DNA of 64,000 nt from an uncultured delta proteobacterium (GTDB taxonomy: Bacteria; Myxococcota; Myxococcia; SLRQ01), in the NCBI GenBank assembly GCA_963727485.1, contig CAVSGM010000011.1, positions 256,001-320,000 of the forward strand, in the 5' to 3' direction. A program made the position numbers and the translations under genes. Position 1 is the stretch's first letter, and each line of letters starts with the position of its first letter. The notes under the pieces are model-generated. The model made no database searches. It was not told where the DNA came from and saw only the letters and a program-made list of their open reading frames with translations. Shown piece after piece: positions 1-64,000 of this stretch.

Positions 1-1
1 G

Positions 2-718
2 AAGGTCCCCTTCACCGTCCACGCCTACGACCTCGATCCCACCGGCCGGGCCCGGCCCCGAGCCCTCCTCGACTGGATGCAGGAGGCCGCGGGGATCCAC
101 GCCGAGGCCCTGGGGGTCTCCATGGACCGGCTGGTCGACGCCGGGCTGGCCTGGGTCCTCACCCGGCTCTGGGTGCGGGTCGACGCCTGGCCCGGGCTCC
201 ACGAGGCGGTGGAGGTGGAGACCTGGCCCAGCGAGACCGGCCAGGCGATGGTCCGCCGGGACTTCGTGATCCGGGGGCGGGGCGGGGCGCGCATCGCCGC
301 GGCGGCGAGCCAGTGGGTGGTGATGCGCCTGGAGACGAGGCGCCTGGGGCGCCTCCCCGAGTTCATCCGTGCCGTCCCCGCGCAGGGCGAGCGCATGCTC
401 GGCGAGACCTTCCCCAAGCCCGAGGCCCCGGCGTCGCCGGTGACCGGGGCGCGGTTTCTCGCCCGGCGCGACGACCTCGACCGGGTGGGCCACGTGAACA
501 ACGCGGTCCTCGGGGCCTGGGTCGCCGAGAGCGCCCCCGAGGCGGTGACCCGGGGCCGCCGCCTCGAGGAGCTGCGCCTCACCTTCCGCCACGAGTGCGT
601 CGCCGGCGACGCCGTGCGCGCCGAGATCGAGGACACCGGCACCGAGGTCGTCCGCCACCGGCTGGTGCGCGAGGCGGACGGCGCCGAGCTGGTCCTCGCC
701 CGGACCCACTGGGTCTAG
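2..718 (+). CDS. Acyl-ACP thioesterase family protein (double hotdog fold), 5'-truncated by window edge
   Basis: Frame is open from base 2 (KVPFTVHAYDLDPTGRARP...WMQEAA); motifs WVLTRL, VETWPS and DLDRVGHVNN are typical of acyl-ACP thioesterases. Confidence 0.85.
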   Translation, partial: KVPFTVHAYDLDPTGRARPRALLDWMQEAAGIHAEALGVSMDRLVDAGLAWVLTRLWVRVDAWPGLHEAVEVETWPSETGQAMVRRDFVIRGRGGARIAAAASQWVVMRLETRRLGRLPEFIRAVPAQGERMLGETFPKPEAPASPVTGARFLARRDDLDRVGHVNNAVLGAWVAESAPEAVTRGRRLEELRLTFRHECVAGDAVRAEIEDTGTEVVRHRLVREADGAELVLARTHWV

Positions 719-722
719 GCGC

Positions 723-1889
723 CTACGCCGAGGTCGCCTCGGCGGTGGTCCCGTGGCGCTTGTAGGCCTCGGCGAGGGCCCGGGCCAGGGCCCCGGTGCC
801 GAAGAGCACCGCGATCACCGCCACCACCGGCCCCAGGAAGGGCACGGTGCCGACGAGGATCAACAGGGCCAGCCCCAGGAGCAGGGACAGGGCCGGGTGG
901 ACGGCGTGCCGGCCGAAGCGCTCGAGGATCCACCGGCCGAGGCCGGCGCCGGCCAGCACGTAGCCCACCCCCAGGGCCAGGACGTAGGCCCCGAAGAAGA
1001 GGGCGCCGACCCACCACCCGGCGATGAGCCACCCCAGGCCCCCGACCAGCAGGCCCACCGCCGGGACCCCCACGGCGAAGGCGACGCCGATGCCGAGATC
1101 CGCCCAGGGCTTCTCCGAGAGCTTGGTCAGCCCCTTGCGGCTGAACCAGGGGAAGAGGAGCACCAGGAGCAGGCCCAGGGTCAGGGCCCCGAGGAAGCGC
1201 CGGAGGCGCTGGAGGAGCACCCAGGCCGCGGGGGTCGCGCCCCCCTCGGCCGGGGTCGGGGCGGTGCGGACCACCGAGCCGCCGACCGTCGCCCCGGGAT
1301 CGCGCTCCACGCCGTTGGGGCTGGTGAAGCGCACGTCGCCCTTGACCTCCGAGCCGGCGCCCAGGGTGAGCTGCGCCACCCGGCCGGTGACGTTCCGGCC
1401 CACGGTGCCCATGAGGCTCACGTCCCCGGCGCCGAGGCGCAGGTCGCGGCCCACCGCCCCGTCGATGCGCGCCTGGCCGCCGCCCACCAGGACGTCGCCG
1501 GCGACGGTGGTGCCGGCGCGGACCACCAGGGCCCCGCCCCCGAAGAGGAGGTCCCGGCCCACGTTGCCCTGGAGCACCAGGTTGCCCCCGACGACCCGGA
1601 CCGTGCCGCCCACCGGGCCGCTGACGGTGACGTTGCCCCCGGCGACGAAGAGGTCCCGGGCGACCGGCCCGGTCACGTCGACCTGGCCCCCGAAGACCAC
1701 CAGGTCGCCGTCGACGGTGCCGTGGACCTCCGCCTGGCCCCCGAAGACGTAGAGGTCGTCGTGGATGGTCTCCCCGAGGGGGACGACCACCCGTCCGTCG
1801 CCCTTCACCGTGGCGGCGCGTGCCGACTGCGAGACGAGCGCGGCCAGGGCGATGGCCCCGGCCGCGAGGAAGCGTGTGAAGCGATCCAT
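723..1889 (-). CDS. Membrane protein with signal peptide, repeated VxGDxxVxGG (polymer-forming/beta-helix-like) region and C-terminal TM helices
   Basis: Start reassigned to ATG 1889 (MDRFTRFLAAGAIALAALVSQSARA) after a G-rich RBS; repeats such as GTVDGDLVVFGGQV and GNVGRDLLFGGG; hydrophobic C-terminal third. Confidence 0.7.
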   Translation of the reverse strand: MDRFTRFLAAGAIALAALVSQSARAATVKGDGRVVVPLGETIHDDLYVFGGQAEVHGTVDGDLVVFGGQVDVTGPVARDLFVAGGNVTVSGPVGGTVRVVGGNLVLQGNVGRDLLFGGGALVVRAGTTVAGDVLVGGGQARIDGAVGRDLRLGAGDVSLMGTVGRNVTGRVAQLTLGAGSEVKGDVRFTSPNGVERDPGATVGGSVVRTAPTPAEGGATPAAWVLLQRLRRFLGALTLGLLLVLLFPWFSRKGLTKLSEKPWADLGIGVAFAVGVPAVGLLVGGLGWLIAGWWVGALFFGAYVLALGVGYVLAGAGLGRWILERFGRHAVHPALSLLLGLALLILVGTVPFLGPVVAVIAVLFGTGALARALAEAYKRHGTTAEATSA

Positions 1890-1902
1890 GATTCCCCCCA
1901 GT

Positions 1903-2313
1903 TCACGGGCCGAGCCCCACCCAGGTGGACCCGTCCCGGAAGATCTCCCGCTTCCATATAGGGACGTCCGCCTTGAGACGCTCGATGGCGTGGCGACAGC
2001 CCTCGAAGGCCTCGGCCCGGTGGGCGCCGGCGACGGCGATGGCCACCGCCACCTCGCCGATGGCGAGCGTGCCCACCCGGTGGAGGATCGCGACCCGGGT
2101 GCCGGGCCACCGGGCGGTGATCTCGTCGCCAATCTCCCGGAGGACCTTCTCGGCCATGGGCCGGTAGGCCTCGTACTCCAGGCGCACCACGTCCTTGCCG
2201 TGGCTGTGGTCCCGGACCCGGCCGGTGAAGGTGACCACGCCCCCGAGGCCCGGGTCGGCGACCGCGGCGACCACCTCGTCCTCGGCCACCGGCCGCTCGA
2301 CCACCTGGAACAT
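1903..2313 (-). CDS. moaE: Molybdopterin synthase catalytic subunit
   Basis: GGVVTFTGRVR, LEYEAY, HRVGTL, HRAEAF and PIWKRE motifs; directly follows moaD. Confidence 0.93.
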   Translation of the reverse strand: MFQVVERPVAEDEVVAAVADPGLGGVVTFTGRVRDHSHGKDVVRLEYEAYRPMAEKVLREIGDEITARWPGTRVAILHRVGTLAIGEVAVAIAVAGAHRAEAFEGCRHAIERLKADVPIWKREIFRDGSTWVGLGP

Positions 2314-2562
2314 TCAGCCTCCGGAGACCGGGGGGATGAGGGCGACCTCGTCCCCGTCGGCGAGGGGGGCGTCGCCTCGGACGAAGGCCTCGTTGACCGC
2401 GAAGCGCAGGTGCCGGCGGAGGCCCCCGAGGGCCGGGTGGCGGGCGACGAGGGCGTCGCCGAGGGCGTGGACCGTGGCCCCGTCGTCGAGGGTGAGGCGC
2501 TCCTCGGAGGCGCCCCCGGCCCGGTCCCGGGCGGCGGCGAAGTAGAGGACCCGGATCTCCAT
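2314..2562 (-). CDS. moaD: Molybdopterin synthase sulfur carrier subunit
   Basis: 82 aa from ATG 2562: MEIRVLYFAAARD...AVNE...DGDEVALIPPVSGG, ending in di-glycine. Confidence 0.93.
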   Translation of the reverse strand: MEIRVLYFAAARDRAGGASEERLTLDDGATVHALGDALVARHPALGGLRRHLRFAVNEAFVRGDAPLADGDEVALIPPVSGG

Positions 2563-2634
2563 GCCGGGATGGTTGCACACCCCCGCTCGTTCCTGCAAAG
2601 ATGCCCGTTTCCCTTGGGAAACAAGGACCCGCCC

Positions 2635-4242
2635 ATGCCCCTGCCCAGACGCCTGCCTTTCGCCCTCGGCCTCGTGCTCCTGCTCTCCGCCTGCCCCTCG
2701 GGGTCCAAGGGTGGCGGCGGGGCCGACGCCGGCGGTCCACAGGGCAACGACGGGGGCCAGGTCCAGGGCGACGGCGGCGGGGGCGGCGGGGGCACCGACG
2801 GCGGGGTCACCGACGGCGGCAACGGGAGCTGCACCCCGGGCCTGGGGCAGTGCGGCGCCGGGAAGTACTGCGACGCCACCGGGGCCTGCGTCGCCGGGGG
2901 CCAATGCGACCCGGCCTACGGCAACAGCAACTGCAACTACCCCAGCGACGGCGCCGGCTGCGGCGGGGCCACCACCGAGGACTGCTACTGCGACCCGGGG
3001 GACAAGAGCTGCAAGCCGCGCCTCGCCCTCTGCCAGACGTGCATGAGCGACGCCCAGTGCGGGAGCAACCCCAACTACTTCACCGAGCCGCGGTCCTGCA
3101 CCTCCTTCAACGGCTCCAAGGTCTGCCTCACCCCGGCCGGCCAGCAGGCCTGCCCCCGGGGCTACCAGCCGGACACCACCGGCACCTGGTGCGTGCCCAA
3201 CTCCGGGGCCTGCGGCACCGCCACCGTGTGCAACTCCGACGCGGACTGCCCGGCGGCGACGCCCATCTGCAACAAGAGCTCGGGGACCTGCAAGGACGCC
3301 TGCGTCTTCGACCTGAAGACCGGCGACTCCTCGTGCCCCACCGGCCAGGTCTGCGACGAGGACGGCCACTGCCGGGCCCCCTGCGACCCGACGAACGACC
3401 AGTGCAGCAAGCTCGACCCCAGCTACGTGTGCAAGCAGGACACCGGCGGCGTCTACCGCTGCCGGATCTCCGGCTGCCTCGGCGACTCCGAGTGCCCGGT
3501 GGACCCGACCACCCCCTACGTCGCCTACTGTGATCTGAACGCCCACCAGTGCGTCAGCGACAGCTGCCGCAGCGACGCCGACTGCAAGAGCGGCAACGCC
3601 TGCAACACCACCAACAAGTGCGTGGCCATGACCTGCAAGCAGCGCGGGGGCACGGCGCTGTCCTGCGGCCTCAAGGAGTACTGCTGCGACGACCCCATCC
3701 CCTGCGACGGCTCCGAGACCCCGGCCACCGACGGGCTCCAGGGCTGCGTGATGGCGCCCAACCCGCCCTGGTGCCAGAGCTGCAGCCAGCGACACCGACT
3801 GCACCTTCCAGTCAGCCCCCACAAGGACGACCCCCGCGACAAGAACCTCTGCTTCAGCAGCAAGTGCGCCAACACCTGCGCCACCGCCGACGACTGCCCC
3901 CGGGGCTGGAGCTGCATGCCCATCGAGGCGGGCTGCGACCCGACCCAGCAGAACCAGTGCGGCACCGCCGGCCAGTGCGTCGACGACGGCCAGTTCGGGA
4001 AGGCCTGCACCCAGGCGAGCGACTGCGGGAGCGGGAGCAACGTCAGCTGCAAGCCGAACCCCAGCGACGGCAACAAGATGGAGTGCTACACGGCGATGAA
4101 CGTGTGCAGCTGCGCCGACGCCAGCGGCGCCCCCCAGGACGCCAACTGCCCCTCCGGCGACCGCTGCGCCCAGATCGGCGTCAACAAGTACCGGTGCGTC
4201 CAGAGCAAGGTCTGCATCGACAGCCCGGGCACCTGCAAGTAG
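2635..4242 (+). CDS. Cysteine-rich secreted lipoprotein (myxobacterial type)
   Basis: Lipobox LLLSAC after ATG 2635, Gly-rich DGG linker, then many CxSDxDC-type Cys repeats; strong GC3 bias in this frame. Confidence 0.8.
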   Translation: MPLPRRLPFALGLVLLLSACPSGSKGGGGADAGGPQGNDGGQVQGDGGGGGGGTDGGVTDGGNGSCTPGLGQCGAGKYCDATGACVAGGQCDPAYGNSNCNYPSDGAGCGGATTEDCYCDPGDKSCKPRLALCQTCMSDAQCGSNPNYFTEPRSCTSFNGSKVCLTPAGQQACPRGYQPDTTGTWCVPNSGACGTATVCNSDADCPAATPICNKSSGTCKDACVFDLKTGDSSCPTGQVCDEDGHCRAPCDPTNDQCSKLDPSYVCKQDTGGVYRCRISGCLGDSECPVDPTTPYVAYCDLNAHQCVSDSCRSDADCKSGNACNTTNKCVAMTCKQRGGTALSCGLKEYCCDDPIPCDGSETPATDGLQGCVMAPNPPWCQSCSQRHRLHLPVSPHKDDPRDKNLCFSSKCANTCATADDCPRGWSCMPIEAGCDPTQQNQCGTAGQCVDDGQFGKACTQASDCGSGSNVSCKPNPSDGNKMECYTAMNVCSCADASGAPQDANCPSGDRCAQIGVNKYRCVQSKVCIDSPGTCK

Positions 4243-4288
4243 GCCCGGTCACTTGCGGTAGGCACCTCGGGGCTTAGCACAAGGCGGC

Positions 4289-6091
4289 ATGACCACGGCC
4301 TCTGGCGCGGCGCCGGGCGAACGGCGGATCCGGGACTACTTCCGGCGCTACCGCGGCGCGTTCGCCGTGGGGTTCGTGTTCCTGGTGCTGACGAACCTCT
4401 TGGCGCTGTCCATCCCCTGGCTCCTCAAGGAGGCCATCGACGCCCTCTCCGGGGCGTCGGCCGGGGGCTACCACGCGGCCATCCGCTTCGCCGCCTTCAT
4501 GGGCGGGGCGGCGGTGGTGATGGCGGCCACGCGCATCACCTCGCGGATCCTGGTGTTCAACGCCGGGCGCCGGGTCGAGTACGACATGCGCTCCGAGCTC
4601 TTCGCCCACCTCTCGACCCTCTCGCCGGGGTTCTTCCAGCGGCGGTCGGTGGGCGACGTGATGAGCCGCGCGGTCAACGACCTGGGGCAGGTGCGGGCGC
4701 TGCTCGGCCCGGGGATCCTCAACCTCATCAACACCGGCGTCGCCTACGTGGTGGGCATCTCGCTGATGGTCGCCATCGACTGGCGCCTCACCCTCGCCGC
4801 GCTCATCCCCTACCCGCTGCTGATCTTCGCCGCCCGGCGCTTCGGGGGGCGCCTGTTCAAGAAGTCGCGGAAGGTGCAGGAGAGCCTCGGCGACCTGTCC
4901 ACCTACATCCAGGAGAACCTCGCCGGGCAGCAGGTGGTCAAGAGCTACGTCCGGGAGGCGTCGGCGGTGGCGGGCTTCGAGCGGGAGAACGACATCCTCC
5001 TCGGGCGGAGCCTCGACCTCGCCTTCACCCGGGGGCTGATGGTCCCGATCTTCGGCCTGGTCGGCGGGGTGGGGACCCTGGCGGTGCTCTGGTACGGCGG
5101 CGCCCAGGTGATCCGCGGGCACATCACCCTGGGGAGCCTCGTCGCCTTCAACGGCTACCTCGCCCACCTCGCCTGGCCCACCATCGCCCTGGGGTGGATG
5201 CTCTCCATGTGGCAGCGGGGGATGTCGGCGATGGCGCGCCTCAACGAGCTCTTCCGCGCCCGCCCCGACATCGAGGACCGGGAGGTCGACGACGTCGGCG
5301 AGCTCGCCGGACACCTCACGCTGAAGCACCTCACCTTCACCTACCCGGGCACCGACCACCCGGCCCTCGCCGACCTCGTCCTCGACGTCCCCGCCGGGAG
5401 CACGCTGGGCATCGTGGGGCTCACCGGGGCCGGCAAGTCGACCCTGGTCGACCTGCTGCCGCGCCTCAAGGTGGTCCCCGAGGGGCAGCTCTTCGTCGAC
5501 GGCCACGACGTGTGCCGGGTGCCCCTGGCCCAGCTCCGGAGCGCCATCGGCTACGCCCCCCAGGACCCGTTCCTCTTCTCGGCGACCATCGCCGACAACA
5601 TCGCCTTCGCCCGCCCCGACGCCTCCCGGGCCGAGATCGAGCGGGCGGCGAAGGTCGCCGCGGTCCATGACGACATCCTCGCCTTTCCCCACGGCTACGA
5701 GACCCTGGTGGGCGAGCGGGGCATCACGCTGTCCGGGGGCCAGCGGCAGCGGGTGGCGCTGGCCCGGGCGCTCCTCAAGGCGCCGAAGATCCTCATCCTC
5801 GACGACAGCCTCTCCTCGGTGGACGCCGACACCGAGGCCCGGATCCTCGAGGCCCTCCCCGAGGTCCTCGGAGGGCGCACCAGCATCGTGGTGAGCCACC
5901 GGATCGCCGCGGTGCAGGGGTCCGACCAGATCATCGTCCTCGACCACGGGCGCATCGTGCAGCGGGGCACCCACGCCGAGCTCACCGGTTCGGACGGGCT
6001 CTACGCGGACCTCTGGCGCCGGCAGCGCCTGGAGGCCGAGCTCGAGGGGACCGACGAGACCCCGGGCTTCCGGGAGGCCGCCGATGGCTAG
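4289..6091 (+). CDS. ABC exporter half-transporter (TMD+NBD), heterodimer subunit 1
   Basis: TM domain, Walker A GLTGAGKST, signature LSGGQRQR, non-canonical Walker B ILILDDSLS. Confidence 0.92.
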   Translation: MTTASGAAPGERRIRDYFRRYRGAFAVGFVFLVLTNLLALSIPWLLKEAIDALSGASAGGYHAAIRFAAFMGGAAVVMAATRITSRILVFNAGRRVEYDMRSELFAHLSTLSPGFFQRRSVGDVMSRAVNDLGQVRALLGPGILNLINTGVAYVVGISLMVAIDWRLTLAALIPYPLLIFAARRFGGRLFKKSRKVQESLGDLSTYIQENLAGQQVVKSYVREASAVAGFERENDILLGRSLDLAFTRGLMVPIFGLVGGVGTLAVLWYGGAQVIRGHITLGSLVAFNGYLAHLAWPTIALGWMLSMWQRGMSAMARLNELFRARPDIEDREVDDVGELAGHLTLKHLTFTYPGTDHPALADLVLDVPAGSTLGIVGLTGAGKSTLVDLLPRLKVVPEGQLFVDGHDVCRVPLAQLRSAIGYAPQDPFLFSATIADNIAFARPDASRAEIERAAKVAAVHDDILAFPHGYETLVGERGITLSGGQRQRVALARALLKAPKILILDDSLSSVDADTEARILEALPEVLGGRTSIVVSHRIAAVQGSDQIIVLDHGRIVQRGTHAELTGSDGLYADLWRRQRLEAELEGTDETPGFREAADG

Positions 6092-7985
6092 GGACGGGTC
6101 CACCGACGCGAAGGCCACCGACCCGAAGGCCACCAGCGAGGCCAAGGCCGCCCAGGTGCTCCAGGCCGAGGAGACCCTGGGCCGGGCCTACGACGCGAGG
6201 CTCATCCGCCGGCTCTGGGGCTACGTCCGGGGCTACAAGGGCTTCTTCTTCGGGGCGCTCGCCCTCATCCCCCTGGTGACCGCGGCGCAGCTCGCCCAGC
6301 CCTACCTCCTCAAGATCGCCATCGACCAGCACATCGCCGTCCACAAGCTGGCGGGGCTGACCACCGTGGCGCTGCTCTTCCTGGCGGCGCTGGGGGTGCA
6401 GCTGCTCGCCACCTTCGGGGAGATGTACCTGCTCCAGGCCCTGGGCGTGAAGTCGATGAACGACCTGCGCATCCACGTGTTCCGCCACGTGCAGGCGCTC
6501 CCCCAGCGCTACTTCGACCGGGTGCCGCTGGGCCGGGTGATGACCCGGATGACCAACGACATCGAGAACATCACCGAGATGTTCGCCAGCGGCGTGGTCA
6601 CCATGCTCGCCGACCTGGTGACCCTCACCGGGATCATGGCGGTGATGCTCTGGATCAACTGGCGCCTGGCCCTGGTGTCCCTCTCGGTGGTGCCGGTGCT
6701 CCTGGTGCTGGTCAACGTCTTCCGCCTCAAGAGCCGGGAGGCATTCCGTTCCACCCGCCTGCTCATCGCCCGGATCAACGCCTACCTCCAGGAGCACCTC
6801 TCCGGCATCCCGGTGGTCCAGGCCTTCGTCCGGGAGCGGCACAACTTCGAGGTCTTCGACGCGGTCAACGCCGAGTACCGCGACGCCTACTTCGTCGCCA
6901 TCCGCTACGACGCCATGCTCTACGCGGTGGTGGAGATGATCGGCTCGCTGGCGGTGGCCGGGATCGTCTGGTACGCCGGCGGCCGCATCGTCCAGGGGCT
7001 GATGACCTTCGGGACCCTGGTGGCCTTCATCGAGTACATCGACAAGTTCTTCATCCCCATCCGGGACCTGTCGTCCAAGTACACGGTGATGCAGTCGGCG
7101 ATGGCGAGCGCCGAGCGGGTGTTCACCCTCCTCGACCACCCGGCGGCCCCCGGGGCCCGGGGCGCGGAGGCGGGGGCGGACGCCGGCGCGGCCGCGGCCT
7201 CCGGCGACGCCATCCACTTCGGCGACGCCATCCGCTTCGAGGACGTCCACTTCGCCTACAAGGACGGCGAGCCGGTGCTCCACGGGGTGGACCTCACGGT
7301 GCGCCGGGGGGAGCGGGTGGCCCTGGTGGGCGCCACCGGCTCCGGGAAGAGCACCCTCATCCGGCTGCTCACCCGCCTCTACGAGCTCCCGGGCAATCCC
7401 GCCGCCGGGCGGATCACCGTCGACGGGACGGACCTCCGGGACCTCGATCCCAAGGCCCTGCGCCGGCTCTTCGCGGTGGTCCTCCAGGACCCGTTCCTCT
7501 TCCAGGGGACCATCGCCACCAACGTCACCCTCGACGACCCGACCCTCACCCGGGCCCAGGTCGAGGCGGCGGCGGCGCGGGTGCGCCTCGACCAGGTGGC
7601 CGCCGATCGCCCCGAGGGCCTCGATGCGCCGGTGGGCGAGCGCGGGGGCAACCTCTCCACCGGCGAGCGGCAGCTGGTGGCGTTTGCCCGGGCGCTGGTC
7701 CGGGACCCGCCGGTGCTGGTCCTCGACGAGGCCACCGCCAGCGTCGACTCGGAGACCGAGGCGCTGGTGCAGGAGGCGGTGGAGAAGCTCCTCGAGGGGC
7801 GCACCGCCATCGTCATCGCCCACCGCCTCTCGACCATCGAGCGGGTGGACCGGGTGGTGGTGATGCACCACGGCCGGGTGGTCGAGGAGGGGACCCACGC
7901 CGAGCTGCTGGCCCAGGGCGGGATCTACGCGCGCCTCTACCAGCTCCAGTACGCGGCGGTGGAAGGCGAGCGGCAGGCGGGGTAG
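6084..7985 (+). CDS. ABC exporter half-transporter (TMD+NBD), heterodimer subunit 2
   Basis: Walker A GATGSGKST, degenerate signature LSTGERQ, canonical Walker B LVLDEAT, IAHRLST; overlaps the upstream subunit. Confidence 0.92.
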   Translation: MARDGSTDAKATDPKATSEAKAAQVLQAEETLGRAYDARLIRRLWGYVRGYKGFFFGALALIPLVTAAQLAQPYLLKIAIDQHIAVHKLAGLTTVALLFLAALGVQLLATFGEMYLLQALGVKSMNDLRIHVFRHVQALPQRYFDRVPLGRVMTRMTNDIENITEMFASGVVTMLADLVTLTGIMAVMLWINWRLALVSLSVVPVLLVLVNVFRLKSREAFRSTRLLIARINAYLQEHLSGIPVVQAFVRERHNFEVFDAVNAEYRDAYFVAIRYDAMLYAVVEMIGSLAVAGIVWYAGGRIVQGLMTFGTLVAFIEYIDKFFIPIRDLSSKYTVMQSAMASAERVFTLLDHPAAPGARGAEAGADAGAAAASGDAIHFGDAIRFEDVHFAYKDGEPVLHGVDLTVRRGERVALVGATGSGKSTLIRLLTRLYELPGNPAAGRITVDGTDLRDLDPKALRRLFAVVLQDPFLFQGTIATNVTLDDPTLTRAQVEAAAARVRLDQVAADRPEGLDAPVGERGGNLSTGERQLVAFARALVRDPPVLVLDEATASVDSETEALVQEAVEKLLEGRTAIVIAHRLSTIERVDRVVVMHHGRVVEEGTHAELLAQGGIYARLYQLQYAAVEGERQAG

Positions 7986-7994
7986 AAGGCGGGC

Positions 7995-8420
7995 ATGGCG
8001 CTCCCGGTCGGTCCCGCTCCCACCGTCGACGTGGTCATCGAGGTCGACGGCCGCATCGTCCTCGTCCGCCGGAAGCACCCGCCGCTGGGCTGGGCGCTGC
8101 CCGGTGGCTTCGTGGACGTGGGCGAGACCGTCCCCCACGCGGCCGTCCGCGAGGCCCGGGAGGAGACGGGCCTCGAGGTCGAGCTCCAGGCCCTCCTCGG
8201 CGTCTACTCCAATCCGGCCCGGGATCCCCGGCGCCACACCATGAGCGTGGTCTACGTGGGCCGGGCCCAGGGGGCGCCCACCGGGGGCGACGACGCCGCC
8301 GAGGCGCGCCTCTTCGACCCCGACGACCCCGGGGTCGAGCTCTGCTTCGACCACGGGCAGATCCTCGCCGACTACCGCCGCTTCCGGGACACCGGCGACC
8401 GGCCCGAGGTGACCCGATGA
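7995..8420 (+). CDS. NUDIX hydrolase
   Basis: Nudix box GGFVDVGETVPHAAVREAREETG; RDPRRHT and FDH motifs. Confidence 0.92.
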   Translation: MALPVGPAPTVDVVIEVDGRIVLVRRKHPPLGWALPGGFVDVGETVPHAAVREAREETGLEVELQALLGVYSNPARDPRRHTMSVVYVGRAQGAPTGGDDAAEARLFDPDDPGVELCFDHGQILADYRRFRDTGDRPEVTR

Positions 8421-8962
8421 CCGAGGCCCTCGCGGCGCACCTCGAGGCGGTGCTCCACCACGCCCTCGGCCGCGGCGAGGCGCCGGCGCCCGTCGCCGGC
8501 GACGACGACGCGCCCGCCGGGGCCTTCGTGGCCCTCACCGTGGACGGGGTCCTGCGCGCGTTCGTGGGCTCGGTGGCACCCCGGGGCCCCTTCGTCGCCA
8601 CCGCCGCCGACGCCGTACGCCGGGCGGTCACCGAGGACCCGCGCTTCGAGCCCCCGGGCCAGGGCGACGCGGTGACCCTCACCGTGTACCGGGTGGGCCC
8701 GGCGCGCCCGGTGGCCGGCCCGGCCGACCTCGAGGCGGGCCGCGACGGGGTGGCGGTCCGCGAGGGCTTCCACCGGGCGGTGCACCTGCCCACGGGCGCC
8801 GATGCCGCCGAACCCGAGGTCCTCCTGGAGAGCGCCTGCATCGCCGCGGGCCTCCACCCCGAGGCCTGGTCGCGCCCGGAGGTCCAGGTGGAGGCCTTCG
8901 AGGTGACCCGGGTGGTGGGGCCGCCCCTCGCCTCCGACAGCGAAGCGACGGCGGGCGGTTGA
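8417..8962 (+). CDS. AMMECR1-domain protein (divergent)
   Basis: GAFVAL..DGVLRAFVG, EDPRF, GRDGV and C..AGL...AW match the AMMECR1 layout; ATGA overlap with the Nudix gene. Confidence 0.65.
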   Translation: MTEALAAHLEAVLHHALGRGEAPAPVAGDDDAPAGAFVALTVDGVLRAFVGSVAPRGPFVATAADAVRRAVTEDPRFEPPGQGDAVTLTVYRVGPARPVAGPADLEAGRDGVAVREGFHRAVHLPTGADAAEPEVLLESACIAAGLHPEAWSRPEVQVEAFEVTRVVGPPLASDSEATAGG

Positions 8963-9013
8963 CGCCCCGGGCCCCGCGGGCGGATGCTCTCGGACCTCGG
9001 GAGGTGTTGGCGC

Positions 9014-9805
9014 ATGGCAGGGACCTCGTCGCGGGGGCGGGGACACAGGCCGGTGGTGGAGAAGCGGGCGCGACCGGCCGCCGCCACGGCCGGGGACCGC
9101 CCCCAGGTCGAGGTCTGGAGCCGCATCCTCGCCCGGCGGATCCAGGGTCGCCTCGGCGAGCCGGTGGTCCTGGCGATCACCGACAACATCCACACCATGG
9201 TGAGCTACGCCCGCCGGGACGGTGAGGTGTCGCTGCGGCTCCACCACATGTTCCTCTCGGCGCCGCCGAAGGTGGTCGACGCCCTCACCGGCTACCTCGA
9301 CGGCGATCCGCGGGCCTCGCGCACCGTGGACGACTTCATCGAGGCCCACCGCTACCTGGTCCGCCGGGTCCCGCCCCGGGTGCGCCAGCGCCGGCTGCGC
9401 ATCGAGCCCCGGGGCCACCGCTACGACCTCCAGCGGATCTTCGACGACCTCAACCGCCGGTACTTCCGCGGCGAGGTGAAGGCCACGGTCACCTGGGCCA
9501 CCGCCCCGCGGATCCGGGGCCCCCGGGGGAGCATCAAGCTGGGGAGCTACTCCGAGGAGACGCGGATCATCCGCATCCACCCGGCCCTCGACCACCCGGT
9601 GGTGCCCCGGTACTTCGCCGAGTACGTGGTGTTCCACGAGATGCTCCACGTGGTCGAGGGCGCCCGCCCCGGGCTTGGCCGCCGCCAGGTCCACACCCCG
9701 GCGTTTCTCCGCCGGGAGCGCGCCTTCTCCCACCTCGCCCGGGCCCAGGCCTGGGAGCGCCGGCACCTCGACTGGCTCCTGGCCTGGCAGCCCCCGCCGA
9801 GGTGA
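9014..9805 (+). CDS. SprT/YgjP-like zinc metalloprotease domain protein
   Basis: LNRRYF, IKLGSY, IRIHPALD, YVVFHEMLH (HExxH), HTPAF; GGAGGT upstream of ATG 9014. Confidence 0.8.
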   Translation: MAGTSSRGRGHRPVVEKRARPAAATAGDRPQVEVWSRILARRIQGRLGEPVVLAITDNIHTMVSYARRDGEVSLRLHHMFLSAPPKVVDALTGYLDGDPRASRTVDDFIEAHRYLVRRVPPRVRQRRLRIEPRGHRYDLQRIFDDLNRRYFRGEVKATVTWATAPRIRGPRGSIKLGSYSEETRIIRIHPALDHPVVPRYFAEYVVFHEMLHVVEGARPGLGRRQVHTPAFLRRERAFSHLARAQAWERRHLDWLLAWQPPPR

Positions 9806-9847
9806 CCCCCTTTTCCCCGGCGGTCCCGCTCGGGTAGGATTCGGATC

Positions 9848-10330
9848 ATGCGACGCCTGCCCCTCGCCGTGCCCCTCCTGATCCTCGGTCTCGGTGCCGC
9901 CGGTTGCGGCCAGCCGACGGTGAACGTGGTCCAGCCTTTCGCGGTGGTGAACTGGAGCCCCCAGGACGGAGCCACCTGCATCGCCAGCGACTGGACCCTG
10001 GGGGTGTGCATGTCGCGCGCCGTCGACGCCAAGACCCTGGCCCAGGTGAAGGTCCGGCCCCTGGACGCCTCGGGCACCGCCGGCACCGCGGTGAAGACCA
10101 CCAACGCCGTCTCCAAGAACGACGCCAGCTGCGTGACCCTCACCCCCCCGTCGGCCGGGCTCGCCCCGAACGCCGAGTTCGAGATCGAGCTCGACAAGGG
10201 CTTCGGCTCCAGCGACGGCGCCACCCTGGGCCAGACCCTGACCTCCCGGTTCCACACCACGGCGCCGGGCTGCCCCTCAGCGGCGCGCCCTAGACCGGGA
10301 AGGTCTCCTCCTGGGCGCGCACCGCGGTGA
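9848..10330 (+). CDS. Ig-like domain lipoprotein
   Basis: Lipobox AAGC; VVNWSPQDGAT, VTLTPP...L and SRFHT resemble bacterial Ig-like (Big_5-type) domains; true stop may be near 10280. Confidence 0.6.
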   Translation: MRRLPLAVPLLILGLGAAGCGQPTVNVVQPFAVVNWSPQDGATCIASDWTLGVCMSRAVDAKTLAQVKVRPLDASGTAGTAVKTTNAVSKNDASCVTLTPPSAGLAPNAEFEIELDKGFGSSDGATLGQTLTSRFHTTAPGCPSAARPRPGRSPPGRAPR

Positions 10331-12563
10331 GCGCGGCCAGGTTCACGATGTCCTCCACCTCGGTGTTCATCTGGAGGATGTTCACGGGCTTGGCCATGCC
10401 CATGAGGATGGGCCCGATGACCTCGGCGCCCCCCAGGCGCCACAGGAGCTTGTAGCCCATGTTGGCGGCGTCGAGGTTGGGGAAGACCAGGACGTTCGCC
10501 GAGCCCTCGAGGGTGGAGAAGGGGTAGGTCGCCTGGCGGATCTCCGGGAGCACCGCCGCGTCCACCTGCATCTCCCCGTCGATCATCAGGTCCGGGCGCC
10601 GCTCGCGCACCAGCTCGGTGGCCCGGCGCATCTTGTCCGGCGAGGGGCCGGGGCTGGTGCCGAAGCTGGAGTAGGCGAGCATGGCGATCCGGGGCTCGAG
10701 GTCGAAGTAGCGGGCGAGCTCGGCGGTGTGGATGGCGATGCCCGCGAGCTCCTCGGCGGTGGGGTCGGGGATCACGGTGGTGTCGGCGAGGAGCTTCACC
10801 TTGCGCTTGAAGACCACGATGTAGCAGCCGCTGGCCCGGTGGACCCCGGGGCGGGTGCGCACCACCTGGAGGAACGGGCGCACCGCGTCGGCGTAGTGCT
10901 TGGCCAGCCCGGCGACCACCCCGTCCACCGAGCCGTCCTCGAGGGCCAGGGCGGCGAACATGGTCCGGGAGCGGAGCATCCGCTCGGCGTCGGCGGCGAG
11001 CATCCCGTGTCGCTGGCGCAGCTTCCACAGGGCCTCGGTGTAGCGCGCCAGGTCCGGGCTCCGGTGGTGGTCGAGGATCTCGATGCCCTCGAGGCCGAGG
11101 CCCGCGGCCTGGGCCTGGGCCTTGAGCTTGTCCGGGTCGCCCACCAGCACCGGCTGGCAGATCCCCTCGTCGAGGAGGATCTCCGCCGCCTGCTGGATCT
11201 TGAGCTGGTCGCCCTCGGGGAAGCAGATGCGCATCCGCTCCCGCCGGGCCTTGCCCACCACGGTGCGCATCACCTCGTGGGGCCGGCTCACCCGGGCCTG
11301 GAGGTCGGCGCGGTACTTCTCCACCTCCACCGAGGTCCGCGCCACCCCGCTGTCCATGGCGGCCTTGGCCACCGCCGGGGCGACCCAGAGGAGCACCCGC
11401 GGGTCGAAGGGCTTGGGGATGATGTAGTCGGGGCCGAACTTGAAGGTCTGGTCGCCGTAGGCCCGGGAGACGCTGTCGGGGACGTCCTCCCGGGCGAGGT
11501 CGGCCAGGGCCCGGGCGGCGGCGAGCTTCATCTCCTCGTTGATGGCGGTGGCGCGGACGTCGAGGGCCCCCCGGAAGATGAAGGGGAAGCCGAGGACGTT
11601 GTTCACCTGGTTGGGCTCGTCGGAGCGGCCGGTGGCGATGATGGCGTCGGGGCGCGCGGCCCGGGCCTCGGCGCTGGAGATCTCCGGGACCGGGTTGGCC
11701 AGGGCGAAGACGATGGGCCGGTCCGCCATGCCCGCGAGCATCTCCCCGGTGACGATGCCGCCCACCGAGAGGCCGAGGAGGAGGTCGGCGCCCTCGAGGG
11801 CCTCCTTCAGGGTGCGCTTGGGGGTGTCGGCGGCGAAGACGGCCTTGTAGGGGTTCATCAGCTTCTCGCGCCCCTGGTAGATCACGCCCTCCTCGTCGAC
11901 CATGAGGACGTTCTCCTGGCGCACCCCGAGCGACACGTAGAACCGGGTGCAGGCGATGCACGCGGCCCCGGCGCCGAGGGCCACCACCTTGAGGTCTTCG
12001 AGCGCCTTGCCGGCGACGTCGGCGGCGTTGAGCAGCGCCGCCCCGGAGATGATCGCGGTCCCGTGCTGGTCGTCGTGGAAGACCGGGATCTGCATCTCCT
12101 CCTTGAGCCGCGCCTCGATCTCGAAGCAGGCGGGGGCGGCGAGGTCCTCGAGGTTGATGCCCCCGAAGGTGGGCTCCAGGGCCTTCACCGTCTCGCAGAA
12201 GCGGTCGACGTCGGTGGCGTCCACCTCGATGTCGAAGACGTCGATGTCGGCGAAGCGCTTGAACAGGACCCCCTTGCCCTCCATCACCGGCTTCGCCGCC
12301 CAGGGGCCGATGTTCCCCAGGCCCAGCACCGCGGTGCCGTTGGAGATCACGCCCACCAGGTTCCCCCGCACGGTGTACTTGAAGGAGAGGTCCGGGTCCT
12401 TGGCGATCTCCAGGCAGGGCTCGGCCACCCCCGGGGTGTAGGCCAGGGAGAGGTCCCGGGAGGTGGTCACCGGCTTGGTGGGGACGACCTCGATTTTCCC
12501 CGGGCGGCCCTCGGAGTGGTAGGCCAGGGCATCCTGGGGACGGATCCGCTTGGAAGCGCTCAT
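10290..12563 (-). CDS. maeB: NADP-dependent malic enzyme with C-terminal phosphotransacetylase-like domain
   Basis: [59 protein letters not shown]-like DGEMQVDAA and FPNLDAAN. Confidence 0.95.
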
Positions 12564-12710
12564 GGCGACCCCGGGTATGCGTGTCCCCGACCGGTGTCAA
12601 GGCGGGGCGCGTCGTGCCCGGGGTGCGTTGCACCGCGGCCAGGGCCGCGACTACCATGACCTCTCACCCCGGCGGCTACCGGCGCCACTGCGGGGAGTTG
12701 GGAGGGTTCG

Positions 12711-13592
12711 ATGCGGGTGCGGCAAGCACTCTACCTGGTAGCGATGGCGGCGACGGTGGCGACCACGCTCCCGGCGCGGGCACAGATGGCCGAGCCCAAC
12801 TGGATCTCGGACGTGAAGTGGCGCGCCAGCCTCGGCACCGGGGTGGGCCTGGAGACCGGCGGCGTCCAGCCCAAGGATCCGTTCCTCCTCTACTTCGGGG
12901 GGAACGTCCGCAAGAGCTGGCGCTGGTGGTACGGGCTCACCTTCAAGAGCCGGGTCGACCTCTACACCGGGATCGTCGACTGCCCGATGGTCCCCTACAA
13001 GATCGACGGCGACGCCAGCCTGGCGCTGGGCCCCGCGGTGTTCCGGATGGAGGTCGCCTCGGCGCGCATCCGCAGCGACTTCGGCGGGGTGTGCAACGGC
13101 TACAGCAAGGGCACCGACTTCCGCCTCGACGCCAGCACCCTGCCCACCTTCACCGGCGACGTGGCCGTGGACGGGGGCCGGCACATCCTCACCTACTTCG
13201 CAGCGCCCCTGCAGGTGAGCTTCGGGCACTGGAACCCGGTGATCCAGCCCGGCATCCAAGCGTTCAACTTCCGCCCCTACACCGGTGGCACCTTCCGGTT
13301 CAAGGACCGCTGGATCGTCTCCGACTTCATCCAGCTCTACGGGGGCCTGACCTTCTACAAGGCGTGGTCGAACCGCGACACCGAGGCGGTGTTCAACCTC
13401 GGGGGCATCGTGGGCATCCTCGAGAACGCGGTGCAGTTCGGCCTCGACCTCGCCTACGACTACTGGGTCACCGCCGCGGGGATGACCGAGAACATCACCA
13501 CCTTCACCCTCTCGGCGCGGCTGCGGATCTCAGCGGCCGGCGCCGGGACCTCGGCGCGCGCCGCTAGAACGCCACCTGGAGGGTGGTCTTGA
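12711..13592 (+). CDS. Hypothetical secreted protein, probable outer-membrane beta-barrel
   Basis: Signal peptide ending ARA; aromatic/Gly-rich alternating strands; strong GC3 bias. Confidence 0.55.
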   Translation: MRVRQALYLVAMAATVATTLPARAQMAEPNWISDVKWRASLGTGVGLETGGVQPKDPFLLYFGGNVRKSWRWWYGLTFKSRVDLYTGIVDCPMVPYKIDGDASLALGPAVFRMEVASARIRSDFGGVCNGYSKGTDFRLDASTLPTFTGDVAVDGGRHILTYFAAPLQVSFGHWNPVIQPGIQAFNFRPYTGGTFRFKDRWIVSDFIQLYGGLTFYKAWSNRDTEAVFNLGGIVGILENAVQFGLDLAYDYWVTAAGMTENITTFTLSARLRISAAGAGTSARAARTPPGGWS

Positions 13593-14334
13593 GGGTGGTA
13601 TCCAGGGGCCTGACGCTCACCGGCGGCCGGCTGTCGTAGGCGACGCTGAAGGCGAGGCCCAGGGAGACGGTGGCGTTGGCCTTGGCGGTCAGCGAGGTCT
13701 CCGAGAGGGCCCGGAGGTCCGCGGGGTCGTCGAGGCGCGGCTGGACGTAGAGGGTCTCGGTGGCGTCGAGGTGCTTCATCACCGCCACCCGCAGGGCCAG
13801 GTAGGTGGAGACGCGCAGATCGGTGGTGACCTTTCCGGCGTCGGGGAGCCCGTCGGAGCGCAGCGCCTCGTGCTCGCCCATGAGCGCCAGCCCCAGGGCC
13901 AGGGCCACCGACTTGCCCCGGAGGACGTCGAAGCGCATCCCGGCGCCGAGGAGCAGGCGCAGCTGGAGCCGCCGGAAGAGGTCGAGCTCGTGCTGGACGA
14001 AGGCCTCGGGGCGCAGGAGGCCCGTCAGGTGGTAGCGGTAGCGCAGGTGCTCCAGGGTGTGGTCGAGGGTGACCCGGCCGCTGGAGATCTCCCGCTCGCC
14101 CTGGGCCAGCCCCAGGATCAGGTGCCGGCCAATCAGCCACTCGCCGGACAGGGCCCCCTGGAGGTCGAGGTACTCGGTGTTGCCGGTGCGCCAGTCCACC
14201 GCGAGCTGCACCGAGCCGTGGAGCCCCGGCTTGCGCTCGCCGGGGAAGCGGGTGAGGACGTTGACGATCTGCGCCGAGGCCGCGGTGGGGGCGGCGGCGC
14301 AGAGGACGAGGCAGAGGAGCGTCAGGCGGCGCAT
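13564..14334 (-). CDS. DUF481-like outer-membrane beta-barrel protein (paralog 1)
   Basis: Signal peptide ASA-QIVN; GNT, HLRY, EAFVQHE, R.LLGAG.RF, YVQP and YDSRPP motifs; C-terminal Phe. Confidence 0.75.
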   Translation of the reverse strand: MRRLTLLCLVLCAAAPTAASAQIVNVLTRFPGERKPGLHGSVQLAVDWRTGNTEYLDLQGALSGEWLIGRHLILGLAQGEREISSGRVTLDHTLEHLRYRYHLTGLLRPEAFVQHELDLFRRLQLRLLLGAGMRFDVLRGKSVALALGLALMGEHEALRSDGLPDAGKVTTDLRVSTYLALRVAVMKHLDATETLYVQPRLDDPADLRALSETSLTAKANATVSLGLAFSVAYDSRPPVSVRPLDTTLKTTLQVAF

Positions 14335-14390
14335 GGGCGCGGCAGTATAGCCGTGGGTGCCGCGCCGTCACCCTGCGCTGGGGATTCGCC

Positions 14391-15161
14391 TCAGAGGCTC
14401 ACGGACAGGAAGGAGCGCAAGGAGGTGTCGACGGGCTTCACCTGCGGCGGTGGCTGGCCATCGACGTCCACGGTGAAGATCACCCCCAGGTCGAGCCAGT
14501 CGTTCACCTTGCCGAAGAGCGAGGTGTAGGAGACCAGCCGGGCGTCGCCGGGATCGTCCTGGCGGTCCTGGAGGAAGGTGACCTCGCCGAGCTCGAGGTG
14601 GTGGGCCGCGTGGATGCGCAGACCCAGGTAGGTGCTGTAGCGCAGATCGTCGCGAACCAGGCCGGCGCTCGGGAGCCCGTCGTGGAGGAGCCCCGCGTGC
14701 TCCCCCATCAGCCCGAAGCCAAACGAGACCTCGACGTAGTCGCCGACCCGCATGGCGAAGCGCAGGTCCCCACCATAGAGCACCCGCAGCGCCAGGCGCC
14801 GGAAGGGCGCGTACTCGTGCTGGACGAAGAGCTCGGGAGCCAGGAAGTCGTTGACCTGGTAGCGGTAGCGCACCTGCTCCAGGCTGTGCTCCAGGATCAG
14901 CCGGCCGGCGGCGAACTGGTGATCGCCCTCGGCGAGGACGAAGACCGTGTGGCGCTTCTGGTGCCAGCTGCCCCCGAGCATGCCGCCGACCTGGAGGTAG
15001 TCGACGTTCCCGGAGCGCCAGTCCACCGAGAGCTGGAGGTCGCCGTCCACCCCTTTGGGCGGGCGTCCGGGGAGACGGCTGAAGGCGTTGACAATCTGGG
15101 CCGAGGCGGCGGTGGGGGCGGCGAGGCAGAGGGCGATCACCAGGAGCTGGAGGCGGCGCAT
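14391..15161 (-). CDS. DUF481-like outer-membrane beta-barrel protein (paralog 2)
   Basis: Collinear with 13564-14334 (same 256-aa length, AAPTAASAQIVN, VDWR.GN, FVQHE, STYL.LR). Confidence 0.72.
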   Translation of the reverse strand: MRRLQLLVIALCLAAPTAASAQIVNAFSRLPGRPPKGVDGDLQLSVDWRSGNVDYLQVGGMLGGSWHQKRHTVFVLAEGDHQFAAGRLILEHSLEQVRYRYQVNDFLAPELFVQHEYAPFRRLALRVLYGGDLRFAMRVGDYVEVSFGFGLMGEHAGLLHDGLPSAGLVRDDLRYSTYLGLRIHAAHHLELGEVTFLQDRQDDPGDARLVSYTSLFGKVNDWLDLGVIFTVDVDGQPPPQVKPVDTSLRSFLSVSL

Positions 15162-15216
15162 GATCGCCGCAGCATAGCGGACAATGTCCTAGGTCGGAAC
15201 GGTGGGTTTCGCCGGG

Positions 15217-16518
15217 CTACCAGGTCTGCCCGACGGCGCCGAGGTGGGCGCCGCTGCGGGCGTCGAAGACGTCGAGGCGGGGGATGCGCGCCACGTAGAG
15301 CCGGTGGCCGGCGACGGCGAGGTGGGCGAAGTCCAGCTCGTGGCGGTCGGTCCCGGGGAGGCCGCGCTTCCAGCGCAGCCGGCCGGTGGCCGGGTCGAGG
15401 GCGACGAGCCGCGGCGCCCCGGTCTTCATCGGCACCACCGTGTACACCGCGCCGTCCCCCACGGCGGCCAGGGAGAGGGGCTGGTTCGCCTGGGCGGCGA
15501 AGGGGTCGCCGCCGGGGAGGGTCCGGTGCCACACCACCGCCTGGGTAGTGGGATCGAGGCCGTAGGCCACGGGGACGGCGGTCCCCTGCTTGCGGTCGCC
15601 AAGGACCACGATCGCCTGGGGCGTGGGCACCACCCGGCTCACGTCCACCGGCAGGTCCTTGGGCACCAGCGAGAGGTGGGAGCAGCGATCGTCGCCCTGG
15701 TCCCAGGCCGGGGCGGTGGGGCAGGGCTCGGCGCAGGCCGCGGGCCGGGGCGCGTCGGTGGCCTTGAAGGTGTGGAGGTCCACCTGGTGCCCGGCGCCGT
15801 CGGCGGTGAGGGCCCACACCGCCGGGCGATCGGCACGGGGGGCGCAGAGCGCCTTCACCAGATCGGGCAGGAAGAGCGTGTTCAGGACCCGCCCGGTCCC
15901 CAGGTCGTAGACGTGGAGCCGGCCCTTGGCGTCGCTGGCCACCACCCGGCCCGCGGCCGCCGCCAGCTTCACGGGCCGGGAGTCCGAGCCGAGGGGGGCG
16001 GTGGTCCACAGGGTCGAGAGGCCGTCGACCGAGTAGGCCATCAGGACCACCGGGCGCCCGCTGGTGGAGGTGCTCTCCCGGCTGCGGACCACCAGCACCT
16101 GCCGCCCGCCCCGGCTGCGCCCGATCACCGGCACCCCGGCGCTGTCCGCCTGCACGTTGGAGAAGAGGTAGGAGAGGCGCGTGAGGGAGCCGGCGACCCG
16201 GGAGCCGTCGACCCGGGGCGCGGTGAGCACGAACCAGGCCAGGAGGGCCCCGAGGACCGCTACCGCCACGGCGGCGACGGTGCGGCCCCGGCGGCCGCGA
16301 CGCGGGTGGTGGTCGCGGTAGACGTCGCTCGCGGTCCGGGCGTCGTGACGCTCCAGGTTGGTGCGCGGCGGGCCGGCGGGCGGCGGGGCCGGGGTCCTCG
16401 CGGCGCCCTCGATCTCCACGGAGGTCCCGCAGTAGCTGCAGGTGATGGTGGCGGCGCCGGGGCTCGGCTTGAGGCTGGCCCCGCACCTGGGGCACTCGAG
16501 GGCCTGGGCCTCGGGCAT
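15217..16518 (-). CDS. Zn-ribbon + TM + PQQ-like beta-propeller protein (paralog 1)
   Basis: N-terminal CPRCGA...CSYCG, one TM helix, repeats such as VYDLGTGRV, ALDPATGRLRW and VFDARSGAH. Confidence 0.7.
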   Translation of the reverse strand: MPEAQALECPRCGASLKPSPGAATITCSYCGTSVEIEGAARTPAPPPAGPPRTNLERHDARTASDVYRDHHPRRGRRGRTVAAVAVAVLGALLAWFVLTAPRVDGSRVAGSLTRLSYLFSNVQADSAGVPVIGRSRGGRQVLVVRSRESTSTSGRPVVLMAYSVDGLSTLWTTAPLGSDSRPVKLAAAAGRVVASDAKGRLHVYDLGTGRVLNTLFLPDLVKALCAPRADRPAVWALTADGAGHQVDLHTFKATDAPRPAACAEPCPTAPAWDQGDDRCSHLSLVPKDLPVDVSRVVPTPQAIVVLGDRKQGTAVPVAYGLDPTTQAVVWHRTLPGGDPFAAQANQPLSLAAVGDGAVYTVVPMKTGAPRLVALDPATGRLRWKRGLPGTDRHELDFAHLAVAGHRLYVARIPRLDVFDARSGAHLGAVGQTW

Positions 16519-16519
16519 C

Positions 16520-17782
16520 TCAGCGCTCTCCCAGGGTTCCGACCAGCTTGCCGGTCCTGGCGTCGAGGACGTCGAGGGAGACCATGTGGGCGAAGTAGAG
16601 CCGGCCGCCGGCGAAGCTCAGGTCGCCCTCGTCGGCGAAGTTGGTCTTCCGGGGCATGGGCACCGCCCAGCGGGTCCGGCCGGTGGCCTCGTCGAGGGCG
16701 ATGATCCGGGACGGGCCCTCCTTCATGTCCAGCACGAAGTAGACCGCACCGTCGCCGGCGGCGCTGACGCCGATGGTCTGGCCGGTCTTGGCCGAGTAGG
16801 CGTCGCCGTCGGGGAGGGTGCGCTTCCACCGGAGCTTGCCGGTGCCGGTGTCGAAGCCCGCCGCCATGGGGACCTGGGTGCCCTGGGAGCGGTGGCCCAG
16901 GGCCACCTCCGACGCCCGGTCGCGGACGAGGTCGGTGACCCTCAGGCCCTCGACCTTCGGCGCCTCGTCGAGGTGGCGGCACTTGGGGTTCTGCACCGCC
17001 CACACCGGCCGGCCCCCGCAGCCGAGGGCGCAGGCGGCGGGCTTGGGGGCATCGGTGACCGCGTGGGTGTCGACGTCGAAGGCGTGGCCCTTGTGGTCGG
17101 CGGTGAGGATCCACGCCATGGGCTTCGCCGGGTCGGGCACGCAGAGGGCCTTGGCCCGGTCCTCGAGGAACCGGCTCGCCACCGGGTGGCCGGTGGTGAG
17201 GTCGTCGACCAGGACCCGGCCGTGGTCGTCGGTGAGGATCGCCTTGCCCGCGGCGATCCGGGCGTGGATGACCTGGTAGTCGCTCCACAGCCCCAGGGGC
17301 TTGCTCGCCCACAGGGGCTCGAGGCTCCGAGCGTCGAAGGCCTCGGCGACGATGCGGGTCTTGCCCTGGCCCAGGTGCCGGGTGAGGCCGAGGAGGACCG
17401 GGCGGCCGTCGGGGAGCCGGGCGAGCTGGCTGGGCGCGAGGGCGTCCCACTGCACCAGCTCGCCGCCAGAGGCGACGGTGGGGTCGGGGGCGCGGGCGAC
17501 GGCCCGGGCGGTCCCGGGCGCGGGGGCGCTGCTGCTCATCTCCAGGAAGCCGGCGACCCCGGCACCCACCATCGCCACCACCGCCCCGGCGAGGACGATG
17601 ACGATCCGGGCCCGCTGGCCTTGCGCCCGGAGCTGGGACGGGGCCGCCGGGGGGGCCGCGGGCCGGAGGTCGGCGATCCGCGAGGTGGTGCCGCAGTAGA
17701 CGCAGCGGACGGTGTCGGCGTCAGGGCCGGGGTTCAGGCGGGCGCCGCACTCGGGGCACTCGAGGGGAACGACGTCGGGCAT
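16520..17782 (-). CDS. Zn-ribbon + TM + PQQ-like beta-propeller protein (paralog 2)
   Basis: CPECGA...CVYCG, TM helix, FDTGTGKLRW, ALDEATGRTRW, LDARTGKLV; collinear with 15217-16518. Confidence 0.7.
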   Translation of the reverse strand: MPDVVPLECPECGARLNPGPDADTVRCVYCGTTSRIADLRPAAPPAAPSQLRAQGQRARIVIVLAGAVVAMVGAGVAGFLEMSSSAPAPGTARAVARAPDPTVASGGELVQWDALAPSQLARLPDGRPVLLGLTRHLGQGKTRIVAEAFDARSLEPLWASKPLGLWSDYQVIHARIAAGKAILTDDHGRVLVDDLTTGHPVASRFLEDRAKALCVPDPAKPMAWILTADHKGHAFDVDTHAVTDAPKPAACALGCGGRPVWAVQNPKCRHLDEAPKVEGLRVTDLVRDRASEVALGHRSQGTQVPMAAGFDTGTGKLRWKRTLPDGDAYSAKTGQTIGVSAAGDGAVYFVLDMKEGPSRIIALDEATGRTRWAVPMPRKTNFADEGDLSFAGGRLYFAHMVSLDVLDARTGKLVGTLGER

Positions 17783-17886
17783 GGGTCAGACCTCCAGGGG
17801 GCCACTCTACCCTGCCGGACGTCGCCGTCGATCCCATGGGCGTGGGACGCCGGGCGGGTCGCCGGGGCCCGCGGACCGGTCCGGGT

Positions 17887-20817
17887 TCAGCGCCGCTTCC
17901 GGACGCGGGCGCCGCTCGAGCGGGCCCGGCCGCCGCCCTTGCCACCCTCGGCCTTGCCCCTGGCCGCCTTGGGAGCGGGCAGCCCCAGGGTCTCCCGGAG
18001 GGCGACGCCGGTGTAGCTCCCCTTGGCCGCGGCCACCTGCTCCGGGGTCCCGGTGGCCACCACCTCGCCGCCGGCGTCGCCCCCGTCGGGGCCGAGGTCG
18101 ACGATCCAGTCGGCGCACTTGATGACGTCGAGGTTGTGCTCGATCACGAGCACCGTGTTCCCCTGGTCGACCAGGCGCTGGAGCACCTCGAGGAGCCGGG
18201 CGATGTCCTGGAAGTGCAGCCCGGTGGTGGGCTCGTCGAGGACGTAGAGGGTGCGGCCGGTGGGGGGCCGCGCCAGGAACCGCGAGAGCTTCACCCGCTG
18301 GGCCTCGCCCCCGGAGAGGGTGGGGGACGCCTGCCCCAGGTGGATGTAGCCGAGGCCCACGTCGTCGAGGGTCTGGAGGATGCGGACGATGTCCGGGTGG
18401 GCGCCGAAGTGCTCCAGGGCCTCGCGGACGCTCATCTCCAGGACGTCGGCGACGTTCTTGCCCTTGTAGCGCACCCGGAGGGTGGCCTCGTTGAAGCGCC
18501 GGCCGCCGCAGACCTCGCAGGGGACGTAGACGTCGGCGAGGAAGTGCATCTCCACCACCCGCACCCCGTCGCCGTTGCAGGCGTCGCAGCGGCCGCCCTT
18601 GACGTTGAAGGAGAAGCGCCCGGGCTGGTAGCCGAACGCCCGGGCCTCGGGGGTCATGGCGAAGACGTTGCGGATGGCGTCGAAGACCTTGGTGTAGGTC
18701 GCCGGGTTGGACCGCGGCGTCCGCCCGATGGGCCGCTGGTCGATGTGGATGATCTTGTCGAGGTGCTCGAGGCCGGCGATGGCCCGGTGCTTGCCCACCG
18801 GTTCCCGGGAGGCGTGGAGCGAGCGCCGGAGCTGGGGGATGAGGATCTGGGTGACCAGGGTCGACTTGCCGGCGCCCGAGACCCCGGTGACCGCCACCAG
18901 GCCCCCCAGGGGCAGGTGGACGTCGATGTCCTTGAGGTTGTGCTCGCGGGCGCCGAGGACCACGAGCTCCTCGGGGCCCACCTGGCGCCGGGTCTCGGGG
19001 ATCTCGATGCGCGCCGCGCCCGAGAGGTACTGGCCGGTGACCGACCGCGCCACCGCCTCGACGTCCTTGGGCGACCCGGTGGCCACCACCTCGCCCCCGA
19101 GGCGCCCGGCCCCGGGCCCGAAGTCGACCAGGTAGTCTGCGGCCTCGATGGTCTCCTGGTCGTGCTCGACCACGATCACCGAGTTGCCGATGTCCCGGAG
19201 GCGCTGGAGGGTGCGCAAGAGCTTGCCGTTGTCCCGGTGGTGCAGGCCGATGGAGGGCTCGTCGAGGACGTAGATGACCCCGGTGAGCTCGGAGCCCAGC
19301 TGGCTGGCCAGGCGGATGCGCTGGGCCTCGCCGCCGGAGAGGCTGGGCCCCAGCCGGTCGAGGGTGAGGTAGCCGAGCCCCACGTCGACCAGGAAGCCCA
19401 GGCGCCCGTTGATCTCCTTGAGGAGCTCGGTGGCGATGACCAGGTCGTTGCCGGTGAGCGGCACCTCCTGGAACCAGCGCTGGGCGTCGGTGATGGTCAT
19501 CTGCGAGACGTCGACGATGGAGCTGTCGTGGATGCGCACCGCCCGGCTCTCGGGGCGCAGCCGCCCGCCGTCGCAGGTGTGGCAGGGCTTGGTGGAGAAG
19601 TACTTCACGTAGTACTTGCGCATGGCCTCGGAGGTGGTCTCCTTGAACCTCCGCATCAGCCGGTTGACCACGCCCTCGTAGCGGGTGCGGTAGCGGCGCC
19701 GCCCCCGGCCCTTCACCCGGGCCTTGCCGTCGGGGCTGCCGTAGAGGAGGAAGTCGCGCTGGGTCTTGGGGAGCTTGTTGAACGGGGTGTCGAGGTCGAT
19801 GTCCTCGCTCTCGCACAGGGCGGTGATGTACTCGAAGCGCCACCCCTCCTCGCGCTGCATCGCCGCCGCCCAGGGCTCCACCGCCCCGTCGCGCAGCGAG
19901 CGGTCGGGGTCGGGGACGATGAGGTCCGGGTCCATCTCGTTGCGGGTGCCCAGGCCGTTGCAGTCCTCGCAGAACCCCAAGGGCGAGTTGAAGGAGAACG
20001 AGTGGGGCCGCAGCTCGGGGAAGCTGATGCCGCAGGTGGTGCAGGCGAGGTGCTCGGAGAGGGTCTTCTGCTGCTTCACCGAGGGGGTGCCGTCCTCGAG
20101 GGCCGGGGCCACCACGATGACGCCTCCGCCGGCCTTGAGCGCGGTCTCCACCGAGTCGGCGAGGCGGTCCCGGGCGCTCTCCTTCGCCGCCAGCCGGTCG
20201 ACCACGATCTCGATGGTGTGCTTCTTCTTCTTGTCGAGGACGATCTCCTCGTCGAGGCGGCGGACGGTGTTGTCGATGCGGACCCGGCTGAAGCCCTGCT
20301 TCTGGATGTCCTGGAGCAGCTCCTTGTGCTCGCCCTTGCGGGCGACGATCACCGGCGCCAGGAGGTAGACCCGGGCGTCCTCGCCGAACTTGAGGATCTC
20401 CTCGACGATCTGCTGGCTGCCCTGCTTGCCCACCTTCTGGCCGCAGCTGTGGCAGTACTGCACCCCGATGTTGGCGTAGAGCACCCGGAGGTAGTCGTAG
20501 ATCTCGGTGATGGTCCCCACCGTGGACCGGGGGTTGTTGGACGCCGCCTTCTGCTCGATGGAGATGGTGGGCGAGAGCCCGCGGATGGTCTCGAAGTGGG
20601 GCTTGTCCATCTGCCCCAGGAACTGCCGGGCGTAGGCGGAGAGGCTCTCCACGTAGCGGCGCTGCCCCTCGGCGTAGAGGGTGTCGAAGGCCAGCGACGA
20701 CTTCCCCGACCCCGAGACGCCGGTGAAGACCACCAGCTGCTTCTTGGGGATGTCGACGTCGACGCCCTTGAGGTTGTGCTCTCGGGCCCCGCGGATGATG
20801 ATGCGCTCTGGCTCCAA
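17887..20817 (-). CDS. uvrA: Excinuclease ABC subunit A
   Basis: [10 protein letters not shown], two Walker A motifs ([18 protein letters not shown]), two LSGGEAQR signatures, Zn fingers; probable TTG start at 20817. Confidence 0.97.
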
Positions 20818-20892
20818 ATCTCGGCTCCCGGCGTTGTCCCCGGACGGATGGGGCGGGAGCATACATGGGCCCCCTGACGGTTGGGATCAAGG

Positions 20893-21945
20893 ATGCCCCC
20901 CGGTCACCGAAGCGCGCGTGTTCTCGCAGGTCCGGCGCTGGCCTGCCTCGCCGCCGCGGCCCTCTTCGGCGCCGCCACCCCGGCGGCCAAGGTCCTCCTC
21001 CGGGGCCTCGGGCCCCTGTCCCTGGCGGGTCTGCTCTACCTCGGCGCCGCGGTGGCGATGATCCCCTGGCTCGGCCGGGGCGCCGACCTGGGCCTGGTCG
21101 ACCGCCGGCAGGCCGGGCGCCTCGCCGGGGCGGTGATCCTCGGGGGGATCGCCGGGCCGGTGCTCCTCCTCCTGGGCCTGGCGCGCCTCCCGGCGGCCTC
21201 GGCGTCCCTGGGCCTCAACCTCGAGCTCCCGGCGACGGCGCTGATCGCCTGGGCCCTCTTCCACGAGCACCTGGGGCGGCGCACCCTCCTCGGCGGGGGC
21301 CTGGCGCTGGCCGCCGGGGCGCTGCTGACCCTCCCGGGGCACCTGGTCCTGGCCCCGGGCCTGGGGCTGGTGGCGCTGGCCTGCGTCGCCTGGGGCCTGG
21401 ACAACAACCTCACCGCGGTCATCGACGCCCTCACCCCGGCGCAGATCACCGCGGTGAAGGGCTCGGTCGCAGGGGCGGTGAACCTCGCCCTCGGCCTCGC
21501 CCTGGAGCACCCGCGCTTCGAGCCGGGGATCGTCGCCGGGGCCCTGGTCGTGGGGGCGCTGGGCTACGGGGCCTCGCTCACCCTCTACATTGGTGGGGCC
21601 CAGCGCCTCGGGGCCACCCGCTCCCAGATGATCTTCGCCGCCGCGCCCTTCATCGGCACGGTGCTGGCGTGGGTCGGCCTCGGGGAGCCGGTGCGGCCGG
21701 TGGAGCTCGGGGCCGGGGTGCTCATGGCCGCGGGGATCGCGGTGATGCTCACCGGCCGCCACGGCCACGTCCACACCCACGACGCCACGGTCCACACCCA
21801 CGGCCACCGCCACGACGACGGCCACCACGACCACGTGCACCCGGGGCTCCCCGCCTGGGTGTGGCACACCCACGCCCACGCCCACCGGGCCTTGACCCAC
21901 ACCCACGGCCACCTGCCGGACCTCCACCACCGGCACGGGCACTGA
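20893..21945 (+). CDS. DMT/EamA-family transporter with His-rich C-terminal tail
   Basis: About ten hydrophobic segments; LLYLGA, LNLE..ATA and WGLDNNLT; tail [27 protein letters not shown]...PDLHHRHGH. Confidence 0.85.
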
Positions 21946-22040
21946 CCGGCGGAGGGCCCGGCTGCCGCGCCTGGTGGTGGCGGGCCCGCCCGGGGGTCGT
22001 TGTTGAGCCCCGGCGGGCACCTGGGCTACCCTCAGTGCCA

Positions 22041-23804
22041 ATGAAGCGCCTCTCCGGGCTCGCCTTGGTGGCAGCCGCGGGCCTCGCCCTCGCCATGCAC
22101 TGGGCCGTCGGGGCCCACTTCTTCCAGGGCTGGGAGCTCTCCCTGGGGAGCATCACCTTCCCGGCCCCGCGCTACGGCGCCTTCCTCCTCTCGTGGATGA
22201 CCTTCGGGAGCGTCGCCGCGGTCCTCGCCACCCTCGGGCTCGCTCGCCTCGCCGGTCCGAACCTGGCGCGGACCTTCGAGCGGTTCGCCGCCTACCCCGG
22301 GCGGCGCTTCGTGCCCCTGGCGGCCTTCCTCGCCTTCGCCACCGCGATGCTCGCCCGCACCTGGCTCCTCCACGGCGTGCCCCTCACCGACGACGAGGCC
22401 GCCTACCGGTTCATGGCCCAGGTGCTGGCCGGGGGGCACCTGACCGCCCCGTCCCCGCCGATGAAGCTCTTCTTCGACCGGGGGATGATGATCAACGACG
22501 GGCGCTTCCATGCCCTCTACTTCCTCGGCTGGCCCGCGCTCCTGGCGCCGTGGGTGCTGGTCCACGCCGCGGGCCTCGCCAACGCCGTCTACTCGGCGCT
22601 CACGGTCCCTGCGCTCTACCTCCTCGCCCGGCGTGTCGCCGGCCGGGGCTGGGCCAAGGTGACCGTCCTCCTCTTCGGCGTCTCCCCGATGGTCGCCGTC
22701 GGGGCCGCCGCCCTCGGGTCCCACCCCAGCGAGCTGATGCTCCTCGCCTGGCTCGCCTGGCTCGCCTTCCGCAGCGCCGAGGCCGAGGCGCCCCTCTGGG
22801 CCCACGCCGGGGTCGCGGTGGCCTTCGGGGCCGCGGTCTTCGACCGGCCCTTCACCGCGCTGGGCCTGGGGCTGCCCTTCCTGGTGGTCTGGGCCCTGGG
22901 CCTCCGGCGGCTCTCCGGCCGTCGGCGCCTGGCCGCGGCCGCGGTCTTCGCGGTGCCGGCGGTCCTCCTCGCCGGGGCCTTCTTCGCCGTGAACCTGGTG
23001 CAGAACGGCTCGCCCTCTCACCCTGGGGTACTGGCGCTACTACGCCTACGCCCGGGCCAATGGCTTCCGCTTCTCCCTGTGGCAGCACGCCATCCCCGGC
23101 GGTCACCCGGGCTTCCGCTTCGGAGACCTGGTGGGCGGCACCGCCTCCACCGCGGCCGGACTCCTCCGGTTCTCGGTGGCCTTCCTCGGCTGGCCCTGCT
23201 CGCTGGTCTTCGCCTTCTTCGCCGGTCGGACGCGGGAGACGGAGGTGTACTGGGCCTCGGCGGCCACCTTCGTCGCCGCGCTCCTGCTCACCTCCAACGC
23301 CGGCATCGACACCTACGGACCGGTGCACCTCGCGGAGCTCGCCCTGCCGGTGCTGATCCTCAGCGCCGCGGGCCTGGCGCGCCTCGATCGCTGGCTCGCC
23401 GGCCCGAGCCCGGGCCTCACCCTCGCCGCGGTGCTGGGGCTCTCGGGGGCCACGGCCGTGGGCTACCTGCCGGTCCGGCTCTCCGCGGTGTCCGCCATCG
23501 CCAGTCGGATTGCGGCGCCGTTCCAGGCGGTCGCGGGCATCCCCCGGGGTGAGCCGGCGGTGGTGTTCGCGCCGCGGCCCTTCGTGCGCTATTGCCACGG
23601 GCCCCAGGGCTTCGTCTTCTTCATGCCGACCAACGACCCGGGTCTCACCAACCCCGTGATCTGGGCGAACCATTCGGACCCCGGAAGGACCAGGCCCTCA
23701 TGGCCCACTTCCCCGGACGCCAGGGCTGGATCCTCGCCTGGGACCATTGTACGCCGCTGATCGTCTCCCTCGAACGGGCCCGGGCCGCGGCGCCGGACCC
23801 ATGA
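22041..23804 (+). CDS. GT-C fold (PMT/ArnT/GT39-like) membrane glycosyltransferase; two apparent frameshifts (~23018, ~23675)
   Basis: Polytopic protein with TDDEAAYRFMA acidic motif after an N-terminal TM helix and GWPALLA; coding frame resumes as GYWRYYAY... and GPRKDQALMAHFPGR..., stop at 23804. Confidence 0.7.
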
Positions 23805-23842
23805 CCCCCGTGCCATCCTCGTCGTCGTCCCGGAACCTCGCC

Positions 23843-24862
23843 ATGTCCCGCACCTCGATCCTCGTCACCGGCGGCGCCGGCTACCTCGGCGCCATCCTCG
23901 TGCCCAAGCTCCTCGACGCCGGCCACCGGGTCACCGTCCTCGACGCCCTCTTCTTCGGCGGGAAGCCCCTGGCCGCGGTGGCCGATCGCGAGGGCTTCGA
24001 GCTGGTGGCCGGGGACATCCGGGACACCGCCACCGTCGACGCCGTCCTCGCCCGGGGCTTCGACGGGGTCATCCACCTCGCCGCCATCTCCAACGACCCC
24101 TGCTCCGACCTCGACCCCGAGCTCACCCGGGCGGTCAACCACGACGCCACCGGGCACCTGATGCGCCAGGCCAAGGCCGCCGGGGTGCGCCGCTTCCTCT
24201 ACGCCTCGTCGGCGAGCGTCTACGGGATCAAGGACACCCCCGACGTCACCGAGGACCTGCCGCTGGAGCCCATCACCCTCTACGCCCGGTACAAGGCCGA
24301 GGGGGAGACGGTGCTCAACGGCCTCACCGACGACGGCTTCTGCGGGGTGTCGGTGCGGGCGGCGACGGTGTGCGGGTGGTCTCCGCGCCTGCGCCTGGAC
24401 CTCACCATCAACATCCTCACCCACCACGCCCTGACCAACGGCCGGATCCGGGTCTTCGGGGGCCGCCAGATGCGCCCCAACATCCACATCGAGGACCTCA
24501 CCGACTTCTACGTGAGGCTGCTCGACATCGAGGCCGAGAAGGTCAACGGCCGGGCCTTCAACGTCTCCACCGAGAACGCCACGGTGATGGCCCTGGCCGA
24601 GATGATCCGCGATCGGGTCGACCCGGCCATCGCCATCGACGTGGTGCCCACCGACGACCACCGCAGCTACCACCTCTCCGCCGCCCGGGCCCGGGCCGAG
24701 CTGGGCTTCGCCCCCCGCCACACCCTGGGCGACGCGGTGGACGACCTCAAGCGCGCCTACGCCGAGGGCCGGGTCCCGGACCCCGAGTCGCGGATCTACC
24801 GGAACGTGCAGCTGATGAAGCACGCGCCGGCGGTGTGGCAGAACCTGGGGGGCGCGCGGTGA
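23843..24862 (+). CDS. NAD-dependent epimerase/dehydratase (extended SDR)
   Basis: ILVTGGAGYLG, HLAAISNDP, ASSASVYG, YARYK (YxxxK), RPNIHIED. Confidence 0.92.
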   Translation: MSRTSILVTGGAGYLGAILVPKLLDAGHRVTVLDALFFGGKPLAAVADREGFELVAGDIRDTATVDAVLARGFDGVIHLAAISNDPCSDLDPELTRAVNHDATGHLMRQAKAAGVRRFLYASSASVYGIKDTPDVTEDLPLEPITLYARYKAEGETVLNGLTDDGFCGVSVRAATVCGWSPRLRLDLTINILTHHALTNGRIRVFGGRQMRPNIHIEDLTDFYVRLLDIEAEKVNGRAFNVSTENATVMALAEMIRDRVDPAIAIDVVPTDDHRSYHLSAARARAELGFAPRHTLGDAVDDLKRAYAEGRVPDPESRIYRNVQLMKHAPAVWQNLGGAR

Positions 24863-25959
24863 CCGTGATACGGGTGCCCTACGTCGACCTCGCGGCCCAG
24901 AACCGGCCGCTGAAGGCCGAGCTCCTGGAGGCGGTGGGCCGGGTCCTCGACCACGGGTGGCTGGTCAACGGCCCCGAGGTCGCCGACCTGGAGCGGCGCC
25001 TCGCCGAGCGACTCGGGGGCGGGCACGTGGTCGGCGTCGCCTCGGGGACCGCGGCCCTGGTCCTGGCCCTGCGCCTCCACGGCATCGGCCCCGGTGACGA
25101 GGTGGTGGTCCCCAGCCACTCCTTCGTGGCCACGGCCTCGGCGGTGGTCCTCGCCGGGGCGCGCCCGGTCTTCGCCGACGTCGACGAGGAGACCATGGTC
25201 CTCGACGCCGCCGCGGCCGAGCGGGCGATCACCGAGCGCACCCGGGCGGTGCTGCCGGTGCACCTCAACGGCTTCGCCGCCGACCTCGACGCCTTCACCG
25301 CGCTGTGCCGCGACCGGGACCTGGTGCTCCTCGAGGACTGCGCCCAAGCCCTGGGCGCCGCCTGGAAGGGCCGCCCGGTGGGCACCTTCGGCACCGGGTG
25401 CTTCAGCCTCCACCCCCTCAAGCCCCTGGCCGCCGCCGGGGACGCGGGCTTCGTCTGGGTCTCCGAGGCGGCGCAGGCCGAGACCCTGAAGCGTCTGCGC
25501 AACCTCGGCCTCGCCGACCGGGACCACCTGGCGCAGGTCAGCGGCAACGATCGCCTGGACACGGTGCAGGCGGCGATGCTGGGGGTGAAGCTCGGGCACC
25601 TCGACGCCTGGCTCGCCGCCCGCCGGGCCCACGCCGAGGCCTACCGCGCCGCCCTGGAGGGCCTGGTGCGGCTGCCCCCGGCGCGCCCCGAGTGCCAGCC
25701 GAGCCACAGCGTCTTCTGCGTCCGCCACCCCAGGCGCGACGCGCTCCTCGAGGGCCTGCGCGCCCGGGGCATCGACGCCAAGGTCCACTACCCGGTGGCC
25801 ATCCACCAGCAGGCCCCCTTCGCCGGGGACCCGCCGCCGTCGCTCCCGGTCACCGAGCAGGTGGTGCAGGAGATCGTGAGCCTCCCGGTGAGCCCCGAGC
25901 TCGACGTCGCCGGGCGCGAGGCGGTGATCGCGGCGGTGCAGGAGACCCTCGCGGCATGA
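24859..25959 (+). CDS. DegT/DnrJ/EryC1/StrS family PLP aminotransferase
   Basis: GTG start overlapping the SDR stop; SGTAAL, GPGDEV, PVHLNG, EDCAQALG, FSLHPLKPL (PLP Lys), SLPV. Confidence 0.93.
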   Translation: MTVIRVPYVDLAAQNRPLKAELLEAVGRVLDHGWLVNGPEVADLERRLAERLGGGHVVGVASGTAALVLALRLHGIGPGDEVVVPSHSFVATASAVVLAGARPVFADVDEETMVLDAAAAERAITERTRAVLPVHLNGFAADLDAFTALCRDRDLVLLEDCAQALGAAWKGRPVGTFGTGCFSLHPLKPLAAAGDAGFVWVSEAAQAETLKRLRNLGLADRDHLAQVSGNDRLDTVQAAMLGVKLGHLDAWLAARRAHAEAYRAALEGLVRLPPARPECQPSHSVFCVRHPRRDALLEGLRARGIDAKVHYPVAIHQQAPFAGDPPPSLPVTEQVVQEIVSLPVSPELDVAGREAVIAAVQETLAA

Positions 25960-27497
25960 CCGAGGCCTCGGAAAAGATCGTCACCCCCGAGGCCCTGGCC
26001 CGGATCCGCGCGGATCTCGAGGCCCAGGGCCGCACCGTGGTCCAGGCCCACGGCTGCTTCGACATCGTCCACCCCGGGCACATCCGCTACCTGCGCTTCG
26101 CCCGGGACCAGGGCGACGTCCTGGTGGTGAGCGTGAGCGCCGACGACGTGGTGGGCAAGGGCGCCGACCGCCCCTACATCAACGAGGACCTGCGCCTGGA
26201 GAACCTCGCGGTCCTGGAGTTCGTGGACTACGTGGTCCTCGATCACCACGCCTGGGCGGGGCCGATCCTGGAGACGGTCAGGCCCGACGTCTACGTGAAG
26301 GGCAAGGAGTACGAGACCGGCGGCGACCCGCGCTTCCTCCAGGAGAAGGACCTGGTCGAGGGCTACGGGGGCCGGGTGATCTTCGGCTCCGGCGACGTGG
26401 TGTTCTCCTCCACCGCCATCATCGACCGCTTCCGCGAGCAGTTCCGCCTCGACGCCGAGAAGACAAGGTTCTTCTGCCGGCGCCACGGGGTCACCCGCGC
26501 CGCGGTGGACGGCGCCCTCCGGGCCATCGGGGAGGCGCGGATCCTGGTCCTCGGCGATCCCATCCTCGACCGTCACATCCACTCGGAGATGGCCACCGTG
26601 GCCGCCGAGGCGCCGGTGCTCTCGGTGGTGCCGATGCACCAGGACACCTACCTCGGCGGCGGGGCCCTCATCGCCCGGCAGCTCGCCAACCTCGGGGCGA
26701 AGGCGGGCTACCTCACGGTCCTGGGTCGGGACGCCGAGGCCGAGGACTTCGCCGAGGGGCTCGCCGCCGGCGGGGTGACCCTCCACCGCCTCGAGGCCCA
26801 TCACCGGCCGGTGTTCGTGAAGACCCGGTACCTGGTCGACGGGAACAAGGTGTTCAAGGTCGACGAGGGGGCCTACTCGCCCCTGGCCGCGAGCGACGCC
26901 GCCGAGCTGGTCGCGCGCCTCGAGGCGTCGCTTGCGGGCTACGACGCGCTGGTGGTCACCGACTTCGGCTACGGGCTCTTCGGCGCCGAGCTCACCGAGG
27001 CCCTGCCCCGGATCTGCGCCGCCCAGGGCAAGCCCTACTACGTCGACGTGAGCCACAGCCGGCGCACCAACATCCTCAAGTTCCGTGGTCCGCGGCTGGC
27101 GACCCCCACCGAGGACGAGCTGCGCTTCGCCTTCGGCGATCCCGAGAGCGGGCTGTCCAACCTCGCCAGCCGCTACTACCGGGAGTCGGGCGCCGAGCAG
27201 CTGGTGGTGACCCTGGGCAAGCGCGGGGCCCTGCGCTTCGAGCCCGGGGAGGCCGGGGCCCGGCTGCGCACCGACCACCTCCCGGCCTTCGCCACCTACT
27301 CCGTCGACCCCATCGGCGCCGGGGACGTGTTCCTCGCCGGCGCCAGCGCCGCCGACGTCGCCCGGGCGCCCATGCCCGTGGGCATGTACCTGGGCAGCGC
27401 CCTGGCGGCGCTCCACGTGGCCCACCTGGGCAACGACCCGGTGCGGATGATTGACCTCCAGGCGTGGCTCGACGCCCGCCCCGATCTCGCGCCATGA
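25956..27497 (+). CDS. Bifunctional cytidylyltransferase-like + PfkB sugar kinase (HldE/RfaE-related, reversed domain order)
   Basis: N-terminal HGCFDIVHPGH and VYVKGKEY; C-terminal VLGDPILD, KTRY, DFGYG, VTLGKRGA, DPIGAGD. Confidence 0.85.
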   Translation: MTEASEKIVTPEALARIRADLEAQGRTVVQAHGCFDIVHPGHIRYLRFARDQGDVLVVSVSADDVVGKGADRPYINEDLRLENLAVLEFVDYVVLDHHAWAGPILETVRPDVYVKGKEYETGGDPRFLQEKDLVEGYGGRVIFGSGDVVFSSTAIIDRFREQFRLDAEKTRFFCRRHGVTRAAVDGALRAIGEARILVLGDPILDRHIHSEMATVAAEAPVLSVVPMHQDTYLGGGALIARQLANLGAKAGYLTVLGRDAEAEDFAEGLAAGGVTLHRLEAHHRPVFVKTRYLVDGNKVFKVDEGAYSPLAASDAAELVARLEASLAGYDALVVTDFGYGLFGAELTEALPRICAAQGKPYYVDVSHSRRTNILKFRGPRLATPTEDELRFAFGDPESGLSNLASRYYRESGAEQLVVTLGKRGALRFEPGEAGARLRTDHLPAFATYSVDPIGAGDVFLAGASAADVARAPMPVGMYLGSALAALHVAHLGNDPVRMIDLQAWLDARPDLAP

Positions 27498-28495
27498 GCG
27501 CCCGCGCCCGACGGGTGGCGCTGGGGGTCGTGGGCCTGGGGGTCTCGGCGCTCTTCCTCTGGCTGGCCCTGCGCAAGGTGCCGCTGGCGGCGGCCTGGAA
27601 CCGGATCGCCACGGTGAGCCTGGGGATCCTGGCGCTCTCCCTGGTCACCAAGCTCGTGGGCTTCGGGATGATGACGGGCCGCACCCGGACCCTCCTGAAG
27701 CCGGTGGCGCCGCTGGGCGTCGGGCCGGTGTTCCGCTCGGTGCTCCTGGGTTTTGCCGCCAACAACGTGCTCCCCGCCCGTCTCGGTGACGTGGTGCGCG
27801 TCGACTACCTGGGGCGACGCAGCGGCGCCGGTTTCGGGCCCTGCCTCGCGGTGGTCGCCTTCGAGCGGGTGGTCGACACCTTCTGCCTGGTGCTGCTCCT
27901 CGCCTGCGCCCTCCCGGTGCTCCTCGGCCGGGTGCACCCGGGCGTGGGCCTGGCGCTCCTGGTCGCCGGTGCGCTCCTGGCGATGGCCGCGGCGGTGATC
28001 GTCAGCCACCATCCCGACGCCTTCGTCCGCCTCGGCCGCCGCGTCGCCGGGGTCCTCGGCAGGGCCTTCGCCGACCGGGTGGAGCCGCTCCTCGCCCGCT
28101 TCGCCACCGGTCTGGCCGCGGTCTCCAGCACCCGTTCGGTGCTGGCGGTGATGGCCTTCTCGTTGGGCTACTGGGGCAGCTCCCTGGGGTCGGTGGCCCT
28201 GTGGATCCTGGCGTTCGGCCTGCAGCTTCCCTGGTATGCGCCCCTGGTGGTGCTGCTCTTCATCTCCCTGGGCACCCTGCTTCCGGCGTCGCCGTCGTTC
28301 GTGGGCACCTACGAGTACTTCGCCGCCGCCGGGCTCAAGCTCCTGGGGGTGGGGGCCACCGCGGCGACATCGTTCGCCCTGGTGGGCCACGTGGTGGCGG
28401 TGGTCCCCTTCACCCTCGTGGCGCTGCCGGTGCTGGTGCCCGACCTGATGCGCCGGCGGCGCCGGGAGGCCTCCCTGGGCGAGGCGCCGGGCTAG
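27494..28495 (+). CDS. UPF0104 / lysylphosphatidylglycerol-synthase TM domain flippase-like protein
   Basis: GFAANNVLPARLGDVVR, FERVVD, LPASPSFVGTYE; polytopic; ATGA overlap with the upstream gene. Confidence 0.88.
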   Translation: MSARARRVALGVVGLGVSALFLWLALRKVPLAAAWNRIATVSLGILALSLVTKLVGFGMMTGRTRTLLKPVAPLGVGPVFRSVLLGFAANNVLPARLGDVVRVDYLGRRSGAGFGPCLAVVAFERVVDTFCLVLLLACALPVLLGRVHPGVGLALLVAGALLAMAAAVIVSHHPDAFVRLGRRVAGVLGRAFADRVEPLLARFATGLAAVSSTRSVLAVMAFSLGYWGSSLGSVALWILAFGLQLPWYAPLVVLLFISLGTLLPASPSFVGTYEYFAAAGLKLLGVGATAATSFALVGHVVAVVPFTLVALPVLVPDLMRRRRREASLGEAPG

Positions 28496-29514
28496 GCGCC
28501 GGGCGCCTCGGCGATGAGCGGCTCCACGTCGATTGGCGGTACATGTGGAGGCCGGCTCGGAGCCCGTCCCGAGCCACGGCGTCCGCCACCGCCTCGCCCC
28601 GCAGGGCCCGGAGCGCCGCCAGGGGCAGGTTCACCCCCGCGTGGGCGTAGAGCCAGGGGCGCCCGGCGAGACGGGGGTTGATTCTCGGTCACCCGCGGGG
28701 CGCCGTCGGCGTCGCCTCGGAGGTCGACGCTGTAGACCCCGTGGGGCCGGTCGTCGATGGCCCGCACCGCACGCTCGGCGACGGCGTCGACCTCGGGCTC
28801 ACGCACGGTGCTGCAGAGCTTCACCTGGCCGGTCACCCCGGTGGGGACCAGGTCGGCGAGGAGGTACGACAGGCGCTCCATGGAGGCGCAGGCCACCCGC
28901 TGACCCTCGACGAAGACCGCCGACCAGTTGAAGTTCCGACCGGGGAGGAGGGTCTGGGCCATCCAGGGCTCCCCGGACGCGCCCCAGGCCGCCAGCCACC
29001 GCCGGGCCTCGGTGGCGTCGGCTGCGGCGAGGCTGCCCTTGCCGCTGGTGCCCACGCAGGGGCGGATCCACAGGGGGCTGCCCAGGGCCTCGAAGATGGC
29101 CTCGAGCTGGGCGGGGTCCCGGAAGGTCCGGGTCGCCGGGAAGGCCCCCGAGCCCGCCCCGGCGGCCTGGGTCCGGGCCTTGTCGAGGAGGAGGTCGAGC
29201 ACCGGGAGCGGCGCCAGCGCCGAGGGCACCGGGAGCGGGCGCCCCACCTGGCTCAACGCCGCCACCTCGAGGTCGAGGCCGACGAAGACGAAGTCCACCC
29301 CGGCCGCGGCCTCGCAGAGGGCGTCGACGTAGGCCCCGGCGTCCGCGCCCGCCGAGGGGAGTGACACCACCTCGTCGCAGAACCGCTCGCCGAGCCGCCG
29401 TCCCCAGGGGCTGGCGTCGGCACCGACGATCCGCAGGGTCGGGTCCTGGCGCAGGCACCGCGCCATGTCGATCCCCGGGCTCCCGCCGCAGCTGCTCACC
29501 AGCACCGTGGTCAT
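28492..29514 (-). CDS. ATP-grasp ligase (carbamoyl-phosphate-synthase-like); two compensating indels (~28683, ~28533)
   Basis: LDKART, PLWIRPCVGTSGKG, QTLLPG, YSVDL; shifting frame restores the TEINPRLAG motif and AGVNLP. Confidence 0.75.
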   Translation of the reverse strand: MTTVLVSSCGGSPGIDMARCLRQDPTLRIVGADASPWGRRLGERFCDEVVSLPSAGADAGAYVDALCEAAAGVDFVFVGLDLEVAALSQVGRPLPVPSALAPLPVLDLLLDKARTQAAGAGSGAFPATRTFRDPAQLEAIFEALGSPLWIRPCVGTSGKGSLAAADATEARRWLAAWGASGEPWMAQTLLPGRNFNWSAVFVEGQRVACASMERLSYLLADLVPTGVTGQVKLCSTVREPEVDAVAERAVRAIDDRPHGVYSVDLRGDADGAPRVTENQPPSRRAPLALRPRGGEPAPGGAPGPAGRGGGGRRGSGRAPSRPPHVPPIDVEPLIAEAPGA

Positions 29515-30989
29515 GGGTCCTCCCAGGGCACCAGGCGCCCGTCGCGAAACACGGGGACCACCTGGTGGGTGTCGAGCTGGGCGCAGTAGCGGACGTCCTC
29601 GGCGTAGCCGAGGCGGACCAGGTTGGCCCCCGAAGCCCCCCGGAAGAAGTCAGCCTCGAGACCGCGGGAGGCCCGCGGGACCGGGGCCTGGAGACGGGCG
29701 GTCGGCCCCATCGCCGCCAGGATCTCGCTCGCCGCCAGCTCATCCTCGAGGCACGCCTGGTTGTTGCGGCCGGCCATCAGCAGGGTGACCGGGCAGTCGC
29801 GCGCCTCGGCGAGGGCCAGGGCCCGGCGGCCCACGCTCCCGGCGTTGAGGGTGGTGCCGATGAGGACCAGGGCGTCCTCGCCGGCCGCCTCCAGGAGGCA
29901 CTCGGTGCCGTTGGTGGTGGTCAGCACCAGGGACCTGCCGGCGTAGGCCTCGCCCCGGGCGAGGAGCTCGGTGGGGCTGTTGCCGTGATCCAGCGTGGGG
30001 ATCTTGCGGCCCCCGCGCTCTCCGGCGGTGACGTCCCCGCGACACTCCTCGACCGAGGCCACCGCCCGCACCGAGCGCATCCCCATCTGAAGCGCGGTGA
30101 CGATGGTGGCGCTGGCCCGCAGGGCGTCGATGAGGACCACCACCCCGCCCCGGCCGCGGGCGGCGACGGCGCCGCTGACCCCCAGCTCCAGGAAGACCTT
30201 CACCCCGGGCATCTGGAAGTCCCGGAAGGTGTCCCCCCGGAGCCCGGTGCGCAGGGTCGCCAGGGAGAGGGCGTCGTCCGGGGCGATGTTGCCGAGGTTC
30301 ACCTGGTTGCCCAGGCGGCGGATCAGCCACACCTGCTGCGATTTGCGGGGGGCCTCGAATACCACCGCCGCCCGCCCCACGGCCTCGGTGATTCGGGCCA
30401 CCAGCTCCTCGATGGGCTCACCGGCCTCGTCGAAGATCCCCACGGTGCCCGACTCCCGGGCCTCGAGGATCACCCTCTCGGCCCCGGCGTCGAGCTCGGC
30501 CCGGAGGGCGGACACCCGCTCGGCGAGGCCAAGGCGGGCGTCGGCCTCGTGCTCCTTCTTGCCCACCTCGCTCCACACCGTGAGCCCCCGGGCCCGGGCG
30601 CGGTCGATGAGCCCGAGCTTCTCGTCCTCGGTCATGGGGTGGACGCCGTTGGAGACCTCCACCATGGGGAAGCCCAGCCGGACGGCCTCGTCGAGAAAGG
30701 CGTCGGCCCGGCCCTGGGCCAGGGCCACCTCGAGGAAGGTGCCGCCGGTGCAGGCCCGCACCTGGTGGGCCGCGAGGATGGCGAGCTTCTCCCGGACGAT
30801 CGTCTCGGGCTGGAGCCGTGCCGTCGCCCACCCGAGCTTGACCACGTCGATCCAGGGGTGGCTCACCGAGAGGAGGTCGGCGAGCCGCCCCGGACCCAGG
30901 CCCTTGTCGAGAACGGAGGTGATCCCGGTGAGGCGCGGCTTGGCCGGCAGCTCGGGGACGTCGATCATGGGGAACGCGTGACGACTCAT
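29511..30989 (-). CDS. comA-comB: Fused phosphosulfolactate synthase (ComA) + 2-phosphosulfolactate phosphatase (ComB)
   Basis: ComA half: KPR..GIT.VLDKG, VKLGWAT, GGTFLE, EVSNG, SEVGKK, ILEARESG, FEAP, VNLGNI, LR.GLRGDT. ComB half: IDALRASATI, GERGG, GNSP, TTTNGT, LED. Single uninterrupted ORF. Confidence 0.9.
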   Translation of the reverse strand: MSRHAFPMIDVPELPAKPRLTGITSVLDKGLGPGRLADLLSVSHPWIDVVKLGWATARLQPETIVREKLAILAAHQVRACTGGTFLEVALAQGRADAFLDEAVRLGFPMVEVSNGVHPMTEDEKLGLIDRARARGLTVWSEVGKKEHEADARLGLAERVSALRAELDAGAERVILEARESGTVGIFDEAGEPIEELVARITEAVGRAAVVFEAPRKSQQVWLIRRLGNQVNLGNIAPDDALSLATLRTGLRGDTFRDFQMPGVKVFLELGVSGAVAARGRGGVVVLIDALRASATIVTALQMGMRSVRAVASVEECRGDVTAGERGGRKIPTLDHGNSPTELLARGEAYAGRSLVLTTTNGTECLLEAAGEDALVLIGTTLNAGSVGRRALALAEARDCPVTLLMAGRNNQACLEDELAASEILAAMGPTARLQAPVPRASRGLEADFFRGASGANLVRLGYAEDVRYCAQLDTHQVVPVFRDGRLVPWEDP

Positions 30990-31228
30990 GGGATCTCGCC
31001 CTTGCGGAGCACGAAGACGTGCGCCATGGCGAGCGGCCAGCGTTCGCCGAGGAGCCGGTGGCCGGCGGTGGCGACGAGCTCGTTGGCGACCTGGAGACCC
31101 CGCCGCCAGTCGGGCTGGCGGCCGGATCGCGAGGGCACCACCGAGGTCAGGTGGAGGCCGGCGACCACCTCCGCCACCTGGGCGTATACCCGGGGGCGGG
31201 TCCCGGCCCCGCTGACCCGGCCGGTCAC
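30986..31228 (-). CDS. Small hypothetical protein (80 aa), possibly a gene remnant
   Basis: GTGA overlap with the GT2 stop and ATGA overlap with the comAB start. Confidence 0.45.
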   Translation of the reverse strand: MTGRVSGAGTRPRVYAQVAEVVAGLHLTSVVPSRSGRQPDWRRGLQVANELVATAGHRLLGERWPLAMAHVFVLRKGEIP

Positions 31229-31968
31229 TCCTCTCTACCTCGCTCCAGGAGCAGGTTGTTCCGGTAGTGGGCGACCGAGCGGTGACCCACGTAGACGTCC
31301 CGCACCGCCTTGAGGATCGACCTGGGGCGGAAGGCCTTGGAGCTGCCCTGGGTCCGGCCCCGGGCCACGAACCCGACCTCGCCGATGCGGAGCTTCGGGT
31401 CCCGGAGCAGGGCCTTGGCGATGAGCTCGGCGTTGAAGGCGTGCCCCGAGGACACCACCTCGATTCCCCGGAGGCACCGGGCGCGGTAGAGCTTCATCCC
31501 GTTGAGGTAGCGGTAGGGGAAGCCGTAGAGGAAGGCGCTCACGCTGGTGAAGGACTGGGAGGCGATGCGCCGGGGGATGGTGCGGATCACCGGGTTCTTG
31601 AGGTAGCCGAGGATCAGGTCGTAGCCGGCCCGCACCGCGAGGAAGTCCCGGATGGACTCGAAGAGGAACTCGTTGTCACCGGGGAGCACGGTCACCCAGC
31701 TGCTGGGGTCCACGGCCTCGAGGGCCTGGAGCACCGAGCGGCCGACGCCGAGGTTCTCCGGGTTCTGGCGCATCCGCACCCCGGGGTGCCGCTCGCAGAG
31801 CGCGCGCATCCGGTCCGCGGTCCGGTCGGCGGAGCCGTCGTCGACCAGGACCAGCTCCAGGTCCACGTCCAGGGTGGGGGCCACGGCGTGCACGGCGTCG
31901 ACCGTGTCCTCGATGTTCTCCGCCTCGTTCAGACAGGGGATGATCACGGTGAGGAGGTCACGGGGCAT
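31225..31968 (-). CDS. GT2 glycosyltransferase (polyprenol-phosphate/DPM1-like)
   Basis: VIIPCLNEAENI, VDDGSAD, NLGVG, PGD.E, R..GSSK. Confidence 0.88.
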   Translation of the reverse strand: MPRDLLTVIIPCLNEAENIEDTVDAVHAVAPTLDVDLELVLVDDGSADRTADRMRALCERHPGVRMRQNPENLGVGRSVLQALEAVDPSSWVTVLPGDNEFLFESIRDFLAVRAGYDLILGYLKNPVIRTIPRRIASQSFTSVSAFLYGFPYRYLNGMKLYRARCLRGIEVVSSGHAFNAELIAKALLRDPKLRIGEVGFVARGRTQGSSKAFRPRSILKAVRDVYVGHRSVAHYRNNLLLERGREE

Positions 31969-32065
31969 CGGTCGTCACTGCTCTGCAGGCGTGCCCGTCC
32001 ACCACTAGCCCACCCCAGATGGGCAAGGCAAGGCGCGCCCGCCGGCGGGGTCCGGGGGCGCGGAA

Positions 32066-32094
32066 TTGACACCGGCCCTCCGGATCCCAATCAT
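32066..32094 (+). promoter_or_regulatory. Putative sigma70 promoter of the his operon
   Basis: TTGACA (32066-32071), 17-nt spacer, AATCAT (32089-32094), 6 nt before the hisD ATG. Confidence 0.5.
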
Positions 32095-32100
32095 TCGCCG

Positions 32101-33462
32101 ATGCCTCGCCTCCGCCGCCTCGACGCCTCCGACCGCGCCTTCCCAAGGCGCTTCGCCCGCCTCTGCGCCCGGGGCGACCCCGCCGACGACCCGGCGCTCA
32201 CCGAGTCGGTCGCCGGGATCGTCGCCGAGGTGCGCCGCCGGGGCGACGCGGCGGTCCGCGCCTTCACCGCCCGCTTCGACGGGTGGACCCCCCACACCGG
32301 CCGCGACCTGGAGATCCCCCGGGACCAGCTCGAGGCGGCGACCCGGGAGGTGCCCCGGGACGTCCTCCGGGCCCTGAAGCTCGCCCACCGGCGGATCACC
32401 GAGTTCCACCGCCTCCAGCGGGAGCGCGACGTGGGCCTCAAGGACGACCGGGGCGACCGGGTGGAGCAGATCGTCCGCCCCCTCGACCGGGTGGGGCTCT
32501 ACGTCCCCGGGGGGACCGCCCGGTACCCCTCGTCGGTGCTGATGACCGCGGTGCCGGCGCGGGTCGCCGGGGTGCGCGAGATCATCATGGTCTCGCCCAC
32601 GCCGGGGGGCGAGCCCGACCCGGCCCTCCTCGCCGCCGCCCAGGTCTCCGGGGTCGACCGGGTGTTCCGCATCGGCGGGGCCCAGGCGGTGGCGGCGCTC
32701 GCCTACGGCACCAAGACCGTGCCCCGGGTCGACAAGATCGTCGGCCCCGGCAACGCCTACGTCGCCGCCGCCAAGCGCCTGGTCCGCGGGGCCTGCGACG
32801 TGGACATGGAGGCGGGGCCCAGCGAGGTCCTGGTGGTCGCCGACGACTCGGCCCGGGCGGACTTCGTCGCCGCCGACCTCCTGGCCCAGGCCGAGCACGA
32901 CCCCCGGGCGGTCCCGGTCCTGGTGACCTCCCACGCGCCGCTGCTCGACGCGGTGGAGGCGGCGCTCGGCGAGCAGCTGGCCACCCTCCCGCGCCGGGCC
33001 ATCGCCGAGTCGGCCCTGAAGCAGGGGGCGGCGATCCTCGTCCCGGACCTCGACACCGCCCTCGAGGTCGCCAACGCCTTCGCCGCCGAGCACCTCGAGC
33101 TCATGGTCCGCCGGCCCCGGCAGGCCCTGGCCCAGGTGAAGGCCGCCGGCGCCGTGTTCCTCGGGGCCCACACCCCCGAGCCGGTGGGTGACTACGTCGC
33201 CGGCCCCAGCCACGTCCTCCCCACCGCCGGGACCGCGCGCTTCGCCTCGCCTCTGGGGGTCCACCACTTCCTCCGGCGCACCAGCGTCCTCGAGTTCTCC
33301 CCCGCGGGCCTGGAGGCGGTGGCGCCGGCGGTCATGCGCCTCGCCGAGGTCGAGGGCCTCCACGCCCACGCCCGGGCGGTGGCCCTGCGCCAGGCGGCGC
33401 GGAAGCGGCCCGGGCGGGGCAAGGCCGGCCCCGCAGGCGGCAAGGGCGGAGGTGGCGCGTGA
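32101..33462 (+). CDS. hisD: Histidinol dehydrogenase
   Basis: [57 protein letters not shown]. Confidence 0.96.
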
Positions 33463-34529
33463 CCTGGCGCCACCGCCTGCGCCCGAGCCTCGCCGGCATC
33501 GACGCCTACCACGTGCCCCGGCCGGCGGGCCTCGTCCACCTCGACGCCAACGAGTGCCCCGAGCCCCCGGACGACGCCCTGCGCCAGCGGGTCGCCGCCC
33601 TCGCCGGCGCCCTCGACCTCAACCGCTACCCCGATCCCCAGGCGACGGAGCTGCGCGCGGCCCTCGCCGCCCACCACGGCGTCGATCCCGACCAGGTCGT
33701 GGTGGGCAACGGCTCCGACGAGCTCATCGCCCTGCTCCTCACCGCCTTCGGCGCCCCGGGCTCCGAGCCGGCGCGGGTGGCCTTCCCGGCGCCGAGCTTC
33801 TCCATGTACGGGCTCCTCGCCGAGGCCCTCGGCGCCGAGGTGGTCCCCCTGCCCACCAGCCGCGCCTTCGAGATCGACGTCGAGGCCACCCTGGGTCGCC
33901 TCGCCGAGGCGAGGCCCAGCCTCCTCTTCCTGGCGCGCCCCAACAACCCCACCGGCGCCCTGTGGCCCCGGGCCCTGGTCGAGGGCGCCGTCGCCGCCAC
34001 CGACACGGTCACCGTCGTCGACGAGGCCTACGCCGACTTCGCCGGGGAGACCTGCCAGGACCTCCTCGAGGGCCACCCCAACCTGGTGATCCTCCGGACC
34101 CTCTCCAAGGTGGGCTTCGCCGCCCTGCGCCTGGGCTACGCCCTCTGCCACCCCGACCTCGCCCGGGAGCTGGAGAAGCTGCGGCTGCCCTACAACGTGG
34201 ACGCCTTCACCCAGGCGGTGGCCACCGAGGTGGTGCGCGACTGGGACGCCCTGGTCGCCCCGCGGATCGCCCGGGTGGTCGCCGAGCGCGCCCGCCTCGC
34301 CGAGGGCCTCGCCGCGCGGGGGCTCGAGGTCTTCCCCTCCCGGGCCAACCTCCTCCTGGTGCGGGTCGCCAATCCCACGGCGTGCTTCACGGCCCTCAAG
34401 GACCGTGGGATCCTGGTGCGCAACCTCCACCGGGAGGGGACGCCGCTCGCCGGGTGCCTGCGCATCACCGTGGGCACCGCCGCCGAGAACGACCAGCTCC
34501 TCGCCGCCCTCGAAGGGATGAACCCATGA
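33459..34529 (+). CDS. hisC: Histidinol-phosphate aminotransferase
   Basis: LDANE, NRYPDP, GNGSDELI, PNNPTG, DEAY, RTLSK, RITVG. Confidence 0.94.
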   Translation: MTWRHRLRPSLAGIDAYHVPRPAGLVHLDANECPEPPDDALRQRVAALAGALDLNRYPDPQATELRAALAAHHGVDPDQVVVGNGSDELIALLLTAFGAPGSEPARVAFPAPSFSMYGLLAEALGAEVVPLPTSRAFEIDVEATLGRLAEARPSLLFLARPNNPTGALWPRALVEGAVAATDTVTVVDEAYADFAGETCQDLLEGHPNLVILRTLSKVGFAALRLGYALCHPDLARELEKLRLPYNVDAFTQAVATEVVRDWDALVAPRIARVVAERARLAEGLAARGLEVFPSRANLLLVRVANPTACFTALKDRGILVRNLHREGTPLAGCLRITVGTAAENDQLLAALEGMNP

Positions 34530-35131
34530 CCCGCAGCGCCGTCATCCTCCGCAAGACCGCGGAGACCAGGATCCGGGTGGAGCTCGGCCTCGACGGGAGC
34601 GCCACCCGCCACGTGGACACCGGCATCGCCTTCTACGATCACATGCTCGACCAGGTGGCGCGCCACGGCCTCTTCGATCTCAGGGTCGAGGCCGAGGGCG
34701 ACCTCCACGTCGACGCCCACCACACCGTCGAGGACGTGGCCATCGCCCTCGGCCAGGCCTTCAATCGGGCGCTGGCCGACCGCGCCGGGATCTCCCGCTT
34801 CGGGAGCGCCCGGGTGCCCCTCGACGAGGCCCTCTCCGAGGTCACCCTGGACCTGGGCGGCCGCCCCTACCTGGTCTTCCACCCCGGTCCCCTCGACGGC
34901 CGCCGGGGGGAGATCCTCGGCGGGCTCCCGGTGGACCTGGTCGATCACTTCTTCCAGAGCTTCGCCGTCGCCGCCCGGGCCGCGGTCCACGTGGAGGTCT
35001 GCTACGGCGACAACCTCCACCACTGCGTGGAGGCCACCTTCAAGGCCTTCGCCCGGGCCCTCAAGGCCGCGGTGGCCGTGGAGCCGGGCCACCCGGGGGT
35101 GCCGAGCACCAAGGGGACCCTGAGTGCCTGA
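34526..35131 (+). CDS. hisB: Imidazoleglycerol-phosphate dehydratase
   Basis: RKTAET, DHML, GDLHVDAHHTVED, PLDEAL, NLHHCVEA.FKA, PSTKG. Confidence 0.95.
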   Translation: MTRSAVILRKTAETRIRVELGLDGSATRHVDTGIAFYDHMLDQVARHGLFDLRVEAEGDLHVDAHHTVEDVAIALGQAFNRALADRAGISRFGSARVPLDEALSEVTLDLGGRPYLVFHPGPLDGRRGEILGGLPVDLVDHFFQSFAVAARAAVHVEVCYGDNLHHCVEATFKAFARALKAAVAVEPGHPGVPSTKGTLSA

Positions 35132-35768
35132 GGTCGTCGTCCTCGACTACGGCGCCGGGAACGTCACCAGCGTCGTCCGGGCCCTCGGCCGCGCCGGCGC
35201 CACCGCCACCGTGAGCCGCGACCCGGCGGTCGTCGCCGCGGCGGGGCGCCTGGTGTTCCCGGGGCAGGGGGCGCTGCCGGACTGCATGGCCCGCCTCGCC
35301 GAGGGCGGCCTCGACGAGGCGGTGCGCGCCCAGATCGCCGCCGGGAACCCCTACCTGGGCATCTGCCTCGGCCTCCAGGCCCTCTTCGAGAAGGGCACCG
35401 AGCACGGCGGGAGCGCCGGCCTCGGGGTCCTCGCCGGGGACGTCGTCCGCTTCCCCGAGGGCCTCGAGCAGTCCGACGGCACACCCCTCAAGGTGCCCCA
35501 CATGGGGTGGAACGCGGTGCGCCTCGCCGAGGCCGGGCGCGGGCACCCGGTCCTCGGGCGCCTCCCCGACGGGGCCTGGTTCTACTTCGTCCACAGCTAC
35601 TATGCCCGGCCCGGGGACCCGGCGGCGGTCGCCGCCACCGCCGAGCACGGGATCCCCTTCTGCGCCGCCGTGGCCCGGGACAACCTCCTGGCCTGCCAGT
35701 ACCACCCGGAGAAGAGCCAGGCGGCGGGCGAGGCGCTGCTCCGGGCCTGGCTCGAGGGGACCGGCTGA
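35124..35768 (+). CDS. hisH: IGP synthase glutamine amidotransferase subunit
   Basis: DYGAGN, PGQG, GICLGLQ, VPHMGWN, YFVHSY, QYHPEKS. Confidence 0.95.
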
Positions 35769-36541
35769 TGCGCGTGCTCCCGGCCATCGACCTCCAGGGC
35801 GGCCGCTGCGTGCGCCTCAAGCAGGGGCGCTTCGACGACGCCACCGTCTACGCCGAGGACCCGGCGGCCCAGGCCCGGGCGTTCCTCGACGCCGGGGCGA
35901 GGTGGCTCCACGTGGTGGACCTCGACGGCGCCTCCGCCGGCGCCCCGAGGAACGCCCGGGCCCTCAAGGCCATCGCCGCCACCGGGGCCCGGATGGAGGT
36001 CGGCGGGGGGCTGCGGGACCTCGCCACCATCGCCAGCGCGCTGGCCCTGGGCGCCGAGCGGGTGGTCCTCGGGACCGTCGCCGTCACCGACCCCGAGCTC
36101 CTCGCCCAGGCCTGCCGCCGGTACCCCGGCCGGGTGCTGGTGGCCGTGGACGCCAAGGGGGGCGAGGTGGCGGTCGACGGCTGGGCCCGCCAGAGCGGCC
36201 AGTCGGTCCTGGAGGTCGCCCGGCGGGCCCGGGACGCCGGCGCCGTGGGCCTCCTCTACACCGACATCGCCCGGGACGGCATGGGCGCCGGGGTCAACGT
36301 CGAGGCCACCGCCGAGCTCGCCGCCGCCAGTGGCCTGCCGGTCATCGCCTCCGGGGGCGTCCGGGATCTCGCCGACCTCGACGCCCTCGCCGGCCACCCG
36401 GGGATCGAAGGCGCCATCGCCGGCCGCTCGGTCTACGAGGGCACCCTCGACGTCGCCGAGGCCTGCCGCCGCCACGGGGCCTCGCCGCTGTTCCCCGACG
36501 GCCCCCTCGGCGGCGCCCAGCCGGGGGAGGAGTCGCCCTGA
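35768..36541 (+). CDS. hisA: ProFAR isomerase
   Basis: [38 protein letters not shown]. Confidence 0.95.
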
Positions 36542-37683
36542 TGCTCGCCCGGCGCATCATCCCCTGCCTCGACGTGAAGGACGGCCGGGTGGTCAAGGGG
36601 GTGAAGTTCGTGGACCTCCGGGACGCCGGGGACCCGGTGGCCGTCGCCGAGGCCTACGACCGCCAGGGCGCCGACGAGCTGTGCTTCCTCGACATCTCCG
36701 CCTCCCACGAGGGCCGGGGGACGCTCCTGGAGATGGTGGCGAAGGTCGCCGACCGGGTGCGGATGCCCTTCAGCGTCGGCGGGGGCGTGCGCTCGGTGGA
36801 CGACGTGCTGGCGCTGCTCGGGGCCGGGGCCGACAAGGTCGCCATCAACACCGCCGCGGTCACCGATCCCCAGCTCGTGGCCCGGGCGTCCCGGCGGGTA
36901 GGCAACCAGGCCATCGTCGCCGCAGTGGACGCCCGGCGCGACGGCGACCGCTGGACCGTCTACACCCACGGCGGGCGGACGCCCACGGGGCTCGACGCCG
37001 TCGACTGGTGCCGGCGCCTCGCCGACCTCGGCGCCGGCGAGATCCTCCTCACCTCCATGGACCGCGACGGCACCCGCGACGGCTACGACCTCGCGCTCAC
37101 CCGGGCGGTCGCCGGCGCGGTCCCGATCCCGGTCATCGCCTCCGGGGGCGCCGGGTCCCTCGCGGATCTCGCCGCGGGCCTGGTCGAAGGCGGCGCCGAC
37201 GCGGTGCTCGCCGCCTCGCTCTTCCACTTCGGCGAGCTCACCGTCCCCGAGGTCAAGCGCCACCTCTTCCTCCAGGGGGTGCCGGTGCGCCCGCCGCGGC
37301 CGGCCCTGGCCCTCGGCGCCCTCCTCGGCGCGGTGCGCTTCGACGATCGGGGCCTGGTCCCGGTGGTGGTCCAGTCGGTGGACACCGGGAAGGTGCTGAT
37401 GGTGGCCTGGGCCGACGCCGACGCCCTCACGGTGACGGCCCGGACGGGCCTGGCCACCTTCCACAGCCGCAGCCGCGACGCCCGGTGGGTCAAGGGTGCC
37501 ACCAGCGGGAACCTCCAGTCGGTGGTCGAGTTGCGCCTCGACTGCGACGGGGACACCGTCCTCTACCGGGTCCGGGCCGAGGGCCCGGCGTGCCACCTGG
37601 GCACCGAGACCTGCTTCGCCCGCACCTTCGATCCCGAGACCGGCCTCGCCCCGGTGCCCGAATCCGACCCCGAGGAGCCCTGA
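36541..37683 (+). CDS. hisF-hisI: Fused IGP synthase cyclase (HisF) + phosphoribosyl-AMP cyclohydrolase (HisI)
   Basis: His[40 protein letters not shown]. In-frame His[33 protein letters not shown]. Confidence 0.92.
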
Positions 37684-38027
37684 TGGACGACCACGTCCTC
37701 GACGCCGTCTACGCCGTCATCCGCCAGCGGCAGGCCTCCGCCGGGGGCGAGTCCTACGTGCACACCCTGACCCAGCGCGGCCTCCCCAAGGTCCGGTCCA
37801 AGGTCCAGGAGGAGGCCGGCGAGCTCCTCGAGGCCTCGATCCACCTGGAGCACGGGGGCCCCGAGGCGGCGGTGGTGGCCGAGTGCGCGGACCTCTTCTT
37901 CCACGCCCTGGTGCTCCTCGGGGCCCAGGAGATCCCCGCCGAGGCGGTGTGGGCCGAGCTCCGCCGGCGCTTCGGGATCGGGGGCCTGGTGGAGAAGGCC
38001 GGGCGAAAAGACGGCGGATCGCCTTGA
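37683..38027 (+). CDS. hisE: Phosphoribosyl-ATP pyrophosphohydrolase
   Basis: SYV..L, KVQEEAGE, ECADLFFH.LV, ELRRRFG. Confidence 0.9.
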   Translation: MDDHVLDAVYAVIRQRQASAGGESYVHTLTQRGLPKVRSKVQEEAGELLEASIHLEHGGPEAAVVAECADLFFHALVLLGAQEIPAEAVWAELRRRFGIGGLVEKAGRKDGGSP

Positions 38028-38051
38028 CAGCGGGGATTTCGTCAATAAGAT
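38024..38051 (+). promoter_or_regulatory. Putative sigma70 promoter of rpsU-dnaG-rpoD
   Basis: TTGACA (38024-38029), 16-nt spacer, TAAGAT (38046-38051) in an AT-enriched intergenic stretch. Confidence 0.6.
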
Positions 38052-38152
38052 TCGGCTCTTTGTAGGTCCAGCAGAACGTTTGCCACGCCCGCCGGCAATC
38101 CCCCAGAGGGGCCGAGCGGGCGAATCTCCATCGAGAGGCAGGTGAGAGCCAG

Positions 38153-38353
38153 ATGACGAGCGTCCGCGTCAAGGAAGGTGAGTCCTTCGAAAACGCGATG
38201 AAGCGCTTCAAGAAGTCGTGCGAGAAGGCGGGAATCCTCTCGGAGATCCGCAAGCGTGAGCACTACGAGAAGCCCAGCATCAAGAAGAAGAAGAAGTCCC
38301 TCGCCGCGCGCAAGCGCGCGCTGAAGAAGCTGCGCAAGTCGGGCGGGATGTAG
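38153..38353 (+). CDS. rpsU: 30S ribosomal protein S21
   Basis: [38 protein letters not shown]. Confidence 0.97.
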
Positions 38354-38372
38354 TCGCCCGATACGTCGTTCC

Positions 38373-38402
38373 CCCCTCCGCCCCTCGAGGCGGAGGGGTT
38401 TT
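38373..38402 (+). terminator. Intrinsic terminator/attenuator between rpsU and dnaG
   Basis: CCCCTCCGCC-cctcga-GGCGGAGGGG followed by TTTT; position matches the terminator in the E. coli macromolecular synthesis operon. Confidence 0.7.
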
Positions 38403-38435
38403 CCACCGGGGCGGCCTGCCGTCCCGGCGCCCCCC

Positions 38436-40241
38436 GTGCCAGGCATCCCAGAAGACAAGATCGCCGAGGTGCGGTCCCGCGCCGACATCGTTCGCGTCGT
38501 CGGCAGGGTGGTGAACCTCAAGAAGGCCGGGCGCTCCTGGAAGGGCTGCTGTCCCTTCCACTCGGAGAAGACGCCCTCGTTCTACGTGCACCCCGAGAAG
38601 CAGATCTTCCACTGCTTTGGCTGCCAGGCCGGCGGCGACGTCTTCCGGTTCCTCATGGACCACGAGGGGCGTACCTTCCCCGAAGCGGTCCGGATGCTCG
38701 CCGAGGAGGTGGGCATCGACCTCCCCGAGGCCAGTGGCGTCGACGCCGCCCGGGCCCGGGCCGAGAAGGCCGCCCGGCAGCGCCTGGTCGACGCCAACGC
38801 CGCCGCCGCCGAGGTCTTCACCGGCTGGCTCGCCGATCCCGAGGCGGGAGGCCCCGGACAGGCCCACCTCGCCGACCGGGGCATCGACGCCGGGACGGCC
38901 CAGCGCTTCGGCCTGGGGTATGCCCCCCTGCGGAACGATCTCTCAGCGCGGCTTGTTGGTCGCGGCGTGGACGTGCAGACCCAGGAGGCCGCCGGGCTCC
39001 TCGCCCGGAACGACCGCGGTGCGTACGAGCGCTTCCGCGGGCGGCTGATGGTCCCCATCCGCACCCCCGAGGGCCGGCCCGTGGCCTTCGGCGCCCGGAC
39101 GGTCGAGGGCGACCACCCCGCCAAGTACCTCAACTCCCCCGAGTCGGCGGTCTACCGGAAGAGCGAGGTCCTCTACGGCCTCGACCTCGCCCGGGAGCAC
39201 GTCCGCCGCCGGAACGCCGCGGTGGTGGTCGAGGGCTACTTCGACGTCATCGCCCTCCACCAGGCCGGGGTCGCCCACGCGGTGGCCACCTGCGGCACCG
39301 CGCTCACCGAGGGCCACTGCCGCCTCCTCGCCCGGCACTGCAAGGACGTGTTCCTGGTCTTCGACGGCGACGCCGCCGGGGCCGAGGCCGCGGCCCGGGC
39401 CCACGAGGTGGTGGAGACCGTCCCCAGCCTCGTCGCCCGGGTGGTCCGCCTCCCCGAGGGCGAGGACCCCGACACCTTCGTCCGCAGCCGCGGCGCCGAG
39501 GCCTTCGAGCGCCTCTGCGAGCAGGCCGTTCCCGTCACCGAGTTCCTCCTCGACCGGGCCCTGGCCGGCGTCGGCGGGAGCGTCGAGGACCGGGTCCGGG
39601 CGGTGGAGGTGGTGCGCCCCATCCTCGGCCGGGTCCGCAATCGGCTGGCCCGCAAGCTCTACGTGGCCCGGGTGGCCGACCGCCTGGGGATGAACGAGCG
39701 CACCCTCATCGCCTACCTCCGGGGCGAGGACATGGACCGCCCCGGCCCCGGCCCCGGCGGCCGCGGCCCGAGGGCCCCCGAGCGCCCCACCGTGCCGCCC
39801 CCCGCCGCCGAGGAGGCCCTCTGCCTCCTGGCCCTCGAGCACCCGGGGCTCCTGGTGGAGATCCGCCCGGTCATCGAAGACCTCACCCACGCGGGCGTCC
39901 GGGATCTCCTCGCCGCCCTCGCCGAGGAGTACGCCGCACGGGGCACCGTGGACGTCCCCGGGGCCCTGTCGCGCCTCGAGGACCCGTCCCTCGCCGCCCG
40001 CTGGCGCGGCCACCTCGCCGGCACCGCCGAGCAGGAGGCCGTCCTCGACGCCACCGAGGCGTCCCGGTGGGCCCAGCAGCACCTACGTCGCATCCGCCTC
40101 TCCGCCATCGACAGGCGGGAGGCCGCTCTCCGCCGCCGCCAGACCGAGGATGCCATCGATCCCCTGGTCGCGGCGCGGGAGCTGAATGAGCTCAAGGCCG
40201 AACGTCGTCGCCTCTCCAAGGCGTCCCCCCGATCCGTGTAG
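38436..40241 (+). CDS. dnaG: DNA primase
   Basis: [47 protein letters not shown]. Confidence 0.96.
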
Positions 40242-40254
40242 CGCAGGAGACCCC

Positions 40255-42585
<2,331 letters not shown>

Positions 42586-42716
42586 GCCGGCGGAGGGGGG
42601 CGTGGCCTGGGGTCGCGTCTCCCAAACCGAAGGGCGCACGTGGGCGTCGGCTCGCGGCGGGTGCTCGCTTGAAGCCTTCAGGCGCCGAGTGGCACGGAGC
42701 CTGAGGGGCCGCTTGG

Positions 42717-43046
42717 TGGGCCCGCCCGGATTCGACCCCGCATGTGGAGGCCGGCGAAGCCGCACCCTACGGGGCAAATCCGGTGTACCCCGGAGCCACG
42801 AGCTCCCAGGTGCCACGTGTCGTGAATGGGCCCGCCCGGATTCGACCCCGCATGTGGAGGCCGGCGAAGCCGCACCCTACGGGGCAAATCCGGTGTACCC
42901 CGGAGCCACGAGCTCCCAAGTGCCACGTGTCGTGAATGGGCCCGCCAGGATTCGACCCCGCATGTGGAAGCCGGCGAAGCCGCACCCTACGGGGCAAATC
43001 CGGTGTACCCCGGAGCCACGAGCTCCCAGGTGCCACGTGTCGTGAA
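42717..43046 (-). repeat. Three near-identical 110-bp tandem repeats, each ending (minus strand) in a copy of the tRNA 3' end
   Basis: Units start at 42717, 42827 and 42937 (TGGGCCCGCC[C/A]GGATTCGACCCCG...GTGTCGTGAA); the same motif recurs at 43047 as the tRNA end; three variable positions among units. Confidence 0.95.
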
Positions 43047-43119
43047 TGGGCCCGCCAGGATTTGAACCTGGATCTAACCGGTTATGAGCCGGCGGTTTTG
43101 ACCGTTAAACTACGGGCCC
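43047..43119 (-). tRNA. tRNA with CAU anticodon, probably tRNA-Ile2 (lysidine); CCA not encoded
   Basis: GGGCCCG acceptor stem, D arm GTTT/AAAC, anticodon arm GCCGG-CTCATAA-CCGGT, T arm CCAGG-TTCAAAT-CCTGG, discriminator A; paired 1-72 argues against initiator tRNA. Confidence 0.9.
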
Positions 43120-43194
43120 GGGCGTGGAAATATCACAGCCGCGGCCTGGAACCAGCTCCGGGCAAGGTCGACGGCGCCCGGGGAGGCCGGGCCC

Positions 43195-44042
43195 ATGGAC
43201 GAACGTACCCTCGGGAGCAAGGCAAGACGCATGGTCGGTGTGGTCCTCTTTGGCATCGGGCTCTCCTACGTCGTCGTCGGCGGTGGGGTGTTCGCCCTCC
43301 AGCGCAAGCTGGTGTTCCCGGCGCCGCCGGCGCAGCCCATGCCCACCGTGCCCGGGGCGGAGCAGCTCGCGATCCCGGGGAACCCCGGGCCGATCCACGC
43401 CCTGCGCCTGCCGCCGAAGGGCGACGCGCCCACGGTGCTCTTCTTCCACGGGAACGGGGAGCAGCTCGCGGACCTACCCGGCTTCGTGCAGGCGCTCCAC
43501 CTGAAGGGGCTCGGGGTGGTGGCCATGGAGTACCCGGGGTACGGGGCGAGCGCCGGGCAGAAGCCCAGCGAGGAGGCCATCGACGCCGACGCCGAGACCC
43601 TGATCCGCTGGCTCGAGGCGAACCGCGGGCTCACCGAGGACCGGCTGATCCTCGCCGGGCACTCCCTGGGCACCGGCGTGGCGACGGAGATGGCGGCGCG
43701 GGGGCACGGCCGGCGGCTGGTGCTCCTCTCGCCCTACACCTCCATCGCCGCGGTGGGGGCGCGGGTGGTGCCCTGGCTGCCCACCCGCCTGCTCACCCTC
43801 GACCGCTTCGACACCGCGGCCAAGGCGCCGAAGATCGAGATGCCGGTGCTCATCGTCCACGGCGGGCGGGACGTGGTGGTCCCGGTGCGGATGGGGAAGA
43901 AGCTGGCGAAGATCTTCCCCCACGCGACGCTGGATCTTGGCCCCGGGCGACCCACGATGTCCTCGACGACGTCCCGGATCTCGCCGGGGAGATCGCCCGC
44001 TTCGCCCGGGGCGAGCCGCCGGTGATCGCCCGGCACCCCTGA
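43195..44042 (+). CDS. Alpha/beta hydrolase (ABHD13/BEM46-like); apparent frameshift ~43940
   Basis: LFFHGNGE, EYPGYGAS, GHSLG, IVHGGRD; candidate catalytic His (ATHDV) lies in the shifted frame, which ends at 44042. Confidence 0.85.
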
Positions 44043-44079
44043 TCCGCGGGGGAGGCGTGCCGGGCGCCCGGCCGCCGCC

Positions 44080-44724
44080 CTAGAGCAGGGCGTCGAGGCC
44101 CGGGAGGACCTCGGCCCCGGTGGCGGCGAGGCGCTCGGGGGCCTGGTGGCCGCTGGGGACGAGCACGCAGCGCACGCCCATGGCCCGGGCGACCTCGGCG
44201 TCGTGGTCGGTGTCGCCGACCATGAGCACCGAGTCCGGGTCCACGTCGAGGGTGGCGATGAGGGCCCGCCCCTGGGCGACCTTGCCGCCGGCGTAGTGGT
44301 CCTCGAGGCCCACCAGCCGGCCGAAGCGGCCCGCGACCGAGAGGCGCCTCGCCTGGCCCTCGAGGCGGTGCTGCTGGCTGGCCGAGAGGACGCTCTGGCC
44401 GAGGCCGGCGTCGGCGACGGCGTCGAGGACCTCCCGGGCCGCCGGGTGGAGCTCGCAGGCGGTCTCCCGGGCCTGGTAGCCGTCGATGAACTCGGTGCCC
44501 ACCGCCTCGAAGGGCTCGGCCTCGAGGTCGAAGCCCAGGTCGGCGTAGTAGGCGCGCACCGGGAACCGAAAGACCCGCTGGTAGCGCTCGGCGGTGAGCC
44601 CGGGGAGGCCCCGCGCCTGGAGGAGGCCGTTCATCACCGAGACGCAGAGCCAGGCGTCGTCGAGGAGGGTGCCGTTCCAGTCCCAGATGAGGTGGCGGAC
44701 TCCGTCGAGGGGCGCGGGCGGCAT
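44080..44724 (-). CDS. HAD-superfamily hydrolase (phosphoglycolate phosphatase-like)
   Basis: WDWNGTLLDD, VLSAS, K, MVGDTDHD. Confidence 0.9.
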   Translation of the reverse strand: MPPAPLDGVRHLIWDWNGTLLDDAWLCVSVMNGLLQARGLPGLTAERYQRVFRFPVRAYYADLGFDLEAEPFEAVGTEFIDGYQARETACELHPAAREVLDAVADAGLGQSVLSASQQHRLEGQARRLSVAGRFGRLVGLEDHYAGGKVAQGRALIATLDVDPDSVLMVGDTDHDAEVARAMGVRCVLVPSGHQAPERLAATGAEVLPGLDALL

Positions 44725-44803
44725 GGGCGCATTCTCGGGCCCGGTCGTCGCCGGCGCAACCGGCCCCGCCGCGCTCGCCCCGGGCCCCCGCCCCCGCGCG
44801 CCG

Positions 44804-45577
44804 TCAGTCCGCCGGCCGCCGGCCGATCACCACGAAGACCCGGTGGGGCACCTGGAGGGGCTCGGCGGGGAAGCGCTCGGCGAGGATGGCGTCGAGGGCG
44901 GTGTCGAAGGCGGCGACCGCCTCGGGGCCCAGGGCCGCGCCCACCCCGGCGCTGGCGCGGATCCGCCCCCGCCAGGCCGCGTGGGTGTAGGGCACGGCCA
45001 CGTCGTAGGAGAAGGTCTCCAGGTCCCGGAAGCCGGCCTCGCCCAGGTCCCGGAGCCACTGGGGGTGGAGCCCGCTGCCCCCGCCCATGGTCCACACCGG
45101 GTTGTGGTCGAGGATGAGCTGCTCGGTGGCGTCGACCAGGTTCCCGGGCAGGGGGATCCAGTCGAAGTGGGCGATGACGAGGTGGCCGTCGGGCTTCAGG
45201 AGCCGGGTGGCCTCGGCGGCGGCGGCGTCCCGGCGGAACCAGTGCCAGCACTGGCCGGCGGTCACCAGGTCGGCGCTCGCCGCCGGGAGGCCCGTGTCCT
45301 CGGCCTGGCCCACCCGGTAGCTCACCTTCACCGCGTCGCTCGCGTCGAGGCGCCGGGCCTCGTCGAGCATGGCCTCGGACAGGTCCACCCCGGTCACCCG
45401 GCACCCCCGGCGGGCGAAGCCCCGGGCGAGCGACCCGGTGCCGGTGCCCAGGTCCACCACCGACTTGCCGTGGACCCCGAGGCCGCGCTCGGCGAGGCGC
45501 CCGAAGAACGACTCGGGGAAGCCGGCGCGGTGGGTGGCGTAGTCGCTCGCCGTCCGGCCGAAGTCGATGGGGGTCAT
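44804..45577 (-). CDS. Class I SAM-dependent methyltransferase
   Basis: DFGRTASDY..HRAGFP, VDLGTGTG, GVDLSEAML, AGQCWHWF. Confidence 0.9.
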   Translation of the reverse strand: MTPIDFGRTASDYATHRAGFPESFFGRLAERGLGVHGKSVVDLGTGTGSLARGFARRGCRVTGVDLSEAMLDEARRLDASDAVKVSYRVGQAEDTGLPAASADLVTAGQCWHWFRRDAAAAEATRLLKPDGHLVIAHFDWIPLPGNLVDATEQLILDHNPVWTMGGGSGLHPQWLRDLGEAGFRDLETFSYDVAVPYTHAAWRGRIRASAGVGAALGPEAVAAFDTALDAILAERFPAEPLQVPHRVFVVIGRRPAD

Positions 45578-47265
45578 GGGCGCCTCCGTCCGGCCGCGGC
45601 CGGGGGACCGCAGGCGCGGTCGAGGGTGAAGGGTCGCAGCAGCTTCACGTAGTTGAGGGGCACCCCGAAGCGCCGGACGGTGGCCACCACCTGGCCGCCC
45701 ACCTCGTTCTCCCGGTCGCGGCGGGTGGTGGCGAGGAAGAAGTCGGCGAGGTTCCGGTTGCCGGTGCTCACCAGCCACCGGGGGAGGTAGTAGTTGGTGC
45801 TCTCCTGGCCGCTCTCGTGGAAGACCAGGAGCCGGGGCGGGGGCCGGCCGGCGCAGCGGGCCTTCACGTAGGCCTCGAGGCGGCCGACCGCGGCCTTGTA
45901 GCTGGCGCCCCAGTAGTCGGTCTCGAACTCGGAGGCGGCGCCGGGGAGCCCGCCCACCAGCCCGTTGAAGTAGACGTACTCGTAGGGGTGGTAGCGGACC
46001 AGGGTGGCGGCGAGGACCGCCAGGTAGAAGACCGTGAGCCCGGTGGCGAGGCGGCGCAGGGCCGGGCGGGCCCGGCCGAGGCGGCGGAAGAGGGCGTCGA
46101 GGGCGCTCCCCCCGAGGACCGCCAGGGGCGGCACCAGGAAGAGCATGTGCCGCAGCCCGTCGTAGAGGACCGCCCGGCTCACCAGGACCCAGACCACCGG
46201 GAGGACCACGGTCATCGCCACCACCCCGTGTCGCTGCGCCGCCGGGTCGAGGAGGCGCCGGCGGTCCCGGGCCAGGGCCAGGACGCCCACCGCGGCGCCG
46301 CCGAGGACCAGCGCCAGGAGGCCCTCGGGGAGGGCGATGGCGAGCCACAGGGGCAGGTAGTACCAGGGCAGCTTCGTGGCGTGGATCTGGGCCCCGAGGA
46401 AGCGCACCGGGTAGTCCCAGGGGAAGTGGCTCATGTGGGCCAGGGCCACGAAGGGGCGGAGGAGCGGCGAGGGCTGGACCCAGGGCCAGAGGAGGACCAT
46501 CACCCCCCAGGCCGGGACCGCGACCCGCGCCAGGCTCGCCACCGCCGACCGGGCCGGGGGCCAGAGGGCGCGCCAGCGGCCGTCGCCCCGCCCGCGCCAC
46601 CGCCCCCCCTGGAGCACCGGCCAGAGGACCACCAGGCCGAGCAGCCCCACCACGTAGGCGAGGAGGAGCAGGCCGCCGATGCGGATCCCCAGGGTGATCC
46701 CCACGACGACCCCGAGGGGCAGGGCCCGGCGCCAGGGGATCCGCGGGAGGGTGGGGAGGGCGGCGACCAGGAGGAGGACGCTCCACAGGTAGCCCACGGC
46801 AAACGGCGCGTCCTTGGGGTCGGCGAAGGCGTGGCCGAGGAAGCGGCCGCAGAGGACCAGGAGCACCGCCCCGAGCAGGCCCGCCCGGGGCCCGGCGAGG
46901 CGGCGGCCCAGGCGCCAGGCGCCGGCGACGCCGAGGATCCCCACCAGCGCGCCCAGGAGGTGGCGGGTCTCGAAGAGGCCCAAGGGCGAGATCCGGGTGA
47001 GGGCGGCGGCGACGAGGTCGAAGGCCGGGCCGTAGAAGCGCAGGTCGCGGTAGGTGAAGGCGCCGTGATCGTGGCCCAGGGTGGCGAAGTAGCGGAGGAC
47101 CAGCTCGCCGTAGTGCTGCTGGATCGACTCGTCCCAGGTGACGCCGAAGTCCCGGAACACCAGGAGGGCGCCCACGACCAGGGCCGCGAGGAGGACCCAG
47201 GCGGCGACGTCCCAGGGGTCTGCGGGCAGATGCCAGCGGCGGCTCGGGGCGTCGGAGGAAGCCAT
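45574..47265 (-). CDS. GT-C fold (GT39/ArnT-like) membrane glycosyltransferase
   Basis: DFGVTWDE, YGPAFD, GHAFADPKD, PWYYLP, LYDGLRH, HPYEYVYFN, ETDYWG; polytopic. Confidence 0.8.
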   Translation of the reverse strand: MASSDAPSRRWHLPADPWDVAAWVLLAALVVGALLVFRDFGVTWDESIQQHYGELVLRYFATLGHDHGAFTYRDLRFYGPAFDLVAAALTRISPLGLFETRHLLGALVGILGVAGAWRLGRRLAGPRAGLLGAVLLVLCGRFLGHAFADPKDAPFAVGYLWSVLLLVAALPTLPRIPWRRALPLGVVVGITLGIRIGGLLLLAYVVGLLGLVVLWPVLQGGRWRGRGDGRWRALWPPARSAVASLARVAVPAWGVMVLLWPWVQPSPLLRPFVALAHMSHFPWDYPVRFLGAQIHATKLPWYYLPLWLAIALPEGLLALVLGGAAVGVLALARDRRRLLDPAAQRHGVVAMTVVLPVVWVLVSRAVLYDGLRHMLFLVPPLAVLGGSALDALFRRLGRARPALRRLATGLTVFYLAVLAATLVRYHPYEYVYFNGLVGGLPGAASEFETDYWGASYKAAVGRLEAYVKARCAGRPPPRLLVFHESGQESTNYYLPRWLVSTGNRNLADFFLATTRRDRENEVGGQVVATVRRFGVPLNYVKLLRPFTLDRACGPPAAAGRRRP

Positions 47266-47373
47266 GGGCGGGCGCCATGGTGGCAGCGTCTCCGCCGAAG
47301 GAAAAGGGGACGCGGGGTCGCACCTCCACCCCGTCCCGCCCACCCCCCGGCGAAAAAATCCCCAACCCCGGTC

Positions 47374-47402
47374 TTGATCGATCCTGTGGACGGGCCTATA
47401 AG
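47374..47402 (+). promoter_or_regulatory. Putative sigma70 promoter
   Basis: TTGATC (47374-47379), 17-nt spacer, TATAAG (47397-47402), A-tract upstream. Confidence 0.6.
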
Positions 47403-47405
47403 CCC

Positions 47406-47532
47406 CCTCTTGATGGACTTCAGGCTTCCGAATAGTCGAACGGTTCCGCCCAAGCGGTCGGGGTGCGGCCCGTTGAAGTCCGACCAGCTCAAGAGGCGCT
47501 CGGGGATTGGCTCCCCGGGCGCCTTTTCTTTT
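47406..47532 (+). ncRNA. Candidate structured sRNA or attenuating leader (family not recognised)
   Basis: Nested pairings CCTCTTGA/TCAAGAGG, GGACTTCA/TGAAGTCC, TTCCGA/TCGGGG and CCGC/GCGG between a promoter and a terminator. Confidence 0.5.
47495..47532 (+). terminator. Intrinsic terminator
   Basis: GGCGCTCGGGGA-ttggc-TCCCCGGGCGCC followed by TTTTCTTTT. Confidence 0.8.
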
Positions 47533-47561
47533 GGCACCTGACGCCGCTGGAGGCACGGTTC

Positions 47562-48314
47562 GTGGACGAGCGCATCAACAAGCTTCTTCGACTCCAGGAG
47601 ATCGACATCGAGATCCGCGACCTTGAGCAGGCCGCCGCGGCCTACCCCGCGCGGCTCAAGGAGATCGACGACGAGCTCGCCGCCGATCGGGCGGTGAGTG
47701 ACGCCCGACAGGCCGAGCTCGACGAGCTCGAGAAGCAACGACGGAACATCGAGGCGAACATCCAGCTCCAGAAGGAGCAGGTCCGCAAGTGGGAGGCTCG
47801 CCTCGCCGAGATCAAGACTCCCCGGGAGTACGCGGCCCTCTCCCGGGAGATCGACATCGCCAAGAAGGGCATGAGGAACCAGGAGGAAGAGGTCCTCGGG
47901 CTCATGGAGCAGGCCGAGGCCCTGCGCAACGAGATCGAGAAGATCGAGCGCGAGATCCTCGAGAAGGAGAAGGGGCACGAGGCCGAGCGCACCGAGCTCC
48001 AGGACAAGCTCGCGCACCTCGAGAGCGAGACCCAGCGCCTCTCCGGGGGCCGGGACGCGGCCACCGAGGGCATCGACAAGCGCCTCCTGCGCCAGTACGA
48101 CCTCATCCGCAGCCGTCGCGCCGGCGTGGCCCTGGCGGCGGTGACCGAGGGCGCGACCTGCGGCGCCTGCCGGATGCGCATCCTCCCCCAGCTCTACAAC
48201 GACCTGGTCAGCGGGCAGGCGGGGATCGCGAAGTGCCCGAGCTGCAACCGGATCCTCTACGTGCCCGACGCCGACGACGAGGACGAGAACGTCGCCGACG
48301 AGGCCCACGCGTGA
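47562..48314 (+). CDS. Coiled-coil + C4 zinc-ribbon protein (DUF164/CT398-like)
   Basis: GGAGG then GTG 47562; LLRLQEID, REYAAL..EI, CGACRMRI.PQ, CPSCNRILY. Confidence 0.88.
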   Translation: MDERINKLLRLQEIDIEIRDLEQAAAAYPARLKEIDDELAADRAVSDARQAELDELEKQRRNIEANIQLQKEQVRKWEARLAEIKTPREYAALSREIDIAKKGMRNQEEEVLGLMEQAEALRNEIEKIEREILEKEKGHEAERTELQDKLAHLESETQRLSGGRDAATEGIDKRLLRQYDLIRSRRAGVALAAVTEGATCGACRMRILPQLYNDLVSGQAGIAKCPSCNRILYVPDADDEDENVADEAHA

Positions 48315-48976
48315 GCGCGGCCCGTCGGGCCGCCAAGACCGACGTCGCGCCGGCAGCGCTCCTCCGGGCCCTCGCCGAGACCGGTGACCTCGCCGGCGCC
48401 GCCGCGCGCTTCCCCGGCCTCGACGCCGCCGGGGCCGCCCGGATCCTCCGGGAGGCCGCCGACGCCCTCGATCCCGAGGGGCGGGCGCCAGCGCCCGAAC
48501 CGGCGCCGTCCGCACCCGGGACGGCCCCGGGCGCGGCGAAGACCGGGCCCTCGGGGGTGACGATGCCCAAGCGGGTTCGGGTCTTCTCCGACGGCGCCGC
48601 CCGGGGCAACCCGGGCCCCGCCGGCGCCGGGGCGGTGATCCAGGCCCCGAACGGCGAGGTGGTCGCGCGCCTCGGCCGCTACCTGGGCCGGACCACCAAC
48701 AACGTCGCCGAGTACCAGGGCCTGCTCCTCGGGCTGCGCCACGCCCTCGCCGGGGGCGTCCGGGAGGTGCAGGTCGCCGCCGACTCGGAGCTGATGATCA
48801 AGCAGCTCCGCGGGCAGTACCAGGTGAAGGCGGCGCACCTCAAGCCGCTCTTCGCCGAGGCGCGGGCGCTCCTCGGGCGCTTCGACCGGGTGGAGCTGGT
48901 CCACGTCCCCCGGGCGGAGAACGCCGCCGCCGACCAGATGGCGAACCGCGCCGTCGACGAGCGCCTCGAGGACTGA
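48311..48976 (+). CDS. rnhA: Ribonuclease HI family protein with N-terminal extension
   Basis: FSDGAARGNPGPAGAG, TNNVAEY, DSEL..KQ..G.Y.VK, HVPRAEN..AD. Confidence 0.88.
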   Translation: MSAARRAAKTDVAPAALLRALAETGDLAGAAARFPGLDAAGAARILREAADALDPEGRAPAPEPAPSAPGTAPGAAKTGPSGVTMPKRVRVFSDGAARGNPGPAGAGAVIQAPNGEVVARLGRYLGRTTNNVAEYQGLLLGLRHALAGGVREVQVAADSELMIKQLRGQYQVKAAHLKPLFAEARALLGRFDRVELVHVPRAENAAADQMANRAVDERLED

Positions 48977-49048
48977 CGCGGGCGTGCCGCGGGGTCCCGG
49001 GCGCCGAGGGGTCGTGCTGGCGTGGCGTGGGCGTCGGCCCGGTGAAAA

Positions 49049-49441
<393 letters not shown>

Positions 49442-49520
49442 CGCCCAGGTAACACGTGGGGCCCGGGCCGGCAATCCCGGCGTGTGGCCCGCGGGACGCC
49501 ACCGGCTGCGGCGGGGGGCC

Positions 49521-50096
49521 CTAGCGGACCCGCAGGATCCCGGCGAGGACCCGGTTCTGCCCGTCGGTGCGCACCCGGTTGCGGTTCACCACGTCGAGGC
49601 GCTGGTTGCCCTGGTAGAACCCCACCCACAGCTCGTAGGACCGGGCCACCGCCCAGGTGGGCAGGTTCAGGCGCACCGTGTCCCGGACCACGTCGCCCTT
49701 CTCCCAGTCGCTGGTGGGGTATCGCCCCCCGGCGGGCTCGTGGTCGAAGTTGATGCGCCCGCCCTGGCCCCCGACCGGGTCGAGGTGGACGAAGACCCGC
49801 CAGCTCTGGACCGGGGCATCGACCGCCGTCCAGTAGAGGGTGAGGACCGAGGCGGTCCCGGGCTTGAGGGTGTCCGGTTCGAGGGTGTAGCCGTCGAAGC
49901 GGAGGCCGTCGTCGTAGAGGGCGCCCCCCCCGGTGAGCCCGGCCGGCGGCGCTGCCAGGCGCAGGTTGCCCAGGTGGCTGCGGTCGAACTGCTTGCGCCG
50001 GGAGACCGACCCCTCGGGGCGGATGATGCACCCGGCGAGGCCGAGGGCGAGGACGCAGACGACGGTGAAGGCGGTCCTCGTCCTTGCGTGACGCAT
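49521..50096 (-). CDS. Lipoprotein with Ig-like/carbohydrate-binding-like domain
   Basis: Lipobox LAGC; LTLYW, WRVFVHL, DH.P..G.YPTSDW.KG.VVRD, YELWVGFY. Confidence 0.65.
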   Translation of the reverse strand: MRHARTRTAFTVVCVLALGLAGCIIRPEGSVSRRKQFDRSHLGNLRLAAPPAGLTGGGALYDDGLRFDGYTLEPDTLKPGTASVLTLYWTAVDAPVQSWRVFVHLDPVGGQGGRINFDHEPAGGRYPTSDWEKGDVVRDTVRLNLPTWAVARSYELWVGFYQGNQRLDVVNRNRVRTDGQNRVLAGILRVR

Positions 50097-50181
50097 GGGG
50101 GCGGGGTACCACGGCCCCGGGCACCGGTCAAACGCCGGGGAACGACCGCTGCGTGCCGGCCGTTGCCCTCCCGAGGTCCCG

Positions 50182-50751
50182 ATGATCCTCTGGCTCTTCC
50201 TCCTCTTCACCCTGGTCCCGGTCGCCGAGCTCTACCTGCTCATCAAGGTGGGCGGGCTCATCGGCGCCCTGCCGACCATCGGCATCGTCCTGGTCACCGG
50301 CGCCGCCGGGGCCAGCCTCGCCCGGTGGCAGGGGCTCGCGGCCCTCGAGGAGATCCAGGCGGCGATGAGCGAGGGCCGGGTCCCGGGGCAGGCGCTCCTC
50401 GCCGGGGTCCTGGTCCTCGCCGGGGGCCTGCTCCTGGTGACCCCGGGGATCCTCACGGACGTCACCGGCCTCCTGCTCCTGGTGCCCCCGGTGCGCCGGG
50501 GGGTGGCCCGGCTCCTCTCCGGGTACTTCCGCCACCGGATCGAGCTCCACGTGGGGGGCTTCGAGGTGCCCCCGGGCTTCGGGGGCCAGGGCGACGGAGG
50601 TCCCGCCGCCGGGCGCACGGTGGACGCGGACTTCGACGCCGGGCGCGACCCCGGTGGCGGCGCGGGAGGCGGGGACACCGGCGCCCGGCAGGGCGAAGAG
50701 CCCGGGCGCGGCGGCTCGCGCCCCCTCGGCGACGGCGGTCAGGACCCCTGA
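50182..50751 (+). CDS. fxsA: FxsA family membrane protein
   Basis: LFTLVP.AELYLLIKVG, ARWQG, GGLLLVTPG.LTD..GLLLL.P..R. Confidence 0.88.
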   Translation: MILWLFLLFTLVPVAELYLLIKVGGLIGALPTIGIVLVTGAAGASLARWQGLAALEEIQAAMSEGRVPGQALLAGVLVLAGGLLLVTPGILTDVTGLLLLVPPVRRGVARLLSGYFRHRIELHVGGFEVPPGFGGQGDGGPAAGRTVDADFDAGRDPGGGAGGGDTGARQGEEPGRGGSRPLGDGGQDP

Positions 50752-51770
50752 CGCCGGATCCGCACCTGCCGGATCCCCCCGTCACGGATGACCGTGAGGT
50801 GGATCCCCGCGGGCCCGGCGAGCGCCCAGGCCCGGAGCACCGTCTCCGGCCCCAGGACCCTCCGGCCGTCGACCTCGACCACCAGGTCGCCGGTCTCGAG
50901 CCCCGAGGCGGCGGCGACCCCGGTGACCGCCCGGACCATCACCCCTTCGGTGTGGTGGGCGTAGACGTGGACCCGCCGGGGCGGGAGCGTGGCGTCGAAG
51001 TAGCGGTAGACCGCGAAGCGGGCGGCGTCCCGGTCCAGGGGGCCGAGGCGGGCCAGGGACGCGGCGCTCCCCCCGTCGCCCGGGCGGGCGTGGAAGGCGA
51101 AGGCGCAGCCGGGGTTCTCCACCAGCGTCGCCCCCAGGTCGGTGGGGAGGTCGCCGCCGCCCCCGAGGATGTCCAGGGCCCACGCCACCAGGGCGCGGTT
51201 GGCCCGGGTCAGGGGCTGGAGGGGATCCCAGTCGGGGAGGTCGGCGAAGGGGTCGAGGCGGACCCGGGCCCGGCCGTGGAGGAGCACCCGCCCGGTCTGG
51301 ACCGAGATCACCTCCAGGTGGGCGACGAGGGTCCGCACCTCGGTGCGCACCTGCCCCACCGGCCGCCCCTGGGCGTCGTAGGTCATCTTGGCGCCGGTCT
51401 GGACCCGCTCCTCGGCCCAGGGCCGCAGGGCCACGGTCTGGCGCGTGGAGACCGCGTCGCGGGTCAGGGGCGTGATGAGGTTGGTGGCGGCCAGCACGCG
51501 GTTGGAGCGCCGCCGGAGGACCTGGAAGTCGCCCGGGCCGTAGACCAGGTAGCCTCCGTGGGCCAGGACCGTGTCCACCGCGGCCCGGGTCTCCTCCCAG
51601 GCGTGCCACGGGGGCTCGGCCCAGCGGAAGGCATAGGGGTAGACGGCGATGGCCCGGGGCCGCAGGGTCCGGGCCCGGGGGCGCACCCGGCCGCGGATGG
51701 GGATCCCGCTGCAGCCGGCGGCGGCGAGGACGGCGACGAGGAGGACGACCCTGGGTGCCGCCCGGGGCAT
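50739..51770 (-). CDS. Lipoprotein with C-terminal PDZ-like domain
   Basis: Lipobox AAGC; C-terminal GVMVRAV..VAAASGLETGDLVVEVDG...LTVIRDG. Confidence 0.65.
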   Translation of the reverse strand: MPRAAPRVVLLVAVLAAAGCSGIPIRGRVRPRARTLRPRAIAVYPYAFRWAEPPWHAWEETRAAVDTVLAHGGYLVYGPGDFQVLRRRSNRVLAATNLITPLTRDAVSTRQTVALRPWAEERVQTGAKMTYDAQGRPVGQVRTEVRTLVAHLEVISVQTGRVLLHGRARVRLDPFADLPDWDPLQPLTRANRALVAWALDILGGGGDLPTDLGATLVENPGCAFAFHARPGDGGSAASLARLGPLDRDAARFAVYRYFDATLPPRRVHVYAHHTEGVMVRAVTGVAAASGLETGDLVVEVDGRRVLGPETVLRAWALAGPAGIHLTVIRDGGIRQVRIRRQGS

Positions 51771-52021
51771 CAGGCGGCGAGGCGCGCGTCGAGCTCCCCG
51801 GCCCGGTCCAGGGCCGAGAGCTGATCGTAGCCGCCGATGCACTCGTCGCCGATGAAGATCATGGGGACGGTGCGCATCCCCGAGCGCTCGGCGGCCTCGG
51901 CGCGGCGGGCGCGGTCGGAGACGTCGACGTTGGTGTAGGCGACGCCCTTGCCGTCGAGGAGGGCCAGGGCGGCCCGGCAGTAGGGGCAGTAGGGCGTGGT
52001 GTAGAGGGTGACCGGCTTCAC
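51770..52021 (-). CDS. grxC: Glutaredoxin 3-like
   Basis: AAGGAG RBS and GTG start; CPYC, TVPMIFIG, IGGYD. Confidence 0.9.
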   Translation of the reverse strand: MKPVTLYTTPYCPYCRAALALLDGKGVAYTNVDVSDRARRAEAAERSGMRTVPMIFIGDECIGGYDQLSALDRAGELDARLAA

Positions 52022-52114
52022 GAGCTGCTCCTTCGAGGTGGAGCCCCCATCATAACCCCGCGGGCGTCGCCGCAAAGGGCGGGAGGCCCCGAACGCGAGA
52101 GGCCCCGCAACGCA

Positions 52115-52147
52115 GGAGCCCCCGACGACCGGGTCGCCGGGGGCTCC
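52115..52147. terminator. GC-rich hairpin downstream of groEL
   Basis: GGAGCCCCCGACGACC / GGTCGCCGGGGGCTCC inverted repeat; U-tract weak. Confidence 0.5.
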
Positions 52148-52174
52148 GAGACTGCGAGGCGCGAAGGCGCTGGG

Positions 52175-53824
<1,650 letters not shown>

Positions 53825-53862
53825 TCAGAACTCCTGACTGGGGTGTGAAGAAGGGGGTGGGG

Positions 53863-54152
53863 CTACTTCTCGATGACGCCGAGGATGTCTTCCTCGCGCA
53901 TCATCAGGTGCTCCTCGCCCTCGATCTTGATCTCGGTGCCCGCGTACTTGCTGAAGAGGACCGTGTCGCCGACCTTGACGTCGAGCTTGCGGACCGTGCC
54001 GTCCTCGAGATCTTGCCGTTGCCCACGGCGACGATCTTGCCCTCGAGGGGCTTCTCCTTGGCGGTGTCGGGGATGATGATCCCGCCCTTGGTCTTCTCTT
54101 CCTCCTCGACACGGTGGACGACCACGCGATCGTGAAGCGGCCTGATCTTCAT
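53863..54152 (-). CDS. groS: Co-chaperonin GroES; one base missing ~54010 (likely assembly error)
   Basis: [36 protein letters not shown], then in the shifted frame [33 protein letters not shown]. Confidence 0.95.
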
Positions 54153-54245
54153 GGGTGACTCTCCTGATTCCTGATTCCGGCCCGTGGCCGGAGTCGGCTG
54201 TGGGAAAAAAAGGTCTGCGCCAGCCCCCCGGGGGCGGCGGTCTTG

Positions 54246-54272
54246 TTAGCACTCGCCCGAGGTGAGTGCTAA
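54246..54272. promoter_or_regulatory. CIRCE element (HrcA operator)
   Basis: Perfect TTAGCACTC-N9-GAGTGCTAA upstream of groES. Confidence 0.97.
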
Positions 54273-54280
54273 CCGCCGCC

Positions 54281-54309
54281 ATGTATAAGGCCTGGACCCG
54301 GGACGTCAA
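54281..54309 (-). promoter_or_regulatory. Putative groESL promoter
   Basis: Minus-strand TTGACG ... TATACAT immediately upstream of CIRCE. Confidence 0.55.
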
Positions 54310-54544
54310 CCGGCGCCCGGCCGATTTTTTTCTCCTGGGATTTCGAGCCCTTGGATCCGAGCGCACCCGGCCCGGCCCCCGCCGTCGACCGGGCCGGCCC
54401 CCGGGCCCCGGACCGTGCATCCGCCCCCCGGGTGCAGGCTGGCTGCCCAGGATGTGGGCAGATGTGTGCCCAACCGTTTGGATTTGTTGGGGATCCCGGG
54501 CTACCATCTTCATGGGAGTCCTCGAGCCCCTCCAGGAGGTGAAC

Positions 54545-55168
54545 GTGACCGAGCCCAAGGACATCGTGACCGCGCCGGACACCCGGGCCTTCTTCCATGA
54601 CCGGGTGCGTCAGGTCCTCACCCACCACGACCTGCGCCTCGACGACCACACCGAGTTCTACCTGGTGAACCTCCTCGCCGACGCCGCCCGCCCCGAGCAG
54701 CTCTACGAGGTCGACGCCGAGGGACGCCGGGACGAGGTCCCCCTGGCCTTCCTCCTCGCCCGGGCCCTCGCCCAGCCCCCGCGCCAGCGCCTGGCCACCT
54801 TCCGGCGCCTCGGCGACCGGAGCCTGGTGGTCTCGGGCTTCTTCTCCGACAGCCTCGCCGGGCGCCTGGTCGACGTGGACTACTACATCGCCATGGGGGG
54901 ACGTGCCTACGAGCACGCCGCGGAGCTCACCGGGACCACCGGCGTCCCCCGGCCCTTCGCCGGCGTGTTCTCCGAGCTCGCCCGACGCTTCACCGATCTG
55001 GTCGACTGCCTCATGGAGCTCTCGGAGGAGGCCCGGACCACCAAGAGCACCGACGTGGTCCGCACCTACGAGCGCTGGCGCCACACCGGCAGCACGCGGC
55101 TCGCCCGGCGCCTCACCCGCCAGGGCATCGTCCTCACCCCGGGGAAGCAGGGCGGCTGGGTCCACTGA
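54545..55168 (+). CDS. Hypothetical protein
   Basis: AGGAGGT RBS and GTG 54545; [44 protein letters not shown]3-biased. Confidence 0.75.
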
Positions 55169-55806
55169 TGCTCGGGCGGCTCCAGGCCGAGATCGAGGCC
55201 ATCTACCGCCTCGAGATTCCCTACCGGGTCGAGGACTTCGTCATCGACGCCGACACCCGGGCCCGCCTCCACCCCGACGCCACCGCCCCCGAGGAGGTGT
55301 TGGTGGTGGAGGACGAAGGCGAGCTGTCGCTGGCGGTCTACATCGACCCCACCGTCCTCGCCCGCCTCGACCGCCACGACCCCGACGACCCCGAGCCCAC
55401 CGTCCTCGAGGCCGGGCTCCCGGCCTTCGCCACCGCCCTCGAGGGGGTGAGCCACTTCGTCTACCTCGCCCACTGCGCCGGCCGGGACCGGGAGGTGAGC
55501 CTCCTCGAGCTCGAGGCCCAGGCGGAGGTGGACAAGTTCGTCACCGGGCTCCTCCACCTCTGGCGCCGGGGCCGCAAGGGCGACGCCACGGTCCTGCGCC
55601 ACCGCCTCTTCGACGCGGTGGGCTACCGGGACGACCTCGCCGACGACGCCCTCGACCGCTACCAGGTGGCAAACGCCCGGGCCGGCCGCTACTGCGCCTG
55701 CCTCGAGGACCGGTTCCTCGACGACGGCACCCCCGAGGGGCTGCTCCGGGAGGTGCGCCGGGTCTACCGCCTCGGGGGCCCGGACAAGATGGCCTGCCTC
55801 CACTGA
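55168..55806 (+). CDS. Hypothetical protein, possibly metal-binding
   Basis: TGATG coupling to the upstream gene; LEGVSHF.YL, SLLELEAQAEVDKF, RY..AN..A.RYC. Confidence 0.75.
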   Translation: MLGRLQAEIEAIYRLEIPYRVEDFVIDADTRARLHPDATAPEEVLVVEDEGELSLAVYIDPTVLARLDRHDPDDPEPTVLEAGLPAFATALEGVSHFVYLAHCAGRDREVSLLELEAQAEVDKFVTGLLHLWRRGRKGDATVLRHRLFDAVGYRDDLADDALDRYQVANARAGRYCACLEDRFLDDGTPEGLLREVRRVYRLGGPDKMACLH

Positions 55807-55922
55807 GGGCCCGGGCCGGTGAGGGCGCCGGCGGGCCCCTCAAACGCGTCGGGCCGCCGGCACCCTTCGGTGCGTGGCGGCCCGGGGGGCGCGGCACGGG
55901 GCCGCGGCCGGTGCGCGGAGGC

Positions 55923-56141
55923 CTAGAGGACGCCGGTGCGCCCGGACTCCTCGGGGTCCCGCTCGAAGCGGACCTTGCCGGTGGCGATCTCGCGCAGCGC
56001 CAGGACCGGGGGCTTGTTCTTGGCCTCGGTCAGGGGCCGGGCGCCGGCCATCAGCTGCCGGGCGCGCTTGGCGGCCAGGATGGTGAGCGCGAAGCGGCTG
56101 GGGACCTGCGGGAGGCAGTCTTCGATGGTGACGCGAGCCAT
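55923..56141 (-). CDS. rpoZ: RNA polymerase omega subunit
   Basis: [37 protein letters not shown]. Confidence 0.95.
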
Positions 56142-56220
56142 GGGCAACTCCGGTGAAGCGGGAAGGTTGGGATAGATAGTGGATCCGGCGGGGCCGGTCA
56201 ACAAGCCGGTGCCGGGCCCC

Positions 56221-57660
56221 TCACCCCTTGGGCGGCTTCTTCGCCGCGTCCTGGACGTCGCCGGGGGCGGTGGGCAGGGCCTTCACGGTCTTCCCCGCGA
56301 TGACGTAGACGCGGTGGGTGTCGGCCCCGGAGGCGTAGTAGCCCCCAGCCTTCCCCGGGGCGCGCCGGCCCACGTGGAGGACCCCCAGGACCTTCCCCCC
56401 GGTCCCTTCGACCGTGTAGGTCCGCGCCGGCGGCGCCAGCCCGTAGGCCGCGAGGTCCGGGGCGCCGTGGACCGCCCGGGGATCGGGGGCGAAGGCCGTC
56501 GCCCGGAGGTCCATGAGCTGGTAGAGGGCGCTGGCGATCTTCCAGTGGGTGGCCTCGGCCTTCACCGGGGCGGTCAGGGCCCAGACGTCCCTGGCGGAGA
56601 AGCCGGCGTCGGCGCCGGCGGGCTTGTCCTGGAGCACCGCGGTGAACCCGCCGCCGGGTGCCTTCACCGAGAGCTTGCGGGCCGCCCCGCGGTCGAAGTG
56701 GACCACCGTCTTGTAGCGCAGGCCAAAGGGCGTCTGCGCCAGGCGCCCCTCGGTGTCGGTGGGGACCTGGGCCACGCCCTGGACCTGGGTGCCCACGGCG
56801 TACCACCGGGTGATGCCCCCGTCCTTCCGGGAGGCGAGCTTCAGGTCGAGGTGGGTGCCGCCCTCGAGGTCCACGCCCACGGTGACGGCCGGGTGGTCGA
56901 GGCCGAAGCCCGCGGGGGGCCCGTCGGGGAAGGCCACGGCGCGCACCCCGGTGAGGGCGCCGACCAGCTCCTTGACCGTCCCCGGGTCGGCCCGGTCGTC
57001 CACCAGGCCCGTGACCTGCCACCGGCCGCCCTTGCCCCGGGCCAGGCGGTAGTGCTGGTCGGGGAGGGTGACCTCCAGGGCCTCGAGCCTTTGCTGCTGG
57101 AACCGGAGGAGGCGCTTCTCCCGGAGGTCGAAGAGGGACTTGTTCAGGGGGAGCTTGGTGGCGGTGGGCACCAGGCCCACGGGGCCGTCGCCGACCCGGA
57201 CGTAGACCTGGTGGTCGAAGTCGTTCTGCATCCCCATGACCACCGGGTACGACTTCGCGGCGGTGCTCACGGTGATGGCCAGGCTCGGGTGGTCGAGGCC
57301 GTACTTGTGGAGGACCTTCGGGGCCTGCTTCGCCGTGGCCACCGTGGTCTTCAGCTTCGCCTCCCCCAGGCGGTCGACCAGGGTGCGGGCGGTGGCGTCG
57401 TCGGCCTTCACCTGCACCGGGGAGACGATCTCCCAGCCCCCGGCCTGCTTGCGCATCACCACCTTGGGCCCGCCGTGCTTCTGGACGGTGAGGCCGGTGA
57501 CCGTCCCCAGGTGCTGGGGCAGGAGCCGCGCGTCGGCGGCGGTCCTGGCCACCTGGGCCTCATGGGGCCGGTACACCCCGAAGTAGACCCCGGCCCCGAG
57601 CCCGGCGGCGAACCCCGCCAGGACCAGGGTCCCCACCGCCATCCGCGTGCGCTGGCTCAC
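56221..57660 (-). CDS. DUF4340-domain protein
   Basis: N-terminal TM anchor, three repeats with W....P...AD and YGL/FGL..P motifs; last gene of the ABC operon. Confidence 0.75.
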
Positions 57661-59188
57661 CGGTTCCTCCGCACCACCCACACCGCCATCCCCAGGGCCG
57701 CCAGCGTCAGCGGCAACAGGTCGATGGTGAACATCCGGAGGAACATCGCCTGGTTCTCCGAGAGGTAGATGTGGCTGGCGGCGCGCATCTTGGGGCGGAT
57801 GGTCACGTGGTCGCCCTGGGAGGCGAGCCAGTCGAGGGAGTTGAGGAAGAGGTCGGCGTTGCCCAGCTTGGCGGCCCACTGGTGGCCGGCGAAGTCGGCG
57901 TCGCCGAAGACCACCAGCCGCGCCTCCTTGGAGCGGGTGCCGCTGGGGGTCGCCTTGGTGGTCGAGAGCATCAGGGCCAGCGGCCCGCGCTTCTCGCCGT
58001 CGTCGGCCTTGTAGGGCGGGTGCTTGTAGTCGGTCTCGCCCCAGGCGCTCTCGCCGGTGAGGGCCACCACCGTCGGCGGCTTGACGCCCTTGAGGTGGAG
58101 GGCGGTGAGCGACCGCGCGGTGGGGAAGAGGGTGGCGAGGTCGAAGCCCTTGGTGATCGGCGTCTTGGCGTACTGGCGCACCAGGGGCACCGCCGGCCCG
58201 GTGCCCAGGAGCTGCCCCAGGCGGTTGTCGTCGAGGACCAGGTCGTCGTCGGCCTGGACCCCGTAGCCCTCGAGGAGGGTGTCGAGCCCTGCGTCCACCC
58301 CGGGATTGAGCATCACCAGAAGGCGCCCCCCGCCCGCGAGGTAGGCCTCGAGCTCGGCGACCTCGGGGGCGAGGAAGGGCTTCTGGGGCCCGGCGACGAC
58401 CACCGCCGCGGCGTCGGCGGGGACGTGCTTGACGTCGACCAGGTTCACCTTCGCGGCGTCGAGGCCCTCGTTGTCCATGGCGACCTTGATGAGGTCGAGA
58501 CCCCGGGGGCTGTGGCTGTCCTGGTAGTCCTCCTCGCCGTGGCCGGTGGTGAAGTAGATTTCTTGGCGGCGCCGCGGGTGAGCTTGAGCAGCGCGTTGGT
58601 GACCCCCTGCTCGTCGAGCTCGGTGATCTTCTCGGACTTCCCGCCCATCACCGCCACCACCCGGTTGCCGTAGAGGTTCACCTTGTACTGCTTGACCAGA
58701 AGCGGCTCCTTGTCCGGGTCCACCGACTCGAGCTTGAGCTTCTGGGTGTGGTCCTGGTACCGGGCCACGAGGTCCTTGAGGCCCTGGAACTCGCTGGCGC
58801 CGCCCCGGTAGAAGGCGAGGATCTTCACCGGCTGCTTCAGGCCCTCGGCGACCTTCACCGACTGGGGGGCGAGGGTGAAGAGCCGGGCCTGGGTGAGGTC
58901 CTTGGTCCAGCCGCTCTCGTTGGCCACCCAGTCGCCGGTGACCACCAGGCCCACCACGATCACCGTGGCCAGGGTGCTGAAGGCGATGAAGAAGGTCCCG
59001 CGTCCGGTGGCGAGGCGCCCCAGGCCGTCGAGGTTGGTGAAGCCGAAGAAGGCGATCATCGCCACGCCCACCACCACCTGGGTGGTGAACAGCCAGTTCC
59101 AGCCCCCGCCGACCCCGAAGTAGACCAGGGGGATGGGGACCAGGAGGACGAGGCCGATGGCGCCGAGAACGCGTCCGAGGGTCTTCAT
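57657..59188 (-). CDS. GldG-like ABC transporter auxiliary component; frameshift ~58560
   Basis: DLT..RLFTLAPQS, VDPD, EQGVTNAL; shifted frame gives IYFTTGHGE, AGPQK, YLAGGG, VVFGDADF, N.DLFLNSLDWL. Confidence 0.82.
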
Positions 59189-59204
59189 GTGTCGATCCCG
59201 GGTG

Positions 59205-60002
59205 TCAGGCGGTCCAGCGCTGGCCTTCCACCGCCCGGTGGGCGAGGAAGAGGCCGAGGACCAGGAACGAGAGGTAGTAGGCGACGTCCTTGAGGTTGAG
59301 CAGGCCCCGGGCGAAGGACACCAGGTGCTGGAGCATGCTCATCCAGGTCATCACCGCCCGGGCGGTGCCGTGGAGGTCCTGGGCCTTCCAGCCCACCACC
59401 CAGAACATCAGGCCGATGACCGCGGTGATGAGCCCGGCGACCATGGCGTTCTCGGTGAGGCTGCTGACGAAGAGCCCCACGGCGAGGAAGCCGGCGCCGA
59501 GCAGCGCCAGGCCGAGGTAGCCGCTGAGGACGGTGGGCCACTCCACCGCGCTCCCGCTGGCGCTCTGGCCGAAGACCGAGAGGAGCAGGGGGTAGCCCAG
59601 CGTCAGGCCCAGGGCCACCACCAGCATCGTCACCGCGGCGAGGTACTTGCCGAAGACGATCTCCACCGGGCGGATGGGGGTGGTGAGCAGCAGCTCCATG
59701 GTGCTCTGGCGCTTCTCCTCGGCGATGAGCCGCATGGAGAGGAACGGCACCACGATGAGGATGAGCACGATGGCCAGGTTCATCACCAGGGGCGTCATCA
59801 CCATGTCGGTGAGGTTCATGTGCGCCGCGAGCTGCGGGCGGTTCATGGTCATCGCCTGGAGGGCGCGGCGCTGGAAGGCGCCGACCATGGAGAGGAACAT
59901 CCACGAGCCCAGGAGGGTGAACATCGCCAGCCCCACGTAGGCGAAGGGCGTGGTGAAGTAGACCGTGAGCTCCTTGCGGGCGATCGCCAGGGTGTTGCGC
60001 AT
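59205..60002 (-). CDS. ABC-2 type permease (GldF-like)
   Basis: IARKEL..YFTTP.AY, MRLIAEEKRQ.T.ELLLT.P, GKYLA. Confidence 0.9.
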   Translation of the reverse strand: MRNTLAIARKELTVYFTTPFAYVGLAMFTLLGSWMFLSMVGAFQRRALQAMTMNRPQLAAHMNLTDMVMTPLVMNLAIVLILIVVPFLSMRLIAEEKRQSTMELLLTTPIRPVEIVFGKYLAAVTMLVVALGLTLGYPLLLSVFGQSASGSAVEWPTVLSGYLGLALLGAGFLAVGLFVSSLTENAMVAGLITAVIGLMFWVVGWKAQDLHGTARAVMTWMSMLQHLVSFARGLLNLKDVAYYLSFLVLGLFLAHRAVEGQRWTA

Positions 60003-60012
60003 GGGGGGTCCT

Positions 60013-60738
60013 TCAGGCGGCGATGAGCTTGAGGAAGATCTCTTCCAGGGTGACCTCGCGCTCGGGCCGCTTGTGGGCCTCGGCGAGGGACTTCAGGTCG
60101 TCGAAGGCGACCATCTTCCCCTGGTTCACGATGAGCACCTTCTGGCAGACCATCGCCACCTCCGCGAGGATGTGGGTGGAGAGGATCACCGTGTGGTCCC
60201 CGCCCAGCGACTTGATCAGCTCCCGGACCTCGATGATCTGAGAGGGGTCGAGGCCCACGGTGGGCTCGTCGAGGATGAGGACCTTGGGCGAGCCGAGGAG
60301 GGCCTGGGCCAGCCCCACGCGCTGCTTGTAGCCCTTGGAGAGGTTGCCGATGCGCCGGCGGAGCACGTCGGTGATGCCGGTGCGCTCGGCGGCGGACGCG
60401 ATCTCCTCGCGCAGCTGCTTGCGCCGCACGCCCTTCACCGAGGCCACGAAGCGCAGGTACTCCCGGGCGGTGAGGTCGGCGTAGACCGGCGGCTGCTCCG
60501 GCAGGTAGCCGATGCGGCGCTTCACCTCCAGGGGCGACTCGAAGACGTCGAAGCCGTCGACCTTCACCGTGCCCTCGGTGGAGGGCATGTAGCCGGTGAT
60601 CATCCGCATGGTGGTGGACTTGCCGGCGCCGTTGGGGCCCAGGAAGCCGAGGATCTGGCCCGGCTCCACCGAGAAGGTCAGGTCGTCGACCGCGACGAGG
60701 TCGCGGTAGCGCTTGGTCAGGTGCAGGGCCTCAATCAA
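60013..60738 (-). CDS. ABC transporter ATP-binding protein (GldA-like)
   Basis: GGAGG then TTG 60738; GPNGAGKST, LSKGYKQR, LILDEPT, STHIL. Confidence 0.93.
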   Translation of the reverse strand: MIEALHLTKRYRDLVAVDDLTFSVEPGQILGFLGPNGAGKSTTMRMITGYMPSTEGTVKVDGFDVFESPLEVKRRIGYLPEQPPVYADLTAREYLRFVASVKGVRRKQLREEIASAAERTGITDVLRRRIGNLSKGYKQRVGLAQALLGSPKVLILDEPTVGLDPSQIIEVRELIKSLGGDHTVILSTHILAEVAMVCQKVLIVNQGKMVAFDDLKSLAEAHKRPEREVTLEEIFLKLIAA

Positions 60739-60880
60739 GAGCGTCCTCCAGTCCCCATATGCGAGTGGAAAACCGGCGAGAGCGGGGGATTTTCGGGCCG
60801 CGACCCTAGCGCCGGCGCCCCGACTGTCAAGGCGTTCGCAACGTCGCCACAACGACGAAGGAAGGCGGTATGTTCCCAAG

Positions 60881-62519
60881 GTGGATGGTGCCCTGCCGCT
60901 GCCCGTGCTGCTCGGGGATCTCGCCGCCGAAGGCGCCACCGGAGAGCTGCGCGTGGTCGCCGGCGAGACCGAGCGGTCCCTCTTCCTTAGAGAGGGCGTG
61001 CTGGTGCAGGCCCGGTCCCGGGTCGCCGACGAGACCCTGGGGCGGCTGCTGGTCGACCAGGGGTGGATCGGGGCCGACGACCTCACCACCGCCCTGGAGC
61101 AGGTCGCCGAGGGGCGGCAGCTCGGGGAGGTGCTCATCTCCTCCGGGCTCCTCGACGCCTCCGAGGTGGTGGAGGCGCTCACCGAGCAGGTGCGGGTCCG
61201 CTTCCTCGCCTGCATGCGCCTGCGCACCTTCGAGGCGCGCTTCGACGCCGGCGTCGCGCCGCCCACCCACTTCCAGGTGAAGCTCTCGATCCCCGACCTG
61301 GTGATGCAGGCGGTGGCCCAGGTGTTCGCGGTGGAGCGGGTGATCCACGAGCTGGGCCTCGACGAGCACACCCGGGTCCGCCTCGCCGACCCTCCGCCGC
61401 CGGTGGCGTCGCGGCTGGCCCTGGGGACCCGGGAGGCCCGGGTGGTACGGCGCATCGGCCAGGGCGTGGCCCTCGAGGACCTCGTCCGCGAGGCCGACGT
61501 CTCCTACCTCCATCTCCTGCGGATGATCTACGGGCTCTGGGCCCTGCGCCAGGTGGTGGTGGAGGCCGAGGTCGCGCCGGGGCCGGGCGGCGAGGCCCCA
61601 GGCGACGCCGGCGGGCCCGCGGCCGAGCCCCCGGAGTCCCCGGTGGCCCTCGACGTCACCGACCCCGAGGACCCGGCGCGGGTGGCCCGGCGCCGGCGGC
61701 TCCTGGAGCGGTTCAAGAAGGTCTCCCGGGAGCCGACCCCGACGCCCCTGCCCCGGGACCCGGCGCCGGCGCGGCGGGCCCGGGGCACCGGCGACGCGGT
61801 GCAGGACGAGGTCCTGCGCACCTGGCTGGCCCTGGGCCGCACCAGCTACTTCGACCTCCTCGGGGTACGGCGCACCGCCGGCCCCTCGGACGTGAAGATC
61901 GGCTACGGGGGGCTCTTGCGCCGGCTCTCGCTGGAGGCGCCCCCGGAGCGCTGGCCCGAGAAGGTCCGCACCGCGGCCGCGGGGGTCCTCGACCGCGCCG
62001 CCGAGGCCTACGCCGTCCTCTCCAACCCCGAGACCCGGAAGGCCTACCTGGCCCAGCTCGACGCCGGCGGCCCCCGGCAGGTGGTGGACAAGGATCCGCT
62101 CCTGGTCGCGGGCATCGCCTTCCACCGGGCCGATCGCCTCCGGGCCCGGGGGCAGCACGCCGAGGCCGCCCAGGTGCTCCGCGCCGCCGCCGACAGCCTC
62201 GCCGAATCCGATCCCGGGGCTCTCCCTGGCCCTGGGCGTGACCCTCTACGAGTGGACGCTCGAGGGCGGGCGGATGGAGGACGAGGCGGCGCGTCGCCTC
62301 GCCGACGCGGTCCGCCTCGACCCGGCCCTCGACGAGGCCTGGCTCTACCTGGGCCGCCTCGCCCGGCACCAGAAGCAGCCCGAGCTGGCCCGGCGGATGT
62401 TCGTCAAGGCGATCCTCGCCAACCGCCAGAGCTCGGCGGTGCAGGAGCTGAAGAACCTCGAGGCGACCCGGGGCGGCCGTTCCGGCCTCCTCGACCGCCT
62501 CTTCGGCAAGGGGAAGTAG
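60881..62519 (+). CDS. DUF4388-like + degenerate J-domain + TPR-like protein; frameshift ~62205-62220, start uncertain
   Basis: TGEL.V...ER.LFLREG, LGRLLVDQG.I, LGEVLISSG; SYFDLLGV...AY.VLSNP..R.AY; shifted frame gives AVRLDP..EAWLYLG..A..MF.KA. Confidence 0.7.
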
Positions 62520-62522
62520 CCG

Positions 62523-63731
62523 GTGGCCGCGCCCATCGTGGTGCAGAAGTACGGCGGGTCCTCGGTGGCCGACGTGGCGCGGATCCGCAAGGTGGCCGAG
62601 CGGGTCGCGGGCACCGTCGCCGCCGGGCACCGGGTGGTGGTGGTGGTCAGCGCCATGGGCCACACCACCGACGAGCTCTTGGCGCTGGCCGCCGAGGTCA
62701 GCGCCCACCCGCCGCGCCGGGAGCTCGACATGCTCCTCACCGCCGGCGAGCGCATCACCATGGCGCTGCTCTCCATGGCCCTCCACGATCTGGGGATCGA
62801 GGCCATCAGCTTCACCGGCTCCCAGAGCGGGATCATCACCAACGACGCCCACGCCGGGGCGAAGATCATCGAGGTTCGCCCCTACCGCATCGAGGACGAG
62901 CTGGCGCGCGGGCGGGTGGTGATCGTCGCCGGCTACCAGGGGGTGAGCTACCGGCGCGAGGTCACCACCCTGGGGCGCGGGGGTTCGGACACCACCGCGG
63001 TGGCCCTGGCGGCGGCGCTCGGCGCCGAGCACTGCGAGATCTGCTCCGACGTCGACGGGGTGATGACCGGCGATCCCCGCGTGGTCGACGACCCGGCGCG
63101 GCTGGCGGCCATCACCCCCGAGGAGATGCTGGCCCTGGCCGAGGGCGGGGCGCGGGTCCTGGCGTCCACCGCGGTGGCCTACGCCCGGCAGCAGGGGATC
63201 ACCATCTGGGCCCGGGCCACCGCGAGCGCCGCCGGGGCGGGCGAGGACGGGACCCGGGTGCGCGTCGCCGGCCCCGAGGCGCAACCGGCGGTGCGCGCGT
63301 TGGCCCGGCGGGGCGTGTGCCTGGTCCGGGCCGGGGCCGCCTCGGCCGAGGCGGTGGTCGCCCTCGAGGCGGCGCTCGCGGCCGCCGGGGCGCCGGCGAC
63401 CTGGGTCTCCTGGGCGGGGGGCGGTCACCCGGCGGTGGCCCTGGTGCCCCTCGAGGATCTCCACGACCGGGCCGCCTTCGAGGCCGCCGCCCGCGCCGCC
63501 GGCGCCGACGCGGTGACCTTCGGCCTCGACGCGGTGACCGCCGTGGGGGTCGGCCTCGACACCGACCCCGGGGCCGCCCGGGGGCTCCTCGACGCCTGCG
63601 CCGCCGCCGGCGCCGAGGTGCGCCACCTGGAGCGCACCAGCCTCCGGGTCACGGCGGTGGTCGACGCGGCGAAGGGCCCCGAGGTCGAGCGCGCCGCCCA
63701 CGCGGCCCTCCTCGGCCCCGCCCGCGCCTGA
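62523..63731 (+). CDS. lysC: Aspartate kinase
   Basis: [56 protein letters not shown]. Confidence 0.93.
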
Positions 63732-63783
63732 TCCCCCGGGCCCACCCTCGCCAAAGGGCGCGCCCCGGGCTAGGTTCCGCCCC

Positions 63784-64000
63784 GTGACCGAGGCCGCGCC
63801 GACAACCCGGGTCCTGGTGGTGGACGACGAGCAGTCCATCCGCTTCGTCCTCGCCCGCGCCCTGGCGCCGGCGGGCTTCGAGGTGGACGAGGCCGGGACC
63901 CTCGCCGAGGCCCGGGCGCGCCTCGAGGCGGCGGACCACGCCCTGGTCTTCCTCGACGTGCGCCTCCCCGACGGCAGCGGCCTCGACTTCGTGGCCGAGC
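63784..64000 (+). CDS. Response regulator receiver domain, 3'-truncated by window edge
   Basis: GTG 63784: ...RVLVVDDEQSIRFVLARAL..AGFEV....LVFLDVRLPDGSGLDF. Confidence 0.88.
   Translation, partial: MTEAAPTTRVLVVDDEQSIRFVLARALAPAGFEVDEAGTLAEARARLEAADHALVFLDVRLPDGSGLDFVAE

Follow-up and report, generated by a model that had tools for sequence, protein, structure and literature searches.

ComA and ComB carry out the first two steps of archaeal coenzyme M (CoM) synthesis, and both are common in bacteria that do not make CoM, where the use of their product has no settled answer. The locus described here, part of a 64,000-nucleotide stretch of DNA (hereafter the window), raises this question in a particular form: what does a ComA-ComB fusion, coupled to an ATP-grasp ligase, do among genes for sugar synthesis and lipid-linked glycosylation? 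A preliminary description proposed that it supplies sulfolactate for a surface glycan, an interpretation that, taken as a whole, is partly supported by the analyses below. An N-sulfolactyl amino sugar placed on a surface acceptor is our best reading, a prediction to which we give an even chance. Four points are absent from the earlier account: glycosylation cores free of ComAB, a sulfotransferase-like gene filling the same slot, a nucleotide-heptose as the candidate sugar, and two frameshifted genes.

Organization of the locus

According to open reading frame and domain calls, the locus consists of two convergent gene groups, one on the plus strand (22041..28495) and one on the minus strand (28492..31968):

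22041..23804, plus strand, GT-C membrane glycosyltransferase of the PMT_2 clan (PMT_2 E 1e-4, weak; DDExxY in the first loop)
23843..24862, plus strand, NAD-dependent SDR (Epimerase E 7e-39)
24859..25959, plus strand, DegT/DnrJ PLP aminotransferase (PF01041 E 9e-97)
25956..27497, plus strand, nucleotidyltransferase-PfkB kinase fusion, HldE-like (CTP_transf_like and PfkB)
27494..28495, plus strand, UPF0104 flippase-like membrane protein (PF03706, LPG_synthase_TM, E 4e-43; TIGR00374 over cut-off)
28492..29514, minus strand, ATP-grasp ligase (PRK12767 E 1e-9, weak; no Pfam match)
29511..30989, minus strand, ComA-ComB fusion in one frame (PF02679 E 3e-81; PF04029, 2-ph_phosp, E 3e-42)
30986..31228, minus strand, remaining 3' part of a SAM methyltransferase gene, its start overlapping the GT2 stop
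31225..31968, minus strand, short GT2 (PF00535 E 1e-17)

An HMM check found all the domains named in the preliminary description at the positions given there, and the tight coupling that it reported is confirmed by 4-bp overlaps at seven junctions (GTGA, ATGA, ATGA, CTAG, ATGA, ATGA and GTGA), the one exception being the 38-bp gap between the GT-C and SDR genes. The two operons do share their stops, as had been noticed, through the CTAG palindrome at 28492-28495. The gene list itself needed amendment, in that its domains are real but its 'small ORF' corresponds to the end of a methyltransferase gene and its GT-C and ATP-grasp genes are frameshifted. The GC content of the locus (0.735) is close to that of the whole window (0.731), so that the locus does not stand out as foreign; a promoter scan of the locus gave no match.

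Source of the sulfonate

ComA-ComB is a real fused family, both domains being present in all 120 listed relatives. The ComA domain scores 273 bits against PF02679 (cut-off 25.2), falls slightly below the cut-off of the equivalog TIGR03849 (269.9 vs 280) and aligns to the M. jannaschii enzyme 1qwg at E 3e-52; the ComB domain reaches 144.9 against PF04029 (cut-off 26.4) and stays under the equivalog TIGR00298 (122 vs 175). Residues E141 and K145 of the ComA domain correspond to E133 and K137 of 1qwg, which we take to be catalytic, and are invariant in 65 rows. From what is known of the two families, 3-sulfolactate is, with good confidence, the predicted ComAB product.

As to the rest of the CoM pathway, the 93%-complete genome has zero matches to ComC (PF02615), and its best match to ComE (TIGR03846) is 32 bits against a cut-off of 221.5. 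It holds a single ComA, the one translationally coupled to the ligase. A sulfite-making enzyme was not found in the genome, nor was a sulfite reductase domain; AprA gave no match, and the sole CysH-like match was a cysD-like gene beside cysN; YeeE-type sulfur transporters do occur there, and also near ComAB in loci L002 and L003.

The candidate amide ligase

The ligase is 44-63% identical to intact relatives. The model of an intact orthologue adopts an ATP-grasp fold (pLDDT 95), and in a fold search it matched GAR synthetase (2yw2; Z 25.6, rmsd 3.1, 314 aligned) and PylC (Z 25.0), the best matches (GAR synthetase, PylC and carboxylases) being tied at 13-19% identity. With D262, E275 and N277 invariant in 44 rows, the ligase family, as modelled, has an ATP-grasp fold with conserved nucleotide/metal residues. 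That it joins sulfolactate to the sugar of the locus is rather probable, judging from its genomic company.

In 8 of 16 other fused loci the gene directly after the fusion encodes an ATP-grasp enzyme. These enzymes come from three ligase subfamilies: the window type, an L-amino-acid-ligase type within pseudaminic-acid-like operons (L032 and L111), and a distant type (L192) whose gene precedes one of the lactate-racemase family. When 49 ligase relatives were compared with the 120 listed ComAB relatives, 16 of the 49 matched one of the ComAB relatives exactly in the length of the longest contig, as would be seen if both lay in one genome, against 0.36 expected; three of these 16 were seeds. No ligase adjoins the fusion in L027, L028, L029 and L033, in two of which a sulfide-dehydrogenase gene precedes the fusion and glycan genes are absent. 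Starting from the ligase, five genomes (G705, G1071, G1063, G869 and G806) yielded the fusion in G1063 only; ComA was not matched at all in G705, G1071 and G869, while the one ComA of G806 is distant and lies in a different setting. A transposase interrupts the ligase of G705, and that of G1071 groups, on a tree made by a quick method, among ComAB-linked ligases. Twenty-four more distant ligase loci mostly carry HAD phosphatases, deacetylase-like genes and GT2s, with ComA in 1 of 22 of their genomes. The close orthologues in genomes where ComA was not found make a specificity of this ligase for sulfolactate a tentative claim. One candidate ComB-ligase fusion, P0134, was left out of the counts, its N-terminus reading as frameshifted.

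The candidate sugar and its carrier

The closest PDB match of the SDR is 6vo6 (E 7e-38), presumably Cj1427, which is ahead of all others by ten orders of magnitude, although the stretch preceding SVYG is unlike (ASSAS vs PNTNS). The SDR, which is 61-64% identical in seven core loci, is likely an NDP-sugar C4 dehydrogenase or epimerase. In the DegT protein D160 and K188 are invariant (11 rows); its top NCBIfam match is ArnB, under the cut-off (215 vs 631), and its top PDB matches are 7b0d, 2oga and WbpE, with C3 aminotransferases among them, so that the aminated position may differ from C4.

The kinase fusion has as its closest structures 4e84 (heptose-7-P kinase) and 5x9q, and of 8000 candidates 797 are related to it at E<=1e-100. 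Unlike HldE, it has a reversed domain order, the kinase not being N-terminal, and the locus has no GmhA; nor was GmhA found in the 93%-complete genome. The fusion matches rfaE_dom_II and rfaE_dom_I, but in both parts under the HldE equivalog cut-offs (kinase 145.7 vs 345, adenylyltransferase 110.2 vs 181.5). Close orthologues of the L002 HAD or the L161 GlpX phosphatase were not found in the window's genome, and more distant kinase/SDR pairs adjoin SIS and HAD genes (L189 and L190). The structure matches of the kinase (4e84) and SDR (6vo6), together with these SIS and HAD neighbours, suggest a nucleotide-heptose, and we rate heptose as the predicted sugar of the locus at about an even chance. 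Of the amino sugar or aminocyclitol first proposed as product, we keep the amino sugar; an aminocyclitol, to which the title of 7b0d (scyllo-inositol transaminase) might point, was set aside because the nucleotidyltransferase and GT2 favour a nucleotide sugar.

Intact GT-C orthologues (608-642 aa) match all three pieces of the window GT-C, the atlas neighbours of which are PMT_2 clusters and which has relatives in 220 clusters at E<=1e-30; a 115-row profile gave no match to PDB sequences. The UPF0104 protein has seven hydrophobic stretches. The short GT2 has none that we found, is 46-64% identical to its orthologues in core loci, and has PgfS and dolichyl-P hexose transferase as top NCBIfam matches (weak and below cut-off), the ArnC-type equivalog PRK10714 being far off (24.9 vs cut-off 529). 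It is likely a polyprenyl-phosphate sugar synthase, and we assign a lipid-carrier function to the core with high confidence, as a prediction from these families.

Reading frames

Two frameshifts interrupt the GT-C gene and two the ATP-grasp gene. The GT-C coding sequence breaks near 23013 and again near 23680, and so runs through three frames, the last of which ends at 23804. Short-read contigs from sequencing runs X2 and X3 are both one base shorter over the first break, the one from X2 omitting one base at 23013, and the one from X3 (355 bases, spanning 22971-23326) aligning with zero mismatches and one gap; this missing base indicates that the assembly is probably wrong at the first break, the only one of the four for which such cover was seen. 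In the displaced GT-C frame third-codon GC is still high. The ligase leaves its frame near 28680, just within a conserved EINPR motif; its relatives fit another frame over 28685-28533 at 76%, and near 28540 the C-terminal end returns to the first frame, so that the assembly shifts some 50 codons close to the C-terminus out of frame. The small ORF at 30986-31234 is 62% identical to residues 237-288 of the SAM methyltransferase (292 aa) of L002, and the genome assembly yielded no match to its N-terminal part. The sequencing runs contain only small shares, and we therefore make no claim as to habitat.

Occurrence in other genomes

We define the core as oxidoreductase, DegT, HldE-like kinase/nucleotidyltransferase, flippase, GT2 and GT-C. 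The two operons do co-occur elsewhere. L002 (Gemmatimonadaceae) has every gene in another order, plus a full methyltransferase and a HAD phosphatase; L161 has the order GT-C|SDR-DegT-kinase-GlpX-GT2-ComAB, with its ligase elsewhere in the genome beside a second DegT; L131 has the whole module and the ligase without ComAB. In L001 (Acidobacteriota) ComAB-ligase is found with DegT, Gfo/Idh/MocA and methyltransferase genes, and with flippase-like, GT2-like and GT-C-like ORFs. The ComAB neighbourhood recurs in three phyla.

The core occurs without ComAB in many genomes. In particular, six core loci lie in genomes that lack ComA, ComB and a close ligase altogether, and sulfotransferase-like genes are present in all six, together with GNAT, WbqC or methyltransferase genes; these genomes are kin and may amount to one or two independent cases. 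The best explanation is that ComAB and ligase form a tailoring cassette that can be exchanged for others, added to a core of wider distribution. Among 401 genomes of one class, a close ligase is present in 5 and a close kinase in 10, four of the five ligase genomes overlapping (hypergeometric 1e-6, a value that is overstated as kin are not independent). The fusion was found in none of 40 close relatives, two of which have a distant ComA match. Of 400 other genomes sampled from the phylum, ComA is present in 17, mostly PrpD-linked or beside gamma-glutamyltranspeptidase and GSP-synthase-like ligase genes; L111 in this sample has the fusion within a sugar locus, and in G198 (L120) DegT and PseB-like genes appear to lie close to ComA/ComB.

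Proposed pathway and alternatives

We suggest that the kinase/nucleotidyltransferase and a phosphatase from another part of the genome would together produce a nucleotide sugar, most likely NDP-heptose, which the SDR would convert to a keto sugar for amination by DegT. As known for their families, PEP and sulfite would be combined by ComA, and ComB, fused to it, would dephosphorylate the product to 3-sulfolactate, the carboxylate of which the ATP-grasp enzyme could then activate to form an amide with the sugar amine; in relatives the product might also be methylated. By analogy with Arn, GT2 would load polyprenyl phosphate, the UPF0104 protein would flip the carrier, and GT-C would transfer the sugar to an acceptor, for which LPS, another glycolipid or protein are candidates. 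More tentatively, the system may be an Arn-like delivery of amino-heptose from polyprenyl phosphate with a swappable anionic cassette, PAPS-derived sulfate or amide-linked sulfolactate; an extension of this reading to Myxococcota, Gemmatimonadota and Acidobacteriota is just as tentative, as is the corollary that the C-S bond of amide-linked sulfolactate would be uncuttable by sulfatases.

Several other explanations have to be weighed. The ligase might use an ordinary acid (glycerate, lactate or an amino acid), or several, with ComAB as an optional neighbour and sulfolactate merely one donor or destined elsewhere. We consider this unlikely, though with appreciable weight: the ComA-less G1071, G705 and G869, the placement of the G1071 ligase and the pairing of a sister ligase subfamily with HAD phosphatases speak for it, whereas the adjacency in half of the fused loci across three subfamilies and the 4-bp coupling here speak against it, the ComA-less genomes being assemblies without stated completeness and the G705 ligase being broken. 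Less probable is a case in which the ligase does draw on ComAB, the attached group being something other than free sulfolactate on a sugar amine, for example if phosphosulfolactate is ligated before ComB acts, if ComA uses another nucleophile, or if another amine or a hydroxyl is the acceptor. Such variants would accommodate the missing sulfite-producing reductase, the sub-cut-off ComB score and the ComA-ComB pairs found elsewhere with glutathionylspermidine-synthase-like ligases and without sugar genes; the closeness of ComA to a characterised enzyme, the YeeE-type transporters and the 2-hydroxy-acid racemase-family gene after the L192 ligase argue for sulfolactate itself.

We further doubt, and more strongly, that the pathway is real in relatives while the window copy is decaying and nonfunctional. 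The four frameshifts in two genes, the truncated methyltransferase and the failure to find a partner phosphatase or GmhA fit decay, but the short-read contigs from both runs suggest a fault of the assembly at the first break, and the displaced frame keeps its high third-codon GC. Finally, the preliminary description had itself named a separate role of ComAB, in CoM or a sulfolipid, as an outcome that would overturn it. Presence in the locus by chance is highly improbable: although these enzymes open archaeal CoM synthesis, the genome has neither a ComC-family match nor a ComE over cut-off, its only ComA is coupled to the ligase, and the neighbourhood recurs across phyla.

Comparison with known systems

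The Arn pathway oxidizes a nucleotide sugar, transaminates and N-acylates it, loads it by a GT2, flips it and transfers it by a GT-C enzyme, and the locus is predicted to follow the same order on polyprenyl phosphate. The arnBCADTEF operon has a role in Ara4N modification of lipid A (PMC4244539). Unlike Arn, the locus proteins miss all equivalog cut-offs and show no formyltransferase or deformylase domains that we could find, the locus has its own kinase/nucleotidyltransferase, ATP-grasp ligase and UPF0104 flippase, and the group predicted here is anionic, not cationic.

ATP-grasp amidoligases were reportedly proposed by Iyer et al. in 2009 to act in polysaccharide loci. A Clostridium sugar locus lists an 'ATP-grasp amino acyl ligase' (PMC4000134); in the text consulted such amidoligases are described with no sulfolactate donor, unlike the one predicted here. 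The closest structures of the SDR and kinase fusion would link the locus to the Campylobacter capsule heptose pathway and to HldE/HldA-HldC. Cj1427 oxidizes GDP-manno-heptose at C4 with 2-oxoglutarate (PMC10680097), and that keto sugar is epimerized and reduced, whereas here the keto sugar would be aminated. Predicted heptose oxidation and transamination resemble, by description only, the 4-aminoheptose branch of septacidin, where SepI and SepG perform 4'-oxidation and then transamination (PMC9978623); septacidin differs in being an antibiotic nucleoside, in its FAD oxidase, and in having no lipid carrier or sulfonate.

The core itself, with its many kinase and GT-C relatives, seems uncharacterised, and the literature searched (mostly open-access text) held no report of an amino sugar decorated with sulfolactate. 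The locus offers a reconstitutable answer to the use of the ComAB product, six soluble enzymes being predicted to yield a sulfolactyl amide of a defined amino sugar. If true, this would be a new sulfonated sugar made by a new ATP-grasp reaction, a charge-reversed counterpart to the Ara4N route and an additional sulfite sink in soil and sediment microbes.

Both domains of the fusion align over their full length to archaeal ComA/ComB and Bacillus YitD/YitC (1qwg, 1u83 and 1vr0), of which ComA converts PEP and sulfite to phosphosulfolactate (PMC10562698). Unlike the archaeal CoM enzymes, the locus version is fused, lacks ComC/E, is coupled to a ligase and lies in a glycosylation locus. ComA was mostly unfused in a metagenome scan, ComAB was in none of the three loci of a viral scan, and 2 of 56 records in a plasmid search cover most of ComAB.

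Core and exchangeable cassette

We conclude that the locus is a real, conserved and uncharacterised module for surface glycosylation with an exchangeable predicted sulfolactate cassette, made up of two genes:

29511-30989 (-), ComA-ComB fusion (ComAB)
28492-29514 (-), ATP-grasp ligase

The preliminary description had proposed that the cassette-bearing operon and its convergent partner belong together, and they do co-occur elsewhere: the Gemmatimonadaceae locus L002 has every gene, rearranged, and further loci hold part of the set. L161 lacks only the ligase, which lies on another contig of the same genome beside a second DegT gene, L131 lacks only ComAB, and L026 and L001 (Acidobacteriota) carry ComAB and ligase together with GT2 and GT-C genes. 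When the kinase fusion was searched in 401 genomes, all of one class, close orthologues were found in ten, six of which group HAD, SDR, DegT, kinase, flippase, GT2 and GT-C genes in one locus and have no match genome-wide to ComA, ComB or a close ligase. All six of these loci, from genomes that are kin, carry a sulfotransferase-like gene. Pfam identifies it in three, in two more it is 75-77% identical to one of these, and in the sixth it is a fragment of 95 residues at the edge of the locus. Some also carry GNAT, WbqC or methyltransferase genes. In our reading, a shared core is responsible for producing and exporting an amino sugar, and sets of tailoring genes replace one another beside it; the ComAB-ligase pair is one such cassette.

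ComA-ComB fusion

The fusion is real: its family comprises 438 proteins at E<=1e-50 (among 8000 candidates), both domains are present in 120 of 120 relatives among the matches listed, the ComA half aligns to 1qwg with an E of 3e-52, and ComA E141 and K145 are invariant in 65 alignment rows. Its closest named relatives are in Myxococcota, Acidobacteriota and Gemmatimonadota; since none of the 40 genomes of nearest kin has the fusion, its distribution is patchy. The coenzyme M pathway shares ComA and ComB with the locus, yet the locus is not that pathway. Considering that a search of the genome (93% complete) gave no match to ComC, that the best ComE score was far under the cut-off and that the only ComA is the one in the fusion, coenzyme M is not the purpose of ComAB here, and the coenzyme M alternative raised in the preliminary description is thereby unsupported. 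A sulfate-reducing route to sulfite was likewise not found in this 93% complete genome; the sulfite may possibly be derived from thiosulfate, because the genome encodes YeeE-type transporters, genes for which also neighbour ComAB in L002 and L003.

Other ComA settings were also seen. A distant subfamily (25-31% to the window ComA) directly behind PrpD/MmgE genes in seven loci (L106-L110, L113, L114) suggests a different reaction, and in L115-L119 and L162 ComA and ComB alongside gamma-glutamyltranspeptidase and a glutathionylspermidine-synthase-like ligase, with no sugar genes, possibly form a second sulfolactyl-amide module. In the polysaccharide loci L052 and L075, which also hold DegT, PglF-like dehydratase, LytR and Wzx genes, an unfused ComA precedes a histidine phosphatase; L084 and five more loci have similar DegT spacing. 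In L028 and L029 the fusion directly follows a flavocytochrome c sulfide dehydrogenase gene, on short contigs showing no glycan genes.

Ligase and its acyl donor

An intact ligase orthologue is predicted to adopt the ATP-grasp fold, with GAR synthetase and PylC as its nearest structural matches; no characterised close relative was found for this small subfamily, to which 48 of 7999 candidates belong at E<1e-75. An ATP-grasp gene directly follows the fusion in eight of 16 other fused loci; in the rest it is elsewhere in the genome (two) or unseen (four), or the contig is too short to show it (two). Three ligase subfamilies fill this position, one of them followed by a lactate-racemase-family gene. 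At L032:3219-13745 and L111:466-10854 the fusion and an L-amino-acid-ligase-type ATP-grasp gene lie inside pseudaminic-acid-like PseB/PseC/cytidylyltransferase/NeuB operons, with an added APS kinase gene in L032 and sulfotransferase and WbqC genes in L111. The link is weaker from the ligase side than from the ComAB side, the fusion being present in one of five genomes found by ligase. A sister ATP-grasp subfamily recurs in L135-L157, often as fusions, and is accompanied there by GT2 genes, a HAD phosphatase and a deacylase of WbmS-like or amidohydrolase type. Few ligase-first genomes have the fusion, and the sister subfamily keeps company with deacetylase-like genes as well as HAD phosphatases; amino sugars in general are therefore the likely substrates that these ligases acylate, with sulfolactate the likely donor where ComAB is coupled, as in the window.

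Sugar and mechanism

GmhB phosphatase accompanies HldE; in relatives of this locus a HAD or GlpX phosphatase gene similarly lies beside the kinase fusion (L002, L126, L131, L161, L179-L186), and more distant kinase/SDR pairs adjoin SIS and HAD genes. By structure matches, the kinase and transferase halves are nearest heptose-7-phosphate kinase and its partner transferase, and the best structure for the SDR is 6vo6, which we take to be Cj1427, a GDP-heptose C4 dehydrogenase. PMC10680097 describes that activity of Cj1427 as using 2-oxoglutarate, and a Cj1427-like SDR doing so would couple to a glutamate-using DegT; septacidin shows that C4 oxidation of a heptose and its transamination are both possible (PMC9978623). 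Against a heptose count that DegT also resembles C3 enzymes and that neither GmhA nor a close phosphatase was found in this 93% complete genome, which has a standard rfaE/heptosyltransferase/lpxK locus; we consider the chances of a heptose about even.

In the best mechanism, on which our confidence is evenly divided, an N-sulfolactyl amino sugar would be built and carried via polyprenyl phosphate. The locus is proposed to work like the Arn pathway (arnBCADTEF, Ara4N modification of lipid A), although it does not classify as a member. Look-ups for a lipid-carrier heptose core returned nothing, and nothing relevant on sulfolactyl groups or ComA with ATP-grasp was found in the literature covered, which left out most subscription journals and supplements.

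Gene calls and setting

The locus lies on a 995-kb contig of a 5.55-Mb assembly (73% GC, 93% complete), where an EamA gene and the his operon flank it; its GC equals that of its surroundings. Pfam and NCBIfam searches bore out the initial domain calls for SDR, DegT, nucleotidyltransferase-PfkB, UPF0104, ComA-ComB and GT2; those for GT-C and ATP-grasp drew matches, albeit weak ones. The GT-C family is part of the PMT_2 clan; it counts 220 clusters at E<=1e-30 and has no match among PDB sequences. The 4-bp overlaps first noted were found at seven junctions, including the shared CTAG at 28492-28495. The small ORF reported between GT2 and ComA-ComB does exist, not as a gene of its own but as the final fifth of a SAM methyltransferase, whole in L002, L005, L026 and L131.

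In this assembly the GT-C gene is spread over three frames, and the ATP-grasp gene is out of frame for about 50 codons that include part of a conserved motif. For the first GT-C break alone an assembly error is favoured, since the window there has one base more than independent contigs built from short reads. Separately, a ligase orthologue in another genome (L126:9460-11989) is interrupted by a Mutator-family transposase gene, and the adjoining GT2 and flippase genes are fragmented.

The EamA transporter gene directly upstream of the GT-C gene (20881-21945, +) encodes a His-rich tail and is probably outside the module, being unseen in related loci. A sigma-70-like promoter, TTGACA-17-AATCAT, precedes hisD (32066-32094, +). 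A paralogue search of the genome gave no match for a second weak PMT_2-type membrane protein, encoded at 45577-47574 (-).
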